64,000 nucleotides of DNA from a phage, in the sequence record PX880103.1. One strand, given 5' to 3'. Both the position numbers and the translations under genes were made by a program. Positions 1 to 64,000 of the stretch are shown here, piece after piece. How positions within the stretch are numbered: position 1 is the first letter of the stretch; each line of letters opens with the position of its first letter. The notes below the pieces were generated by a model. The model saw nothing but the letters and a program-made list of their open reading frames with translations, made no database searches and was not told where the DNA came from.

Positions 1-361
1 CCATGGCATCTTCAACGTATTGAATCAATTCATAGAACTGTTCACGAGTTAATTGATTAACTTTATCCACACAACGACGATCATCTCGTTTTCGCATTGA
101 ACTCATACGAATAGTAGTATCATCGTCAATCATCCAGATTCGTTGACCTGCATACATATCAGTAATTGCTTTACGAGTACCGGCAATTCCGTTTACATCA
201 TCAGGAATAGTTATAATTTTAGCTCTAGACCCATAGGCATCATAATAAGCTTTTTCTTCATGTTCACGCACTACAATATGCGGTTCATAATCAGTCGGAA
301 ACATATCAAGGGCAGAAACTGCCCCTACGCGCTGATAACTTGGAATTACAAATTGAATCAT
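1..361 (-). CDS. Glycosyltransferase, 5' part only (gene runs off window start); GT-A-like DxD motif
   Basis: Hand translation of minus strand from ATG at 361: MIQFVIPSYQRVGAV...QRIWMIDDDTTIRM...; start overlaps gene 42 stop (ATGA); sits at the T4 beta-gt position but does not match T4 beta-gt sequence as remembered. Confidence 0.5.
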   Translation of the reverse strand, partial: MIQFVIPSYQRVGAVSALDMFPTDYEPHIVVREHEEKAYYDAYGSRAKIITIPDDVNGIAGTRKAITDMYAGQRIWMIDDDTTIRMSSMRKRDDRRCVDKVNQLTREQFYELIQYVEDAM

Positions 362-1098
362 TTCCACTCACCGTTATAATCTTTTTTCACAATATGAGTT
401 TCGCCAGTATTCCACCAATGATCAACCAAGTAAAAATGACGAGAATATACATGAAGACTTCCAACATTCCATATAATAGAACCTGCTTTATACTGACGAG
501 TTGAATCGCCTGCATTCAAATCAGATACTAATTTATCTAATACGTATTTTTGCCATGCATAATCATTACGGAATCCGAAGACTACGTCATTTGAACGCAT
601 GCTTACTACTGCATTGACTTTCTTATCACGAATCAGGTACTGTACTGTATTCGTACACATGAAATCTGACATACCATCTTTATTGTAGTCAAACTGCATG
701 GATGGACGAGTATAAATCATGATACCGCGTCGAGAATCAGGATTTTGACCAAGTTCAGCTAAACACATATCATACTGGGCATAGTTATCTTCTGACCAGA
801 TAGCCCAACCATAATTCGAGTTAATTTCACCTTTAGAAGATGCTACTTGTTGCCAAATCTTCGGTGTTTCACCCGGAATATCTTTAACGAACAAGCTCTT
901 AGATTTATACCATTCAAGTTCACGCTGAATGTATTCATCATTAAGAGCGCCAAAAATAAACGGTTCATCTGCTATAAATGATGCGCCAATAATTTCAATA
1001 GTTTTAACACCAGTTTTATCAACTACGAAATCTTTTTCTTTTAATGCAAGCCCCAAATGAAGACGGATTTCTTCAACTGTCATAGAGTCACTAATCAT
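358..1098 (-). CDS. 42: dCMP hydroxymethylase
   Basis: 246 aa ORF, length and sequence match T4 gp42 as remembered; synteny imm-42. Confidence 0.92.
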   Translation of the reverse strand: MISDSMTVEEIRLHLGLALKEKDFVVDKTGVKTIEIIGASFIADEPFIFGALNDEYIQRELEWYKSKSLFVKDIPGETPKIWQQVASSKGEINSNYGWAIWSEDNYAQYDMCLAELGQNPDSRRGIMIYTRPSMQFDYNKDGMSDFMCTNTVQYLIRDKKVNAVVSMRSNDVVFGFRNDYAWQKYVLDKLVSDLNAGDSTRQYKAGSIIWNVGSLHVYSRHFYLVDHWWNTGETHIVKKDYNGEWK

Positions 1099-1105
1099 TT
1101 AAACC

Positions 1106-1255
1106 TCAATTGATACATTCATATTTAACTTGTAACAGTAATAAACTCCAACCTAAAATAATAGTTGGAATCATAAGAGGAACCGTTACACTATAGTATA
1201 TACTTATTATAACCATCAAGATTAAAAGCAACACTGCTATAATTTTGCTTTTCAT
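1106..1255 (-). CDS. Small hydrophobic peptide (49 aa), translationally coupled to imm
   Basis: Hand-found ORF below track threshold; ATG overlaps imm stop (ATGA); strongly hydrophobic. Confidence 0.3.
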   Translation of the reverse strand: MKSKIIAVLLLILMVIISIYYSVTVPLMIPTIILGWSLLLLQVKYECIN

Positions 1256-1503
1256 TCCTTCTCTCTGATGATAATTACTTGATTTGGCTGTGCAGACTTT
1301 TTAGTTTCACCCGCAATTGACCAAATAAATGTAATAAACCAACCAATAATTGACCAGTTAAACAGTAAAGACGTGAAAAAGATTCCTACTGTCGATTTTG
1401 ACCCACGCATCAAGGCGATAAACCACGGAAGCATGTATATAATAATAGCCAACACACCTGAAACTAAAACCATAAAAATTGAACCTGCTATTAAAGTTTC
1501 CAT
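1252..1503 (-). CDS. imm: Superinfection immunity membrane protein Imm
   Basis: 83 aa two-helix membrane protein at the T4 imm position between genes 43 and 42. Confidence 0.65.
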   Translation of the reverse strand: METLIAGSIFMVLVSGVLAIIIYMLPWFIALMRGSKSTVGIFFTSLLFNWSIIGWFITFIWSIAGETKKSAQPNQVIIIREKE

Positions 1504-1510
1504 GTTTTCC

Positions 1511-1891
1511 TCACTTAATCAAATTTTTTACACATGAATTATAAGAATTCACTACATACTCCATCGGAGCATTTTTACCAGTACGCCACTGGTAATTATT
1601 AGCCCAATTTGCCCAAAGTTCTGCGCAGTAGTTTTCAATTTTTTCTTCGCGTGTAATTACATCAGAATTACGATATGCTTGAGCAGATTCATCTGGACGA
1701 ATAGCTTCGTCAAAATTCGCCTGCATTTGTTCTACTGTCTGTTTTGGAGCTTCTTTATAACACTTGACATTAGGATTATAAAATTTGCTTGAACAGTTTA
1801 CAATTTTTCCTACATCAGACTGATTTATTACCGGTCCTTGAGCTACACAACCAGTAAGACCTAATGCAATAACCAAAATAGCGATTTTCAT
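1511..1891 (-). CDS. Putative lipoprotein (signal peptide with LTGC lipobox)
   Basis: Start moved to internal Met preceded by GGAGA SD; the longer track N-terminus runs into the early promoter; N-terminal hydrophobic segment plus Cys. Confidence 0.45.
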   Translation of the reverse strand: MKIAILVIALGLTGCVAQGPVINQSDVGKIVNCSSKFYNPNVKCYKEAPKQTVEQMQANFDEAIRPDESAQAYRNSDVITREEKIENYCAELWANWANNYQWRTGKNAPMEYVVNSYNSCVKNLIK

Positions 1892-1917
1892 TTCATTCTC
1901 CAAATCCGTATCAGTTG

Positions 1918-1958
1918 ATAGTTATATAGTACCATAGAAGAACAGTCTTGTAAACAGT
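1918..1958 (-). promoter_or_regulatory. Early promoter (T4 early consensus: AT-rich upstream, -35 GTTTAC, -10 TAtAAT-like)
   Basis: Minus strand ...TTTTTCACAAAACTGTTTACA-N17-TACTATATAAC; one of 11 copies of the same ~50 nt motif in this window. Confidence 0.6.
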
Positions 1959-2035
1959 TTTGTGAAAAAATTTTTTAGGGAATTCTAAAGGTCCAGAATC
2001 ATCTGTTTTTCATAAGTATAGATTTATATTACTTG

Positions 2036-2060
2036 TATGAAAAAGGGACCCGGAGGTCCC
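2036..2060 (-). terminator. Rho-independent terminator after gene 43
   Basis: Minus strand GGGACCUCCGGGUCCC followed by UUUUUCAUAC. Confidence 0.6.
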
Positions 2061-2073
2061 TAGATTTATTCTA

Positions 2074-4770
2074 TCAGCCAAACAGGAAGTCTAACGAAGC
2101 TTTTTCCTCATAGTCCATACCCGCCGATTCACACATACCCGCAAGCGGTTTAACAAACGATTTTTGGAACAAAGTTGAGTAGTCAATCCAAGACAGTACG
2201 TCAGAACGAATTTCCTTTGGAAGTTCTGTACCCGACGGCCAAGCAATACACTTGTCACCAAATGGATTTCCTTCACGTAATGGAAGAACCATTACTTTAT
2301 TTCCATCCAAAATTGGAGCTACACCTAAACCACTAACAGCTCGACGATAAGTTAGCACACCACGAATATGGAACGGGCATTTAAATCCTGGCCAACCTTT
2401 ATCATCATATTTCGCTATATCGTTCGCAGTTTTTACTTCAGCAATAACTTTATAGTCAAGTTGACGATATTCTTTCTCGAAGTTCTTGTAATATTCTTGG
2501 ACAGACTCTTCACCTTCCTGAAGAATACGACGAATACTTTCTTCGAGAGCTTCTTGCACTGCCTTTGGTGTTGAACTCTGCTGAGTTTCCATACCCATGA
2601 TTTTTAGATGCGGTTCAGCAAATCGCTTATCTTCCATATCATAAACGTTCAGAGCATAACGCTTTTTCGCTTTCCAAAATCCACCAACACCCTTTGAACC
2701 AAGTGGAGGGCAAGAAATAGCTTCACGGTCCATATGCATCAGATGCTCGCGGTTATTCATATAATCACATAACTCACGATATGCAACATCAATCATAGGT
2801 TCCATCTTTTTCTTACCGAACTGATTCATGAATTCAACCAAATCGTTCTGCTCTTTGAATCGGTCAAGACCTACTTTTTCAATAACTTTATCTACGCAAA
2901 CATATACCGAATCAGTATCACCTGCTGCAATGAAATCTTCACCATTAGTTCCGCATACTTTATTCAGATATTCATTAATTTTACGAGCAATCCACTGAAT
3001 ACCAACTTGGCCGAAAATTGTGATAGCAGTAGCATTTCGCAAATCATAGTAACGGAAATGAATATTACCAAGAGCACCATAAAGACTGTTAATAAGAATT
3101 TTACGGTTCAGCTGATTTGTGTTAGCAAGTGTAGCTGCTTTTTCACATTCCTCAATCAGACTATTGAGAACAGATTCAGTATAATTCGATAGCTCATTTA
3201 AGAAATCATCACTGAACTTAACATATCGTTCAACTTCTGGTTTAGTTGAACAGGACCCTGCGCCTTTCATAATAATCTTTTTAATAGCTTCGGCATTCAT
3301 TTCTTCAGCGAACATTTTCTTTTTCCAATCTTTACGCTGGAAAAATACTTTAGCAATTTCCTTTGGAATGATACCTTCTTGATGCTTATCATACATCCAT
3401 CCATTCGGAGAACAAGAATATTCATCACTCGGTTTAGGAGCTGTTCCTGCGATATATTCATGAATTGGATGAACTTTAAACTGCCCACGAATAGTCTCAG
3501 GACTAATGTTAACCTGACGAATAATGCTCGGATACAGAGACGTCAAGTCAAAACTCATAATATATCGACGAGCAATTGGTTTAGGTTCAAATACAAATGC
3601 ACCCGGAAAACTTTGTTTAACGTGCGAACCTTGTTGAGGAATAACCTTATGTTCACCTTTCAATGAGTTAAAAATAATAGCATCCCAAGTTTTAATAGGA
3701 CTCATTACACCAGAAAAAGGCATTTTAGCATAATAAGACATACTTAAAACTAGATCGATAAACCCGCGAATTTTATCAATTGCTTGAACTGATTCTACGT
3801 CAATGATGTTATAACTAATGTATCGTTGATGATTAGTCTCACGAAGTTTATTAATAGGGCCATCATATGGTAATTTACCTTTTTTGGTTTCATGTTGAGC
3901 AACTGATTCCAAAGAGAATGACGGCAAATTAGTAAAAGCGAATTTCTTGTATAAATCTAAATAATCAAGAATAGATACGCCATCAATAGAATAAATTTCT
4001 TTGCTACCGTACATATTTTGAATTAGTTTAGATTTTACTCGACCGATTGGAGAGAAGCGTTTCATACTGCGTTCACCTAGAATCATTTTAACACGATTCA
4101 TGATATATGGAACGTCAAATCCCTCAATATTCCAACCAGTAAAAATAGCAGGTCGTTTCTGTTCCCAGAGATTGATATATTCCATGAGCATATCACGCTC
4201 ATTATCGAATGGCATATAAATTACTCGGTCAAGAATTTCTTGAGGAACTTCATCACCACCTTCACAGTCAAGCTTAGCAGCTAACTTTGCATCCCATTTT
4301 GATACTGAGCCGTACATTGAATTCAAAAGGTCGAAAACATAAAAACGGTCGTCAATTGAATCATAATGAGTGATAGCATCAATTTCATATTCTGCTTTCA
4401 TTGGGTCAGGAAATTTATCACCAGTAACCTCAATGTCACAGTTAGCTACACGAACAAATTTTCGGTCATAAACAATTTCTGAACCATATGTATCACTGAT
4501 ATAAGCGAGTTTAAAATCGTTCATACCGAGAGCTTCGAGACCGATGTCTTCCATTCGCTTCATCCAATCTCGAGCATCTTTCATTGATGGAAATTTTTGA
4601 GGAGCGCAGTTTTTACCATAGATGTCTTTGTATTTTGACTCTTCCTTACAATGCCTAAACATAGTTGGAAGATATTCTACTTCACGAGTACGTTCCTTTC
4701 CATTTTCATCAATATAGCGTTCAACAATATTATTTCCGACTGTTTCGATAGAGATATAAAATTCTTTCAT
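2074..4770 (-). CDS. 43: DNA polymerase (family B) with 3'-5' exonuclease
   Basis: 898 aa, matches T4 gp43 length and sequence as remembered. Confidence 0.95.
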   Translation of the reverse strand: MKEFYISIETVGNNIVERYIDENGKERTREVEYLPTMFRHCKEESKYKDIYGKNCAPQKFPSMKDARDWMKRMEDIGLEALGMNDFKLAYISDTYGSEIVYDRKFVRVANCDIEVTGDKFPDPMKAEYEIDAITHYDSIDDRFYVFDLLNSMYGSVSKWDAKLAAKLDCEGGDEVPQEILDRVIYMPFDNERDMLMEYINLWEQKRPAIFTGWNIEGFDVPYIMNRVKMILGERSMKRFSPIGRVKSKLIQNMYGSKEIYSIDGVSILDYLDLYKKFAFTNLPSFSLESVAQHETKKGKLPYDGPINKLRETNHQRYISYNIIDVESVQAIDKIRGFIDLVLSMSYYAKMPFSGVMSPIKTWDAIIFNSLKGEHKVIPQQGSHVKQSFPGAFVFEPKPIARRYIMSFDLTSLYPSIIRQVNISPETIRGQFKVHPIHEYIAGTAPKPSDEYSCSPNGWMYDKHQEGIIPKEIAKVFFQRKDWKKKMFAEEMNAEAIKKIIMKGAGSCSTKPEVERYVKFSDDFLNELSNYTESVLNSLIEECEKAATLANTNQLNRKILINSLYGALGNIHFRYYDLRNATAITIFGQVGIQWIARKINEYLNKVCGTNGEDFIAAGDTDSVYVCVDKVIEKVGLDRFKEQNDLVEFMNQFGKKKMEPMIDVAYRELCDYMNNREHLMHMDREAISCPPLGSKGVGGFWKAKKRYALNVYDMEDKRFAEPHLKIMGMETQQSSTPKAVQEALEESIRRILQEGEESVQEYYKNFEKEYRQLDYKVIAEVKTANDIAKYDDKGWPGFKCPFHIRGVLTYRRAVSGLGVAPILDGNKVMVLPLREGNPFGDKCIAWPSGTELPKEIRSDVLSWIDYSTLFQKSFVKPLAGMCESAGMDYEEKASLDFLFG

Positions 4771-4806
4771 AGATATTCCTTAGTTTATAGCCCGAGTTAT
4801 TAGGCT
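4771..4806 (-). promoter_or_regulatory. Gene 43 translational operator (RNA hairpin bound by DNA polymerase)
   Basis: Minus strand AGCCUAAUAACUCGGGCU then AUAAACUAAGGAAUAUCUAUG; loop AAUAACUC matches the T4 gp43 operator loop as remembered. Confidence 0.55.
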
Positions 4807-4820
4807 TTGATATATTATAC

Positions 4821-4843
4821 TCCAAATAAGGGGCCGAAGCCCC
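4821..4843 (-). terminator. UUCG-tetraloop hairpin after regA (terminator or RNA stability element)
   Basis: Minus strand GGGGCUUCGGCCCC then UUAUUUGG. Confidence 0.4.
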
Positions 4844-4847
4844 TTGC

Positions 4848-5216
4848 TTAATTACCAATCGTATATTTAGGAACAAGTTTCCATTCATGTTTTTGTTTAA
4901 AAGAAATAACTCGGAAGTTATTAGTTAAATCTTTCATAAAAGTTCTTTGACCAGGAACGATTTCAATCAGTCCCCAATCTTCTAATAGCCATGCAATCGA
5001 ATCACGACGAACTTCATCTTCTTCTGTCATTTCAACTTGGCGACCATCCATACGAAGCATTTCTTTAAAATGAACGATATAGTATAGTCCTTTTTTCTGA
5101 AGAATATGACAGGACTGATACAGAACTTTATCTTTATTATTAGCAATTCCCATACGAGTCAAAGTTTCTTTTACTTTCAGAAAATCTTCAGGTTTTTTAA
5201 GAGTAATTTCAATCAT
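4848..5216 (-). CDS. regA: Translational repressor RegA
   Basis: 122 aa, matches T4 RegA; synteny 43-regA-62. Confidence 0.9.
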   Translation of the reverse strand: MIEITLKKPEDFLKVKETLTRMGIANNKDKVLYQSCHILQKKGLYYIVHFKEMLRMDGRQVEMTEEDEVRRDSIAWLLEDWGLIEIVPGQRTFMKDLTNNFRVISFKQKHEWKLVPKYTIGN

Positions 5217-5217
5217 T

Positions 5218-5781
5218 TTACCATTCCAATGCTAGTTTTTTGAGTTGTTTCTGTTCTTTTACGTTCTTAGTCACTTCTTTCAAAAAATCATCCGTGACTA
5301 AACCTTTTAGTTCTTTTAATACTAAAGGTAGTTTTCCGTTTTTAGTAAGAATTGATTTATAGTTAATTGCATCATTTGTATTAACTTGATACCGCTTAGC
5401 AAGTAACTTAATAATCAATACTTCGGTGGAATCTTCAACCAGTTTTGCCCATTTACCATATCTTTTACCACGAGGAACTGCAGCCATTAGATAATTAAAA
5501 TGAGCTTCATCACTTAAGCCTGATCCAATTAAATTCATAGCATATACAGCTGGCATGCACTCTGGAAATTGTGATAATGCATTTTCAACCATGAATTTTG
5601 AATAATCCTTTTGAGCAATAGAGCATTTAGTTTTATTATTGATAGCTCCAATTATTTCAAAAAATTCATTTTCAGCTTTTTCTTTAAAAGAATCAGCAGC
5701 GGATTGGACAGCTGTCCAATCTTTTGAATACCAAGCAACTTGATGCTCGTTTAATTGAATATCATCTTCAAATAAGCTCAT
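5218..5781 (-). CDS. 62: Clamp loader small subunit
   Basis: 187 aa from MSLFEDD start, which overlaps gene 44 stop; T4 gp62 is 187 aa. Confidence 0.85.
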
Positions 5782-5782
5782 A

Positions 5783-6742
5783 TCACTTCCACTGCATTTC
5801 ACATGCTAATTGAATGAAAAGATAAACTAAATGCAATTCAGTATTAGCTGCAATACCATGATACTGATTATTTTCGCCAACAATTTCGTACATACGAATA
5901 ATACTCTGTGGAGTTACACGTGAATAGATTTCTTCGGCAAGTTTACCCACGAACCACGAATAATCAGCCGCATATTTTGGTGCTAAAGCTCTGAGTTGTT
6001 TAACATCTTTATTTTTGAGAGACTCAAGAACATCATCAATAGCACCACGATCGTTAGTAACCAGTGATAAAATACCAGCATCCAAAACACCTTTAGATGA
6101 ATAACTATCGAGCTCGCCAATAGTTTTACGAAAATCAGGAAAATTCTTTTTAACCAAAGCTGCTACAACTTTCATATCAGCTATAGCAATTCCTTCATGC
6201 TTACAGATTTCAGTCAATCGACGAATCATCTGCTTCATCATTTCAATTTTATCTTCATCGGTCGGTTGACCGAATGTAATAACTCGACAGCGTGACTGAA
6301 GTGGTTTAATAATACCATCAATATTGTTAGCAGTAATAATAATACTACAGTTTGAACTATAAGCTTCCATAAAGGAACGAAGATGTCGCTGAGACTCTGC
6401 TAACCCTGAGCGGTCAAATTCATCAATAACGATTACTTTTTGACGACCATCAAATGAAGCGGCGCTGGCAAAATTAGTCAAAGGACCACGAACGAAATCA
6501 ATTTTACAATCTGATCCATTCACAAACATCATATCAGCATTTACATCATGACACAATGCTTTTGCTACAGTTGTTTTACCTGTTCCTGGAGAAGGAGAAT
6601 GAAGAATAATATGTGGAATCTTACCTTTACTTGTAATAGATTTAAAGGTTTCTTTATCAAAGGCGGGAAGAATACATTCATCGATAGTAGATGGACGATA
6701 TTTCTGTTCAAGAATGTGTTCTTTTTCATTTACGGTAATCAT
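5783..6742 (-). CDS. 44: Clamp loader large subunit (AAA+ ATPase)
   Basis: Walker A GTGKTT; 319 aa from internal Met matches T4 gp44 length. Confidence 0.9.
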
Positions 6743-6774
6743 AATTTCCTCATTCAAGTTTTAGTGTAAATTAT

Positions 6775-6793
6775 AAAGGGCCGAAGCCCTTTA
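6775..6793 (-). other. UUCG-tetraloop hairpin between genes 45 and 44
   Basis: Minus strand AAAGGGCUUCGGCCCUUU. Confidence 0.4.
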
Positions 6794-7480
6794 TTAAAAA
6801 TCGTGGGTAGAATCAGCTTCAAGAGCTACTACATAATTCGCGTGTTCACCTTCAAATTTAGCAGCACCTTGTTTACCTTTTGCCCAGAGCAGAAGTTTAT
6901 AATTTCCTGGTTGCATTTTCATATTTGCCATATTGATAATGAAATTAAATGTATTTTCACCATCATAATCACCAAGAGTCAAAGAATATTTAACACGGGT
7001 CAGAGCAGAATCTTCTACTTTATTAAAACCGTTAATTACGATTTTACCTTCTTTTACCGTGATAGCAATTGTATCAATTTGCAGACCACGAGATACACGC
7101 AACAGTTGTTGAAGGTCTTCAGCTTTAATTTCAGTAACAACAGATGCTACTGGGAATGGAATTGGTTTATTAGGAGCAACTACTGTACTCGGATCGGCTG
7201 CTGGCCAAAAAATTGTTGAGCGGGCATCAGCAATTTTAATATTTCCATCTTCTGACTGGGAAATTTCTGCATCATCATTAACTAGAGACAGAATACCGAG
7301 AAAACCGTTCAAATCGTAAATTGCTACATCAAAATCAATAACGTCAGAAATATTTGCTTCCGCGTAAGTTGTACCATTAACTGCGCGAGTCATAATAAAT
7401 TGACCGGATTTAAGCATAATGCCAGAGTTAATAGTAGCGAAATTTTTAAGCAGAGCAGTAGTATCTTTAGACAGTTTCAT
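6794..7480 (-). CDS. 45: Sliding clamp
   Basis: 228 aa, T4 gp45 length and position. Confidence 0.9.
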   Translation of the reverse strand: MKLSKDTTALLKNFATINSGIMLKSGQFIMTRAVNGTTYAEANISDVIDFDVAIYDLNGFLGILSLVNDDAEISQSEDGNIKIADARSTIFWPAADPSTVVAPNKPIPFPVASVVTEIKAEDLQQLLRVSRGLQIDTIAITVKEGKIVINGFNKVEDSALTRVKYSLTLGDYDGENTFNFIINMANMKMQPGNYKLLLWAKGKQGAAKFEGEHANYVVALEADSTHDF

Positions 7481-7507
7481 GTAATTTCCTTCAATTCAAA
7501 TGAGATT

Positions 7508-7536
7508 TAATTTTATAACTAATTTAATAAAGCAAT
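7508..7536 (-). promoter_or_regulatory. Candidate MotA-dependent middle promoter for gene 45
   Basis: Minus strand AATTGCTTTA (MotA-box-like TGCTT) then ~10 nt then TATAAAAT, upstream of gene 45 start. Confidence 0.4.
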
Positions 7537-7925
7537 TAACGATTAAAATCAGCCGCAATTGTTTCCGCAACAATTTGAGCAGCAACAATTAGACGTTCAT
7601 CTGCATTACCGCAATAATCATCTTCAAGGCGTTCACCACATGAAGTCATAATAAATTTAGCACCGGCGTTTAGGGATTCTGCAGTATGTTTGCGCATTAG
7701 TTCAATCCATTTATTACTTACTTCACGATCGATAGCTTCATAATACGCATGACGAGCAGGTGCAGATTTAATTTTGTTCTGAATAACTTCCATCGCGTTA
7801 TCAGAAAGAGACAAAACCCACGCTCGACGAATTTTATTTTGGTTTTGTGGATTTGATTCAGAACGCACGTGTTTTGGCTGAATATCTTTTACATCAACAG
7901 TATAATTCACAGTAATTTTAGTCAT
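7536..7925 (-). CDS. rpbA: RNA polymerase binding protein RpbA
   Basis: 129 aa, T4 RpbA length and position between 45 and 46. Confidence 0.75.
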
Positions 7926-7934
7926 AATACACCT

Positions 7935-8123
7935 TTAGTCATAATAATCAGTAACAGTCCAAGCTTCATTTCTATTGGACATTATTTTTGTATATTCTGC
8001 TTTAAATGCATTCCTAAGCATAGATTCAGTAACTATATGCTCTTCATTAGAAAAATTATTTCTCAGAATATATCGTTTTATTTCAGGAATAGTTAATAGA
8101 TGCTGTCCAGTTGAATATTCCAT
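7935..8123 (-). CDS. Hypothetical protein (45.2-like)
   Basis: 62 aa ORF at the T4 45.2 position. Confidence 0.45.
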   Translation of the reverse strand: MEYSTGQHLLTIPEIKRYILRNNFSNEEHIVTESMLRNAFKAEYTKIMSNRNEAWTVTDYYD

Positions 8124-8178
8124 GTTTTTCCTCCATAGAGATTATACTCTAATAAATTAAAGCATAATCTCTTATAAA

Positions 8179-9861
8179 TTAAACCATTACAGTAAATCGA
8201 CCAACTTTCTTCATTTGAAGATGCTGACCGTATGCTTGCGGGTCATGGTCTCTATGCGAAATAACAAAAACGTTAGTATTTTTTAAACTATCTAAAATAG
8301 TTGAAATAGCTTTTACACCTTCAACGTCGGTCGCTGAATCAAAAACTTCGTCAAGAATTAGCGTGTTTATTTTAACACCTGAAACTTTTTCAGCAATATC
8401 ACGCCAAGTAAATAAAAGAGCAATATCAATTCGTGCTTTTTCACCTTGACTGAATGAAGCATAACTAAAATCTTCACGACCACGGGATTTAATTGTCTCA
8501 TTAAATTCTTCATCTAATGTAAACACATAATCCGCTTCCATTATTTTAAGATAATGGTTAATCTGCTTATTAAATAATGGAATGTACTTTTTAATAATAG
8601 CACCTTTAATACCAGAATCTTTGAGCATATCAGTCAAAATTCCTCGGTGGTATTTTTCCATTACTAAATTAGTTTTTGTCTTAACAATTTTATCAAGTTC
8701 TTCTTGAAGCAGTGCTATTTCATCAGCATGGTCAATAAACTCAGAAGATGCTTTTTCTATAGCCGCTTTAACTTTTTTAGCTTTATCTACCGTCGTGATT
8801 AGAGATTGCTTTTTATTGCGAATATCATTTGCCAACGACTGTTGGGTTTTAATATTATCTCGGTATTCATCAACAAGAACTTTTAAATTATCACGGTGTG
8901 TTGAAAGCTGTTCAAACGAATACGTACATTCAGAAACTTTATCTTTAATTTTGGAAACAACTTTATCACCGGAACTCAATTGCGACAAACAGGTTGGACA
9001 TAATCCACCTTCGTGATACATATTAATGACTTTATTATACGAGTCAATTTTTGATTTAATTAAAACTGCTTCTTGACCGATTTTATTAAATGCATCAGTC
9101 GGGTCTTCATCTAAAACAATATTAACTAATCTTTCATTAGCTTCTTCTATTTCCGATTTTAGCGTTCTAGCTTCTTTTGCCAAATCATCATACATATTTT
9201 GCAGACGAGTAAGGTTGTCACCAGTTAATTTTTTCTGGCGTTCAACATTATCATTATATATTTTAATTTGTTGGATAATACTATCTTTTTTAACATCAAG
9301 CACTTGGTTCTGTGAATTTAATTCACGTATTAGTGCTTTGTTAAGCTTATCCATTTCAGCTAATGTTCCTACCTCAAGCAGGTCTTCCACAAGCTTTCTT
9401 CGCACAGGGGTCGACAAACCCATGAAAGGGGTATACCCTGCTGTACCAAGGACAACAATCTGCTTGAAACTGGCATATGACATTCCGATAAGCTGTTCAA
9501 ATTCTGCTTGGAAATCTTTACTGCTGGCAGATTCATTAAGACGTGTACCGTTAACGGTGATTTCGAAAACGTTTGGTTTTTGTCCTCTTTTGATATAGTA
9601 CTTTTTCTCATCATATTCCATCCACAGTTCAACTAAAAGTTCTTTCTTATTTGTGCTGTTTATTAATTGACCTTTCTTTACATCACGAAATGGCTTGCCA
9701 AAAAGCCCAAATGTGATGGCTTCTAACATAGTAGACTTACCACCGCCATTTCGTCCAGTAATAAGAGTTTTTTGAACCTTATCTAATTGAATGTCAACTC
9801 CATTTTGACCAACTGACATTATATTTTTATATTTTACTCTATTAAGTTTAAATGATTTCAT
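8179..9861 (-). CDS. 46: Recombination endonuclease subunit (Rad50-like SMC ATPase)
   Basis: 560 aa; Walker A GRNGGGKST, zinc-hook CPTC, long coiled coil; T4 gp46 length. Confidence 0.9.
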   Translation of the reverse strand: MKSFKLNRVKYKNIMSVGQNGVDIQLDKVQKTLITGRNGGGKSTMLEAITFGLFGKPFRDVKKGQLINSTNKKELLVELWMEYDEKKYYIKRGQKPNVFEITVNGTRLNESASSKDFQAEFEQLIGMSYASFKQIVVLGTAGYTPFMGLSTPVRRKLVEDLLEVGTLAEMDKLNKALIRELNSQNQVLDVKKDSIIQQIKIYNDNVERQKKLTGDNLTRLQNMYDDLAKEARTLKSEIEEANERLVNIVLDEDPTDAFNKIGQEAVLIKSKIDSYNKVINMYHEGGLCPTCLSQLSSGDKVVSKIKDKVSECTYSFEQLSTHRDNLKVLVDEYRDNIKTQQSLANDIRNKKQSLITTVDKAKKVKAAIEKASSEFIDHADEIALLQEELDKIVKTKTNLVMEKYHRGILTDMLKDSGIKGAIIKKYIPLFNKQINHYLKIMEADYVFTLDEEFNETIKSRGREDFSYASFSQGEKARIDIALLFTWRDIAEKVSGVKINTLILDEVFDSATDVEGVKAISTILDSLKNTNVFVISHRDHDPQAYGQHLQMKKVGRFTVMV

Positions 9862-9876
9862 TTTGTATCCAATTGT

Positions 9877-10731
9877 TCACAATGAAGAAAATTCTTTAAC
9901 TAAAGCCTGTAATGAAGCCTCTATTGGATATCCATTCTTAACTAACATTTTTCTAAACATCACATGTTTAGGACGATTATATGATATCCACAATTCATAC
10001 AATTTATCTTTATTATCCCAATGATAGCCTTTTCGTCGAGACGCTATATGAGCTTTTCTAATCTCCGGATTTTTCCAACTAGCAGCTACTGAATTTGATA
10101 TAGCTATTTTATATTCAGGTTTTGATAAAGCAGCACGAACAGCCTTTTGGTGTTTAATTTTATTTTCTTCGTTATTAAACCATTCCCTTGAAGCCATTGA
10201 AATTTTTTGTTTTGTTTTAAAATTATTTAATCTTTCTTTGTTATCTTTCCTATTTTTTGCTACTGAAAAATATTTTAATGCCCTTTCTCTAGCAGCATTT
10301 CTATTTTGTGGATTTGAATAATACTGTTGAAGCCTTTTTGATATTGTGTCACTTACATCCTGTCTTATAAAACTATATTCAGCAGCTATTAAATCAACTT
10401 CGGCTAAAGATAAATTTTTATATGTTTTTCCTGACATCATTCTATTTAAAGCATTTAGCATTTTTCCATTTTTACCTTTTGCTAATAAGAAATGTGCTTT
10501 GAAATGATTAAAATGACTTAAATTAACTAAATTCCATGTAGATTTTAAATATTCAGGAAATATTGATTTAGGAAGCACGTGGTGTGCTTCCGTTTTACCT
10601 GGAGTTTTAACAGTTGAATTCATAGAAATAAAATTAATGTAAGACTTGGCGTCTTCTTCACTCAACGCTAATTTTTCAACTAATTCCTTTATTAAAAATT
10701 CATCATTAATATCAAGTTTAAAATTCTTCAC
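9877..10731 (-). CDS. Putative HNH homing endonuclease with NUMOD-like C-terminal DNA-binding repeats
   Basis: GTG start with AAGGAA SD; HH...NLVNL...H motif near N-terminus; repeated KxPEIRK-type modules; free-standing ORF between genes 46 and 47. Confidence 0.6.
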   Translation of the reverse strand: MKNFKLDINDEFLIKELVEKLALSEEDAKSYINFISMNSTVKTPGKTEAHHVLPKSIFPEYLKSTWNLVNLSHFNHFKAHFLLAKGKNGKMLNALNRMMSGKTYKNLSLAEVDLIAAEYSFIRQDVSDTISKRLQQYYSNPQNRNAARERALKYFSVAKNRKDNKERLNNFKTKQKISMASREWFNNEENKIKHQKAVRAALSKPEYKIAISNSVAASWKNPEIRKAHIASRRKGYHWDNKDKLYELWISYNRPKHVMFRKMLVKNGYPIEASLQALVKEFSSL

Positions 10732-10934
10732 AAAAGATTCCTTTTAATGTATCTTTTAGACCATTCTATCATATCATCATAATCTAAAAAGTATTCATCA
10801 AATTCAGCCATGCAAACAACGCCTTGTGCTGTTTTTGATGTAATATAAATTATTCCAACATATCTAGAATCTTCTTCGGTATAATCAATGTTTGCTATGA
10901 ATTCATCATTAATGTCAAATGTCGAAAACTTCAC
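10728..10934 (-). CDS. Hypothetical protein
   Basis: Start set at in-frame GTG whose surrounding ~50 nt resemble the HNH gene start; acidic small protein. Confidence 0.35.
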   Translation of the reverse strand: MKFSTFDINDEFIANIDYTEEDSRYVGIIYITSKTAQGVVCMAEFDEYFLDYDDMIEWSKRYIKRNLL

Positions 10935-11178
10935 AGTATGCATCCTTAATACAAGATACAGCCATATCTCGCAATGATTTAGGTGTGTCATTATCTAAAA
11001 TGTTGAAGTTAAAGGATACAGCCCAGTCAGTGCAGACCGTAACTTTTTTAATACAATTATCTTCAACTTCTAGTGGTTCAAACCAGTATTCAATAATTTC
11101 TTTATGACCAATATCATCTTTTACTTCACATTCAAAATGCTGACTCATCATAACATTTTTAAATTCATCAAAAGTCAT
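10915..11178 (-). CDS. Hypothetical protein
   Basis: 87 aa ORF directly downstream of gene 47. Confidence 0.45.
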   Translation of the reverse strand: MTFDEFKNVMMSQHFECEVKDDIGHKEIIEYWFEPLEVEDNCIKKVTVCTDWAVSFNFNILDNDTPKSLRDMAVSCIKDAYCEVFDI

Positions 11179-12194
11179 TGTGTTGCCTCTACATATAACT
11201 GATTTGCATATTGAATAAGTGCTTCACGGTCAGAATCAGTGATGTCTGGAATTGCATTAATGTATTCTTCCATCAATGTCTGAAGCGATTGAACTTCAAC
11301 TTCTTCACTGTCATCTGACTCGACAGAGTTATCAATCTTTGACACAACTCGTAATGAATGCACAACTTTCTCTAGTTCAGATTCGAACTTCGTCAGATTT
11401 TTGTCTACTTCAGTTACTATAACACGTACTGATAGATTTGTAAAATCTTTATAGTCAATTTTTCCTTTAAATGGATAATGAATTCTACGATGCCAAGTAG
11501 TATTGTTTGGAATAAATTCCATTCGTTCTGTTTCTGTATCAAACATCCAGAACCCGCGGGGGTCATTCTCGTCACCTGCAGTTAGTGTCCATGGTGTCCC
11601 AATATATCTGACGTTAGCAGCCTCAGAGATAGTATGGAAGTGACCAGACCACACTTCTTTGTAAGTCTTAAGGAAATCAGGTTCAAGACCGTGAGATTTC
11701 ATTCCTTTATAAAAATAAAATCCATTCAGTTCCCAGTGACCGACACAATAAGAAGCAGATGAAGTTTTGATATGCTCAAGAATTTCACCAGTATTTTCTT
11801 CGCACATCCAAGGAATCAAATCAATCAAACATCCGTCAAAATCTACTGTAGTAGGCTTATCATATACTTTAACATTAGGATATTTAGCCAAAAGCTCAGT
11901 AGAGGCATTTGGAGTTAAAGTATTTTTAAAGTGCATATCATGGTTTCCTACAACAGTATGTAGGGTAATACCAGCATCATCAAGCATTTGAACTATTTCA
12001 CGGGCGAACTCCATAGTTTTATGCGTGATTGCTTTTCGCACATCAAAAATATCGCCGTATTGAATCCAGGTAGTAATTCCATTTTTCTTAGAATATTCTA
12101 TCGCTTGCTTAATTCCATCCAACTGAATGGATTGAACCCACTCGTCATCGGCTTTAACGCCTAAATGCCAATCACCTAAATTTAAAATTTTCAT
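11175..12194 (-). CDS. 47: Recombination endonuclease subunit (Mre11-like phosphoesterase)
   Basis: 339 aa; LGDWHLG metallophosphatase motif; T4 gp47 length. Confidence 0.9.
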   Translation of the reverse strand: MKILNLGDWHLGVKADDEWVQSIQLDGIKQAIEYSKKNGITTWIQYGDIFDVRKAITHKTMEFAREIVQMLDDAGITLHTVVGNHDMHFKNTLTPNASTELLAKYPNVKVYDKPTTVDFDGCLIDLIPWMCEENTGEILEHIKTSSASYCVGHWELNGFYFYKGMKSHGLEPDFLKTYKEVWSGHFHTISEAANVRYIGTPWTLTAGDENDPRGFWMFDTETERMEFIPNNTTWHRRIHYPFKGKIDYKDFTNLSVRVIVTEVDKNLTKFESELEKVVHSLRVVSKIDNSVESDDSEEVEVQSLQTLMEEYINAIPDITDSDREALIQYANQLYVEATQ

Positions 12195-12331
12195 ATATCA
12201 AGAACCGTCATTGAAATGCAAAATAAAATTATTGAAATAAATCCATCTGGAGTGCTAAAGAACCCAATCCAACATGCTCTAGTGAATAGATAAAATGCAA
12301 GAAAAAGTATCACATATCCAAGAAATATCAT
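12191..12331 (-). CDS. Small hydrophobic peptide (46 aa)
   Basis: Hand-found ORF; stop overlaps gene 47 ATG (ATGA). Confidence 0.3.
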   Translation of the reverse strand: MIFLGYVILFLAFYLFTRACWIGFFSTPDGFISIILFCISMTVLDI

Positions 12332-12354
12332 TATATCAAACTCTGTATAAAGCT

Positions 12355-12372
12355 AAAGGGCCGAAGCCCTTT
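12355..12372 (-). other. UUCG-tetraloop hairpin at the alpha-gt stop
   Basis: Minus strand AAAGGGCUUCGGCCCUUU. Confidence 0.4.
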
Positions 12373-13573
12373 ATTTTGTAATAATGTCAAACTGTTCTTT
12401 AAAGCAGAAGCTTGAATCTTGATGCTGATACAAAAATTCATATGCTTTTTCTCGCTCACGGTCATAAAGAGCTCGGTCAGATGACAGTTCTTTAATACGT
12501 TCAAATGTTGATTCCATATCATTTTCATCAAACCAAATGATACCGCTATCATGCGAGGTCAAAGGAGTATTATCAACACGGAATTTTAAATTTTCGCCAG
12601 TAGATTTCCAAAATACTGGAATTGTTCCACATGCACCAAGCTCGAGGTGAGTATATTCTAAAGAACGTTGTAGATATTTTTTATCCAACTTACTCAACTG
12701 ATAACCAAATCCGGATTTACTCATGCGTTCAAGCATTTCGCTATTTACATAGCGATCGAGAATTTGCGTTGGCAAATTAGGAGCAATTTTAATTTGGTCT
12801 ACTTGATGAAGACGATAATACTCGTATGGAATTCCTTTTTCTTTAATAGGAATGAACGCTGGAGAACGTTCCAGACCTTCCATAATAGTACTTAGTCCTG
12901 CAGGTTTAAGATGTTTTTCGTGAAAATCAAACATCTGATAAAAACCTTTCCATGTAGTCGTACGACCAATCCAACGGTTGACATTCATGTTAATTTCAGA
13001 AACATCTTTCCAGTAGGTTGACCGAACCTTCGCAATATCCATAGGAGGCTGAAAGTTATATACTGTCGGCGCTTCTTCAATATCATCAAACAAAGAAACT
13101 GTTTCAGGATACCATTCTTTCATCAGAACTTTATTAAAATCACCATTATCAGAATGGCTAAAAATAACATCAGCTCGACGAACAGTTTCTTCTAATCCCA
13201 AATTTCGGCGCAAAGAAAGAGAAGAATGGTCATGCTGATAAACTACAACACGAACAGAAGGTTTAATGTTATCAATAATTTTTTTATAGTTATTAATAGT
13301 GTCTTCTTCAACTGAAGTAGCAGGAACTGAATTGATAATTAGAATATCACAATCATTTACCAGCTTAAGTGTTTTATCGTATTCTTTTGCCAATAAAACC
13401 GGAATTGAAAATGATTTATAATCATGCGCACAGTTACGAGTAAATGATTTATCTTTGGCATAAACCAAAGTTACTTCATGACCATTTTTAATAAACCAAT
13501 CACGTTGCTCAAGAGAAAATTTAGTTACACCACAACCTTCAAGACCTCGAGCCATAAAAATACATACTTTCAT
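12371..13573 (-). CDS. a-gt: DNA alpha-glucosyltransferase
   Basis: 400 aa, matches T4 alpha-gt sequence as remembered. Confidence 0.9.
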   Translation of the reverse strand: MKVCIFMARGLEGCGVTKFSLEQRDWFIKNGHEVTLVYAKDKSFTRNCAHDYKSFSIPVLLAKEYDKTLKLVNDCDILIINSVPATSVEEDTINNYKKIIDNIKPSVRVVVYQHDHSSLSLRRNLGLEETVRRADVIFSHSDNGDFNKVLMKEWYPETVSLFDDIEEAPTVYNFQPPMDIAKVRSTYWKDVSEINMNVNRWIGRTTTWKGFYQMFDFHEKHLKPAGLSTIMEGLERSPAFIPIKEKGIPYEYYRLHQVDQIKIAPNLPTQILDRYVNSEMLERMSKSGFGYQLSKLDKKYLQRSLEYTHLELGACGTIPVFWKSTGENLKFRVDNTPLTSHDSGIIWFDENDMESTFERIKELSSDRALYDREREKAYEFLYQHQDSSFCFKEQFDIITK

Positions 13574-13623
13574 TTAATATCCTCATTGTTTTGGTTTATT
13601 TTACCAAAAATTTATAAAGCAAT

Positions 13624-13643
13624 ATAGGAGCCGAAGCTCCTAT
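13624..13643 (-). other. UUCG-tetraloop hairpin upstream of alpha-gt
   Basis: Minus strand AUAGGAGCUUCGGCUCCUAU. Confidence 0.4.
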
Positions 13644-13816
13644 CCGCATAATACGCCATACAAAGGCTCATTAGAGCTTCTAAATTTTATGCGCTTATAT
13701 GTTATAGTTCCTTCTGCTTTAGCTTTATCATGAGACTCTTTAAAGCGTCTCATCATTTCCTCTTTAGAGGAACGAATTTTATTATAATCTATTTCAGAAG
13801 TCTGGGTGTTCATCTT

Positions 13817-14023
13817 TCATAACTGCCACCATTTTTTAACTTGATAAGAATCAACCCACACTTTCATATTAGGGTCTGCTCTTACAATAGGAGGATTAAC
13901 TTCTTTAATTGAACTATCATGGTATTCTTTTTCAGAAATTTTCACACAAAGATGACCATTCAAAGATTCAGTAAATCCTGCATTAATTTTAAGACGCTTG
14001 AATTTTACGTGTGTAAGCATCAA
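13817..14023 (-). CDS. Hypothetical protein
   Basis: 68 aa ORF between 55 and a-gt. Confidence 0.4.
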   Translation of the reverse strand: MMLTHVKFKRLKINAGFTESLNGHLCVKISEKEYHDSSIKEVNPPIVRADPNMKVWVDSYQVKKWWQL

Positions 14024-14306
14024 TCATATCCTCAATCTGCGATCTAGTAGTCTTCCAAAGAATACTGATGAGTTCATCGTTATATGGCTGTTTTAGAATA
14101 TCCCGACTTTTCTTGATAGCATATTCGTATTGAGCAAAATTATTGTTTTCAGCTGCAATCTGAGCGTGCTTATAAAGACGGTTCAGTTCGCGTTTGTTTT
14201 TAGATAATAACTTATTTGCTTTTCTTTCTGCTTCAAGACGGTTCTTTTCTTCAATAGAAGAAATAAGCTTTTCCACTTCATCATTAATTTCGGGTTTATC
14301 AGTCAT
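13989..14306 (-). CDS. Hypothetical protein
   Basis: 105 aa ORF, charged and helical. Confidence 0.45.
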   Translation of the reverse strand: MTDKPEINDEVEKLISSIEEKNRLEAERKANKLLSKNKRELNRLYKHAQIAAENNNFAQYEYAIKKSRDILKQPYNDELISILWKTTRSQIEDMIDAYTRKIQAS

Positions 14307-14307
14307 A

Positions 14308-14526
14308 TTATTTCTCTAATATAAAATAAAAATCATCATCTGTTAAATGATACCGATAGTTTAATTCTACACCATTAGATTTAAAAGCGGTATCATACGG
14401 ATTTTCTGGATCAATATCAATGTCAAGAGCTAAAACTTCCCTGAGATACATTTTAAGTAAATAGGGAATAGCTTCAACTTCAGGTATTTCTTCCAAGAAT
14501 CCGGAGAGGTTAATCGTTAGCCTCAT
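14308..14526 (-). CDS. Hypothetical protein
   Basis: 72 aa ORF immediately downstream of gene 55. Confidence 0.45.
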
Positions 14527-15073
14527 ATAAAAAATCCAAACTAGGAGAATCGTCTACAACACTTTTCTTTTCAGCCCCCGGTGTTCTATAGGTTGATTCT
14601 TCGTAATGCGTCATTTTATCGTAGATGTCTTGAATAAAAGTTTCATCTACTAACGCAACCATATCGTCGTCACGGCTGTCATAGACATTGTGAACGAAGT
14701 AACTATATTTCTTTGCAACTTCCTTACGTTCTTTTTTAATACGTTGGACGAATGCATTAAAACAAGCTTGAGTTATATACGCATGTGGGTTTTTATATTT
14801 CGTTTCATCAAAATTGTGAAGCCCCTTAATAGAAGCTTCTATACCATCTGCAATCATTTCTTGTTTCCAAGACTGGGTGTATCCTGAAAAGTTGAAACGT
14901 TTAGATAAGCCTTCTGCAATAAGCATAATGGCTAATCCGATAGTATCATTCTGACGAACTACTTTATTTGGGTCTTTATTATTTGCTAATTCTGTTTTCC
15001 AATCAATAATAGCTTGTAAAAGCTCTTTATTGTTTACGTAATTATATTTAGGCTTAGTTTCTGACATTTTCAC
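14510..15073 (-). CDS. 55: Late-transcription sigma factor
   Basis: 187 aa, matches T4 gp55 size and sequence as remembered. Confidence 0.9.
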
Positions 15074-15149
15074 CTCTTAGCTCAATTCATAGATCTATTA
15101 TATCATAATATTTGAAGATCTATCTTAAAGCACAGAGGATGAATCAATT

Positions 15150-15365
15150 TCAAGCATTCATCAGCTTAGCTGCTCCAAGAGCTGCATCTAGTGAATCAAA
15201 TTGGTCAACATATTCAATCAATTCGCCGTAATTAGCATATAACCACCATTGGCTAAATTCATACTCAAGGATGAATCCGTTTCCTTCAATTTGAGTTAAA
15301 CCAATGCCATTTGTATTTACTTCATATCCAGCAAGACGTAAATCGTTAATAAGAGCTTCGTTCAT
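15150..15365 (-). CDS. Hypothetical protein (55.1-like position)
   Basis: 71 aa ORF. Confidence 0.45.
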   Translation of the reverse strand: MNEALINDLRLAGYEVNTNGIGLTQIEGNGFILEYEFSQWWLYANYGELIEYVDQFDSLDAALGAAKLMNA

Positions 15366-15367
15366 AA

Positions 15368-15694
15368 TTATACCTTAGTAATTTTCAGGTCTGCAAATTT
15401 TTTCTTGCGTTGATTTTTCATGCGACGAATAGTTTTATCGGAAATTTCATGCTTTTGATAAGCTTTAGATTCTACACCAAAAGCTTTAACATCAAATTCT
15501 GACAAGATATATTGAACCAGCAATTCACGGACAGTATTGCGTCCAATCTTCTGATCATTCTGTTTCATCATCTGATGAAGCTCTTTTTCCCATTTATCCA
15601 AAATTTGAGGAGTTACAATATCGCCTTTTTCTAACAAAGAAACTACTTTATCATATGCGTAAGAATTGATGGCGTTTTTAATTTGAATAGTCAT
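15368..15694 (-). CDS. Hypothetical protein (55.2-like position)
   Basis: 108 aa ORF. Confidence 0.5.
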   Translation of the reverse strand: MTIQIKNAINSYAYDKVVSLLEKGDIVTPQILDKWEKELHQMMKQNDQKIGRNTVRELLVQYILSEFDVKAFGVESKAYQKHEISDKTIRRMKNQRKKKFADLKITKV

Positions 15695-15721
15695 ACATTA
15701 TCCTCAATTACGTTAAAATTT

Positions 15722-15748
15722 TATTATCCAAAAAGGGCCGAAGCCCTT
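15722..15748 (-). terminator. UUCG-tetraloop hairpin with U-run (candidate terminator)
   Basis: Minus strand GGGCUUCGGCCCUUUUUGGAUAAUAAAAUUUU. Confidence 0.5.
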
Positions 15749-15947
15749 AGCTAAACTTTTTGGCACCCTTCCAGCCTTCATACATCATTGCGGCTGATAT
15801 TAATATTGCTCCTGAGCAACTTGAATATTTGTGATTCCAAAACCAGTTCAGAAAAACTTCGTCATCAATACCTTGGGCTATCATATTTTCAAAGAACTGA
15901 CGACGAGCTTCAGCAATTCGCTGCGATAATTTAGATTCAGGATTCAT
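15747..15947 (-). CDS. Hypothetical protein
   Basis: 66 aa ORF. Confidence 0.4.
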   Translation of the reverse strand: MNPESKLSQRIAEARRQFFENMIAQGIDDEVFLNWFWNHKYSSCSGAILISAAMMYEGWKGAKKFS

Positions 15948-16082
15948 TTAAATTTCCCACCAATTGCCATTTTCATCAATAAATTTAATCCAGTCATTTA
16001 CTGACCACTTAGTTGTATCGCCTTTTGGAGTAACATTTAAAGTGTATAACCCTTGTTTAAAAAGCATTCGTTTAATATTCAT
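15948..16082 (-). CDS. Hypothetical small protein
   Basis: Start moved to internal ATG preceded by GAGGAA SD; longer track version overlaps the upstream gene. Confidence 0.3.
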   Translation of the reverse strand: MNIKRMLFKQGLYTLNVTPKGDTTKWSVNDWIKFIDENGNWWEI

Positions 16083-16089
16083 ATTTTCC

Positions 16090-16383
16090 TCAGCTGTAAC
16101 GATAACACTCGTTTGATTTACGTTTAGCAACTCGTTGAGAAGTATTATAATCAAAATCATCGTCAATGTAAACTGATTTTTTCAACTTTCTTACTTCACC
16201 GCGTAATTGACGATTTAGCTCATCTTTAACTTCTGAATCAATGCCTTTCATTCTACGCCATTTATCTGAGCGAAAAATGTTTTCAACCATATCTTTATGA
16301 CTTACCCCATCAGGAGCTTTACGCTTTCCGAAATAGTCATAATCACGCACTTTTAAGTCTTTACGACGATACGTTTTACCCAT
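16090..16383 (-). CDS. Hypothetical basic protein
   Basis: Start moved to internal Met (MGKTYRRK); Lys/Arg rich. Confidence 0.4.
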   Translation of the reverse strand: MGKTYRRKDLKVRDYDYFGKRKAPDGVSHKDMVENIFRSDKWRRMKGIDSEVKDELNRQLRGEVRKLKKSVYIDDDFDYNTSQRVAKRKSNECYRYS

Positions 16384-16580
16384 GGAGTTTAATTTCCTTA
16401 GCAACTGAACTAAATACAGCACGATCACAAATCATACGTTTGTTCCATTTAATCACAGTATAATGAACATCTAGATCATCGACTGCTGTAACAATAACGA
16501 TATGTCCGTTAACACGATAATACTGGTCAATTTTAATCTCTTTATCAACCATATCAATTCCTCAAAGGTAATTCATATGT

Positions 16581-16614
16581 TAATAATACCATAGTTTGAA
16601 CTTGTTGTAAACAA
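16581..16614 (-). promoter_or_regulatory. Early promoter
   Basis: Minus strand CACAAAGTTGTTTACA ... GGTATTATTA. Confidence 0.55.
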
Positions 16615-16680
16615 CTTTGTGAAAAATATTTTAGGGAATGATAAGAAAGGAACGATAGCTTAGAATGGTAATATACAGAA

Positions 16681-16706
16681 TGCGAGAAAGAAAGGCCCAG
16701 AGGGCC
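16681..16706 (-). terminator. Hairpin with U-rich tail after nrdH
   Basis: Minus strand GGCCCUCUGGGCC then UUUCUUUCUC. Confidence 0.4.
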
Positions 16707-16710
16707 CGTC

Positions 16711-17019
16711 TTAATCTTCTATGATATCTCTATCATATCCAAGTGAAATGAGAGTTTCTTTGAAGTGTTTAATGTTCTTTTGTCTAGAATCATTAATGAA
16801 AATGACTGGATAACGAATGTTAAGAGATGTGAATCCAGCGCGTTTAGCAAGAGATACAATCAGCGGACGATCATACTCAATCTTACCATTATTTGTAAGA
16901 ACTTTATAGAAAGTAAAAGGAGCATTGAGCTCCTTTAGAAGTTTTGTAACTGATTGACATCCAGGACAACGACCTACTTCATCTGGAATTCCATAGACTT
17001 CAATCTTATTTTGTTTCAC
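16711..17019 (-). CDS. nrdH: Glutaredoxin-like protein NrdH
   Basis: 102 aa with CPGC redox motif; position upstream of 55. Confidence 0.7.
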   Translation of the reverse strand: MKQNKIEVYGIPDEVGRCPGCQSVTKLLKELNAPFTFYKVLTNNGKIEYDRPLIVSLAKRAGFTSLNIRYPVIFINDSRQKNIKHFKETLISLGYDRDIIED

Positions 17020-17021
17020 AA

Positions 17022-17234
17022 CTATTCCTTACTAAGAGCAGCATTCAACTTGTTAGTAATTTTATCCAGACGCTCATTGAACTCGCTAGAAGATAAACCC
17101 TTTTCTGGAGAAATCAAACTAATCACGAAAAATATAGCAATAAAAGGAATAAGGAAAATAGCTCCAACTGCCATAAACAGAAAGAATGTTACAGTTGTAA
17201 GAAAATCAGCTAAACCTTTACGAAATTTATACAT
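17022..17234 (-). CDS. Small membrane protein
   Basis: 70 aa with one long hydrophobic segment. Confidence 0.4.
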   Translation of the reverse strand: MYKFRKGLADFLTTVTFFLFMAVGAIFLIPFIAIFFVISLISPEKGLSSSEFNERLDKITNKLNAALSKE

Positions 17235-17352
17235 TTACATTTACCCTTAATTGATTAACCAAGCATTGATAAGCACTAAACTATACTGTGAATAAAATTC
17301 TGGACCAAAATGAAAAATCATATCATTTATAGTATCCATAATATAATTCAAT

Positions 17353-17823
17353 TTAATCATGTTTCCACACCCCATCGGTATTTGACCAAAGTCGCTGATT
17401 ATCTGATCCTCGCCACAGCTTTTTAGTCGGAAGATTTTTCTCATACTTCCCATCAATAATAACATCAACATATTTAAGCATTTCTAGTTGTTTAATATCT
17501 TCAAACTTATATCCTGTCCACAACCAAATGCTTTTATTGGGATAAAGATTTTTTACTGTTTGAACAATGCAATGAATAACATCTCGGTTATCAGGATAGA
17601 GAGGGTCTCCTCCAGTTATAGTTAATCCTTCTATATAATCATTATCCAAACATTCAATTAATTGTTCTAGTGTTTCACCGGTGAATGGAATACCATTTCT
17701 AGCATTCCATGTTGATTTATTATAACACCCTTCGCATTTATGCAAACAACCTGTAACGAAAAGAACGACCCTGCAACCAGGGCCATTCACAAAATCGCAA
17801 GGATAAAATCTATCATAATTCAT
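17353..17823 (-). CDS. nrdG: Anaerobic ribonucleotide reductase activating protein (radical SAM)
   Basis: 156 aa; cysteine-cluster CLHKCEGC near N-terminus; overlaps nrdD stop. Confidence 0.85.
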   Translation of the reverse strand: MNYDRFYPCDFVNGPGCRVVLFVTGCLHKCEGCYNKSTWNARNGIPFTGETLEQLIECLDNDYIEGLTITGGDPLYPDNRDVIHCIVQTVKNLYPNKSIWLWTGYKFEDIKQLEMLKYVDVIIDGKYEKNLPTKKLWRGSDNQRLWSNTDGVWKHD

Positions 17824-19637
17824 TGGTGTTTAACCCTATGCATGATTTCTTTATTTTTACCGAGATTAAATCCGCGCTCGTTCGGATTTCCCAAATAACC
17901 ACATGTTCTTCTTATGGTATTCATCTTTTTAGGATCAGTTTCTCCACAAATAGAACAAACAAATCCATTTTCAGTAGGAGTCATTTCATGGGTACTTCCA
18001 CATGTAAAACATTTATCTACTGGCATATTAACACCAAAATAATCTAAATGTTGTGCAGCATAATCCCATACGGCCTCAAGACCTTTTAAGTTATTTTTCA
18101 TATCAGGAAGTTCAACATAAGAAATGTGACCACCTGTCGCAATGAAATGATACGGCGCTTCACGAGAAATCTTTTCAAACGGAGTAATATTTTCTTCTAC
18201 TGAAACATGGAAACTGTTAGTGTACCAGCCTTTATCGGTAACATCTTTTACACTTCCATATTTTTCTGTATCAAGTTTACAGAAGCGATAACAAAGGTTT
18301 TCAGCAGGAGTCGAATATAAACTAAAAGCAAATCCGGTTCTTTCAGTCCACTGTTTAAGATGAGCATTCATTTTAGTTAAAATTTCTCGTCCAATATCAC
18401 GACCGACAAGAATATTCAATTCGTGAATACCAATGTATCCTAAAGACACTGAACTTCTACCGTTTTTAAATAACTCAATTATGTCGTCATCAGGTTTAAG
18501 ACGAACCCCGAATGCACCTTCTTGGTAAAGAATAGGAGCAACAGTTGCTTTAACTCCTTTTAAGGAACTAATTCTACACATCAAAGCTTCAAAACACAAA
18601 TCCATTCGTTCATTGAATAATTCAACAAATTTCTGTTCATTGAACTGTGTTCCAATATAAGAATCTAACGCAATGCGAGGAAGATTCAGTGTTACAACAC
18701 CAAGATTATTACGTCCATCAAGAATTTCATTGCCAGTCGAATCTTTCCATACGCTCAAAAAACTACGGCAACCCATTGGAGAAACAGGAACAGATGAACC
18801 AGTGATAGCTTTATTGTTCTTAGCTGAAATAATATCAGGATACATCCTTTTGCTTGCACACTCTAGAGCAAGCTGCTTAATATCATAGTTCGGATCGTCT
18901 TTATAAAGATTAACACCTTCTTCAACGAACATAACAAGCTTAGGGAAAATAGGAGTTATTCCATCACGACCAAGACCTTTAATACGATTTTTCAGAATTG
19001 CTTTCTGAATCATTCGTTCAGTCCAGTCAGTTCCCGTACCAAATGTAATTGTTACAAAAGGAGTCTGTCCGTTTGAACTAAAGAGAGTATTTACTTCATA
19101 TTCATAAGCTTGGAATGCATCGTATACGTCTTTTTCTGTTTTAGATTGAGCATAATTCAACGCATCAGCGATTTGCCATTTTTCTGCATCCTCAATATGT
19201 TTTGCATAGGTGCGTTTAACATAAGGAGAAAGTACTTTATCTACATTCGCAAAAGTCGTTCCGCCATATTGGTGAGAAGCAACTTGTGCAGTAATTTGTG
19301 CCATAATTGCAGTAGCAACGCCAATTGATTTAGGAGTTTCAATCTGTGCATTACCTAGCTTAAATCCGTTCTCAAGCATTCCTTTTAAATCTACTAAACA
19401 GCAATTAGTAAATGGAAGAGCAGGGGAATAATCAATATCATGGAAATGAATAATTCCGCTTTCATGCGCTTTCATAATAAAAGACGGGACCATATTTTTG
19501 GCAATGTGTTTAGACACAATACCAGCCATAAGGTCCCGTTGAGTTGGAAAAACACGAGAATCTTTATTAGCATTCTCGTTTAAAAGGTCTTTATTAGTTT
19601 TATGAATCAATCCTTCAATTTCTTTTTCAATTGTCAT
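17820..19637 (-). CDS. nrdD: Anaerobic ribonucleoside-triphosphate reductase (class III), uninterrupted
   Basis: 605 aa continuous ORF; C-terminal glycyl-radical motif RTCGYLG and Cys-rich zinc site. Confidence 0.92.
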   Translation of the reverse strand: MTIEKEIEGLIHKTNKDLLNENANKDSRVFPTQRDLMAGIVSKHIAKNMVPSFIMKAHESGIIHFHDIDYSPALPFTNCCLVDLKGMLENGFKLGNAQIETPKSIGVATAIMAQITAQVASHQYGGTTFANVDKVLSPYVKRTYAKHIEDAEKWQIADALNYAQSKTEKDVYDAFQAYEYEVNTLFSSNGQTPFVTITFGTGTDWTERMIQKAILKNRIKGLGRDGITPIFPKLVMFVEEGVNLYKDDPNYDIKQLALECASKRMYPDIISAKNNKAITGSSVPVSPMGCRSFLSVWKDSTGNEILDGRNNLGVVTLNLPRIALDSYIGTQFNEQKFVELFNERMDLCFEALMCRISSLKGVKATVAPILYQEGAFGVRLKPDDDIIELFKNGRSSVSLGYIGIHELNILVGRDIGREILTKMNAHLKQWTERTGFAFSLYSTPAENLCYRFCKLDTEKYGSVKDVTDKGWYTNSFHVSVEENITPFEKISREAPYHFIATGGHISYVELPDMKNNLKGLEAVWDYAAQHLDYFGVNMPVDKCFTCGSTHEMTPTENGFVCSICGETDPKKMNTIRRTCGYLGNPNERGFNLGKNKEIMHRVKHQ

Positions 19638-20107
19638 TTTAAACTCTTTCTAAGCTGCTTCTTAAATGAAGCTATTAACTGTGTTTTGGTGTCAGATTCA
19701 TTATATTCAAATCCTCTTTGAAGCATCTCGGCCATCATTTCCTCTTTTCCTAAACGAGAAAATTCCTTTGATTTATCTCCAACAAAGTTAGGGTGAATAT
19801 TATTTTGGGTGTAATCGGATTTTAAATAAGTAAGTAAATTTTCTAACCATTCAAGATAATCAACACCTTGTCCCTTTAAGCCAGAACGATTAAATTTGTG
19901 CTTCATTTGACCTTCTGCAGCATTGCAGAGATTACAAAGCAATCCACGCACCTTTCCTGCTTTTGGTCCATTTAATTCATGGTCATGGTCGAGGTGATTA
20001 GCTTGAACATCAGGATTTAGTTCTCGTTGGCAAATTAAGCATTTACCGTTTTGTGCATCATAAAATTTCTGTTTTTCTTCTTTATATAATTTGCCAGTCA
20101 ATAACAT
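19634..20107 (-). CDS. 49: Endonuclease VII (Holliday junction resolvase)
   Basis: 157 aa; CxxC zinc motifs and HLDHDHE; T4 gp49 length. Confidence 0.85.
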   Translation of the reverse strand: MLLTGKLYKEEKQKFYDAQNGKCLICQRELNPDVQANHLDHDHELNGPKAGKVRGLLCNLCNAAEGQMKHKFNRSGLKGQGVDYLEWLENLLTYLKSDYTQNNIHPNFVGDKSKEFSRLGKEEMMAEMLQRGFEYNESDTKTQLIASFKKQLRKSLK

Positions 20108-20148
20108 AATAAACCCTTACCTTAAATAGATAAGGGTATTTATTATTT

Positions 20149-20634
20149 TCAAGTATTGTAAAACATTTGATGCAATCGCTTATATTGCCGAATCTTTTGG
20201 TCAGAAAAAGAAATTTGAGTTTCAAGCCATTCAATGTACTCTGCGGCAGCTTGCATCAGGTTACCTTCATAGCCATCGTTATTTTCTTGTGCAGCTAATT
20301 TAGCTAATGCGTATGAAATGCGTTCACCTTGAAAATCGGCTTTAGGCTTCTGAACAACTTGATTAGTTCGCTCTACAACTTCTTCAATTTCGCCATTTTC
20401 GACTGATTCAGTATTCCACAAACACCAGTACGTAATTGGCTTATCGTAGATGTTAATAATCTTTCCGTCGGAAAGTTCAATTTCAATAATTCCAGTGTCA
20501 GGCTCTATATCATCTTCGCATTCTTTTGCAAGTTCACGAACTTTAAAGACAGTACCTGCACTAAGTTCTGGCCAGTAATTACACAGCCCTGTATCAACAC
20601 GATTAATTCTAAACCACTTATCTACTGTAATCAT
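20149..20634 (-). CDS. Hypothetical protein (161 aa; same size and position as T4 Pin protease inhibitor)
   Basis: Start set to internal Met; identity with Pin is by size and position only. Confidence 0.4.
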   Translation of the reverse strand: MITVDKWFRINRVDTGLCNYWPELSAGTVFKVRELAKECEDDIEPDTGIIEIELSDGKIINIYDKPITYWCLWNTESVENGEIEEVVERTNQVVQKPKADFQGERISYALAKLAAQENNDGYEGNLMQAAAEYIEWLETQISFSDQKIRQYKRLHQMFYNT

Positions 20635-20757
20635 GTCCCATCTCCATATCAATTAAGTCATTTATCGTTGGTTCATTATATACTGTTTCTTCATCAGTGT
20701 AAACCGGTTCTTCCGGCTCTGGCTCTACAGTTTCCCATCTAGCCGCCCACCAAGGTT

Positions 20758-21078
20758 TTATAGCGTAATCCATTCTCGTACTGTCTGAGTTACTACACGT
20801 TCTCGAAGCTCAACCAGTTCAACGGTAGGAACTGCATAATACCAGTCAGAATGATAAGAACCTGAGCGAGATTCATTTACAGCCACATGTACATTATGTT
20901 TTGGACTAAAATAAACACACTGACGATATTGGCATTTACCATCTTGCACCCAGTCTTCTATTTCGATAGGTTTAAGATAATCGGAAAAATCGAAATCATA
21001 GTTTTCTGAAAATGCATCGTGGTCTTCGATGATTTCGCTCAGAACTGCATCAACATCTAATTTATTTTCAATAGTCAT
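20758..21078 (-). CDS. Hypothetical protein
   Basis: 106 aa acidic ORF. Confidence 0.45.
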   Translation of the reverse strand: MTIENKLDVDAVLSEIIEDHDAFSENYDFDFSDYLKPIEIEDWVQDGKCQYRQCVYFSPKHNVHVAVNESRSGSYHSDWYYAVPTVELVELRERVVTQTVREWITL

Positions 21079-21089
21079 TTTTTCACCAA

Positions 21090-21299
21090 TTAATTTCGCA
21101 ATTTATTAAGTTCTTCATAATCAATCCAGGATTCTAATCCTGATGGCAAATCAGATTCAATTTCCCAAAGAAGTTCTTCAATTTTATGAAGACGATCTAG
21201 TTCTTCAGCTGGAATAGTAACCATTGATGGAGTTCTTGATACACTAATATCGTAAATCATATTTACCCCAGTTTGACCATACAATCGCCGTATTTCCAC
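21090..21299 (-). CDS. Hypothetical protein
   Basis: 69 aa ORF. Confidence 0.4.
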   Translation of the reverse strand: MEIRRLYGQTGVNMIYDISVSRTPSMVTIPAEELDRLHKIEELLWEIESDLPSGLESWIDYEELNKLRN

Positions 21300-21478
21300 T
21301 TAGAAATAGACTTTTCGCCATTAGAATAATAAACTTCAAGTTTAGCACGGTTATTTTTAATTTGAATAACCTTTGCTGTCATCAAAGTTCCATACCCATA
21401 ATAAACTGCAACTTCATCACCTACATATACCGCGCTTCCGCGGTAGTCATGGATATAATCAGTTCCTTCGAGCATCAT
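21263..21478 (-). CDS. Hypothetical protein
   Basis: 71 aa ORF directly downstream of nrdC. Confidence 0.4.
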   Translation of the reverse strand: MMLEGTDYIHDYRGSAVYVGDEVAVYYGYGTLMTAKVIQIKNNRAKLEVYYSNGEKSISKWKYGDCMVKLG

Positions 21479-21738
21479 TTAAAGTATTCCCGCAATTGGT
21501 CAAATCCACCAATATGACTTCCATCAGGAGCAAATACCTGAGGCATTGTCAAGCCGATTTGAGTATCACGACCTAGTTTAGTCAGAAGCTCAGCGATTTT
21601 TTCATCATCAAAAACACCTTTTTCCGGCATAATGTTGATAAATTCAAACGGCTGTTTCTTCACGGTCAAAAGACGTTTTGCATTATCACAATACACACAT
21701 TTATGGATGTTGCTATCATAACCATATACTTTAAACAT
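21475..21738 (-). CDS. nrdC: Thioredoxin/glutaredoxin
   Basis: 87 aa with CVYC active site; T4 NrdC length. Confidence 0.85.
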   Translation of the reverse strand: MFKVYGYDSNIHKCVYCDNAKRLLTVKKQPFEFINIMPEKGVFDDEKIAELLTKLGRDTQIGLTMPQVFAPDGSHIGGFDQLREYFK

Positions 21739-21739
21739 A

Positions 21740-21985
21740 TTATTCCTTAATTCCTAGTACTTGTTTAAAAGTCTCATCGTAATCAAGACTTTGGCCCGTC
21801 TGTTCTTTATGTTTGTATATAATATCACTTACTTCTGATAGCATATTTTTATATGAACGAGTTAAAGCAGATTTAAGCACGCTGTATCTATCAGGAAATT
21901 TACCATGTTCATTATAATACGCTATTGCTAATTCACGGACTGCCTTTTCAGCAGTCTCCATATATTCTTTACGCTTTGTCATTTT
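21740..21985 (-). CDS. Hypothetical protein
   Basis: Internal Met start chosen to limit overlap with the upstream zinc-ribbon ORF. Confidence 0.3.
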
Positions 21986-22283
21986 CTTCTCGGTCAAATC
22001 GGTGTTTACAATGGCGGCATTTATAACGAAGATTACTAGTCTGCCAATGGACCAATTGCACCTGTTCAGTTCCACATTCAGGGCAATTAGGAACGTTTTT
22101 AGAAGCACGTTCGCGACGTTCAACCATAACCATTACAGAATCCCAATTAACAGGAGGGCTATAATCATCACAACCATGAATCTTTCCACGCATTTCCAGA
22201 TCGTCTTCTTCACCAGCCATAATAATTTTAATTAGACTAGAATTACTTGAAGCTGCAATGTCTTCTAATAAACGCTTTTTCAT
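21969..22283 (-). CDS. Zinc-ribbon protein
   Basis: 104 aa with CPECG...CRHC pattern. Confidence 0.45.
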
Positions 22284-23206
22284 TTCAATACCTCAATAGC
22301 ATTACGTAAACCATTTGCTTTGGCGGTTAAAGCCTTGAGAACTTTAGTATGCTCTTCAATTTGTTTTTCAACTTCAACCAAACGAGCATTGAGATATTCG
22401 CGTTCTTCTTTCATAGTATCATTCCCATGATTGGATTTTGGCGTAGGTTTAAATTCACTAGGGTCCTTTAACTTAATAACAAATTTAGTTTCAAACAGTG
22501 AAAGACCATAATTCGTATTATCATCAAAGGATTTGACTACATCCATATCAGATAATAACACGCGCAAATTATAAGCCAAAGAACTAATAGTTTCATTGTG
22601 TTTATTAGCTTCGCGGGGTTTCATATACGGAAGATTTTTATATATCTCGTGCGGAGCGCAAATTATAATTGACAATTCAAATTGCCCATTCTGGGACGAT
22701 GGAGTGAATTTAGCTGTAACCCAGTCTTTTACATTCACATTAATAGTACGGTTATCACCATGACAAAACAGTCTACGAGAATGCTTAAAAAGCATATTCA
22801 CGTTATTATTGAATTCGTGTGAAAATTCACTAGCAAATTTTTCTTTACTATCTTTAGAAAACCATTCTTCTAAATAAGTTCTTTTCACGTCGTTAATAAT
22901 ATTAAATGTAACAACACTAGCATTTGATACATTAGTCTCAATGTAGCTTGGATACATAAATTTTTTAACATTATTAACAGCTATCACAGAAGATAGTAAT
23001 CGGGAACGTTTGAACCACTCGAGCAAAGAACCAAGAGAATGTGAATACGCATTTTGTGTATCTTTACAAATATGGTTTTCCCATCCAATATAGTCTAAAA
23101 AATCACGAAGAATATTATTGATTACTGCTCTGTGTCCTATCTGATAATTACGATGTTTAGTAATAAGACTGTCAAAATAATCAATATAATGTTTACGAGT
23201 TTTCAT
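22280..23206 (-). CDS. Paralog family member A (N-terminal globular region, C-terminal coiled coil)
   Basis: 308 aa; heptad-like C-terminus [31 protein letters not shown]; same architecture as the next three ORFs. Confidence 0.55.
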   Translation of the reverse strand: MKTRKHYIDYFDSLITKHRNYQIGHRAVINNILRDFLDYIGWENHICKDTQNAYSHSLGSLLEWFKRSRLLSSVIAVNNVKKFMYPSYIETNVSNASVVTFNIINDVKRTYLEEWFSKDSKEKFASEFSHEFNNNVNMLFKHSRRLFCHGDNRTINVNVKDWVTAKFTPSSQNGQFELSIIICAPHEIYKNLPYMKPREANKHNETISSLAYNLRVLLSDMDVVKSFDDNTNYGLSLFETKFVIKLKDPSEFKPTPKSNHGNDTMKEEREYLNARLVEVEKQIEEHTKVLKALTAKANGLRNAIEVLK

Positions 23207-23257
23207 GTTCTTCTCACTTGTTAATGATTTATACTCCGAGCCATCCTTGGCTTTAAA

Positions 23258-24259
23258 TTACTTAATTAACTGTAAAGCTTGTTCAAGACGATCCAAGCGA
23301 TTAACAGATTCTTCCCAAATCCTTTTAGCCTGCTCATATTCTTTCTGCGCTTTATTAGAAATTTCTAGAACTTCTTTATAAGCTTTTTCTAGTGCAATAA
23401 CTTCTGGACGAATTTCTACCGATTCAGGTGAATCGTCAAGACATTCCATTAGTTCCTCAAGGGTAGTTTCTTCTTTAGGAGTATTCACAATTTCATCACA
23501 TTTTTGTTGATAAATTTCTTTATCAGTAGGTGAGTACGCGCACTTTACTTCACGAAGACTAATTACAATTTTATATCCTTCCCAACCGCATATATTCTTA
23601 AAAGGATATGTATGAATATTTTCTACTGTTTCCATACAAAGTAATGCGGTCTCTAATTGACGAGTTATAGTGCTAGCAATTGAGAAAAATTTATTAATAT
23701 TCTTTTGGTTAGTTTCTGGTGTAAAAAATCCATAATTCACAAAAATAGCTACTTTATTTTTATCAAGCTCATATTCTTTTATGATAATCATATCAGAAGC
23801 CAAAGGATGAATTTGACGATAATCGCCATAACATAATTTAGAAGCTGATTTTAGAATTTGCTTCTTAAAAAGTCTGAAATTACTAATCCAACGACGAGTA
23901 AAAATATTCTCAGGGTCTTCTTTGACATTAAGATGATAAGAATTAACATCACCGAACCAATTATATCCTACTACATCTTTGGTTCGTTTAATTTCTTTCC
24001 CAAAATTACCAAGAATATCCCGATTAACCAAATATGAAAGAAGACGAGACTCTTTAAAGGTTTTCTTGATATTATCTTTATCTACACGGCTAGAAATTTT
24101 ACGAATTTCATGAATAAATTTAGCAGAAGAAACAATACCTGCATCAACACTATTGAGCCATTGATTGATAATAGAAAGAACGCTATTTTGGCCAAACATC
24201 GGTATAGCTTTATCATCAATAACGCTATTGAATGATTTGATATATTCGTTACGAGTCAT
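23258..24259 (-). CDS. Paralog family member B
   Basis: Start at internal MTRNEY; segment WISNFRLFKKQILKSASKL aligns with member C; C-terminal coiled coil. Confidence 0.55.
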   Translation of the reverse strand: MTRNEYIKSFNSVIDDKAIPMFGQNSVLSIINQWLNSVDAGIVSSAKFIHEIRKISSRVDKDNIKKTFKESRLLSYLVNRDILGNFGKEIKRTKDVVGYNWFGDVNSYHLNVKEDPENIFTRRWISNFRLFKKQILKSASKLCYGDYRQIHPLASDMIIIKEYELDKNKVAIFVNYGFFTPETNQKNINKFFSIASTITRQLETALLCMETVENIHTYPFKNICGWEGYKIVISLREVKCAYSPTDKEIYQQKCDEIVNTPKEETTLEELMECLDDSPESVEIRPEVIALEKAYKEVLEISNKAQKEYEQAKRIWEESVNRLDRLEQALQLIK

Positions 24260-24316
24260 AATAATCTCCTCAGTAGAAAGTAAGAACATTATACCACATC
24301 CTTGTGGCAAAGTAAA

Positions 24317-25336
24317 CTAGTTCAGTGCATTTAGTGCATTGTTCAGTTTAGAACGTTGCTTTGTCAGATTTTGAACCCTTGACTGAGCTTGTTCTAACAC
24401 CTTTTCAGCTTCTAGCACTTCATTGGTCGCTTTAATGAGTTCAGCATCTACTGCCTTAAGAGACTTCTCAATCGCGTCAGCGTGCCATTTTTCTACAGGT
24501 TTAAAATTTGAATTTTCAGTAGGAAGAAAACTCACTTTATTAAGTTTACATGCATCTATATTGCTTGAGCTATACATCCAAAATTTAGGATCGTTTGATG
24601 AGTAATTGGATAAATTTAAGATATCTTGCACTTCCTGCTTTTTCTCTCGCGGGACTTCGTCCTTTCTCAAAAAATCGTATTTAAATGAAACGATCATATC
24701 AAGTTCATATGTTGTTGTGTCTAATTTAAATCGCTCAAAACGAGGTAAAATCTTAGACTGAACAGCGGCAACAACATCCATATACTTAAATGCTTCTGTC
24801 AACTGCGATTTAAGGCATTCGCAAATTGAAAGAGAATTTTTTGTATTAGGTTTAAAGCTAATTCGTGCAGTTCTGTTATTTTCTTTTAATGGTCTTACTT
24901 CCATCTGAAGAGTATAACCATCAAATTTCAGATTCTTTAAGTTAATATCAGAACCTTTTAATCGACTAGCCGTCGACAAAATTTGCTTTAATTGTTTACG
25001 GAATAGAGCAATAAATCTCCATTCAATACGATAATGATTTGGATTGAAAAATCCAGATGATAAATCGACCTTACTCTGACCAACACCTTGAACAAATAGA
25101 GGATTTTTATAATCAATAGTTTTACAGAAATCAACGAGCTGCTCACGAGCCGTCATTTGTGTAATATACCCTGCTTCGTTAAAATGACGTAACCATTCAC
25201 TGCTATTCATATACTTAAAGTGAATGGAACTATTAACTCTATCAGGGTCTAAATTATTTTCACACAAAAATGTCATAACATCACGAGTATAACTGGCATT
25301 ACGAACCATATCTTCAATTTGAGAACGAGTTTTCAT
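24317..25336 (-). CDS. Paralog family member C
   Basis: 339 aa; EWRFIALFRKQLKQILSTASRL aligns with member B; C-terminal coiled coil. Confidence 0.55.
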   Translation of the reverse strand: MKTRSQIEDMVRNASYTRDVMTFLCENNLDPDRVNSSIHFKYMNSSEWLRHFNEAGYITQMTAREQLVDFCKTIDYKNPLFVQGVGQSKVDLSSGFFNPNHYRIEWRFIALFRKQLKQILSTASRLKGSDINLKNLKFDGYTLQMEVRPLKENNRTARISFKPNTKNSLSICECLKSQLTEAFKYMDVVAAVQSKILPRFERFKLDTTTYELDMIVSFKYDFLRKDEVPREKKQEVQDILNLSNYSSNDPKFWMYSSSNIDACKLNKVSFLPTENSNFKPVEKWHADAIEKSLKAVDAELIKATNEVLEAEKVLEQAQSRVQNLTKQRSKLNNALNALN

Positions 25337-25344
25337 GGTGTTCC

Positions 25345-26259
25345 TTAAGATTTAAGTAAATCAACAATTTTAATTAACTTTTCACGCTCAGATTTAGCTT
25401 TACTACTCAGTCCAGATAGTCTGAAAATTTCATCATCATATTGCTGAATAGAAATATTCAGCTCTTCAATCTGCTTATTAAAATAATCAATTTGTTCAGA
25501 ATGTTTTTCGTTACTACGAAATGGTACAGGTTTTGTAGGCAATTTAGTTAAACTGGATTCATCCGGGCGATAAATTAAAATACAATTTGAACCAATCGGG
25601 CATTTTGCCCCAGATGAATATTCTAATGTTCCAGCTTCTTTTAAAATTTCAAAAGCTAAACAGAGATGATGCCCCATATTAACATAATCTGTAGAGTGAG
25701 CTCTGACGTAATAATCATCTCCACGAGTGCTAAATTTAAAGCATTTAAGGTCTTCTGTATTATTGGTCTTAAAAATCATTTGTTTATCTAGACCTTTAGC
25801 TAATCGAGCGCCTAATGCTAATAATCGTCGTTGATTTTCCCACAAATCCGCAATCATTTGATCGAATGATAATTTCGGCATTAGTCGACCATAAAGGTCA
25901 TATCCTTTATTATAATTGCGAAGGATTTCACTCGCATTAATACGAGACAACGCTCCAATTTTATTAAGGGCTTTCATGATGCGATTAGATAAACTCATTC
26001 CAGACCCATTTGTTCGCTGTAAATGTTTTTCTAATCCAAATCCAATATCAACTTTAAATTTATCTAAAATTTTGGCATGAACATCTCTGTCAATAACATT
26101 CAAATCCAAAGTTGGGTTAAATCTATGAAAAAATTTATCTGGCTCTCCACGACGAAGTACAGTCCATTCATTCATCATTTTTTTATTAACTAAGGATTTA
26201 ATTACTGCATTGACATTATTAATTACTACTGACATATTTTCCTCACTCAATTTTACCAA
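25345..26259 (-). CDS. Paralog family member D
   Basis: 304 aa; DLWENQRRLLALGARLAKGL matches the family segment; C-terminal coiled coil. Confidence 0.55.
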   Translation of the reverse strand: MVKLSEENMSVVINNVNAVIKSLVNKKMMNEWTVLRRGEPDKFFHRFNPTLDLNVIDRDVHAKILDKFKVDIGFGLEKHLQRTNGSGMSLSNRIMKALNKIGALSRINASEILRNYNKGYDLYGRLMPKLSFDQMIADLWENQRRLLALGARLAKGLDKQMIFKTNNTEDLKCFKFSTRGDDYYVRAHSTDYVNMGHHLCLAFEILKEAGTLEYSSGAKCPIGSNCILIYRPDESSLTKLPTKPVPFRSNEKHSEQIDYFNKQIEELNISIQQYDDEIFRLSGLSSKAKSEREKLIKIVDLLKS

Positions 26260-26644
26260 TTACGCGGAATAAGATTGAACAAACTATATAAGTACCACAT
26301 ATAGATTGAACTAATGCCATTCCAAAGAACCAAACAATATTATCAAACCATGTCTGTTTTACGTCGAAAGGACGTAAACTTACAGTAATATTATCGCCTT
26401 TTTCTATTGAAGAATACATCTCCGGTGAAATATATTCGCTAAATCTATAACCGTCTTTGAGTTCATATACAGCAATAAACGATAAACTAGACCCCTTTCC
26501 TTGAGTTCCTGTAAGGGTATTAACTACAGTAACATCATAATCTTTATAATGCATATAATCATTAATAGCATAATAACCATATGCAACTACTATACATAAA
26601 CAACATATCAATAAATTCAATCTTTTAATTATCAACTGTTTCAT
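26243..26644 (-). CDS. Membrane protein (N- and C-terminal hydrophobic helices)
   Basis: 133 aa; hydrophobic termini flanking a polar middle. Confidence 0.45.
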   Translation of the reverse strand: MKQLIIKRLNLLICCLCIVVAYGYYAINDYMHYKDYDVTVVNTLTGTQGKGSSLSFIAVYELKDGYRFSEYISPEMYSSIEKGDNITVSLRPFDVKQTWFDNIVWFFGMALVQSICGTYIVCSILFRVIGKIE

Positions 26645-26699
26645 AATAATCTCAATTAAAAGGGCTTAGAACCATTATACCATCCTTGGTATAAAGCGG

Positions 26700-27227
26700 T
26701 TATGCGAGTACCGTCTTTAACCGTTCTTCAAACTTCCGAAGAGTATTCTGGCGTTCAGCTCTTTGCTTTTTGTAAGTTTCAATACGCTCTGAAATGAGAG
26801 TGTATCGTTCATTTACTGATTCTTTCATAAAATCAGGAATTTCACGAGAAGCTTTAATCTCATCAAATTTATCAATAACAGCTTGCTCTTCAGCAATTAA
26901 GTTATCATACATCAAAATATCTTTCTTGATGAACTCAATATCTTCTTGAGTTACACGAGATAATTTAGATGCTTTATCCTTTTTGTACTGTTCGTTAGTA
27001 TCACGAGACCAGTGTAATGTACGATTTTTATTCGTATTCTTGTAAATTTCTACAATACCAATCTCATCAATAATAACGATCCAATTCCAACGGGATTTGT
27101 AAATTTGTCCTCCATCAACCGTGATTTCACCTCCGATTGAGATGTCATTAAAGAACTTGCTTTGTGCTTCTGATTTAAATTTACCATCGTTGTAATTTAC
27201 CAGGTTGAAAATATCTTTAGCGTTCAT
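26700..27227 (-). CDS. Hypothetical protein with C-terminal coiled coil
   Basis: Start moved to MNAKD with GGAGGAACA SD; track N-terminus reads through the early promoter. Confidence 0.5.
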   Translation of the reverse strand: MNAKDIFNLVNYNDGKFKSEAQSKFFNDISIGGEITVDGGQIYKSRWNWIVIIDEIGIVEIYKNTNKNRTLHWSRDTNEQYKKDKASKLSRVTQEDIEFIKKDILMYDNLIAEEQAVIDKFDEIKASREIPDFMKESVNERYTLISERIETYKKQRAERQNTLRKFEERLKTVLA

Positions 27228-27248
27228 TTTGTGTTCCTCCGTAGTTGA

Positions 27249-27287
27249 TAGTTGTATAGTACCACAGAGGAACGGTCTTGTAAACAA
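27249..27287 (-). promoter_or_regulatory. Early promoter
   Basis: Minus strand GTTGTTTACAAGACCGTTCCTCTGTGGTACTATACAACT. Confidence 0.6.
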
Positions 27288-27590
27288 CTAAAAGAAACTT
27301 CTTTCACAATTTTTTCCACTGAACCACGCGCTCACTGCTTTCTTAGTCTCAGGAGCAGTGTTATCCATAAACCATTCAAAAGCAGCCTTTTTATGATTCT
27401 GGAGGGCTTCTCGGGCTTTAATCTGCTCACGGTCTATTAACACTAACATATGAGCCTTTCTTGTCACCAGGGGCTTCTTATGATTTTTTGAATACTCCCA
27501 ATCATTTGTCCATCGCATCGTTGTTGCGAATTGAAGTACAGCTTCTTTAATCTTAGTTTCGTAAATTTCACGAGCCTTTGAGTATAACAT
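27288..27590 (-). CDS. Hypothetical protein
   Basis: Start at Met following GGAGG SD. Confidence 0.4.
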   Translation of the reverse strand: MLYSKAREIYETKIKEAVLQFATTMRWTNDWEYSKNHKKPLVTRKAHMLVLIDREQIKAREALQNHKKAAFEWFMDNTAPETKKAVSAWFSGKNCERSFF

Positions 27591-27691
27591 CATTACCTCC
27601 ATTTACCAGTTTAATTTTAGTCATCTTTTTGATGGCAGTCCATATAATCTATTTCTGAACTGCCTTTTTGTCATAGAAGTCCTCTTATGAA

Positions 27692-28660
27692 TTATTTCAG
27701 AAGAGTAACCTCAGCAATTTCTTCCCAACCGTTTTTGTCGGTCATAATAAAGTCAGCAAGATAAAGAGCGGTACGCAGTGAAACATTGCGTAAACGGTTA
27801 ACATTGACTTTCATCCATGATAATGCTTTATAAGTTTCTTCATCAGAAAGACCGCGCTTTTGCATCATGTCGGTTGAAAGAATAACATCTTCAACCCTGA
27901 CCATAATTTCTTCATTAGTGTGAACACCCAAATCTAAATAAACTGAGCGGGACACTAATGCTTGTAAATGTGGAGCAAGTTTAGTACCACGGTCTAATTC
28001 GCGGTCAATATCAACGTTTGTGATAAAAACAATTGTTCCTTTAAATTCAAACTCACGATCAATGCCTTTTTCTTCTAAGTAAGAAGATGCAGTGCTCCAG
28101 CAGACTTTACGGGTCTCTCCAGTGTCCAGAGCAGCTTTCAGAAGATTAAGAATGTCCATATCAGAAAAAACATCCACATCATCAATCAAAAGGACAGAAT
28201 TCTCTTCACGATTATTCCAAAGCTGCTCATAAAGACCGATACCAGAGATTTTACCATTAATGCTTTTATACTCAATGTATCCAATATCATTTGCTTTATT
28301 CAAAGCTTTATCTAAAGAATACGTTTTACCAATACCCGCCGCACCAGAGATAATTAATGAACGAATATTTCCGTTAATAATACCATTCGTCATCATTCCC
28401 ATAACATTAAATCTTTTATTAATGCGGGTTTTCATATCTTCATATGATTCTTTAACTTCTTCAACTTTTACACCATCATATGAAATGTCTGATTTATAAA
28501 CCCAAACACCGCGACGTTTACCATCAATTTCAACAAAAACTTTACCGTCTCCTTGTGCATCTACCGGAGCATTATCTGGGAACCATTCGCCTAAGAGTTC
28601 AAAGGTTCCAGAGATTTCTTTACCGAAGTAGATACCCTTATTGATAGTTACAGTTTTCAT
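27692..28660 (-). CDS. P-loop NTPase (AAA-like ATPase) with N-terminal extra domain
   Basis: Walker A GAAGIGKTY, Walker B VLLIDDVD; start moved to MKTVTINK with GGAGAA SD. Confidence 0.6.
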   Translation of the reverse strand: MKTVTINKGIYFGKEISGTFELLGEWFPDNAPVDAQGDGKVFVEIDGKRRGVWVYKSDISYDGVKVEEVKESYEDMKTRINKRFNVMGMMTNGIINGNIRSLIISGAAGIGKTYSLDKALNKANDIGYIEYKSINGKISGIGLYEQLWNNREENSVLLIDDVDVFSDMDILNLLKAALDTGETRKVCWSTASSYLEEKGIDREFEFKGTIVFITNVDIDRELDRGTKLAPHLQALVSRSVYLDLGVHTNEEIMVRVEDVILSTDMMQKRGLSDEETYKALSWMKVNVNRLRNVSLRTALYLADFIMTDKNGWEEIAEVTLLK

Positions 28661-28684
28661 TTTATTCTCCAAATCCGTATCAGT

Positions 28685-28725
28685 TGATAGTTGTATAGTA
28701 CCATAAAGCTTTATGCTTGTAAACA
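28685..28725 (-). promoter_or_regulatory. Early promoter
   Basis: Same motif, upstream of the P-loop ATPase gene. Confidence 0.6.
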
Positions 28726-28740
28726 ACTTTGTGAAAAATT

Positions 28741-28772
28741 TTTGAAATAAAAAAGGGAGCCCGAAGGCTCCC
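28741..28772 (-). terminator. Rho-independent terminator after the nucleotidyltransferase gene
   Basis: Minus strand GGGAGCCUUCGGGCUCCC then UUUUUUAUUUC. Confidence 0.55.
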
Positions 28773-28774
28773 TA

Positions 28775-29788
28775 TCATTTATAATAACTTCGATGGTTTT
28801 CAAGATAGACCTTCTCAAGGAAGTCATCCCAGAAACTCATGTCTACTTTTTGCTGCATACCGTTCTTAGAAGCTTCAGTAGATGCTGCTTCTACTTGATC
28901 GACCACATCTTCCAAAAACTCTTGAACCGTTTTAAATGGATGTTTACCCAACTTCACGTCGAGAATAAATGGAGCATCTTGGAGTGGATAAATCAAGTCG
29001 CCAGTTTTGTAAATTTCCAATAGTTGGAGTCCACCACGACAAGCATGGCTCAGAGCTTTCCAGTCAATACCTTCGTTGGCTTCGGCCTTACGAGCACGTT
29101 CACCATATTCAGCATCTAATTTGTTCAGTGACTGCTTAAGCTCAATAAGAGAAAGCGTTGTCTGATATTTACGACCCAACACAGTGTAGAACGTTTGTGG
29201 GCCTGTTTTCTCATGATTATGGAACACCCATTCACAGAATTCGTTTTCTGGAAGACGATGCTTAATATCTTCAACTTTAGTGCGACGCTGCTTAATAGAA
29301 CCATCTTCTTGGTAATCAACCCATTGCTCAGGGATTTGATTAACTACTTTCAATACATCACGTAATGCAGCCAAACGAGAACCCTTGACACCGTATTTAG
29401 AAGCTTGCTTGCGGACATATCCTAAATATGATTTCATGTTAGTCGTATAAAAACGAGAACGGTTGTCTTGAATAAACTTCCACACATCAGGCAAATCAGA
29501 TTTAACCACTAGTTCAGGTGGAGTGTGAAGCATATCTAATGCTACGGTTTCACCATCTGCTGCTAATTTAAAGAAATATTTAAGACTGTATAGTTCATGG
29601 TCAATATCATCTTTAGTGTTTTTAGATGATGTGTTGTTAGTGTTTTTACTCATGTGCTCTTTGACATTTCCGATAAGAATATCACGAGCAGGAGGAACAA
29701 AAATTTCTTTAAAATCTACATCAGATTCTGGGGTAGAAGTTCCATAAAGATGACTACCAAAATAGCTTTTCATTACTGTTTTCATCAT
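28775..29788 (-). CDS. Putative Pol-beta-fold nucleotidyltransferase
   Basis: N-terminal GS-x10-DVD signature (FGSHLYGTSTPESDVDF), then an alpha-helical region; 337 aa. Confidence 0.5.
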   Translation of the reverse strand: MMKTVMKSYFGSHLYGTSTPESDVDFKEIFVPPARDILIGNVKEHMSKNTNNTSSKNTKDDIDHELYSLKYFFKLAADGETVALDMLHTPPELVVKSDLPDVWKFIQDNRSRFYTTNMKSYLGYVRKQASKYGVKGSRLAALRDVLKVVNQIPEQWVDYQEDGSIKQRRTKVEDIKHRLPENEFCEWVFHNHEKTGPQTFYTVLGRKYQTTLSLIELKQSLNKLDAEYGERARKAEANEGIDWKALSHACRGGLQLLEIYKTGDLIYPLQDAPFILDVKLGKHPFKTVQEFLEDVVDQVEAASTEASKNGMQQKVDMSFWDDFLEKVYLENHRSYYK

Positions 29789-30246
29789 TCAGCCTTATAT
29801 TCAATAACAGGACATACTTTAGCTTTACGAGCTTTTAAAAATTCGACGATAATCGATTTCTTGGGTTGAATAGGAGGTAAACCTTTATACGCTCTATCAA
29901 TATTTTCTACGTGTAAAGCATAATCCTTTTTCCATTTATAATCTTTATATTTTTCATGCAAATGTGCAGGAATAACAAATGAACCGATAATAAGTAAAAC
30001 AACCAAAAGCGCAAGTATAAATGCCGATGGAAGAAGAGTCCATAAACTACCGAAAATAAGCCAACGTTGTAGGCTTTCTGCACAAATAATTGTTAGCCCT
30101 ACGAGTATAGCACATCCAAAAATAGAAACGAAAAATGTAGGAATGGCAATAGACCAAAAATATGCGCATAGTGTCTTAGGTCGTTGCCATTCATCGTTAA
30201 ACAATTTGAATAATTTATAATGCCAAGAGTTTTCATTAATAATCAT
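29785..30246 (-). CDS. Membrane protein (2 to 3 TM helices)
   Basis: 153 aa; two long hydrophobic stretches; stop overlaps nucleotidyltransferase start. Confidence 0.5.
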   Translation of the reverse strand: MIINENSWHYKLFKLFNDEWQRPKTLCAYFWSIAIPTFFVSIFGCAILVGLTIICAESLQRWLIFGSLWTLLPSAFILALLVVLLIIGSFVIPAHLHEKYKDYKWKKDYALHVENIDRAYKGLPPIQPKKSIIVEFLKARKAKVCPVIEYKAE

Positions 30247-30248
30247 AA

Positions 30249-30770
30249 TTATCCTTTCATTGAAGGCGTAACGGTTGTTAAATACTTAATCATAGCTTCA
30301 GCTTCTGATTTTGATAATGAAATTTCTCCATTGTTTTGACGAATAGAAATAAAATCCGGATGACGGTCACCACCAGCTTTTAAAACACACATATAAGTAT
30401 CAGTTTCACCTTCAATATTTGAAATGATTGAAGCAGTTCCACATGAATGCGGTTTTTGATAAATCAATGCAGCTTTTCTTCCGCCATTTGACTGCTCATA
30501 GGCTTTTAATACATCAAGCAAATCAGTTCTTTTATCAATAGCTAAAATGTTATTTTCATCTTCAATGTTAAATCCTTCGGATACTTCATAAAGTGTTACC
30601 CATAAATCACTAATGTCAATAACAGCATTTACTTTTCCACGGCTTTCAAGAGTATGACAAATTTTCTTGATTTCGTCATAACTCATTTTAATAATATCAT
30701 CTCCTTGACTAAGGAAGATGTCATTTTTAAATTCAACACGAATTAAACCGCTTCCACTTGAAATAAACAT
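30249..30770 (-). CDS. Hypothetical protein, paralog of 30777..31322
   Basis: Shares EGFNIEDE and C-terminal KSEAEAMIKYLTTVTPSM with the neighbour's PGFNIESE and KDEAIALKTYLDSVIPTM. Confidence 0.5.
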   Translation of the reverse strand: MFISSGSGLIRVEFKNDIFLSQGDDIIKMSYDEIKKICHTLESRGKVNAVIDISDLWVTLYEVSEGFNIEDENNILAIDKRTDLLDVLKAYEQSNGGRKAALIYQKPHSCGTASIISNIEGETDTYMCVLKAGGDRHPDFISIRQNNGEISLSKSEAEAMIKYLTTVTPSMKG

Positions 30771-30776
30771 ATTTCC

Positions 30777-31322
30777 TCACTTTGAAATCATAGTTGGAAT
30801 AACAGAATCAAGATAAGTTTTTAGTGCAATAGCTTCGTCTTTGGTAAATGTGACAATATGTGCTCGAAAATCGTCAATTTGACGAATAGTTAAGACATCT
30901 CCATCTTCATAACATTTTGATACGTTTAAAACAGTTTCATCATTCTGATTGCAAGCGTTAGTAATAATAGCATTGCAATTTTTAAACCATTTTAAACTAT
31001 GTTTTCTTTCATTAGAATAATAAAAATATTTAATCTTATCTATAAAACTATCCCAATGGATAACTGATAAGCATATTGACTCGCTTTCAATATTAAATCC
31101 TGGGCATGAAGAATAAAAATGAATTTTATGCTCATCATTAATGCTTACAATTTTATCAGTATAAGGATTTTCAATTTTGGTTAAATGAATGATTTCACTA
31201 GGCGTAAAATACAGCATATCGTCTTCTTGTGTCAAACGATACATATTATTTACTTTTTCTATAGCCAATTCACCAAAAAGTGAACTAACTTCTAATACTA
31301 ATCGTTTCGCCGCTACCGTCAT
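30777..31322 (-). CDS. Hypothetical protein, paralog of 30249..30770
   Basis: See neighbour; 181 aa. Confidence 0.5.
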   Translation of the reverse strand: MTVAAKRLVLEVSSLFGELAIEKVNNMYRLTQEDDMLYFTPSEIIHLTKIENPYTDKIVSINDEHKIHFYSSCPGFNIESESICLSVIHWDSFIDKIKYFYYSNERKHSLKWFKNCNAIITNACNQNDETVLNVSKCYEDGDVLTIRQIDDFRAHIVTFTKDEAIALKTYLDSVIPTMISK

Positions 31323-31649
31323 TACATACTCCTCTGAATCATATCAATAATGTTGTTCACCAAATTATAAGTAAACATTGGGTAATTATATTGAATCATC
31401 ACATACACAACAAACAAAACTTTCATTCTCTTCTCCTTGGCAGTTGACAAGATTACTATATCATAACCTTGCCAACTTGTAAACCATTAAATGACGTTTT
31501 CAATAAAATTCTGAAGCTTTGTGTGAGCATCAACCATGATTTTCATTTCTTCTTTGGCGAAAGCTGTACCTCTTTCCCGAGAAGAACATTCATAGTCAGA
31601 AACTGCGTTAGCATATTCTTCAATTAGTTTCATTAAAAACATCTGCTTT

Positions 31650-31844
31650 TCAGTTTTCATTATTCCACCTAATCATTTCAAGATATTGAACTAACTTAGC
31701 TTTAGATTTATCCAAATCCTTTTTAGCTGCTTCTATACCGTCGTATGAATATCCTTCACAATGCTCAACTGCTAATTGATATGAATCTATTTCAATATCA
31801 CGTGCTAATTTAATGATTTTTTCAAACTGTTCGCGTGTTAGCAT
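31650..31844 (-). CDS. Hypothetical protein
   Basis: 64 aa ORF. Confidence 0.35.
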   Translation of the reverse strand: MLTREQFEKIIKLARDIEIDSYQLAVEHCEGYSYDGIEAAKKDLDKSKAKLVQYLEMIRWNNEN

Positions 31845-31846
31845 AC

Positions 31847-32065
31847 TTAAACTCTCGTATTATGATCGATAATTTCATCAAGAAACATATCTAACGCTTC
31901 TAAAGCATTATCAACTTTAGCTTCAAATTCTTCAATACCTGATAAGGCAAAGTTAATGCGCTCCTCATCTGCTTTACGAATTAAAGCTACCAATTCCTTA
32001 ATTTTATCAGCTTGTTCGATACTAATCATTATTCCACCACATATGAAAGAGAGAATATTGCACAC
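31847..32065 (-). CDS. Hypothetical protein
   Basis: 72 aa acidic helical ORF. Confidence 0.35.
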
Positions 32066-32217
32066 GCCATGTGAGTTGCAACTTCATCACACATATTATA
32101 ACGTTTCTTAAGAAGTTCTACAAGTTCTTCACTAGTAACTTCATCCATGTCGACGAAAAAATCACCATTAATGATGACGTAGATATTTCCTTCTTGATTG
32201 AGTGCTTCAATTTTCAT
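32029..32217 (-). CDS. Hypothetical protein
   Basis: Start moved to MKIEAL with AGGAGA SD; track N-terminus reads through the early promoter. Confidence 0.35.
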
Positions 32218-32240
32218 GATGTTCTCCTCTTTATCCGATG

Positions 32241-32277
32241 GTTGTATAGTACCACAGCTCAAACGGAAAGTAAACCG
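32241..32277 (-). promoter_or_regulatory. Early promoter
   Basis: Minus strand GGTTTACTTTCCGTTTGAGCTGTGGTACTATACAACC. Confidence 0.55.
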
Positions 32278-32280
32278 GTA

Positions 32281-32308
32281 AAATGAAAAAAGTCTCCCGA
32301 AGGAGACT
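32281..32308 (-). terminator. Rho-independent terminator after rI.-1
   Basis: Minus strand AGUCUCCUUCGGGAGACU then UUUUUUCAUUUU. Confidence 0.6.
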
Positions 32309-32312
32309 AATG

Positions 32313-32699
32313 TTATTCGAGGGAAAGAAGATACTTACTCTGGTAAAACATTCCAGTAATATCATCTATCGTGCTTTGGATGGCTGGAGGCATTTCTTTA
32401 TAAATGCTGTTAGATTGGTCTAGTATGCGATCAATCATTTTAATTGTGTCGGTAGGAAGTTTACTGGCATCTGGAATTGAAGGTGTGTATTTTCGACCAG
32501 AATACCCCAAATATTGCTCACCAAATTTATCAATCAAATCTGGCAACTCGGAGAAAATAAAATCGTATGCTTTGTGTCTAGCATAACTTTTAGTTTCAAA
32601 ATGTGCAGAATGAAAATAAGCTTGTGCAGCCATTAATAAACCTAAGTATTCATCTGCCTTTGAAGGTTTTCCACTTTGTGAAAAGTCGCTGAATTTCAT
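32313..32699 (-). CDS. Hypothetical protein (rI.-1-like position)
   Basis: 128 aa ORF immediately downstream of rI. Confidence 0.5.
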
Positions 32700-32989
32700 T
32701 CAGTCTCCAATTTAATGTTCATAATTCTAGCGTATGATTGTGCCATCTCCGCGCCTCGTTCTATACATTCAAAATCAGAAGAGCACGGGTCATTTTTATA
32801 GGTCGTTCTCATAAAACTATAGAATTGTTCAGACGATTCTACGCTTTTATTTTCAAAAAGTGTATAAACGTGCCTAATACCAGATTCCATAAATTTATCA
32901 AAATGAGGATCGACATTCGCTTCAATTGATGGAGATAAAACAAATGACAATCCTAGCATGGCAAAAAGTGCCGTTGCTTTTAAGGCCAT
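32696..32989 (-). CDS. rI: Lysis inhibition regulator RI (secreted antiholin)
   Basis: 97 aa; matches T4 RI sequence as remembered (MALKATALFAMLGLSFVLSPSIEA...). Confidence 0.85.
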   Translation of the reverse strand: MALKATALFAMLGLSFVLSPSIEANVDPHFDKFMESGIRHVYTLFENKSVESSEQFYSFMRTTYKNDPCSSDFECIERGAEMAQSYARIMNIKLETE

Positions 32990-33001
32990 AAAGGCCTCCT
33001 A

Positions 33002-33214
33002 TCATTTTTGTCCTGTATTTACTTTATGCCGATGCACGGCCTTAACTTTATCAAGGTATTTTTCAAAATTTCGCAATCTAGTATAGTCTGCCAGAGATTG
33101 GTTGAGTGATACTTCTCGACGCAAAGCTGAAATGATATTTCCAACTTCCCTACGAATTTCATCTAATTGAAGCACAGTAAGATTGCGAAGTTGCTTTTCA
33201 GTTAATTGTAGCAT
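33002..33214 (-). CDS. Hypothetical protein (rI.1-like position)
   Basis: 70 aa ORF between tk and rI. Confidence 0.45.
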
Positions 33215-33242
33215 ATATACCCCTTTAGTTAGATAAACCTAT

Positions 33243-33839
33243 TTATAACTTTTGCACTAACCGAGTTTTTTTAGTTAATTCATTCCAATGTTTTCTACAC
33301 AAAGAAACATAAATTTCATCACCAATACAGATTTGATTACCTTCTTTAACAGGTGTTCCATCTTCCATTAATCGAGCTGTCATAATCGCTTTTTTACCGC
33401 AATGACAAACCGCCTTTAGTTCAATAAGTTTATCTGCAATCGCTAAAAGTTCTTTAGAACCTTCAAACAATTTTCCAGCGAAATCAGTCCTTAATCCATA
33501 AGCCATAACAGGAACATTATATGTATCAACAATTCGGCTCAATTGATGCACTTGTTCAGTTTTTAAAAACTGAGCTTCATCTACAAATACGCAATGAATA
33601 TCTTTTTGTGCTTCAGCCCATTTATAGAACTCGAAAATATCCATATCATCTGTAATAATATTCGCTTCCTGCTTAATTCCAATGCGAGAAACGACTTCAC
33701 AGACAGAATCGCGAGTATCAATAGCAGGCTTAAGAACTAATACACTCATTCCACGTTCTTTATAATTATGTGCAGCAGTCAAAAGAGAAGCAGATTTTCC
33801 AGCATTCATTGCTGCATAAGTAAAAATTAAACTCGCCAT
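33243..33839 (-). CDS. tk: Thymidine kinase
   Basis: 198 aa; P-loop AMNAGKS; zinc-ribbon cysteines; T4 tk synteny. Confidence 0.9.
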   Translation of the reverse strand: MASLIFTYAAMNAGKSASLLTAAHNYKERGMSVLVLKPAIDTRDSVCEVVSRIGIKQEANIITDDMDIFEFYKWAEAQKDIHCVFVDEAQFLKTEQVHQLSRIVDTYNVPVMAYGLRTDFAGKLFEGSKELLAIADKLIELKAVCHCGKKAIMTARLMEDGTPVKEGNQICIGDEIYVSLCRKHWNELTKKTRLVQKL

Positions 33840-33840
33840 C

Positions 33841-34029
33841 TTAGTCCTTAGTTAAATTTTCTAAATATGTTTCTAAATCATTTTCAGCTTTATCGATAGA
33901 TTTTACTAATTCGTAATATGTTTCGGCATCTCCATAATCAGAAGATAATTCAAAAGACAAATCCTTTTCTAAACTAACAATTTCACCAACTAAAAATAAT
34001 ATTTCGTTCTTTTGTTCGCGAGTAATCAT
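33841..34029 (-). CDS. Hypothetical protein (tk.1 position)
   Basis: 62 aa ORF. Confidence 0.4.
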   Translation of the reverse strand: MITREQKNEILFLVGEIVSLEKDLSFELSSDYGDAETYYELVKSIDKAENDLETYLENLTKD

Positions 34030-34217
34030 AAGGAATTTATATAATTAATAAGTTCTTGTTCTTTATTATCGAATTCTTTAGAAAGTTCTTCGTATTCATT
34101 TACGTTAAAAGGACCGCATTCATTACAAACTCTTTCTAATTCACTATTTTTATCCATAACTTCGTGGATAAGAGAAAAGAGTTTGTCTTTTTGTTCTTTA
34201 CTTAAACTCATAACCAT
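34026..34217 (-). CDS. Hypothetical protein (tk.2 position)
   Basis: 63 aa ORF. Confidence 0.4.
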   Translation of the reverse strand: MVMSLSKEQKDKLFSLIHEVMDKNSELERVCNECGPFNVNEYEELSKEFDNKEQELINYINSL

Positions 34218-34435
34218 GTCACCTTTAAGCAGTATTCTTCTACATGCTGTTTACGACCTTTCTTATCAATAAAGGTATATTCAACGAATGTTCCAATGTA
34301 GTCTTTATCTACATCATGTGGACTATTAATTGGACATTTAGTACGGCAAATGCGTTCCCATTGACGAATAATTACTGCCTTATTCTTTGGGTCATATGGA
34401 TGTGGATAATGTATATTCATAATAACGGTTCCCAA
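34208..34435 (-). CDS. Hypothetical protein (tk.3 position)
   Basis: 75 aa ORF. Confidence 0.4.
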   Translation of the reverse strand: MGTVIMNIHYPHPYDPKNKAVIIRQWERICRTKCPINSPHDVDKDYIGTFVEYTFIDKKGRKQHVEEYCLKVTWL

Positions 34436-34884
34436 TCAACAATCACAATTTCTAATTTAGAGGAATACGTATCTAAAATATCTTCAATAATATCCCAGTT
34501 CCCTTTACCTATGCCTGCACCAATCCTAGGCATATAGATTGTAGGTTTAATCAGTTTATTTTCACCAAACTCATTTAATTCTAACATACAATTCATTAAA
34601 GCGGAATACTCAAAATTTGGCCCTGGTTGAAATTGAGTATAAAGGTTGAAGCAATACGCTTTATGAGTCCTAAAGTATTTTTCATAGACTGAGTAAGAAC
34701 CGAGTTTAGTTACATCACCCCATTCAGTCTGTAATTTATCAGCTTCCAAAATTTTAGGGAAAGCTTTGGTTAATTGACCCGCTACGCCTGAACCCATAGT
34801 ATGAAAACAATTGCATCCATGCGCAATATTTTTACCTTCAGCGAAAAGGGCGACAATATCGCCCTTGATATATTTTACAATCAT
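34417..34884 (-). CDS. Macro-domain protein (ADP-ribose binding or processing)
   Basis: HGCNCFHTMGSGVAGQL and MPRIGAGIGKG resemble the two glycine-rich macro-domain motifs; 155 aa. Confidence 0.55.
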   Translation of the reverse strand: MIVKYIKGDIVALFAEGKNIAHGCNCFHTMGSGVAGQLTKAFPKILEADKLQTEWGDVTKLGSYSVYEKYFRTHKAYCFNLYTQFQPGPNFEYSALMNCMLELNEFGENKLIKPTIYMPRIGAGIGKGNWDIIEDILDTYSSKLEIVIVDWEPLL

Positions 34885-35228
34885 CTAGTACTCAATCCTC
34901 GATTATAAGAATCTACCAAACGGTCAACCATTGAATGACAAGCGGCTTTATCTTTCTCCTCCGCAACTGAACATTCTAAAGTATTCCACTTTTTAGCATA
35001 TCGTTTTAACAATGTATAGTTTTTGTATCTGCTTGATTTATCCCTTTCTCCGTCTTTATATGCATATATTAATTTCTGTGCAAATTCAGCTTGGCATGCT
35101 TTATTTTTCCCACAATAATCTGCCGCAGTGCGGTTTACATATTCTCTAATTTCAGTATATGATGTATCTGCTGACGCAGAAGCAGAAAATGAAATTAATC
35201 CTATACATAAAACCAAAATTTTAGTCAT
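34881..35228 (-). CDS. Secreted small protein (vs locus position)
   Basis: 115 aa with N-terminal signal peptide; same size and position as T4 vs. Confidence 0.45.
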   Translation of the reverse strand: MTKILVLCIGLISFSASASADTSYTEIREYVNRTAADYCGKNKACQAEFAQKLIYAYKDGERDKSSRYKNYTLLKRYAKKWNTLECSVAEEKDKAACHSMVDRLVDSYNRGLSTR

Positions 35229-35766
35229 TTACTATTTCCAAAAGTTTATTATTTTTAAGGTAATTAGCCTTTTCTAGGACTTCAGAAGCATATTTAGAAC
35301 CTGCTTTAACATTCCATCCCGAATTATAAGAGGATATTGCTTTTCTTATATCGCCCTTATGTATATTTAACCAATAAGAAAGTTCAATGTACGCCCAGGA
35401 AGCTGAATTGGATCGTTTATTCAACATTCTTTTTATTTCAGCATCGGTCATATTATAACCAAGTTCCTTAACTCTTGCTCGCATAGTAGGCAAATAATTT
35501 TGGAACATTCCGTAGGCGTGATGCTTTGGTTTAGATTTTAAATTAACTCCGCCAGAGCTTTCTTGCCATAAAATGGCTGCCATTATATGACCTAATCCGC
35601 TCTTGTGGATATTTTTATGTGTTTTATATTTTCCATCCTTAGAAAATTGTTCCCCGAATTGATACGCGTAACGCATGTTATCGAGTTGGACATTACTGAA
35701 AGTATGCTCGGAGCTATGTGCCATCATTGAAATGGCCAATAGACCAGCGAGTAGTGCTTTTCTCAT
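35221..35766 (-). CDS. Secreted lytic transglycosylase-like protein (lysozyme-like fold)
   Basis: Signal peptide; LWQESSGG resembles the SLT catalytic ES-G motif; 181 aa. Confidence 0.55.
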   Translation of the reverse strand: MRKALLAGLLAISMMAHSSEHTFSNVQLDNMRYAYQFGEQFSKDGKYKTHKNIHKSGLGHIMAAILWQESSGGVNLKSKPKHHAYGMFQNYLPTMRARVKELGYNMTDAEIKRMLNKRSNSASWAYIELSYWLNIHKGDIRKAISSYNSGWNVKAGSKYASEVLEKANYLKNNKLLEIVND

Positions 35767-35773
35767 GCTTACC

Positions 35774-36235
35774 TCATTGAGTTTTAATTACTGCTTTAGA
35801 AGCCTTTCCTGGTAAACGACGACTGTTAATAATTGCCATCCTACATTGAAGTGACGGGTCTTTGAACTTCTCGTTAGGTTTACAAACTGTAAATCCGAGC
35901 CAAAGATTTCCATCTGTGATTTCTAAACGTCCAGGACGATATTCAACCCCATCAATAAAATCCTCGTCAATGTCAGGACGCGGAGGCATACTCAGGAATT
36001 CATTAACTTCTAAAACATGGTCTTTTATTTTATGGAATAATTCAAAAACGTATGTCTCATCAATCTCCCGTTGAATTGCACGATCAAGAAGATGTTGAGA
36101 ATATTTTAGATGAAACGATGAGACCCCTGCTGCTTTTGATGCCTCACGAATCTCATTGTTAATTTGACGAAACTCCGACTCAAAGTGACGACGAAGCTTA
36201 TTTCGACGGATAAAAACTTCAGTGTTGATAGTCAT
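35774..36235 (-). CDS. regB: Endoribonuclease RegB
   Basis: 153 aa matching T4 RegB as remembered. Confidence 0.85.
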   Translation of the reverse strand: MTINTEVFIRRNKLRRHFESEFRQINNEIREASKAAGVSSFHLKYSQHLLDRAIQREIDETYVFELFHKIKDHVLEVNEFLSMPPRPDIDEDFIDGVEYRPGRLEITDGNLWLGFTVCKPNEKFKDPSLQCRMAIINSRRLPGKASKAVIKTQ

Positions 36236-36260
36236 GTTATTCTCCTCTTAACTGATAGAA

Positions 36261-36294
36261 AAATTATACCACAGTCAAGAGGAAAAGTAAACAG
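36261..36294 (-). promoter_or_regulatory. Early promoter
   Basis: Minus strand CTGTTTACTTTTCCTCTTGACTGTGGTATAATTT, upstream of regB. Confidence 0.55.
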
Positions 36295-36573
36295 TTATTC
36301 TTTAAATCTAATCAATTTATTCATAGACTTTGAAACTTCTGCACGGACCTCATGTAGGTTTTTAAGTTGTTCAAGACGTTGCTCATAGTAAGCAATTTCA
36401 TCTTCTTCGAGACAGTCCTGCGAATCTTCTTTAAGATACCGTGCATAGTCCTGGAAAGCGTTACGGACTACTTCCTGGAAGTCATCAAGACTTTGAATTT
36501 TCTTAGGAGCAACAGATACACGACGAGGGGCAGTATAATACTCGTAACCAAACCCTGCGCTTAATTGAGCCAT
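36295..36573 (-). CDS. Hypothetical protein (vs.3 position)
   Basis: Start set at internal Met MAQLSAG. Confidence 0.4.
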
Positions 36574-36839
36574 TAGTATTTTTCCTCTGGTTGGAACACT
36601 GCACGACAAGCCCACATACTGGCTTCTTTGAGTTTCGTTTTAGCAATAGTTAACTGATCGAGGCTTTCAGCATAATTCTTCGCGAATTCACAGTCTTCAC
36701 AATTATCTAGTGCTTCCCAGAATTCATCATATAAAGCATCAAAGATAAGTCCTAAACGAACTTCAGCGTCTTTGATAGCATTTACTTTACCGATTTTCTC
36801 TTCAGTATGTGGCTTATAACCCTTAATATCTTCAATCAT
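36573..36839 (-). CDS. Hypothetical small protein at the vs.4 position (candidate Acb2-like cyclic-nucleotide sponge)
   Basis: Start at ATG preceded by GAGGAAG SD; assignment by position and size only. Confidence 0.35.
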
Positions 36840-37053
36840 ATTTGACTTCCTCACCAGTACATAAATCATATTCAACTAAACGAATGGGTTCATGAATGCC
36901 ATATCCCTGAACAGAAATTTCTGTTGTAGGATAAATTCCATCAATATCACCCATATTCCACGCTTCATTAAATTGCTGTTCGCCTGAATTACTAAACCAC
37001 TCGGCGAAAGCATTTAGCACATCTTCAGAACCTTCAATAATTATCTTTGCCAT
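36832..37053 (-). CDS. Hypothetical protein
   Basis: 73 aa acidic ORF. Confidence 0.4.
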   Translation of the reverse strand: MAKIIIEGSEDVLNAFAEWFSNSGEQQFNEAWNMGDIDGIYPTTEISVQGYGIHEPIRLVEYDLCTGEEVKYD

Positions 37054-37415
37054 TACAAACTCTCGGTAAAGGTACGAGCGATAACGTCGCGCTGCTGTTC
37101 CGGAGTCAGAGAGTTAAAGCGAACTGCATAACCGGATACACGGATGGTCAGCTGCGGATATTTTTCCGGATGCTTAACTGCATCTTCCAGAGTTTCACGA
37201 CGCAGAACGTTAACGTTCAGGTGTTGACCACCTTCAATTTTAACTGTAGGTTGTGTTTCAATTTCAATTTCACGGGCATGCAAACCATAGAAAATTTCTG
37301 GGTCTACAAAAGAGTCCTCTTTAAAGGTTTTAGAAACAATAATTCGCGCTTGAATACCATCTTCAAAATAAATAGTACCTTTATGCGTGCCTTCAAGAAT
37401 TTGATATGCTTTCAT
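37053..37415 (-). CDS. Autonomous glycyl radical cofactor (GrcA/YfiD-like)
   Basis: 120 aa with C-terminal glycyl-radical motif RVSGYAVRF typical of PFL C-terminus and GrcA. Confidence 0.7.
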
Positions 37416-37421
37416 ATAACC

Positions 37422-37751
37422 TCAATTAGAAAATAAATTTATCCAAGATTGTTCTTTAATTAAAAATGGCTCAGAATCATATGCCATTAAACTTTGGGTG
37501 ATTAGTCCTTTAAAAGGCCCATCAATAAATTCCATGGTAAAATATGGAATTTTATTCATTAACTTTGCATTAGGAGCAGTACACAAAACTCTACATCCTT
37601 TGAATACACCTTTTTGTAATTTGTATTGCTTAGGATAAAATTCGCTCAAGACGTTGTTATTTGCCAAAATTTCAAAATGATTCACCAATTTATTTTTAAT
37701 AGTTTTTGGCGAAAAATAAAGATATTCGAAAAGTTGTGTGTCTGTCATCAT
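37422..37751 (-). CDS. Hypothetical protein
   Basis: 109 aa ORF. Confidence 0.45.
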   Translation of the reverse strand: MMTDTQLFEYLYFSPKTIKNKLVNHFEILANNNVLSEFYPKQYKLQKGVFKGCRVLCTAPNAKLMNKIPYFTMEFIDGPFKGLITQSLMAYDSEPFLIKEQSWINLFSN

Positions 37752-38335
37752 TGCATTCCAATTACGAAAAACTGTGGACGAGTAATACCATCAATGCAAC
37801 ATTTACTGTTGCAGCAGTGTTGTACAGTTTCAATATGAATATCGTAAATTTTATCCATATCAGGAGATTTAACAGGCTCATCGATTATATACAAAATCCG
37901 CGAAAGCGATAAACCTCTGAACTTGCTACCTCTATTACCAACAAAACTACGGACAGAATCAGTAAATAAACGGAATCGAATATCATCGCTAGAATAACGA
38001 GAAAATTCTTTTTTAATGTTGCCAGCAGAAATTTTAGCATAAGCTGAAGTATTAGAAAGAACAATAACTGTTCCGCCGTCATACAGCCAATTAGCAGCGA
38101 AGTTAGTCACAGCAGTTGATTTACCAGATTGACGTCCACCATCTAGTCGAAGTGTGCAATACTGCTTAAGTAAGTCTTCAAATGGCGGGATATAATCATT
38201 TTTACAAATTTCTTCTACTCTAGCATCAGAATGGTGTGTAAAAGCATTCATCAGGGATAGATAAGGACCAGTTAAAAATGTTCTCATTTTGTTCTCTCTA
38301 AATTTGGGCCATTCCGTGGCGCATGAATTGTCCAT
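37748..38335 (-). CDS. Small P-loop NTPase
   Basis: Walker A GGRQSGKST and Walker B ILYIIDEP; true start may be the internal Met at 38287. Confidence 0.5.
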   Translation of the reverse strand: MDNSCATEWPKFRENKMRTFLTGPYLSLMNAFTHHSDARVEEICKNDYIPPFEDLLKQYCTLRLDGGRQSGKSTAVTNFAANWLYDGGTVIVLSNTSAYAKISAGNIKKEFSRYSSDDIRFRLFTDSVRSFVGNRGSKFRGLSLSRILYIIDEPVKSPDMDKIYDIHIETVQHCCNSKCCIDGITRPQFFVIGMQ

Positions 38336-38506
38336 TTCTGTATTTACCCATTACCGCACTTGGGCTCGACCTTATTACAGGTTGGCGGGAATCCCTCACA
38401 GAATCATGAGGTCCAGCTTGTTCCCATGTTATTTGAATGTAAATATTTTTGCCTTAATACTTATACCAGTGTGGCTTCATTAAAATTTTTTCATCGAGTC
38501 ATTTTA
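38336..38506 (-). pseudogene. Possible remnant of the denV (endonuclease V) locus: promoter, SD and a 3-codon ORF (MTR-stop) followed by non-coding, relatively GC-rich sequence
   Basis: Minus strand reads GGAGAGG-N5-ATGACTCGATGA just downstream of an early promoter; T4 endonuclease V begins MTR; no ORF of 60 aa or more in 38336..38559. Confidence 0.3.
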
Positions 38507-38523
38507 CCTCTCCAAGTAATTAT

Positions 38524-38559
38524 GAATATACTATCACAATTTTAGGAGAAAGTAAACTG
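38524..38559 (-). promoter_or_regulatory. Early promoter
   Basis: Minus strand AACAGTTTACTTTCTCCTAAAATTGTGATAGTATATTC, directly after ipII stop. Confidence 0.55.
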
Positions 38560-38862
38560 TTATTTACCTTTAATTACTTTAGCTGCTTCGATAGCCGCTT
38601 GCTGAAGGTCATCCATAGACATACCGAATTTAGAAGCAAAGTTATCAATTTTCTTTTCGACAGCATTCAAAGGCTTGGCCTGTTTACCTTCATTAGCGCC
38701 AGGAAGAGCGAGAATACGCTCTTTGTCAATATAAAGGCTTACAAGTTTCTTACGGTCTTTATCGGACAAATCATGAAATGAATGGGCCTTTTTATTTATA
38801 GCGGCTTCTAATTTACCTGCACTCACTCGCGCTTCAGTAATAAATTCTTGATATGTTTTCAT
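38560..38862 (-). CDS. ipII: Internal protein (IPII-like) with capsid-targeting leader
   Basis: Starts MKTYQEFITEA (cleavable capsid targeting sequence); 100 aa; position downstream of ipIII. Confidence 0.6.
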   Translation of the reverse strand: MKTYQEFITEARVSAGKLEAAINKKAHSFHDLSDKDRKKLVSLYIDKERILALPGANEGKQAKPLNAVEKKIDNFASKFGMSMDDLQQAAIEAAKVIKGK

Positions 38863-38903
38863 ATGTTTCCTTTAAATGTAAATAGGCCTAAGTATCGGCC
38901 TTA

Positions 38904-39482
38904 TTAATTACCACGGGCTGCATTAGCAACGGCATAAGCGTACTGAACATTAGCGTCCTTAAACGTACCTTTAGAGGTATCTATTTCTGCCTTAAAGCCG
39001 CCTTTAGCCATAACATCGGCAAATTCTTTACGGAAAGCCATTGCATCAAGACCTTTCCATGATGATTTGTGCTTGGCGAATTCAAGACCAGCGTAGTTGA
39101 CAGCCTTAGCTAATTTATTATCAATGACCCATTTACCGGCTTTAGGCACAAACTTCGGACCTTTTTGTTTAGAGAACAGTTTTAAATTCCAGCGACGAAG
39201 ATCACTGTCGGCTTTAACAAAAGCTGCGTCTAAGTTACTAGCAACAACATCTTCAATATGAGCAAATTTAAGTCCGTCAACTTCAATATTTAAATCGGTA
39301 CGCCAGCGAAGTCCTTCCCAAGCGAAAGCTTTAAAATCGGAAGCTTTTGTAGCTAAGTATCGTTCAATAGGGGCTGTTTTAGGGTCAAAGCCGTTTCCAC
39401 CACGATAGTTCCACTCATCTTTATTAATGCCTTTGGCCTTTACTACAGAAGCTTCAGCGATAAATTCTTTATACGTTTTCAT
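38904..39482 (-). CDS. ipIII: Internal protein (IPIII-like) with capsid-targeting leader
   Basis: Starts MKTYKEFIAEA; 192 aa. Confidence 0.6.
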   Translation of the reverse strand: MKTYKEFIAEASVVKAKGINKDEWNYRGGNGFDPKTAPIERYLATKASDFKAFAWEGLRWRTDLNIEVDGLKFAHIEDVVASNLDAAFVKADSDLRRWNLKLFSKQKGPKFVPKAGKWVIDNKLAKAVNYAGLEFAKHKSSWKGLDAMAFRKEFADVMAKGGFKAEIDTSKGTFKDANVQYAYAVANAARGN

Positions 39483-39498
39483 GTGTTTCCTTTAATTT

Positions 39499-39816
39499 TT
39501 ATTCTTTAGGGAAGTTTTTAGAATATGCATCATAAAGCTTATTTCCAATACGGCGGAAAACTCTAGCCGCAAAACGATTTTCTGGGTTTTTAATCATGAT
39601 TTGCATCATATAAGTACCCGCGTCAGAAAGAGCTTCTTCATAGTACCCGTTAATTTCTTTAAGAGTCCTACGTTTACCACCAGGACCATCAACAGTGATT
39701 TTCCATTTACCCGTAGAAGTGCGACTTGGCGGCTCAACTTGTTCAATCCAGATATAACCGCCTTCTACACGTTGTCCTGCAGCAGATTCTGCAATAAATT
39801 CTTGATATGTTTTCAT
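39499..39816 (-). CDS. Additional internal protein with capsid-targeting leader
   Basis: Starts MKTYQEFIAES; 105 aa; lies between e and ipIII. Confidence 0.55.
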   Translation of the reverse strand: MKTYQEFIAESAAGQRVEGGYIWIEQVEPPSRTSTGKWKITVDGPGGKRRTLKEINGYYEEALSDAGTYMMQIMIKNPENRFAARVFRRIGNKLYDAYSKNFPKE

Positions 39817-39866
39817 GTGTTTCCTTTAAATATTTTAATTAGTAATTTATCTATTCAAGTAACTGT

Positions 39867-39902
39867 GAATATACTATCACAATTCCAAGAGAAAGTAAAC
39901 AG
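39867..39902 (-). promoter_or_regulatory. Early promoter
   Basis: Near-identical to the 38524..38559 copy; upstream of the extra ip gene. Confidence 0.55.
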
Positions 39903-39904
39903 CT

Positions 39905-40873
<969 letters not shown>

Positions 40874-40892
<19 letters not shown>

Positions 40893-41236
40893 TCACTCAC
40901 AAACTCTTTCATTGACTCATTTTCAATATAAGACATGTAGCTATTATATTCCTTTAATTGTATTTTGTAATCCTTTTTTCTTTGCCAATTTATTTTAAAA
41001 TTATCATAATGAAAATATAAAATGATACCAAAGAATGAAAACAATGAAATAATTTTAGTATAACAAAGCTCACTCCAAACTTCTGTTATATTTACTGTGC
41101 CGTCGATGTTTAAAATAAGACAGTCAATTAACAATCCAAAAAGACTACCCGCAAGAGCTGCAGCCAACGCCACAGCAAAAATTAAAAATGACTCAGGAAA
41201 CGAATATTTGACTTTATTTAGTTTTGGCTTTTGCAT
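40874..41236 (-). CDS. Membrane protein
   Basis: 120 aa with two hydrophobic helices. Confidence 0.4.
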
Positions 41237-41631
41237 CGTGATTCCTTAACAAATTTCATAATTTCATCAAATTCATACGCAGCAAGTTTAAGCTGATGTT
41301 CCTTTTTAATCTTTTTACACTGTGCTTTCCAATCACATACGCGTTTACGATAATGTCTTCCTTGATACCAGTATCCTACCCAATTTACGGGTACTAATAA
41401 AAGTGGAACTATTAATGGAAGAATTAGCATTAACACAAGTATTTCGCCAGAATCAATATCAGTCATAACATCTAAAACACCTCCAATAATCAATAGAATT
41501 ACAAATGATATAAGTATAACAGGACCTATTAATACATCAGTAGAAATTATCTGACGCTTTAATTCATACTTCAACGGTTTACTTGGAAGGTATAGTGATG
41601 GTTTTGACATATTCTCTACATTCCTTAACAA
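41218..41631 (-). CDS. Membrane protein
   Basis: 137 aa with two hydrophobic helices. Confidence 0.4.
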   Translation of the reverse strand: MLRNVENMSKPSLYLPSKPLKYELKRQIISTDVLIGPVILISFVILLIIGGVLDVMTDIDSGEILVLMLILPLIVPLLLVPVNWVGYWYQGRHYRKRVCDWKAQCKKIKKEHQLKLAAYEFDEIMKFVKESRCKSQN

Positions 41632-42187
41632 ATTTTTCTAGTAATAAATCACTTTCAAAATTAGGATTTTCCACTAATTTATCAAAAAGATCATCAACAA
41701 TATTCAAGATATTTCTTTTACTAAGAATACGTTTATTTTCATGCTTCGTTTCAGAATCAACTATAAGAGTAAAGAAATATTTCTTTCCCTGAAATTTTAC
41801 TGTAGTATCAATATAGAATAAATTTGACTTTTGTAAATTACGTTTAAACCATGCGTCACTTAAACTATAAACACCGAGATAATCAAAATCGTCGTTTAAA
41901 TAACATACTGTCCATTCAGGAGAAATGAAATCAGTAAATTCAACATCAAAATCACATGTCAATGAATAAATTGATTCAATACTGTTAATAAGTATTCCAG
42001 GACGTATTAAAGACTTTTTACCTCTGGAAAATCTTCCAGAAAGACTTTCATCAGTTTCATATGAAGAACCCCAATAATAATTACGTCCTTCTGCCATACG
42101 TTTAAGAGCATTTAATAATTGGTCTGGAACATCAACCTGTCTTTGGAACTCTTCAAACATTGAATTGAAATCACTTTGCATTTTCAT
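41579..42187 (-). CDS. Hypothetical protein
   Basis: 202 aa ORF. Confidence 0.45.
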   Translation of the reverse strand: MKMQSDFNSMFEEFQRQVDVPDQLLNALKRMAEGRNYYWGSSYETDESLSGRFSRGKKSLIRPGILINSIESIYSLTCDFDVEFTDFISPEWTVCYLNDDFDYLGVYSLSDAWFKRNLQKSNLFYIDTTVKFQGKKYFFTLIVDSETKHENKRILSKRNILNIVDDLFDKLVENPNFESDLLLEKFVKECREYVKTITIPSK

Positions 42188-42207
42188 TCCTATTTACTCC
42201 AAGTAAT

Positions 42208-42223
42208 AGGGGCCGAAGCCCCT
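42208..42223 (-). other. UUCG-tetraloop hairpin after the coiled-coil gene
   Basis: Minus strand AGGGGCUUCGGCCCCU. Confidence 0.4.
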
Positions 42224-42228
42224 TATCA

Positions 42229-42822
42229 TTATTTCAGAGAATTAATGTATTCCTGAACATCGGCAGAGGTAGTTTCAACCCCAGAAATATTACCATTAAA
42301 GGTTTCAACTCGAGCAAGAGTATCTTCAATATCAACCTTAGTCAGCGCTGCAATTTCAACTACATCATCGGCAGTACTAATTCCAAGGGCATTTGCTGCA
42401 CGAGTTTCACGGATATATTCCAATTTAACTGCAAGTTCTTGGCGAGCATCATCTAACTCAACTACTTTCTTAGCGATTTCAATTCGCATTTCAGCATACC
42501 CATCAGCTTTAGTAGTCAGCTGTTCAGCTGTTCGACGATATAGCAAACCGAGTTTAGCATGCATTGTTACATCTTGACCTTCGGAAAGAAGCTTGCGAAT
42601 TTCACGCTCTTTTGATTCGGCCTGTTTATTCTTTTCAATAACAAGTTCACGAATACGTTTTTCTTCATTAATAGATTTAATAGAAGCAGTTTTTAGATCT
42701 TTAATTTTATCAAGTAGTTTTGCTGCCGCAGCAGTATACTGTTCTTCAACAGATAGATTTTTAGCCATAGCAGAACCGAGTTTAGTGCGAATAAACTCAA
42801 CAATTTTCTTCAGTGTGTTCAT
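42229..42822 (-). CDS. Coiled-coil protein
   Basis: 197 aa, largely helical heptad-like sequence. Confidence 0.45.
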
Positions 42823-43110
42823 AGTATTTCCTTAGGTTAATTAAGATTTAAAATCCATGAGAGTATTATACTCCGGATAGTTTGTAAACTATTTCAACAT
42901 CGCCTTTTGCTGCTTTATAACCTTCAGCCCAAGATACAACCGAGTTTTTATCTGAAGATTCAAATTCTGGCATTGGGCTTTCTCCAATGTTCACGCAGTA
43001 TGTTTCTTCATTTTCGTCGAACCAAATAATTAAAGTAGTCATTTATTTCTCCGTTTCTGTATTTGTTTTGATAAGTCTATAATAACACCGTCCTTGGTGT
43101 TTGTACACAA

Positions 43111-43386
43111 TTATTTCATATTATTGAAATATTCTTCTGCGATTTCGTCATTATCATGGTAAACTTTAGAAGACAGTTTAACATAACCTTCTGCCGTGAA
43201 CATATTAATCACAACCTTTACAGTATACCACTGACCATCTTCATTACCCATTACTGCGTAAGTTTCAAACATCGGATGGTCAGGACCGATAACTTTAATA
43301 TCATTCACTGTACGACCAAAATCTTCTGAAACGCATTTCATAAAGAAGTTGAACAGTTCGCCGTAATTATCCATTTTATTCTCCAA
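43111..43386 (-). CDS. Hypothetical protein
   Basis: 91 aa ORF downstream of an early promoter. Confidence 0.45.
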   Translation of the reverse strand: MENKMDNYGELFNFFMKCVSEDFGRTVNDIKVIGPDHPMFETYAVMGNEDGQWYTVKVVINMFTAEGYVKLSSKVYHDNDEIAEEYFNNMK

Positions 43387-43408
43387 GTTGTTTTCTGTAT
43401 CAGTAGTT

Positions 43409-43449
43409 GATAGTTTTATAGTACCATGGAAGAACAGGGATGTAAACAG
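43409..43449 (-). promoter_or_regulatory. Early promoter
   Basis: Minus strand CTGTTTACATCCCTGTTCTTCCATGGTACTATAAAACT. Confidence 0.6.
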
Positions 43450-43567
43450 TTTTGTGAAAAATTTTTAGGGAATTCTAGGGGCAGGGAGGGGCAATTAAAA
43501 GATAGGATAATATATTATAAAGGGTATAAACTAAATGATGCCTAGAGAGGTCTGGAAAGGCCTAGAT

Positions 43568-43598
43568 ACCAAAAATCCCTATCATTTAGATAGGGATT
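43568..43598 (-). terminator. Rho-independent terminator after the leader-bearing gene 43604..44167
   Basis: Minus strand AAUCCCUAUCUAAAUGAUAGGGAUU then UUUUGG. Confidence 0.55.
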
Positions 43599-43603
43599 TA
43601 AAA

Positions 43604-44167
43604 TTATTTACCTAGTTTAGTTATTATAGCTTCGGCAGCAGCTTTTAGCTTAGATGCAGTGTTAATACGATTTTTAATTTCAGTATAAGCATCGCCAAGA
43701 ACATCAAGGCTATCAGAATAAACACTTACACTATTGCGTTCGCTATTTGAAATAGAACCTTTAGTTTTACGATCAAAATCAGTGTACACATCTTGAAGAT
43801 CGCGGGCTGCCTTCTTTGCATCATCTAACGCATCAAGAGCTTTATTCAAAGCATTGACATATTTTTTAGTATCAAACATATTCTTAGAAATTTTGACAGG
43901 TGCGCGTTCAGGAGTAGCTAAGGCAGATTTAGGAACCTGAGCGCCTGATGCTAATTTCTTAGAAATTTTGAAAAATGCTTTATTGAATTTATTTTCTTGA
44001 CTCATCGTAAAAGAACTATTATCAATGTTATACATTTCAATAGCTTTAGCTTTCCACTTAAGAAAATCGCCACGGTCTTTTGGGTCCAATTGGAAGAATA
44101 CTTTAGTAAGATCTGCTTCAGATGGTAATTTTGCTGCTTCGGTTAAAAATTCGGCATAGGTTTTCAT
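43604..44167 (-). CDS. Candidate internal protein with capsid-targeting-like leader
   Basis: Starts MKTYAEFLTEA, same leader pattern as the ip genes; 187 aa; followed by a terminator. Confidence 0.5.
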   Translation of the reverse strand: MKTYAEFLTEAAKLPSEADLTKVFFQLDPKDRGDFLKWKAKAIEMYNIDNSSFTMSQENKFNKAFFKISKKLASGAQVPKSALATPERAPVKISKNMFDTKKYVNALNKALDALDDAKKAARDLQDVYTDFDRKTKGSISNSERNSVSVYSDSLDVLGDAYTEIKNRINTASKLKAAAEAIITKLGK

Positions 44168-44249
44168 TTAAAATCCTTGAAATAATTTATCGGTTGGTTA
44201 TTAATTATTTATTACTTTGTTATTATCCGTAACAGCATTCTCTATGTGA

Positions 44250-44287
44250 TTCAAACTAAAAAGCCCCAACCTTTCGGTCGGGGCTAA
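44250..44287 (-). terminator. Rho-independent terminator closing the tRNA/stable-RNA cluster
   Basis: Minus strand AGCCCCGACCGAAAGGUUGGGGCU followed by UUUUU. Confidence 0.6.
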
Positions 44288-44290
44288 GCC

Positions 44291-44601
44291 TTGCGGCAAC
44301 CTTGTCGGGGTTCCACCTGCTAAGGCAAGTGTTTGTACGAAACGCCGGGATTCGAACCCGGTTATTAAGCAGTTGACGCTACTCAATATTTTTAAAAGGC
44401 CATATCTCGACCATATCCGAACGTTCCGTCAAAAACGCTACTCGGCTTACGGCAAAGATATTTCCTCGAATCGATAATTCTGTGCGCCGTTTCTGCTGTG
44501 ATGTAAGGGGACATTAACAGATCGTAAAGATTTGATAATGTCAGTCCTTACTCAGGGAACATCAGTCCGACGACTTACCGGTAGCGACCCGGTTTCTTGT
44601 T
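44291..44601 (-). ncRNA. Structured non-coding RNA region downstream of tRNA-Arg, with a tRNA-like 3' domain (possible small stable RNAs)
   Basis: No credible ORF; canonical T-arm CCGGGUUCGAAUCCCGG at 44345..44361 with a 7 bp acceptor-like pairing (44338..44344 with 44422..44428); D and anticodon arms could not be folded. Confidence 0.35.
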
Positions 44602-44677
44602 TGGTCGAGGCAGTAGGGATCGAACCTACGACCTAGGACTTAGAAGGTCCTTGCTCTTCCTTCTGAGCTATGCCTCG
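44602..44677 (-). tRNA. tRNA-Arg (anticodon UCU)
   Basis: Hand fold: 7 bp acceptor CGAGGCA/UGCCUCG, anticodon loop CUUCUAA, T-loop UUCGAUC, encoded CCA; 76 nt. Confidence 0.85.
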
Positions 44678-44681
44678 GATT

Positions 44682-44756
44682 TGGCGGACGTGATAGGATT
44701 CGAACCTATAACCAATCGCTTAACAGGCGATCGCTCTGCCATTGAGCTACACATCC
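44682..44756 (-). tRNA. tRNA-Asn (anticodon GUU)
   Basis: Hand fold: acceptor GGAUGUG/CACGUCC, anticodon stem AUCGC/GCGAU with loop CUGUUAA, T-loop UUCGAAU, encoded CCA; 75 nt. Confidence 0.75.
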
Positions 44757-44760
44757 AAAT

Positions 44761-44847
44761 TGGTGGGGAGTGATGGAGTCGAACCACCCGAGTCGCAATG
44801 ACAATGGATTTACAGTCCACACCGCTACCTCTACGGGATAACTCCCC
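44761..44847 (-). tRNA. tRNA-Tyr (anticodon GUA), class II with long variable arm
   Basis: Acceptor GGGGAGU/ACUCCCC, anticodon loop CUGUAAA, variable arm resembles bacterial tRNA-Tyr, encoded CCA; 87 nt. Confidence 0.75.
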
Positions 44848-44856
44848 AAATTAATT

Positions 44857-44931
44857 TGGTGGCCCTGGGTGGAATTGAACCACCATCTGGCGATTATGAG
44901 TCGCTTGCTTGAACCTTCCAGCTACAGGGCC
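44857..44931 (-). tRNA. tRNA with anticodon CAU (Met, or Ile if lysidine-modified)
   Basis: Acceptor GGCCCUG/CAGGGCC, anticodon loop CUCAUAA, T-loop UUCAAUU, encoded CCA; 75 nt. Confidence 0.8.
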
Positions 44932-44939
44932 AAATTTTC

Positions 44940-45425
44940 TTATTTTATGTAATATTTATTTAAAAACTTTCTAGCTTGAGTATGGCTAACATTTATAGCG
45001 TTTGCATAATTTTTAATAAAACCTCGTTCATCCATATTAAAATTTTCTAATATTTTTAATCGTCTAGTTATCTCATCTTGACTTAAGGTACTTGCATTAT
45101 TTTTAGAAATTTTTTCTAAGGACTGTGCCGAGTGTTTTCGACCATTAAAATTAAAATTTTTAGATTTTGGAGGAAATCTAGCATTTAATCTCGCATCTTT
45201 TGTATTTTGATTATTAGTTGCGCAATATATGTTATTTAATGAATATGGTCCTTTATCGCCGAAACGGCACATGCAGTATTCATGACCCTTTCTTCCACGC
45301 TTATCATAATTTCCCGTTGATTTCCACCAATGCAACCATTCATCAAAAGTTAAATTCCATTCAATGTTTCTACGTATAGCAGAATTCCGCTGAGAAATAT
45401 ATTTTGCATAATCTTCTTTCATCAC
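44940..45425 (-). CDS. Putative HNH-family homing endonuclease-like protein embedded in the tRNA cluster
   Basis: 161 aa; GHEYCMCRFGDKGPYSLNNIYCATNNQN cysteine/Asn-rich nuclease-like core plus C-terminal helix-turn-helix-like tail; free-standing between tRNA sub-clusters. Confidence 0.45.
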   Translation of the reverse strand: MMKEDYAKYISQRNSAIRRNIEWNLTFDEWLHWWKSTGNYDKRGRKGHEYCMCRFGDKGPYSLNNIYCATNNQNTKDARLNARFPPKSKNFNFNGRKHSAQSLEKISKNNASTLSQDEITRRLKILENFNMDERGFIKNYANAINVSHTQARKFLNKYYIK

Positions 45426-45469
45426 AAATTTCTCTACTTATTCAATACACTGAGCTAAATCAGCAAAAC

Positions 45470-45559
45470 TGGCGGAGGCGATAGGATTTGAACCTATGAG
45501 TCGCCGGAGCGACTGCCGGTTTTCAAGACCGGTGCATTAAACCACTCTGCCACGCCTCC
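45470..45559 (-). tRNA. tRNA-Ser (anticodon UGA), class II
   Basis: Acceptor GGAGGCG/CGCCUCC, anticodon stem CCGGU/ACCGG with loop CUUGAAA, long variable arm, encoded CCA; 90 nt. Confidence 0.85.
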
Positions 45560-45561
45560 AG

Positions 45562-45635
45562 TCTCCGTGGCAGGATTTGAACCTACGACATTCTGCTCCC
45601 AAAGCAGACGCTCTACCAAACTGAGCTACACGGAG
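45562..45635 (-). tRNA. tRNA-Pro (anticodon UGG), CCA not encoded
   Basis: Acceptor CUCCGUG/CACGGAG, anticodon stem UCUGC/GCAGA with loop UUUGGGA, T-loop UUCAAAU; 74 nt. Confidence 0.8.
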
Positions 45636-45645
45636 TAAATTAAAT

Positions 45646-45719
<74 letters not shown>

Positions 45720-45724
45720 AAATT

Positions 45725-45811
45725 TGGTGCGAGAAGTGGGACTCGAACCCACAAGGAAATCATTCCGCAGCATTTTAAGTGCTGTGCCTTTACCAATTTG
45801 ACCATTCTCGC
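45725..45811 (-). tRNA. tRNA-Leu (anticodon UAA), class II
   Basis: Sequence GCGAGAAUGGUCAAAUUGGUAAAGGCACAGCACUUAAAAUGCUG...CACUUCUCGCACCA; matches T4 tRNA-Leu as remembered; 87 nt. Confidence 0.85.
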
Positions 45812-45817
45812 GCTATA

Positions 45818-46450
45818 TTATTTATTACGTGAAAAAGACTGTTCTATCAATTCTGGACACTTTCGTTCTATCCATTTTCTAGCTTTTTGTGGGCTTATAC
45901 CTATTATTTTAGCAGCTTTACTAACCCATCCAAATTTAGAATAATCGATTTTAACTAATTCTTCGTAAATTTCATCAGTTAAAATCTTTTCATTAATATT
46001 TACCAGTAAATGATATAATTTATTATCATTAGCAATTTTAATGAATCTTTTATAGTTTCCGCCTTTACTTAAACCTAATGAAGTAATTGCAGATGATATA
46101 GTAGCCGAATTTAATAGCGCGTTTAAAATTTCTTCATCACTAACATTATAACGCTTTTTATTATTTTTAATATTTTTACCAGCAAAAGTATCAGTTTGCG
46201 AATGGCAGTTTGGACATAATAATCTTAAATTAGATTTAAGATGATTTTTGTTATTTCCATCAATATGGTCTAATTGCAGAACAATATGCTTATTTTGCCA
46301 TTTTGAAATTTTACAAATTGCACACTCATATGGAAAAATATTTTCTTTTATTATTTTGTCTTTCAGCTTTCCTGTACTAAAATTTGGATGTTTTCCTTCA
46401 AAAATTTCAGCTAATTTAGTATCCATAATATAATTCCCAATTATTAACAA
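45818..46450 (-). CDS. HNH homing endonuclease
   Basis: CAICK...LQLDHIDGNNKNHLKSNLRLLCPNCH: classic zinc-bound HNH motif; lies immediately upstream of tRNA-Leu. Confidence 0.6.
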   Translation of the reverse strand: MLIIGNYIMDTKLAEIFEGKHPNFSTGKLKDKIIKENIFPYECAICKISKWQNKHIVLQLDHIDGNNKNHLKSNLRLLCPNCHSQTDTFAGKNIKNNKKRYNVSDEEILNALLNSATISSAITSLGLSKGGNYKRFIKIANDNKLYHLLVNINEKILTDEIYEELVKIDYSKFGWVSKAAKIIGISPQKARKWIERKCPELIEQSFSRNK

Positions 46451-46536
46451 AGGCTCTCAAACAAGAACCCTTGATGATAGAGGGTATTAATCAGTGCGGT
46501 ATGAGTTAATAATAACAAATAATTCTTAAAGCATAT

Positions 46537-46824
46537 TTACCATTTATGATGATACGTATTTACGATACATTCAAAACCCAAAGGATTCTTGAAAATATCA
46601 TATTCAAGAGGACCTTTTTCTGTTTCAATAAAGAAATCAAAATTTACTGTATTAAATTTACGGTCTTCCTTCACTAATTTAACCTGAGAAGATGAACGGT
46701 CAATGTAAACCTTTTCAACTTCAAAACATGTTAAAATGCCATAATCATCAATCAAGGCTTTAGCTGCTTCTTGATCATATTTATATCCATTTTCAATGGA
46801 TGATACTTTAGCATAAAGAATCAT
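46537..46824 (-). CDS. Hypothetical protein
   Basis: 95 aa ORF. Confidence 0.4.
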   Translation of the reverse strand: MILYAKVSSIENGYKYDQEAAKALIDDYGILTCFEVEKVYIDRSSSQVKLVKEDRKFNTVNFDFFIETEKGPLEYDIFKNPLGFECIVNTYHHKW

Positions 46825-46826
46825 TA

Positions 46827-47237
46827 TCAGCCTCTATCAACAATAGCATGAGTATGGGCATTTACGATTTGCCACCAGTCGAAACGATTGGAACCATAAT
46901 CTGGTTTATTTTCATTTTCTTTAATGATATCACGCAGTTTATCTTCTGTTTCAGCATACGCAATTAAATCATCATATCCACCACAAGGATAATAATTATC
47001 ACCTGCGAATAAAAGAAAATTTACCTTAGATGGATTTACGTAATAATGGTCTTTAGGATATTTAGTTCCTCTCCAATCAGTTACTTCAACATAACGATAA
47101 GAAAATCCATTTTTACTTTCAATCCAACTCCACGCTTCAAAAGGAGTATTAAAAACTTTATCAGGTATTAAATTACCTTCAAAATGAGAAGGATTTGCAT
47201 AATCCCCGGCATAAACATAATATTCGTTAATACTCAT
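46827..47237 (-). CDS. Hypothetical protein
   Basis: 136 aa ORF, aromatic-rich. Confidence 0.45.
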   Translation of the reverse strand: MSINEYYVYAGDYANPSHFEGNLIPDKVFNTPFEAWSWIESKNGFSYRYVEVTDWRGTKYPKDHYYVNPSKVNFLLFAGDNYYPCGGYDDLIAYAETEDKLRDIIKENENKPDYGSNRFDWWQIVNAHTHAIVDRG

Positions 47238-47423
47238 TTATTCACCTTTAGAAATTTTATCCATAACGATAGCGATTAAACCAATTAAAAATGCTACTAC
47301 AAGTGAAAACACATTTTCTGCTGTAGTTAATAATCCGCATATAAATCCAACAAACATTGAAAAACTAAAAGCGGAAGCAGAAATTGCAATAGCAACATTT
47401 CGAATTAATTCACAGCGTTTCAT
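47238..47423 (-). CDS. Small membrane protein
   Basis: 61 aa, two hydrophobic helices; downstream of an early promoter. Confidence 0.35.
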   Translation of the reverse strand: MKRCELIRNVAIAISASAFSFSMFVGFICGLLTTAENVFSLVVAFLIGLIAIVMDKISKGE

Positions 47424-47448
47424 TTTATTCTCCTCAGTAGTTGATAGG

Positions 47449-47483
47449 GTAATAGTATCACAACTAAAACCCTATGTAAACAA
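47449..47483 (-). promoter_or_regulatory. Early promoter with inverted repeat flanking the -10
   Basis: -35 GTTTACA; -10 region GATACTATTA bracketed by ATAGGG...CCCTAT. Confidence 0.5.
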
Positions 47484-47493
47484 CTTTGTGAAA

Positions 47494-47751
47494 TTATTTT
47501 AAATCTTCTAATCGTTTCTTCATCTTAGAACCGTTCTTAGCGATTTCGCCTGCATCAGAGCATAATGCTAAAAGTGCTTTAACTTTAGTTTGGTCTCCTT
47601 TAAAAGATGAAGGATCAACAGCAGCAGCAAGTTCTTTAATACGAGAGAAAAGACGCTCAGCTTCAGCTAAAGCCATTCCAAGCTTTACTTCCATACCGTG
47701 GGAAGATTCAGTGATAGTAGTTTTTGTAGCAAACTCTTTGAAAGTTTTCAT
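47494..47751 (-). CDS. Small protein with capsid-targeting-like leader at the ipI locus
   Basis: Starts MKTFKEFATK; 85 aa; immediately upstream of 57B. Confidence 0.5.
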   Translation of the reverse strand: MKTFKEFATKTTITESSHGMEVKLGMALAEAERLFSRIKELAAAVDPSSFKGDQTKVKALLALCSDAGEIAKNGSKMKKRLEDLK

Positions 47752-47778
47752 TTTTATTTTCCTAATTAATTCTGATGA

Positions 47779-47814
47779 GATAATAGTATCACTACCTCAT
47801 CAGTATGTAAACAA
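47779..47814 (-). promoter_or_regulatory. Early promoter with inverted repeat flanking the -10
   Basis: -35 GTTTACA; -10 region bracketed by CTGATGAG...CTCATCAG. Confidence 0.5.
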
Positions 47815-47824
47815 CTTTGTGAAA

Positions 47825-48521
<697 letters not shown>

Positions 48522-48522
<1 letters not shown>

Positions 48523-49247
48523 TATAGTACCTTTAGTGTATTTTTAATTTTAGAAAAAAGTTCTTCAAGAGAACCATCGTTTGTAATTACTAAATCGCCA
48601 TCACGAATTGGCAATCCAGCTTCTGTAATATGTGTATCATTGGATTTTTGACCAGGACGAACTACATGAATTACCGTAGCACCCATCGCCCTAGCCGCAT
48701 CCATTTCATGATCTTGACGGGTATCAGGAACGATATAATAATCATAACCTGAGTTAAATTTATCAAGATAATCTAAAGCAAATAATTTTACCCAGTACAT
48801 GCGGTCGAAGTTATTAACAATCAAATCCGTACCTAGGGCTTGCATCAGACGACGGACTGACCATTGATCTTCAATATTATTTATAACGTCAGTAATCTTA
48901 TTAAATGCTACGAAATTAACTGATTCTTTTCCTTCGTCATCAAAAACAAACACACCTTTAATTGGGCTTTTACCATTAAGATAGCAAAATGCTTGTTCCA
49001 TAATCGTGATTACTTCTAATTTAGTCAGATTTAAATTAGTCTCACGATCATAGTCAATTCCTTCAAACTCTTTACGAGTTAAGCAAGGATAATCGGTGTT
49101 TGCTGCAAATACTCCCCATGCATAAGCCAATGCATCCTTAATAGGACCAGCAAGTTGGTATTTAATTGCAGAATAATTGCTCATGATAAAATCAGCAGTA
49201 GTATCTTTTCCACTACGCTTTACACCGCTTAAAAAGATTAGTTTCAT
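48522..49247 (-). CDS. 1: Deoxynucleoside monophosphate kinase
   Basis: 241 aa from MKLIFLSGVKRSGKDTT (P-loop) with GAGGAGA SD; T4 gp1. Confidence 0.9.
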
Positions 49248-49296
49248 GTGTTTCTCCTCAAATTTAATTAAGATTATAACACACAAAACTGAAGCA

Positions 49297-49827
49297 TTAA
49301 ACTTCTGCTATAATTTTTCCATCTTTTTCTACTTGAAAATAGGTGTAAGGAATCGTTGCTGTACATACTAAAGCCGGGTCTGAATCTTCCGTGTAGCTAA
49401 ATTCTACTTCAGACAGGTCAGAAACCCAAGGCTTATAAAAATTTATTGACATCACGATTTCAGTTTTGCTATTATCTAAGATGTAAAGCGTAATGTACTC
49501 AGGACCTGTTTTTTGGGCAGTATTTTCACCTGTAAGATAGTTGCTAGTTCCTAGCATCCATTCATACATTCCTATCCACGACTTAAGTTCTTCATCAACT
49601 ATAAATCTCACGATGAGTGGATCGTACTCAAATGTAGCACCTGGACGTTGTGCTCGGCCCAGTCCAAACGGCCCAGTCACGGTATCAGTAACAGGTATTC
49701 TAATTCCTGGAATAGGAACTGACTGAGCATTTAAAGTAAAAGCAGATGTAGTATTACTATGTGGTATTGATACTACAAAGTTAGTTGTATTTGCTTGGTT
49801 AAAAATTTGTTGCAGAGCTTGCGACAT
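49297..49827 (-). CDS. 3: Tail completion and sheath stabiliser protein
   Basis: 176 aa from internal Met with GAGGAA SD; position between genes 1 and 2. Confidence 0.8.
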   Translation of the reverse strand: MSQALQQIFNQANTTNFVVSIPHSNTTSAFTLNAQSVPIPGIRIPVTDTVTGPFGLGRAQRPGATFEYDPLIVRFIVDEELKSWIGMYEWMLGTSNYLTGENTAQKTGPEYITLYILDNSKTEIVMSINFYKPWVSDLSEVEFSYTEDSDPALVCTATIPYTYFQVEKDGKIIAEV

Positions 49828-49933
49828 ATATTCCTCATAATGCTTTATAACTGTTGGTGGTATAATGGGTCTAAGTCCCTTCCATTCAATTCCATTTAGA
49901 ACAAACAACAGAAAAGAATGGAAGATAATAGAA

Positions 49934-50758
49934 TTAGATATTTGACCAGACTTTGTTTGCAGAGAAACGTTTTCCTTTTGAAACGAACTGCTGAAGTGGC
50001 ATTAACACAACGTTCGCCCAGTCTTTCGGGGCGATTTCAACAAGGCTACCCATAATATTACCAGGTATATATGCCTTAATCATTTGGTCTGCACCCCTAA
50101 ATCCTTTCACTTGACTCCAATCAATTTTTAATTTCGTTTTATTAGTAATAGTAGGTGTATTTGAATATTGCTTTAAAAGCTCTTCTAGAAACTGCTGACG
50201 AGCTTTAGGTGGAATATAGTGCAAGTTTAATCCGTACATTAAATTATGCTTACCTAAACCAAGGTAAATTATCAAAGGAAATTTATCCCAGTAAGGAAGA
50301 GTTTCCTTGTGTTTAGCATCATAAGCAAAAGCATATATTCGTCCCGGCTGCGGGCGAACAACTTTATGTCCTTTTACTTGCTTAATAGTTTCAGCAAACC
50401 ACTTTCTGGTTTTATTATTAATTGCTGCACCTTCATTACGAATTTTATCACGCAATGTTTGTCTGAATGAATTTATCATAAGCAGTTGTCTTTCTTGCTT
50501 ATTGAGTTTATTCATTGGTTTTGATTCAAGCTTTTGAATCTTTTCAGCCGTTTTAATTCCTGAAGCATATTTTGACATTGCTGAAGTAAACGTAGAGTAT
50601 TTGATTCCTCTTTCTTCAGCAAATTGCTTTCCTGTCATTCCTTTTGCTTTGGCCTTTTTATATTCAAGACCTATCTGAATCCATTTCTTTTCGTTTAATG
50701 ATTGCTTAACCTTTGGAACTTGGGGAGTGCTTTCATTAATTATTTGAAAAATAGCCAT
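49934..50758 (-). CDS. 2: DNA end protector protein
   Basis: 274 aa; T4 gp2 length and synteny. Confidence 0.85.
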
Positions 50759-51210
50759 TATGCCCCCTTAAAGCCAAGAGCTCGTAATCCATCTTCTGTT
50801 AGAATTCTAAATTTTATTCCACGCTTTTCAGCTAAAGATTGTGCTGCTTTCCATTTATCAGTGTTCACAGACCAGGTATAAATTTCATTCATAAATCTTT
50901 TCTTCGCTGCGGTTGTTAGATGTGCTGGTTTAACTGGTGGTTGTGTTTCTTTTTTAGGTTTTATTTCAATAAAAAATTCTTGTCCAGAAGAATCTTTCAT
51001 CCAAATATCCATGAAGTATCTACGTTTTTTCCCTTCTGCATTACAAAAATAAGGAATTACTGCTGTTTCACTACCCCATGCAATAATTTCTGGATTTTTA
51101 TCTAACCATTCAAAAAAGAATTTTTCCCAATTTGATCTATACGTAATTTTTTTAGGGTCACCTCTATATTTTGATATATTTTTAGGAACCCATTTTCCAG
51201 AATATGCCAT
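50758..51210 (-). CDS. 4: Head completion protein
   Basis: 150 aa; T4 gp4 length and synteny. Confidence 0.85.
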
Positions 51211-51214
51211 TGGA

Positions 51215-51236
51215 TTCTCCTTATAAATAGATAATA
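51215..51236 (+). promoter_or_regulatory. Late promoter for gene 53
   Basis: TATAAATA at 51222..51229, about 28 nt upstream of gene 53 ATG. Confidence 0.6.
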
Positions 51237-51250
51237 TATTTATAAACAGG
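51230..51250 (-). promoter_or_regulatory. Late promoter for gene 4 (divergent from the gene 53 promoter)
   Basis: Plus strand tatttata at 51237..51244 reads TATAAATA on the minus strand. Confidence 0.5.
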
Positions 51251-51257
51251 AGGGCCC

Positions 51258-51848
51258 ATGCTCTTTACATTTTTTGATCCGATTGAATATGCGGCCAAAA
51301 CGGTGAATAAAAACGCGCCGACTATTCCTATGACAGATATTTTTAGAAACTATAAAGACTATTTTAAACGCGCTCTTGCGGGATACCGCTTACGTACTTA
51401 TTATATCAAAGGTTCACCACGTCCGGAAGAATTAGCAAATACTATATATGGAAATCCACAGCTGTATTGGGTTTTATTGATGTGTAATGATAATTATGAT
51501 CCATATTATGGATGGATTACTTCGCAAGAAGCTGCTTATCAAGCATCTATACAAAAATATAAAAATATAGGTGGAGACCAAATAGTATATCATGTGAATG
51601 AGAACGGTGAAAAATTTTATAACTTAATATCATACGATGATAATCCACATATTTGGTACGATAAAGGTGATAAAGCTAGAAAATATCCTCAATATGAAGG
51701 AGCACTTGCTGCGGTCGATACGTATGAAGCGGCTGTTCTTGAAAATGAAAAACTTCGTCAAATAAAAATAATAGCAAAATCAGACATCAATTCATTTATG
51801 AACGACCTTATACGTATAATGGAGAAATCTTATGGAAATGATAAGTAA
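51258..51848 (+). CDS. 53: Baseplate wedge protein
   Basis: 196 aa; synteny; preceded by late promoter. Confidence 0.85.
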   Translation: MLFTFFDPIEYAAKTVNKNAPTIPMTDIFRNYKDYFKRALAGYRLRTYYIKGSPRPEELANTIYGNPQLYWVLLMCNDNYDPYYGWITSQEAAYQASIQKYKNIGGDQIVYHVNENGEKFYNLISYDDNPHIWYDKGDKARKYPQYEGALAAVDTYEAAVLENEKLRQIKIIAKSDINSFMNDLIRIMEKSYGNDK

Positions 51849-53559
51849 TAACCTCAATTGGTTTGTTGGTGTTGTTGAAGATAGAATGGACCCATTAAAA
51901 TTAGGTCGTGTTCGTGTTCGTGTGGTTGGTCTGCATCCACCTCAAAGAGCACAAGGTGATGTAATGGGTATTCCAACTGAAAAATTACCATGGATGTCAG
52001 TTATTCAACCTATAACTTCTGCAGCAATGTCTGGAATTGGAGGCTCCGTTACTGGTCCGGTAGAAGGAACTAGAGTTTATGGTCATTTTTTGGACAAATG
52101 GAAAACTAATGGAATTGTCCTTGGCACGTATGGTGGAATAGTTCGCGAAAAACCGAATAGACTTGAAGGATTTTCTGACCCAACTGGACAGTATCCTAGA
52201 CGTCTAGGAAATGATACTAACGTATTAAACCAAGGCGGAGAAGTAGGATATGATTCCTCTTCTAATATTATCCAAGATAGTAATCTAGACACTGCAATAA
52301 ATCCCGATGATAGACCACTATCAGAAATTCCAACTGATGATAATCCAAATATGTCAATGGCTGAAATGCTTCGCCGTGATGAAGGATTAAGACTAAAAGT
52401 TTATTGGGATACCGAAGGATATCCGACAATTGGTATTGGTCATCTTATCATGAAGCAGCCAGTTCGTGATATGGCTCAAATTAATAAAGTTTTATCAAAA
52501 CAAGTTGGTCGTGAAATTACAGGAAATCCAGGTTCTATTACAATGGAAGAAGCGACAGCTTTATTTGAGCGTGATTTGGCTGATATGCAACGTGACATTA
52601 AATCACATTCTAAAGTAGGACCAGTCTGGCAAGCTGTCAACCGTTCTCGTCAAATGGCGTTAGAAAATATGGCATTTCAGATGGGTGTTGGTGGTGTAGC
52701 TAAATTTAACACAATGTTAACTGCTATGTTAGCCGGAGATTGGGAAAAAGCATATAAAGCCGGTCGTGATTCATTGTGGTATCAACAAACAAAAGGTCGT
52801 GCATCCCGTGTTACCATGATTATTCTTACAGGGAATTTGGAATCATATGGTGTTGAAGTGAAAACCCCAGCTAGGTCTCTATCAGCAATGGCTGCTACTA
52901 TAGCTAAATCTTCTGACCCGGCTGACCCTCCTATTCCGAATGATTCGAGAATTTTATTCAAAGAACCTGTTTCTTCATATAAAGGTGAATATCCGTATGT
53001 TCACACAATGGAAACTGAAAGCGGTCATATTCAAGAATTTGATGATACCCCTGGGCAAGAACGATACAGATTAGTTCATCCGACAGGAACATATGAGGAA
53101 GTATCACCGTCAGGAAGAAGAACAAGAAAAACTGTTGATAATTTGTATGATATAACCAACGCTGATGGTAATTTTTTGGTAGCCGGTGATAAAAAGACTA
53201 ACGTCGGTGGATCAGAAATTTATTACAACATGGATAGTCGTCTTCACCAGATAGATGGAAGCAATACAATATTTGTACGTGGCGATGAAACTAAAACGGT
53301 TGAAGGTAATGGAACTATCCTAGTTAAAGGTAATGTTACTATTGTAGTTGAAGGTAATGCTGACATCACAGTTAAAGGAGATGCTACCACTTTAGTTGAA
53401 GGAAATCAAACTAATACAGTAAATGGAAATCTTTCTTGGAAAGTTGCTGGGACAGTTGATTGGGACGTTGGTGGTGATTGGACAGAAAAAATGGCATCTA
53501 TGAGTTCTATTTCATCTGGTCAATACACAATTGATGGATCGAGGATTGACATTGGCTAA
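51832..53559 (+). CDS. 5: Baseplate hub and tail lysozyme (cell-puncturing device)
   Basis: 575 aa matching T4 gp5 as remembered, including lysozyme domain and C-terminal VxGxxxxxV beta-helix repeats. Confidence 0.95.
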   Translation: MEMISNNLNWFVGVVEDRMDPLKLGRVRVRVVGLHPPQRAQGDVMGIPTEKLPWMSVIQPITSAAMSGIGGSVTGPVEGTRVYGHFLDKWKTNGIVLGTYGGIVREKPNRLEGFSDPTGQYPRRLGNDTNVLNQGGEVGYDSSSNIIQDSNLDTAINPDDRPLSEIPTDDNPNMSMAEMLRRDEGLRLKVYWDTEGYPTIGIGHLIMKQPVRDMAQINKVLSKQVGREITGNPGSITMEEATALFERDLADMQRDIKSHSKVGPVWQAVNRSRQMALENMAFQMGVGGVAKFNTMLTAMLAGDWEKAYKAGRDSLWYQQTKGRASRVTMIILTGNLESYGVEVKTPARSLSAMAATIAKSSDPADPPIPNDSRILFKEPVSSYKGEYPYVHTMETESGHIQEFDDTPGQERYRLVHPTGTYEEVSPSGRRTRKTVDNLYDITNADGNFLVAGDKKTNVGGSEIYYNMDSRLHQIDGSNTIFVRGDETKTVEGNGTILVKGNVTIVVEGNADITVKGDATTLVEGNQTNTVNGNLSWKVAGTVDWDVGGDWTEKMASMSSISSGQYTIDGSRIDIG

Positions 53560-53569
53560 TATACTTCCA

Positions 53570-54088
53570 ATGAGCGCTGATTTAGGAGAATCCATGGAAG
53601 GTTCTTCTATCGACGTCACCTTTACCGCTCAATTAGAAATAGGTGAAACGTTAGTATCTATAAATATAACTAGTTACGAAGAAACTCCTGGGGTTTTAGT
53701 AGAAGAAAATCGCTTATATGGAACATATGAATCTGTGTTTGGTTTCGGAAATGATGCATTGAAATATCGTTTAGGCGATGAATTTAAAACTGCTGCTTCA
53801 TGGGAAGAACTTCCTACTGATTCTAACACTCAGTTGTATTTGTGGAAAGCTCCTCAAAATCTCCAGAAGACATTCACTTACGAAGTAACATTAATATATG
53901 ACTACCAAGAACAAAGTGAATCTGGAGGTTCTGGTAGTAATTCTAGGTCATCTTCTGATACTACTGAACCGACGGATCCTCCTGCTCCAGTAAGAAAAAC
54001 TCTAGTTAAAAATTACACAAAAACTATAGTTGGAAATTGGAGTCGTTGGGCTAATAAATTGAGAAGCTATGTGTATGAGAGGCCATAA
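53570..54088 (+). CDS. Hypothetical baseplate-region protein (5.1-like)
   Basis: Start chosen at first ATG after gene 5 stop; the longer ORF from 53531 overlaps gene 5. Confidence 0.5.
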
Positions 54089-54382
54089 ATGTCAGGATTA
54101 AGTTATGATAAGTGTGTTACTGCTGGCCATGAAGCGTGGCCTCCAACAGTTGTGAATGCCACACAAAGTAAAGTATTCACCGGAGGAATTGCTGTTCTCG
54201 TAGCAGGTGATCCAATTACAGAACACACAGAAATTAAAAAGCCATATGAAACACATGGCGGAGTGACACAACCTAGAACTTCTAAGGTATATGTCACTGG
54301 AAAGAAAGCTGTTCAAATGGCTGATCCAATATCATGCGGTGATACTGTGGCTCAGGCATCATCTAAAGTATTCATTAAATAG
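54089..54382 (+). CDS. 5.4: PAAR-repeat spike tip protein
   Basis: 97 aa; T4 gp5.4 size and position. Confidence 0.7.
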
Positions 54383-54390
54383 GATTTAAA

Positions 54391-56373
54391 ATGGCAAATA
54401 CCCCTGTAAATTATCAATTAACAAGAACAGCAAATGCTATTCCCGAGATATTCGTCGGGGGTACGTTTGCTGAAATAAAGCAAAATCTCATTGAATGGCT
54501 TAATGGCCAAAATGAATTTTTGGATTATGATTTTGAAGGCTCAAGATTAAACGTTCTGTGTGACCTTTTAGCTTATAATACGCTGTACATTCAACAGTTT
54601 GGTAATGCTGCTGTGTATGAGAGCTTTATGCGTACTGCTAACTTACGAAGTTCAGTTGTTCAAGCTGCACAAGATAACGGATATTTACCTACTTCAAAAT
54701 CAGCTGCTCAAACTGAAATTATGCTAACTTGTACAGACGCGTTGAATAGAAATTACATTACAATTCCTCGTGGTACTCGCTTCTTAGCATACGCAAAGGA
54801 TACTTCTGTTAATCCATACAACTTCGTTTCTACCGAAGACGTTATTGCTATTCGTGATAAAAATAACCAATATTTTCCGCGTTTAAAATTGGCTCAGGGA
54901 CGTATAGTAAGAACTGAAATCATTTATGATAAATTAACGCCTATTATCATTTATGATAAAAATATTGATAGAAACCAGGTTAAATTATATGTTGATGGAG
55001 CGGAATGGATTAACTGGACGAGAAAGTCAATGGTTCATGCTGGTTCAACATCAACGATTTACTATATGCGTGAAACTATTGATGGAAACACTGAATTCTA
55101 TTTTGGTGAAGGTGAAATTTCTGTTAATGCTTCTGAAGGAGCTTTGACCGCTAATTATATCGGAGGTCTTAAACCTACTCAGAACTCTACGATTGTTATT
55201 GAGTACATTAGTACTAATGGCGCGGATGCGAACGGAGCAGTTGGATTTTCATACGCAGATACATTAACAAATATAACTATCATCAATATTAATGAAAATC
55301 CAAACGATGACCCAGATTTTGTTGGGGCAGATGGCGGCGGTGATCCAGAAGATATTGAGCGTATTCGCGAATTGGGTACTATTAAACGCGAAACACAACA
55401 ACGATGCGTAACTGCGACTGACTACGATACATTCGTTTCAGAGAGATTTGGTTCTATTATTCAAGCAGTTCAGACTTTCACTGATTCTACTAAACCTGGG
55501 TATGCATTTATTGCTGCTAAACCTAAATCAGGTCTGTATCTAACTACTGTACAACGTGAAGATATTAAAAATTATCTCAAAGACTATAATTTAGCTCCTA
55601 TTACGCCATCAATTATTTCTCCTAATTATCTTTTTATTAAGACTAATTTAAAAGTCACATATGCTTTAAATAAGCTGCAAGAATCCGAACAGTGGCTTGA
55701 AGGTCAAATAATTGATAAAATTGATCGCTATTATACCGAAGATGTAGAAATTTTTAACTCGTCTTTTGCCAAGTCTAAGATGTTGACATATGTAGATGAT
55801 GCAGATCATTCTATAATTGGCTCATCGGCGACAATTCAAATGGTACGTGAAGTACAAAACTTCTATAAAACGCCTGAAGCAGGTATTAAATACAATAATC
55901 AAATAAAAGATCGTTCTATGGAATCTAATACGTTTTCATTTAATTCTGGACGAAAGGTTGTAAATCCTGATACTGGTTTAGAAGAAGATGTATTATATGG
56001 CGTTCGTATAGTATCAACAGACCGAGATTCTAAAGGAATTGGTAAAGTTATTATTGGTCCATTTGCTTCTGGCGATGTTACAGAAAATGAAAACATTCAG
56101 CCATATACAGGCAATGATTTTAATAAATTAGCAAATTCTGATGGACGCGACAAATACTATGTTATCGGTGAAATAAATTATCCGGCTGACATGATTTATT
56201 GGAATATCGCTAAAATTAATTTAACATCTGAAAAATTTGAGGTTCAGACTATTGAATTATATTCTGACCCAACCGATGATGTTATCTTTACTCGCGATGG
56301 TTCACTGATTGTATTTGAAAATGACTTACGTCCACAATACTTAACTATCGATTTGGAGCCTATATCACAATGA
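54391..56373 (+). CDS. 6: Baseplate wedge protein
   Basis: 660 aa; T4 gp6 length and synteny. Confidence 0.9.
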   Translation: MANTPVNYQLTRTANAIPEIFVGGTFAEIKQNLIEWLNGQNEFLDYDFEGSRLNVLCDLLAYNTLYIQQFGNAAVYESFMRTANLRSSVVQAAQDNGYLPTSKSAAQTEIMLTCTDALNRNYITIPRGTRFLAYAKDTSVNPYNFVSTEDVIAIRDKNNQYFPRLKLAQGRIVRTEIIYDKLTPIIIYDKNIDRNQVKLYVDGAEWINWTRKSMVHAGSTSTIYYMRETIDGNTEFYFGEGEISVNASEGALTANYIGGLKPTQNSTIVIEYISTNGADANGAVGFSYADTLTNITIININENPNDDPDFVGADGGGDPEDIERIRELGTIKRETQQRCVTATDYDTFVSERFGSIIQAVQTFTDSTKPGYAFIAAKPKSGLYLTTVQREDIKNYLKDYNLAPITPSIISPNYLFIKTNLKVTYALNKLQESEQWLEGQIIDKIDRYYTEDVEIFNSSFAKSKMLTYVDDADHSIIGSSATIQMVREVQNFYKTPEAGIKYNNQIKDRSMESNTFSFNSGRKVVNPDTGLEEDVLYGVRIVSTDRDSKGIGKVIIGPFASGDVTENENIQPYTGNDFNKLANSDGRDKYYVIGEINYPADMIYWNIAKINLTSEKFEVQTIELYSDPTDDVIFTRDGSLIVFENDLRPQYLTIDLEPISQ

Positions 56374-59300
56374 CAGTAAAAGCACCTTCAGTCACTAGTC
56401 TCAGAATTTCCAAGTTATCCGCAAATCAGGTGCAAGTACGCTGGGATGACGTTGGTGCTAATTTCTACTATTTTGTAGAAATCGCTGAGACAAAAACAGA
56501 CTCGGGGGAAAATCTCTCGAGCGATCAATATCGTTGGATTAATTTAGGGTATACAGCAAATAATAGTTTCTTTTTTGATGATGCTGATCCACTAACATCA
56601 TACATCATTAGAGTAGCTACAGCTGCGCAAGATTTTGAGCAATCTGATTGGGTTTATACAGAAGAGTTTGAAACTTTTGCTACGAATGCTTACACATTTC
56701 AAAACATGATTGAAATGCAATTAGCCAATAAATTCATTCAGGAAAAATTTACTCTTAACAATTCTAATTATGTCAATTTTAATAATGACACTATAATGGC
56801 TGCATTGATGAATGAATCGTTCCAATTCAGCCCATCATATGTTGATGTTTCATCAATAAGTAATTTTATTATTGGTGAAAATGAGTATCATGAAATACAA
56901 GGTTCTATTCAACAAGTATGTAAGGATATTAACCGTGTTTATTTGATGGAATCAGAAGGGATTCTATATCTTTTTGAGCGCTATCAACCCGTAGTTAAAG
57001 TATCTAATGATAAAGGACAAACCTGGAAAGCTGTAAAGCTCTTCAATGACCGTGTAGGATATCCTTTATCTAAGACAGTATATTACCAATCTGCAAACAC
57101 AACATACGTTCTAGGATACGACAAGATTTTCTACGGCCGTAAATCTACTGATGTTAGATGGTCAGCTGATGATGTCAGATTTAGTTCACAGGATATAACA
57201 TTTGCTAAACTTGGTGACCAATTGCATCTAGGATTTGATGTAGAAATTTTTGCCACTTATGCGACTTTACCGGCGAATATATATCGCATTGCAGAAGCTA
57301 TTACTTGCACCGATGATTACATTTACGTTGTCGCCAGAGACAAAGTTAGATACATAAAAACGAATAATGCACCTATAGATTCTGATCCATTATCTCCAAC
57401 ATATTCGGAAAGACTTTTTGAACCTGATACCATGACTATAACTGGAAATCCCAAAGCAGTATGCTATAAAATGGATTCTATCGGTGATAAAGTTTTTGCT
57501 CTTATTATTGGTGAAGTTGAAACATTAAATGCTAATCCGAGGACTTCAAAAATAATTGATTCCGCTGATAAAGGAATATATGTTTTAAATCATGACGAAA
57601 AAACATGGAAAAGAGTTTTCGGTAATACCGAAGAAGAAAGAAGACGTATTCAACCCGGATATGCGAATATGTCAACTGACGGTAAATTAGTTTCTCTATC
57701 TTCGAGTAATTTTAAATTTTTAAGTGATAACATTGTTAATGACCCTGAAACTGCAGCAAAATATCAGTTAATCGGTGCTGTTAAATATGAATTTCCTCGT
57801 GAATGGTTAGCTGATAAGCATTATCATATGATGGCATTTATAGCGGATGAAAAATCCGATTGGGAGACTTTTACTCCTCAACCAATGAAATACTACGCAG
57901 AACCGTTCTTTAACTGGTCTAAAAAATCTAACACGCGTTGTTGGATAAACAACTCTGATAGAGCTGTTGTAGTTTATGCTGATTTAAAATACACCAAAGT
58001 TATAGAAAATATTCCGGAAACATCACCAGATAGATTAGTTCATGAATACTGGGATGATGGTGATTGCACTATAGTAATGCCAAATGTTAAATTCACTGGA
58101 TTTAAAAAATACGCATCTGGGATGCTTTTCTATAAAGCCTCCGGTGAAATAATTTCTTACTATGATTTTAACTATCGTGTTAGAGATACAGTAGAAATTA
58201 TTTGGAAGCCAACTGAAGTATTTTTAAAAGCATTTTTACAAAACCAAGAGCATGAGACTCCTTGGTCACCAGAAGAAGAGCGTGGATTAGCTGACCCTGA
58301 TTTAAGACCATTAATTGGCACAATGATGCCTGATTCTTATTTGTTACAGGATTCGAATTTTGAGGCATTTTGCGAAGCATATATTCAATATCTTTCTGAT
58401 GGATATGGAACTCAGTATAACAATTTACGAAATTTAATTCGTAACCAATATCCACGAGAAGAGCATGCGTGGGAATATTTGTGGTCAGAGATATATAAAA
58501 GAAACATTTATTTAAATGCTGACAAACGCGATGCTGTTGCAAGATTTTTTGAATCACGTAGCTATGATTTTTATTCTACTAAAGGAATTGAAGCATCATA
58601 CAAGTTTCTTTTTAAAGTTCTTTATAATGAAGAAGTTGAAATTGAAATTGAATCTGGGGCTGGTACTGAATATGACATAATCGTTCAATCTGATTCTTTG
58701 ACTGAAGACTTAGTAGGACAAACGATTTATACGGCAACAGGAAGATGTAATGTTACTTATATAGAAAGAAGCTATTCTAACGGTAAATTGCAATGGACCG
58801 TAACTATTCATAATCTTTTGGGAAGATTAATTGCTGGCCAAGAAGTTAAAGCAGAAAGACTTCCTAGTTTTGAAGGCGAAATTATTCGTGGGGTTAAAGG
58901 AAAGGATTTGCTTCAAAACAATATAGACTATATTAATAGAAGTAGATCATACTATGTAATGAAAATTAAATCCAATTTACCTTCTTCTCGTTGGAAATCT
59001 GACGTTATTCGTTTTGTTCATCCAGTAGGATTTGGATTTATAGCAATTACTCTTTTAACGATGTTTATTAATGTTGGTTTAACTCTTAAACATACAGAGA
59101 CTATAATTAATAAATACAAAAACTATAAATGGGATTCTGGATTGCCTACTGAATATGCCGATAGAGTAGCTAAATTGACTCCAACTGGTGAAATTGAGCA
59201 TGATTCAGTAACAGGCGAAGCAATTTATGAGCCTGGCCCAATGGCTGGTGTAAAATATCCTCTTCCTGATGACTATAATGCTGAAAATAATAATTCAATA

Positions 59301-59468
59301 TTTCAAGGTCAATTGCCGTCTGAGCGACGTAAATTAATGAGTCCTTTATTTGATGCATCTGGAACAACATTTGCGCAATTTAGGGATTTAGTTAATAAAC
59401 GTCTAAAAGATAATATAGGAAATCCAAGAGACCCTGAAAATCCAACACAGGTTAAAATAGATGAATGA
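56370..59468 (+). CDS. 7: Baseplate wedge protein
   Basis: 1032 aa; T4 gp7 length and synteny. Confidence 0.9.
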   Translation: MTVKAPSVTSLRISKLSANQVQVRWDDVGANFYYFVEIAETKTDSGENLSSDQYRWINLGYTANNSFFFDDADPLTSYIIRVATAAQDFEQSDWVYTEEFETFATNAYTFQNMIEMQLANKFIQEKFTLNNSNYVNFNNDTIMAALMNESFQFSPSYVDVSSISNFIIGENEYHEIQGSIQQVCKDINRVYLMESEGILYLFERYQPVVKVSNDKGQTWKAVKLFNDRVGYPLSKTVYYQSANTTYVLGYDKIFYGRKSTDVRWSADDVRFSSQDITFAKLGDQLHLGFDVEIFATYATLPANIYRIAEAITCTDDYIYVVARDKVRYIKTNNAPIDSDPLSPTYSERLFEPDTMTITGNPKAVCYKMDSIGDKVFALIIGEVETLNANPRTSKIIDSADKGIYVLNHDEKTWKRVFGNTEEERRRIQPGYANMSTDGKLVSLSSSNFKFLSDNIVNDPETAAKYQLIGAVKYEFPREWLADKHYHMMAFIADEKSDWETFTPQPMKYYAEPFFNWSKKSNTRCWINNSDRAVVVYADLKYTKVIENIPETSPDRLVHEYWDDGDCTIVMPNVKFTGFKKYASGMLFYKASGEIISYYDFNYRVRDTVEIIWKPTEVFLKAFLQNQEHETPWSPEEERGLADPDLRPLIGTMMPDSYLLQDSNFEAFCEAYIQYLSDGYGTQYNNLRNLIRNQYPREEHAWEYLWSEIYKRNIYLNADKRDAVARFFESRSYDFYSTKGIEASYKFLFKVLYNEEVEIEIESGAGTEYDIIVQSDSLTEDLVGQTIYTATGRCNVTYIERSYSNGKLQWTVTIHNLLGRLIAGQEVKAERLPSFEGEIIRGVKGKDLLQNNIDYINRSRSYYVMKIKSNLPSSRWKSDVIRFVHPVGFGFIAITLLTMFINVGLTLKHTETIINKYKNYKWDSGLPTEYADRVAKLTPTGEIEHDSVTGEAIYEPGPMAGVKYPLPDDYNAENNNSIFQGQLPSERRKLMSPLFDASGTTFAQFRDLVNKRLKDNIGNPRDPENPTQVKIDE

Positions 59469-60465
59469 TTCAAGTGTTATCTATCGTGCGATAGTTACTT
59501 CAAAATTTAGAACAGAAAAAATGTTGAATTTTTATAATTCAATTGGAAGTGGTCCGGATAAAAACACTATCTTTATCACATTTGGAAGATCAGAACCGTG
59601 GTCATCAAATGAAAATGAGGTGGGCTTTGCCCCACCTTATCCAACCGATTCTGTATTAGGCGTAACTGACATGTGGACGCATATGATGGGAACAGTAAAA
59701 GTTCTTCCATCAATGCTTGATGCAGTTATTCCTCGTAGAGATTGGGGAGATACTCGACATCCTGACCCATACACATTTAGAATTAATGACATTGTAGTAT
59801 GTAACTCAGCTCCTTACAACGCTACTGAATCCGGCGCAGGCTGGTTAGTATATCGTTGTTTAGACGTTCCTGATACTGGAATGTGCTCAATAGCATCTTT
59901 AACTGATAAGGATGAATGCCTTAAATTAGGCGGAAAATGGACACCTTCTGTTAGATCAATAACTCCTCCTGAAGGTCGAGGAGATGCTGAAGGAACAATT
60001 GAACCCGGAGACGGGTATGTGTGGGAATATCTATTTGAGATTCCGCCTGATGTATCTATAAATAGATGCACGAATGAATATATCGTGGTTCCTTGGCCTG
60101 AGGAATTAAAAGAAGACCCGACTAGATGGGGGTATGAAGATAATCTCACTTGGCAACAAGATGATTTTGGATTAATTTACCGTGTTAAGGCAAATACTAT
60201 CCGTTTTAAAGCATATTTAGATTCAGTTTATTTTCCTGAAGCTGCATTGCCAGGAAATAAAGGATTTAGACAAATATCAATAATCACGAATCCTCTTGAA
60301 GCTAAAGCTCATCCAAATGACCCAAACGTTAAAGCTGAAAAGGATTATTATGACCCGGAAGATTTAATGAGGCATTCGGGTGAAATGATTTATATGGAAA
60401 ATAGGCCACCTATTATTATGGCAATGGATCAAACAGAAGAAATCAATATTCTGTTTACATTTTAA
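59461..60465 (+). CDS. 8: Baseplate wedge protein
   Basis: 334 aa; T4 gp8 length and synteny. Confidence 0.9.
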   Translation: MNDSSVIYRAIVTSKFRTEKMLNFYNSIGSGPDKNTIFITFGRSEPWSSNENEVGFAPPYPTDSVLGVTDMWTHMMGTVKVLPSMLDAVIPRRDWGDTRHPDPYTFRINDIVVCNSAPYNATESGAGWLVYRCLDVPDTGMCSIASLTDKDECLKLGGKWTPSVRSITPPEGRGDAEGTIEPGDGYVWEYLFEIPPDVSINRCTNEYIVVPWPEELKEDPTRWGYEDNLTWQQDDFGLIYRVKANTIRFKAYLDSVYFPEAALPGNKGFRQISIITNPLEAKAHPNDPNVKAEKDYYDPEDLMRHSGEMIYMENRPPIIMAMDQTEEINILFTF

Positions 60466-60470
60466 ATTAA

Positions 60471-60494
60471 GGGAGCCCATGGGCTCCCTTTTTC
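60471..60494 (+). terminator. Rho-independent terminator after gene 8
   Basis: GGGAGCCCAUGGGCUCCC hairpin followed by UUUUU. Confidence 0.6.
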
Positions 60495-60510
60495 TTTATA
60501 AATACTATAA
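60490..60510 (+). promoter_or_regulatory. Late promoter for gene 9
   Basis: TATAAATA at 60497..60504 immediately after the gene 8 terminator. Confidence 0.6.
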
Positions 60511-60528
60511 ACTCATAAGGAAACCGCT

Positions 60529-61395
60529 ATGTTCATTCAAGAACCAAAGAAATTGATTGATACCGGCGAAATTGGTAACGCTTCTACTGGTGATATCTTA
60601 TTCGACGGTGGTAATAAAATTAATAGTGATTTTAACGCAATTTATAATGCGTTTGGCGATCAGCGTAAAATGGCAGTAGCAAATGGCACTGGAGCAGATG
60701 GTCAAATTATCCATGCTACTGGATATTATCAAAAACACTCTATTACAGAGTACGCAACTCCAGTGAAAGTTGGCACTAGACATGATATTGATACCTCTAC
60801 TGTAGGTGTTAAAGTTATCATTGAAAGAGGCGAACTCGGCGATTGTGTTGAATTCATTAACTCTAATGGATCAATATCAGTTACTAATCCTTTGACAATT
60901 CAAGCTATTGATTCAATTAAAGGTGTTTCAGGTAATTTAGTAGTAACTAGCCCATATAGTAAAGTTACTTTACGCTGTATTTCATCTGATAATTCTACGT
61001 CGGTTTGGAATTATTCTATTGAAAGTATGTTTGGACAAAAGGAATCACCAGCTGAAGGTACATGGAATATTTCTACATCCGGATCAGTTGATATTCCACT
61101 ATTTCATCGCACTGAATATAATATGGCTAAATTGCTAGTTACGTGTCAATCGGTAGATGGAAGAAAAATTAAAACAGCAGAAATAAATATTCTTGTGGAT
61201 ACTGTTAATTCAGAGGTAATTTCTTCTGAATATGCTGTCATGCGAGTTGGGAATGAAACCGAAGAAGACGAAATCGCTAATATTGCATTTAGTATTAAAG
61301 AAAATTATGTAACGGCGACTATAAGTTCTTCAACTGTCGGTATGAGAGCAGCAGTTAAAGTTATCGCTACGCAGAAAATCGGGGTGGCTCAATAA
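60529..61395 (+). CDS. 9: Baseplate wedge protein, long tail fiber socket
   Basis: 288 aa; T4 gp9 length and synteny; late promoter upstream. Confidence 0.9.
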   Translation: MFIQEPKKLIDTGEIGNASTGDILFDGGNKINSDFNAIYNAFGDQRKMAVANGTGADGQIIHATGYYQKHSITEYATPVKVGTRHDIDTSTVGVKVIIERGELGDCVEFINSNGSISVTNPLTIQAIDSIKGVSGNLVVTSPYSKVTLRCISSDNSTSVWNYSIESMFGQKESPAEGTWNISTSGSVDIPLFHRTEYNMAKLLVTCQSVDGRKIKTAEINILVDTVNSEVISSEYAVMRVGNETEEDEIANIAFSIKENYVTATISSSTVGMRAAVKVIATQKIGVAQ

Positions 61396-63203
61396 TGAAA
61401 CAAAATATTAATATCGGTAATGTTGTAGATGATGGTACCGGTGACTACCTGCGTAAAGGTGGTATAAAAATAAATGAAAACTTTGATGAGCTTTATTATG
61501 AACTTGGTGATGGTGATGTTCCATATTCAGCCGGTGCCTGGAAAACTTATAATGCTTCATCAGGACAAACATTAACAGCAGAATGGGGAAAATCATACGC
61601 TATTAATACATCTTCTGGAAGAGTGACTATAAATCTTCCAAAGGGTACAGTTAATGATTACAACAAGGTAATTAGAGCCAGAGACGTATTTGCTACATGG
61701 AACGTTAATCCAGTTACACTAGTAGCTGCTTCCGGCGATACGATTAAAGGGTCTGCAGTACCAGTTGAAATTAATGTTCAATTCAGCGATTTAGAACTAG
61801 TGTATTGTGCCCCAGGACGTTGGGAATATGTCAAAAATAAACAAATTGACAAAATTACCAGTTCAGACATTAGTAATGTAGCTCGTAAAGAATTTTTAGT
61901 TGAAGTTCAAGGACAAACGGACTTTTTAGATGTTTTCCGTGGAACTAGTTATAATGTAAACAACATCAGAGTAAAACACCGCGGTAACGAATTGTATTAC
62001 GGTGATGTATTTAGCGAAAACAGCGATTTTGGCTCTCCGGGCGAAAATGAAGGAGAACTAGTTCCTCTTGATGGATTTAATATTCGATTAAGACAGCCTT
62101 GTAATATTGGTGACACTGTTCAAATTGAAACATTTATGGATGGTGTATCACAGTGGAGAAGTTCATATACAAGACGTCAAATTAGATTGTTAGATTCAAA
62201 ATTAACGTCAAAAACTTCTTTAGAAGGAAGCATTTACGTTACTGATTTATCAACAATGAAATCAATTCCATTTTCTGCTTTTGGATTAATTCCAGGAGAA
62301 CCTATTAATCCTAACTCTCTTGAGGTTCGTTTTAACGGGATTTTGCAGGAATTGGCTGGCACAGTTGGAATGCCATTATTTCATTGTGTTGGTGCCGATT
62401 CAGACGATGAAGTAGAATGCTCTGTTTTAGGTGGAACTTGGGAACAATCTCATACCGATTATTCAGTTGAAACTGATGAAAACGGCATACCGGAAATTTT
62501 ACATTTCGATAGAGTATTTGAGCATGGTGACATTATCAATATCACATGGTTTAATAATGATTTGGGTACATTATTAACAAAAGATGAGATTATTGATGAA
62601 ACTGATAATCTTTATGTATCGCAAGGACCGGGAGTAGATATTTCTGGTGATGTAAATTTAACAGACTTCGATAAAATTGGTTGGCCAAATGTAGAAGCAG
62701 TTCAATCTTATCAACGCGAATTTAATGCTGTTTCAAATATCTTTGATACGATTTATCCTATTGGAACTATATATGAAAACGCTGTTAATCCAAACAACCC
62801 TGTTACATATATGGGATTCGGCTCATGGAAATTATTTGGGCAAGGAAAAGTTTTAGTTGGATGGAATGAAGATATTTCGGACCCTAACTTTGCTCTAAAT
62901 AACAACGATTTAGATTCCGGTGGAAATCCTTCGCATACTGCAGGTGGAACAGGTGGTTCTACTTCTGTTACATTGGAAAATGCTAATCTTCCTGCAACTG
63001 AAACAGATGAAGAAGTTCTAATAGTTGATGAAAATGGATCAGTCATTGTTGGTGGATGTCAATACGATCCAGATGAATCCGGTCCAATTTACACTAAATA
63101 CCGTGAAGCTAAAGCATCTACTAACTCTACTCACACTCCGCCAACATCAATAACTAACATTCAACCATATATTACAGTTTATCGTTGGATAAGGATTGCA
63201 TAA
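61395..63203 (+). CDS. 10: Baseplate wedge protein
   Basis: 602 aa; T4 gp10 length and synteny. Confidence 0.9.
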
Positions 63204-63862
63204 TGAGTTTACTTAATAATAAAGCGGGAGTTATTTCCCGCTTAGCCGATTTTCTTGGTTTTAGACCTAAAGCTGGTAATATAGATGTAATGAATCATCA
63301 ATCAGTTGGGTCAGTGACAATTTCTCAATTAGCGAAAGGATTTTATGAACCAAACGTAGAATCAGCTATTAATGACGTTCATAATTTTTCTATAAAAGAC
63401 GTTGGTACAATTATTACTAATAAAACTGGTGTTTCTCCTGAGGGTGTTTCTCAAACTGATTATTGGGCATTTTCTGGAACTGTAACAGACGATTCTCTTC
63501 CTCCGGGTTCTCCTGTTACGGTATTAGTATTTGGTCTTCCAGTTTCAGCAACTACTGGAATGACGGCAATTGAGTTTGTTGCAAAAGTTCGTGTTGCCCT
63601 TCAAGAAGCTATTGCGTCATTTACTGCTATCAACTCATATAAAGACCATCCAACAGATGGTAGTAAATTAGAAGTTACTTATTTAGATAATCAAAAACAT
63701 GTATTAAGCACATATTCTACATATGGAATAACTATTTCGCAGGAAATTATTTCTGAGTCTAAACCTGGCTACGGTACATGGAATTTATTGGGCGCACAAA
63801 CAGTAACTTTAGATAATCAGCAGACTCCTACAGTATTTTATCATTTTGAGAGAATAGCATGA
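63203..63862 (+). CDS. 11: Baseplate wedge protein, short tail fiber attachment
   Basis: 219 aa from [21 protein letters not shown]4 gp11 N-terminus as remembered. Confidence 0.9.
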
Positions 63863-64000
63863 GTAATAATACATATCAACACGTTTCTAATGAATCTCGT
63901 TATGTAAAATTTGATCCTACCGATACGAATTTTCCACCAGAGATTACTGATGTTCAGGCTGCTATAGCAGCCATTTCTCCTGCTGGCGTAAATGGAGTTC
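63859..64000 (+). CDS. 12: Short tail fiber protein, 5' part (runs off window end)
   Basis: [47 protein letters not shown] matches T4 gp12 N-terminus as remembered; ATG overlaps gene 11 stop. Confidence 0.85.

Follow-up and report, generated by a model that had tools for sequence, protein, structure and literature searches.

What is encoded between the last tRNA gene of a phage tRNA operon and the terminator of that operon? This question is raised by about 300 nucleotides of phage record PX880103.1 (positions 44291-44601, read on the minus strand of a 64,000-nt stretch of this record that was analysed as a whole and is referred to as the window). The source phage is of the T-even type, and the nucleotides in question lie directly downstream of a gene for tRNA-Arg(UCU) and end at an intrinsic terminator. 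An initial annotation had described them as a single structured non-coding region with a tRNA-like domain at the 3' end, and had offered T4-type small stable RNAs as one of several explanations. Here, we combine information about the genetic environment, comparative sequence alignment and RNA folding to clarify what the region contains, how its components are built and what they may do.

Genetic environment and identity of the region

Searches of the whole window with ARAGORN and Rfam identified eight tRNA genes, all on the minus strand between 44602 and 45811. When a phage collection was searched by blastn, the region following the last of them matched 806 records, nearly all from Tevenvirinae, and the match in the annotated T4 record MT984581 coincides with two misc_RNA features, namely rnaD, labelled 'small, stable RNA; species 2 RNA', and rnaC, labelled 'species 1 RNA'. 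Pairwise alignment revealed a near-identical succession of rnaD, rnaC, trailer and terminator in the window and in T4, the apex of rnaD excepted. The T2L record AJ880101 also annotates both rnaD and rnaC. Transfer of the T4 coordinates, on which the predicted ends of both RNAs are based, results in the following order:

44602..44677, minus strand: tRNA-Arg(UCU), last gene of the tRNA cluster (ARAGORN; 68.1 bits with the Rfam tRNA model); its 3' CCA terminus is 1 nt away from rnaD
44481..44600, minus strand: rnaD homologue (T4 species 2 RNA), ~120 nt (alignment with the T4 misc_RNA rnaD)
44475..44480, minus strand: 6-nt spacer
44336..44474, minus strand: rnaC homologue (T4 species 1 RNA), 139 nt (alignment with the T4 misc_RNA rnaC)
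44286..44335, minus strand: conserved 3' trailer, 50 nt (present in T4-like and Dhakavirus loci)
44257..44285, minus strand: intrinsic terminator of the tRNA operon, AGCCCCGACC-GAAA-GGUUGGGGCU followed by UUUUU (stem-loop 44285-44262 and U-run)

Just as in T4, rnaD is located immediately upstream of rnaC, which itself occupies the distal end of the tRNA operon and is followed by trailer and terminator. We therefore read the region, with a probability of about 85%, as the distal end of a T-even tRNA operon in which separate homologues of rnaD and rnaC precede a conserved trailer and the terminator. The option of T4-type small stable RNAs thus proved correct. The region is indeed structured and non-coding and the predicted terminator is present, but the view of a single element has to be given up in favor of two RNAs plus part of the 3' trailer. 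The identification is real but not new, because the species 1 and 2 RNAs of T4-type phages have been known for about 50 years.

In T4, the tRNAs and both small RNAs are carried on one precursor of ~1.75 kb, transcription stops after the gene for species I RNA, and growth in laboratory hosts does not require the tRNA region (PMC2330249). The T4 RNAC and RNAD accumulate late and have been validated by northern blotting (PMC9697503), and the probe sequence printed in that work matches the 5' half of rnaC as delimited here. Their function is given as unknown (PMC3014915; PMC9697503; PMC12685909). Comparative alignment, which the initial annotation had proposed as a check for compensatory changes, provided strong conservation and covariation, and since the T4 RNAs have also been detected on northern blots, the proposal of a structured RNA stands. 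The rnaC copy of the window differs from that of T4 (~139-140 nt) by two substitutions in 139 nt and shares with it the position before the operon terminator and the trailer, while the tRNA cluster is of the T2L instead of the T4 type.

The cluster has the order Leu, Gly, Pro, Ser, ORF, Met, Tyr, Asn, Arg (44602-45811, minus strand) and corresponds to the T2L/RB1/RB3 type described in PMC2330249 and not to the T4 type. It lacks segB, tRNA-Thr and tRNA-Ile, and the end of an ORF is found upstream of tRNA-Leu instead of tRNA-Gln. The set Met, Tyr, Asn, Arg following an ORF is that of T2L (AJ880101). The tRNA-Arg (44602-44677) has the UCU anticodon of T4 tRNA-Arg and a largely different body sequence, by which it appears to be an isoacceptor replacement of the T4 gene and not its orthologue. 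The ORF within the cluster (161 aa, 44940-45425, minus strand) occupies the site of T4 segB and T2L trna.1, has no Pfam match, belongs to phrog_16521 with unassigned function and may be a mobile or homing-type insert. The first gene past the terminator (187 aa, 43604-44167, minus strand) falls into phrog_2280, also of unassigned function, and its sole Pfam match, cytochrome b562, is sub-threshold. Shigella phage pSs-1 is 99-100% identical over the rnaD-rnaC region; this phage and many relatives contain, right after the terminator, an insertion of ~560 bp with an ORF (gp151; pSs-1 locus 2914-3387) that is missing from the window (site ~44248-44262).

Coding potential

In most related genomes, rnaC and rnaD are either unannotated or covered by a CDS for a 'hypothetical protein'. 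The presence of this label in many GenBank records, together with a 40-aa ORF (44392-44514) and a 61-aa ORF (44201-44386) in the window that have annotated counterparts in several records, could be taken to mean that the region encodes a small protein. No ORF larger than 61 aa overlaps positions 44200-44650, and the 40-aa ORF, which spans the junction, has no conserved start in relatives: ATG, TTG, GTG or no start codon at all is found among near-identical sequences, and in T4 the stop comes earlier. In other genera this ORF is impossible because rnaC is flanked by tRNAs there. Furthermore, substitutions in rnaC are compensatory in RNA helices. On the basis of the unstable start codon, the tRNA-flanked location and the helix compensation, we rejected the small-protein reading, the probability of which we consider minimal; the 'hypothetical protein' calls over rnaC and rnaD are very likely false predictions. 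The initial statement that the region holds no plausible ORF is thereby borne out.

The predicted fold of rnaC

An alignment of 22 distinct rnaC homologues (alignment A3; overall, comparisons covered 22-26 homologues from more than 10 phage genera) indicated that the strand directly following the T-stem has its partner at the very 5' end of rnaC (44344-44338 with 44473-44467; Model B), so that the whole 139-nt RNA is predicted to form a single oversized cloverleaf, i.e., a four-way junction of an acceptor stem, a rod in the D-arm position, a hairpin in the anticodon position and a T-arm, from the following elements:

44467..44473, minus strand: 5' strand of the acceptor (terminal) stem, CGAUUCG, pairing with 44338-44344 (covariation)
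44397..44466, minus strand: long rod in the D-arm position, comprising P1a, P1b, P1c and P2 (covariation, MFE, RNAalifold)
44427..44432, minus strand: P2 loop UUGACG, putative kissing partner 1 (paired 100% with 44373-44378 in 22 sequences)
44363..44388, minus strand: P3 hairpin in the anticodon-arm position, stem of 8-10 bp, loop with CGUCAA (covariation)
44345..44361, minus strand: T-arm CCGGG UUCGAAU CCCGG (sequence; covariation)
44338..44344, minus strand: 3' strand of the acceptor (terminal) stem, CGUUUCG, directly after the T-stem (covariation)

The helices of the rod are P1a (AGG/CCU), P1b (AUAUC/GAUAU), P1c (GCC/GGU) and the P2 hairpin, CCG..AGCGUUU[UUGACG]GAACGUU..CGG. Both copies of a GAUAUGG direct repeat already recognized in the initial annotation (44417-44411 and 44406-44400) reside within this rod. 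Past it come an 8-nt linker, P3, one A and the T-arm. Downstream of the 3' strand of the acceptor stem come U, a base that varies (A at 44336 in the window) and CAA, which is invariant. Changes on both sides affect six of seven pairs of the P2 inner stem, and six of eight pairs of the P3 stem covary, to which RNAalifold adds two pairs, leaving a 6-nt loop. The third pair of the T-stem is G-C in 10 homologues, U-A in another 10, A-U in one and U-G in one, and the T-stem is kept in Kanagawavirus Q7622 and Winklervirus Kc304, where the T-loop is replaced by UGCAUGC or UGCAUUC. The terminal stem exhibits a Watson-Crick switch between G-C (14 homologues) and A-U (eight homologues). Standard pairs occupy only 72% of its cells because a tandem UxU is present in 21 of the 22 sequences; in Yersinia phage fHe-Yen9-01, U-A and C-G pairs replace the UxU, so that the terminal stem is an uninterrupted helix of 7 bp.

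Across the 22 homologues, full Model B has 90.2% of its cells paired and 23 pairs changed on both sides, a level of support that was reached by none of 500 shuffles, and slid controls were paired to only 37-45%. RNAalifold, run independently, returned the same fold with 40 pairs, 24 of them compensatory, and the terminal stem is part of the single-sequence MFE structure in 21 of the 22 homologues. For rnaC of the window, the MFE amounts to -50.2 kcal/mol (z -4.55; matched by none of 200 shuffles), and for rnaD to -37.5 kcal/mol (z -3.24; matched by one of 200 shuffles). The structure of both RNAs thus exceeds chance. A covariance model that we built from the 22 homologues, the window sequence being one of them, scored 162.9 bits at 44333-44475, compared with a best score of 22 bits in 0.88 Mb of unrelated viral DNA.

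The initial annotation had located the tRNA-like part elsewhere, in a 3' domain of ~92 nt closed by a 7-bp acceptor-like helix and containing a perfect T-arm. The T-arm was found exactly as specified (44361-44345, minus strand), and the helix also exists in the window, where ACGGAACG (44429-44422) can pair with CGUUUCGU (44344-44337) in eight pairs, one of them G-U, over a span of 93 nt. The last ~93 nt (44429-44337) might accordingly be a self-contained degenerate tRNA, made up of this helix and the T-arm and preceded by a leader of ~200 nt. In line with such a possibility, 84.7% of the helix cells are paired across homologues, and a weak alignment of the Rfam tRNA-Sec model (RF01852) to 44337-44429 makes use of the very same helix (16.6 bits, E 1.8, as compared with a gathering score of 47). 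However, not a single one of its pairs is changed on both sides in the 22 homologues, the fourth pair is G-U in eight and non-standard in 13 of them, and the helix is broken in fHe-Yen9-01. It is part of the MFE structure in 0 of 22 sequences, and imposing it carries a penalty of 13.3 kcal/mol in the window and of 6.5-26 kcal/mol over all 22. The ACGGAACG strand is, moreover, taken up by the P2 stem and the kissing loop, and in the T4 annotation the 5' end of the RNA lies 44 nt upstream of the base of the helix. The lack of compensation, the absence from all MFE structures and the energetic cost led us to reject ACGGAACG/CGUUUCGU as a conserved fold, and we judge the self-contained 93-nt tRNA very improbable. 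Since the ACGGAACG strand lies inside the covarying P2 stem, rnaC is better described as one cloverleaf than as a leader plus a 92-nt domain: the conserved tRNA-like frame encompasses all of rnaC and is closed by pairing between the two ends of this RNA.

Relation to tRNAs, tmRNA and known RNA families

Neither ARAGORN nor the Rfam tRNA model (RF00005) detected a tRNA in 44291-44601, even at E-values up to 10. The covariance-model search suggested by the initial annotation, performed with Rfam 15 over 44150-44601, yielded no family at gathering score and hence no family match for rnaC or rnaD; at E-values up to 10, only chance-level matches appeared (tRNA-Sec, isrK, anti-hemB and others). A tmRNA was not found by ARAGORN, and the Rfam permuted-tmRNA model reached 10.1 bits, with the T-arm only. 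Because no Rfam family matched, the alignments assembled here (A3/A5 for rnaC, A4 for rnaD) could seed two new families.

What rnaC has in common with a canonical tRNA is a four-way junction, a location in tRNA arrays with tRNA-like spacing, and a terminal stem of 7 bp (44473-44467/44344-44338, with the tandem UxU inside) that lies right next to the T-arm (44361-44345), which has a 5-bp stem and the loop UUCGAAU. It differs in that a rod of ~70 nt takes the position of the D-arm, which is lacking, that there is no 7-nt anticodon loop and the loop in the anticodon position is sequestered, and that no CCA is encoded at the 3' end of rnaC in the window. The 3' end has the form CGU-N-CAA (CGU-A-CAA in the window) with CAA invariant in 22 sequences; in the Marfaviruses MY02 and Clarke_MM3, both Klebsiella phages, it reads CGU-CCA-A, which could represent an encoded CCA. 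Acceptor/T-arm mimics on a non-tRNA body are familiar from the tRNA-like domain of tmRNA and from the bacterial Y-RNA-like YrlA. Like these, rnaC fuses such a mimic to a non-tRNA body and is presumed to be matured by tRNA enzymes. Unlike them, it lacks both a tag reading frame and a Ro-binding stem, and there is no similarity in sequence or by covariance model.

A putative kissing-loop contact in rnaC

The P2 loop UUGACG (44432-44427) is exactly complementary to CGUCAA in the P3 loop (44378-44373). All six positions are paired in 22 of 22 sequences, and two of the pairs are changed on both sides: fHe-Yen9-01 has UUGAUG/CAUCAA, and the Klebsiella Marfavirus MY02 and its close relative Clarke_MM3 have UUGGCG/CGCCAA. 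These are two independent compensatory events at different positions. Three further homologues keep UUGACG/CGUCAA. The concerted change of UUGACG/CGUCAA in two lineages points to a kissing-loop lock, evidence that we regard as suggestive and not as conclusive; the covariation would be compatible both with an intramolecular lock and with a dimer contact.

Kissing hairpins with six fully complementary bases are exemplified by HIV-1 TAR/TAR* and ColE1 RNA I/RNA II. In rnaC, two hairpin loops of ~6 nt are likewise complementary over all six bases, but here the pairing is proposed within one molecule and from covariation alone. In the literature searched, neither the oversized cloverleaf nor the kissing pairing is described. 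The refined rnaC fold and its co-varying kissing loop are the sole parts of this analysis that may be new.

Structure and variation of rnaD

In rnaD, a 5' hairpin precedes a long rod, which is closed by GUCGUCG/CGGCG-C-AC and topped by a hypervariable apical hairpin:

44577..44593, minus strand: rnaD 5' hairpin ACCGG-GUCGCUA-CCGGU (fold; the closing pair covaries)
44503..44554, minus strand: hypervariable rnaD apex, ~50 nt (alignment A4)

The 5' hairpin is identical with the small CCGG-N7-CCGG hairpin that had been noticed initially (44593-44577). In alignment A4, which comprises 17 distinct sequences, its closing pair is A-U in 10, G-C in five and G-U in two cases, and the RNAalifold consensus has 25 pairs, six of them with compensatory change. 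The 5' 44 nt and the 3' ~22 nt of rnaD are invariant in these sequences. The apex, on the other hand, differs among T4-like phages, in which four sequence types unrelated to one another were found, each of which folds as a hairpin. The rnaD of the window is identical to that of T4 (~118 nt) over the 5' 44 nt and the 3' ~22 nt and likewise lies between tRNA-Arg and rnaC, and the end homology to T4 rnaD that served for its annotation in the T2L record is present at both the 5' and the 3' end. It differs in its apex (~50 nt), which is of another sequence type and 2 nt longer, and in its 3' end, which is CACA in the window and CACC(A) in T4. A T-arm is absent, and rnaD is not tRNA-like.

The 3' trailer

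The trailer is about as well conserved as rnaC itself. It contains a 7-bp hairpin, CACUUGC-CUUA-GCAGGUG (44331-44314), in which one relative (L037) shows a compensatory replacement of G-C by A-U, and two small hairpins. The motif CCCCGAC occurs twice, at 44310-44304 in the trailer and at 44283-44277. The second copy forms the 5' strand of the terminator stem, so that the 3' strand of this stem could also be bound by the first copy.

Distribution and modularity

The region is conserved in ~750-800 phage records. rnaC is matched in 751 records, in 491 with at least 99% identity, and rnaD in 735, only five of which reach this level. Many Tequatrovirus records contain rnaC copies that are 100% identical to that of the window, and T2L rnaC is 98% identical. 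The two genes do not always occur together. rnaC without rnaD was found in Kanagawa-, Moon-, Karam-, Gelderland-, Kagamiyama-, Winkler-, Teguna- and Marfavirus. In Karam-, Moon-, Gelderland-, Kagamiyama- and Winklervirus, it directly adjoins a tRNA gene on either side, at the distances of a few nucleotides that are usual in tRNA arrays; in Kanagawavirus, it directly follows a tRNA gene, with an annotated tRNA on the upstream side only, and the Teguna- and Marfavirus records show no annotated tRNA beside it. Conversely, in the Dhakavirus phages IME281 and Esco_phi_B-01 (at ~500-560 of the loci), rnaD is joined directly to trailer and terminator and rnaC is precisely absent, and the rnaC covariance model found nothing in the Dhakavirus loci. 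The gap looks as if the rnaC cassette had been deleted there or inserted elsewhere. Judging from these arrangements, rnaC and rnaD are separate modules. In many T4-like phages, an ORF takes the place of tRNA-Arg upstream of rnaD.

When 185,579 genomes of bacteria and archaea were scanned with a specific motif, the sole match was in Rahnella, and we dismissed it as chance because no similarity extends outside the motif. A metagenome scan retrieved T4-like contigs only. The loose pattern GTTCGAGGA-N95-125-CGTACAA met 120 loci in viral contigs, almost all by chance, and none of the 100 loci evaluated with the rnaC model scored above 22 bits.

Processing and possible function

According to our working model, rnaC and rnaD would be co-transcribed with the tRNAs of the operon, as stated for T4 (PMC2330249). 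Its acceptor/T minihelix would render rnaC a substrate of the tRNA-processing enzymes, by which it would be excised. Processing by RNase P is a step known from the classical T4 literature, and this enzyme would set the 5' end of rnaC. rnaD would then be the structured remnant between tRNA-Arg and the 5' cut of rnaC, shortened as far as its closing stem. Through the loop-loop lock, rnaC would become compact and nuclease-resistant and would lose any anticodon function. If rnaC is locked and non-decoding and yet exposes an acceptor/T minihelix, it would follow that it acts as a tRNA mimic which binds a protein recognizing the acceptor/T-arm end of tRNAs, and not as an antisense regulator. Our confidence in a function as a non-decoding, protein-binding tRNA mimic is low. 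In its fullest form, the model envisages rnaC as a ring-closed, kissing-locked mimic, a movable cassette of Tevenvirinae tRNA arrays that titrates or redirects a host factor or an anti-phage nuclease recognizing the acceptor/T-arm, and so complete a picture must be called unlikely.

Two other explanations have to be weighed against it. rnaC could be a tRNA gene in decay, rnaD could be a structured spacer, and both could be functionless and accumulate after tRNA excision merely through their nuclease-resistant folds, which would agree with the non-essential nature of the T4 tRNA region (PMC2330249), with the hypervariability of the rnaD apex, with the absence of rnaC from Dhakavirus, and with the fact that no function has been found over ~50 years (PMC3014915; PMC9697503). 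Mere by-products would, however, hardly be expected to differ as rnaC does from the adjacent rnaD (at least 99% identity in 491/751 and 5/735 records, respectively), to have helices and a tertiary pairing maintained by compensation across more than 10 genera, or to keep the 5' 44 nt and 3' 22 nt of rnaD invariant in 17 distinct sequences. In addition, evolution of three phage populations on ECOR34 led to a convergent SNP in rnaD in every one of them (PMC12685909). We consider a functionless origin distinctly unlikely.

Alternatively, both molecules could be trans-acting sRNAs that base-pair with host or phage mRNAs, using the rnaD apex or the rnaC linkers as seeds. They have been called small regulatory RNAs (PMC9697503; PMC12685909), and the discrete types of the rnaD apex are what might be expected of a target-matching module. 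Nevertheless, complementarity of at least 13 nt was not found elsewhere in the 64-kb window, a blastn search of the rnaC/rnaD region against 5,426 E. coli genomes, which is insensitive to short seeds, gave no match, and no target has been reported (PMC3014915). The most conserved loops of rnaC pair with each other, which also speaks against their use as seeds. A role in antisense regulation is thus distinctly improbable in our view.

Significance

rnaC and rnaD are annotated in T4 and T2, but most related GenBank records carry either no annotation for them or a wrong one. For rnaC, a comparative structure now replaces the intuitive reading as a short tRNA-like element, and the co-varying contact between its two loops is open to mutational test. 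Both RNAs emerge as independent cassettes under different conservation regimes. The predicted fold of rnaC, its putative loop contact and the modularity of the two genes offer concrete handles on the long-unsolved role of both RNAs in T4-type phages.
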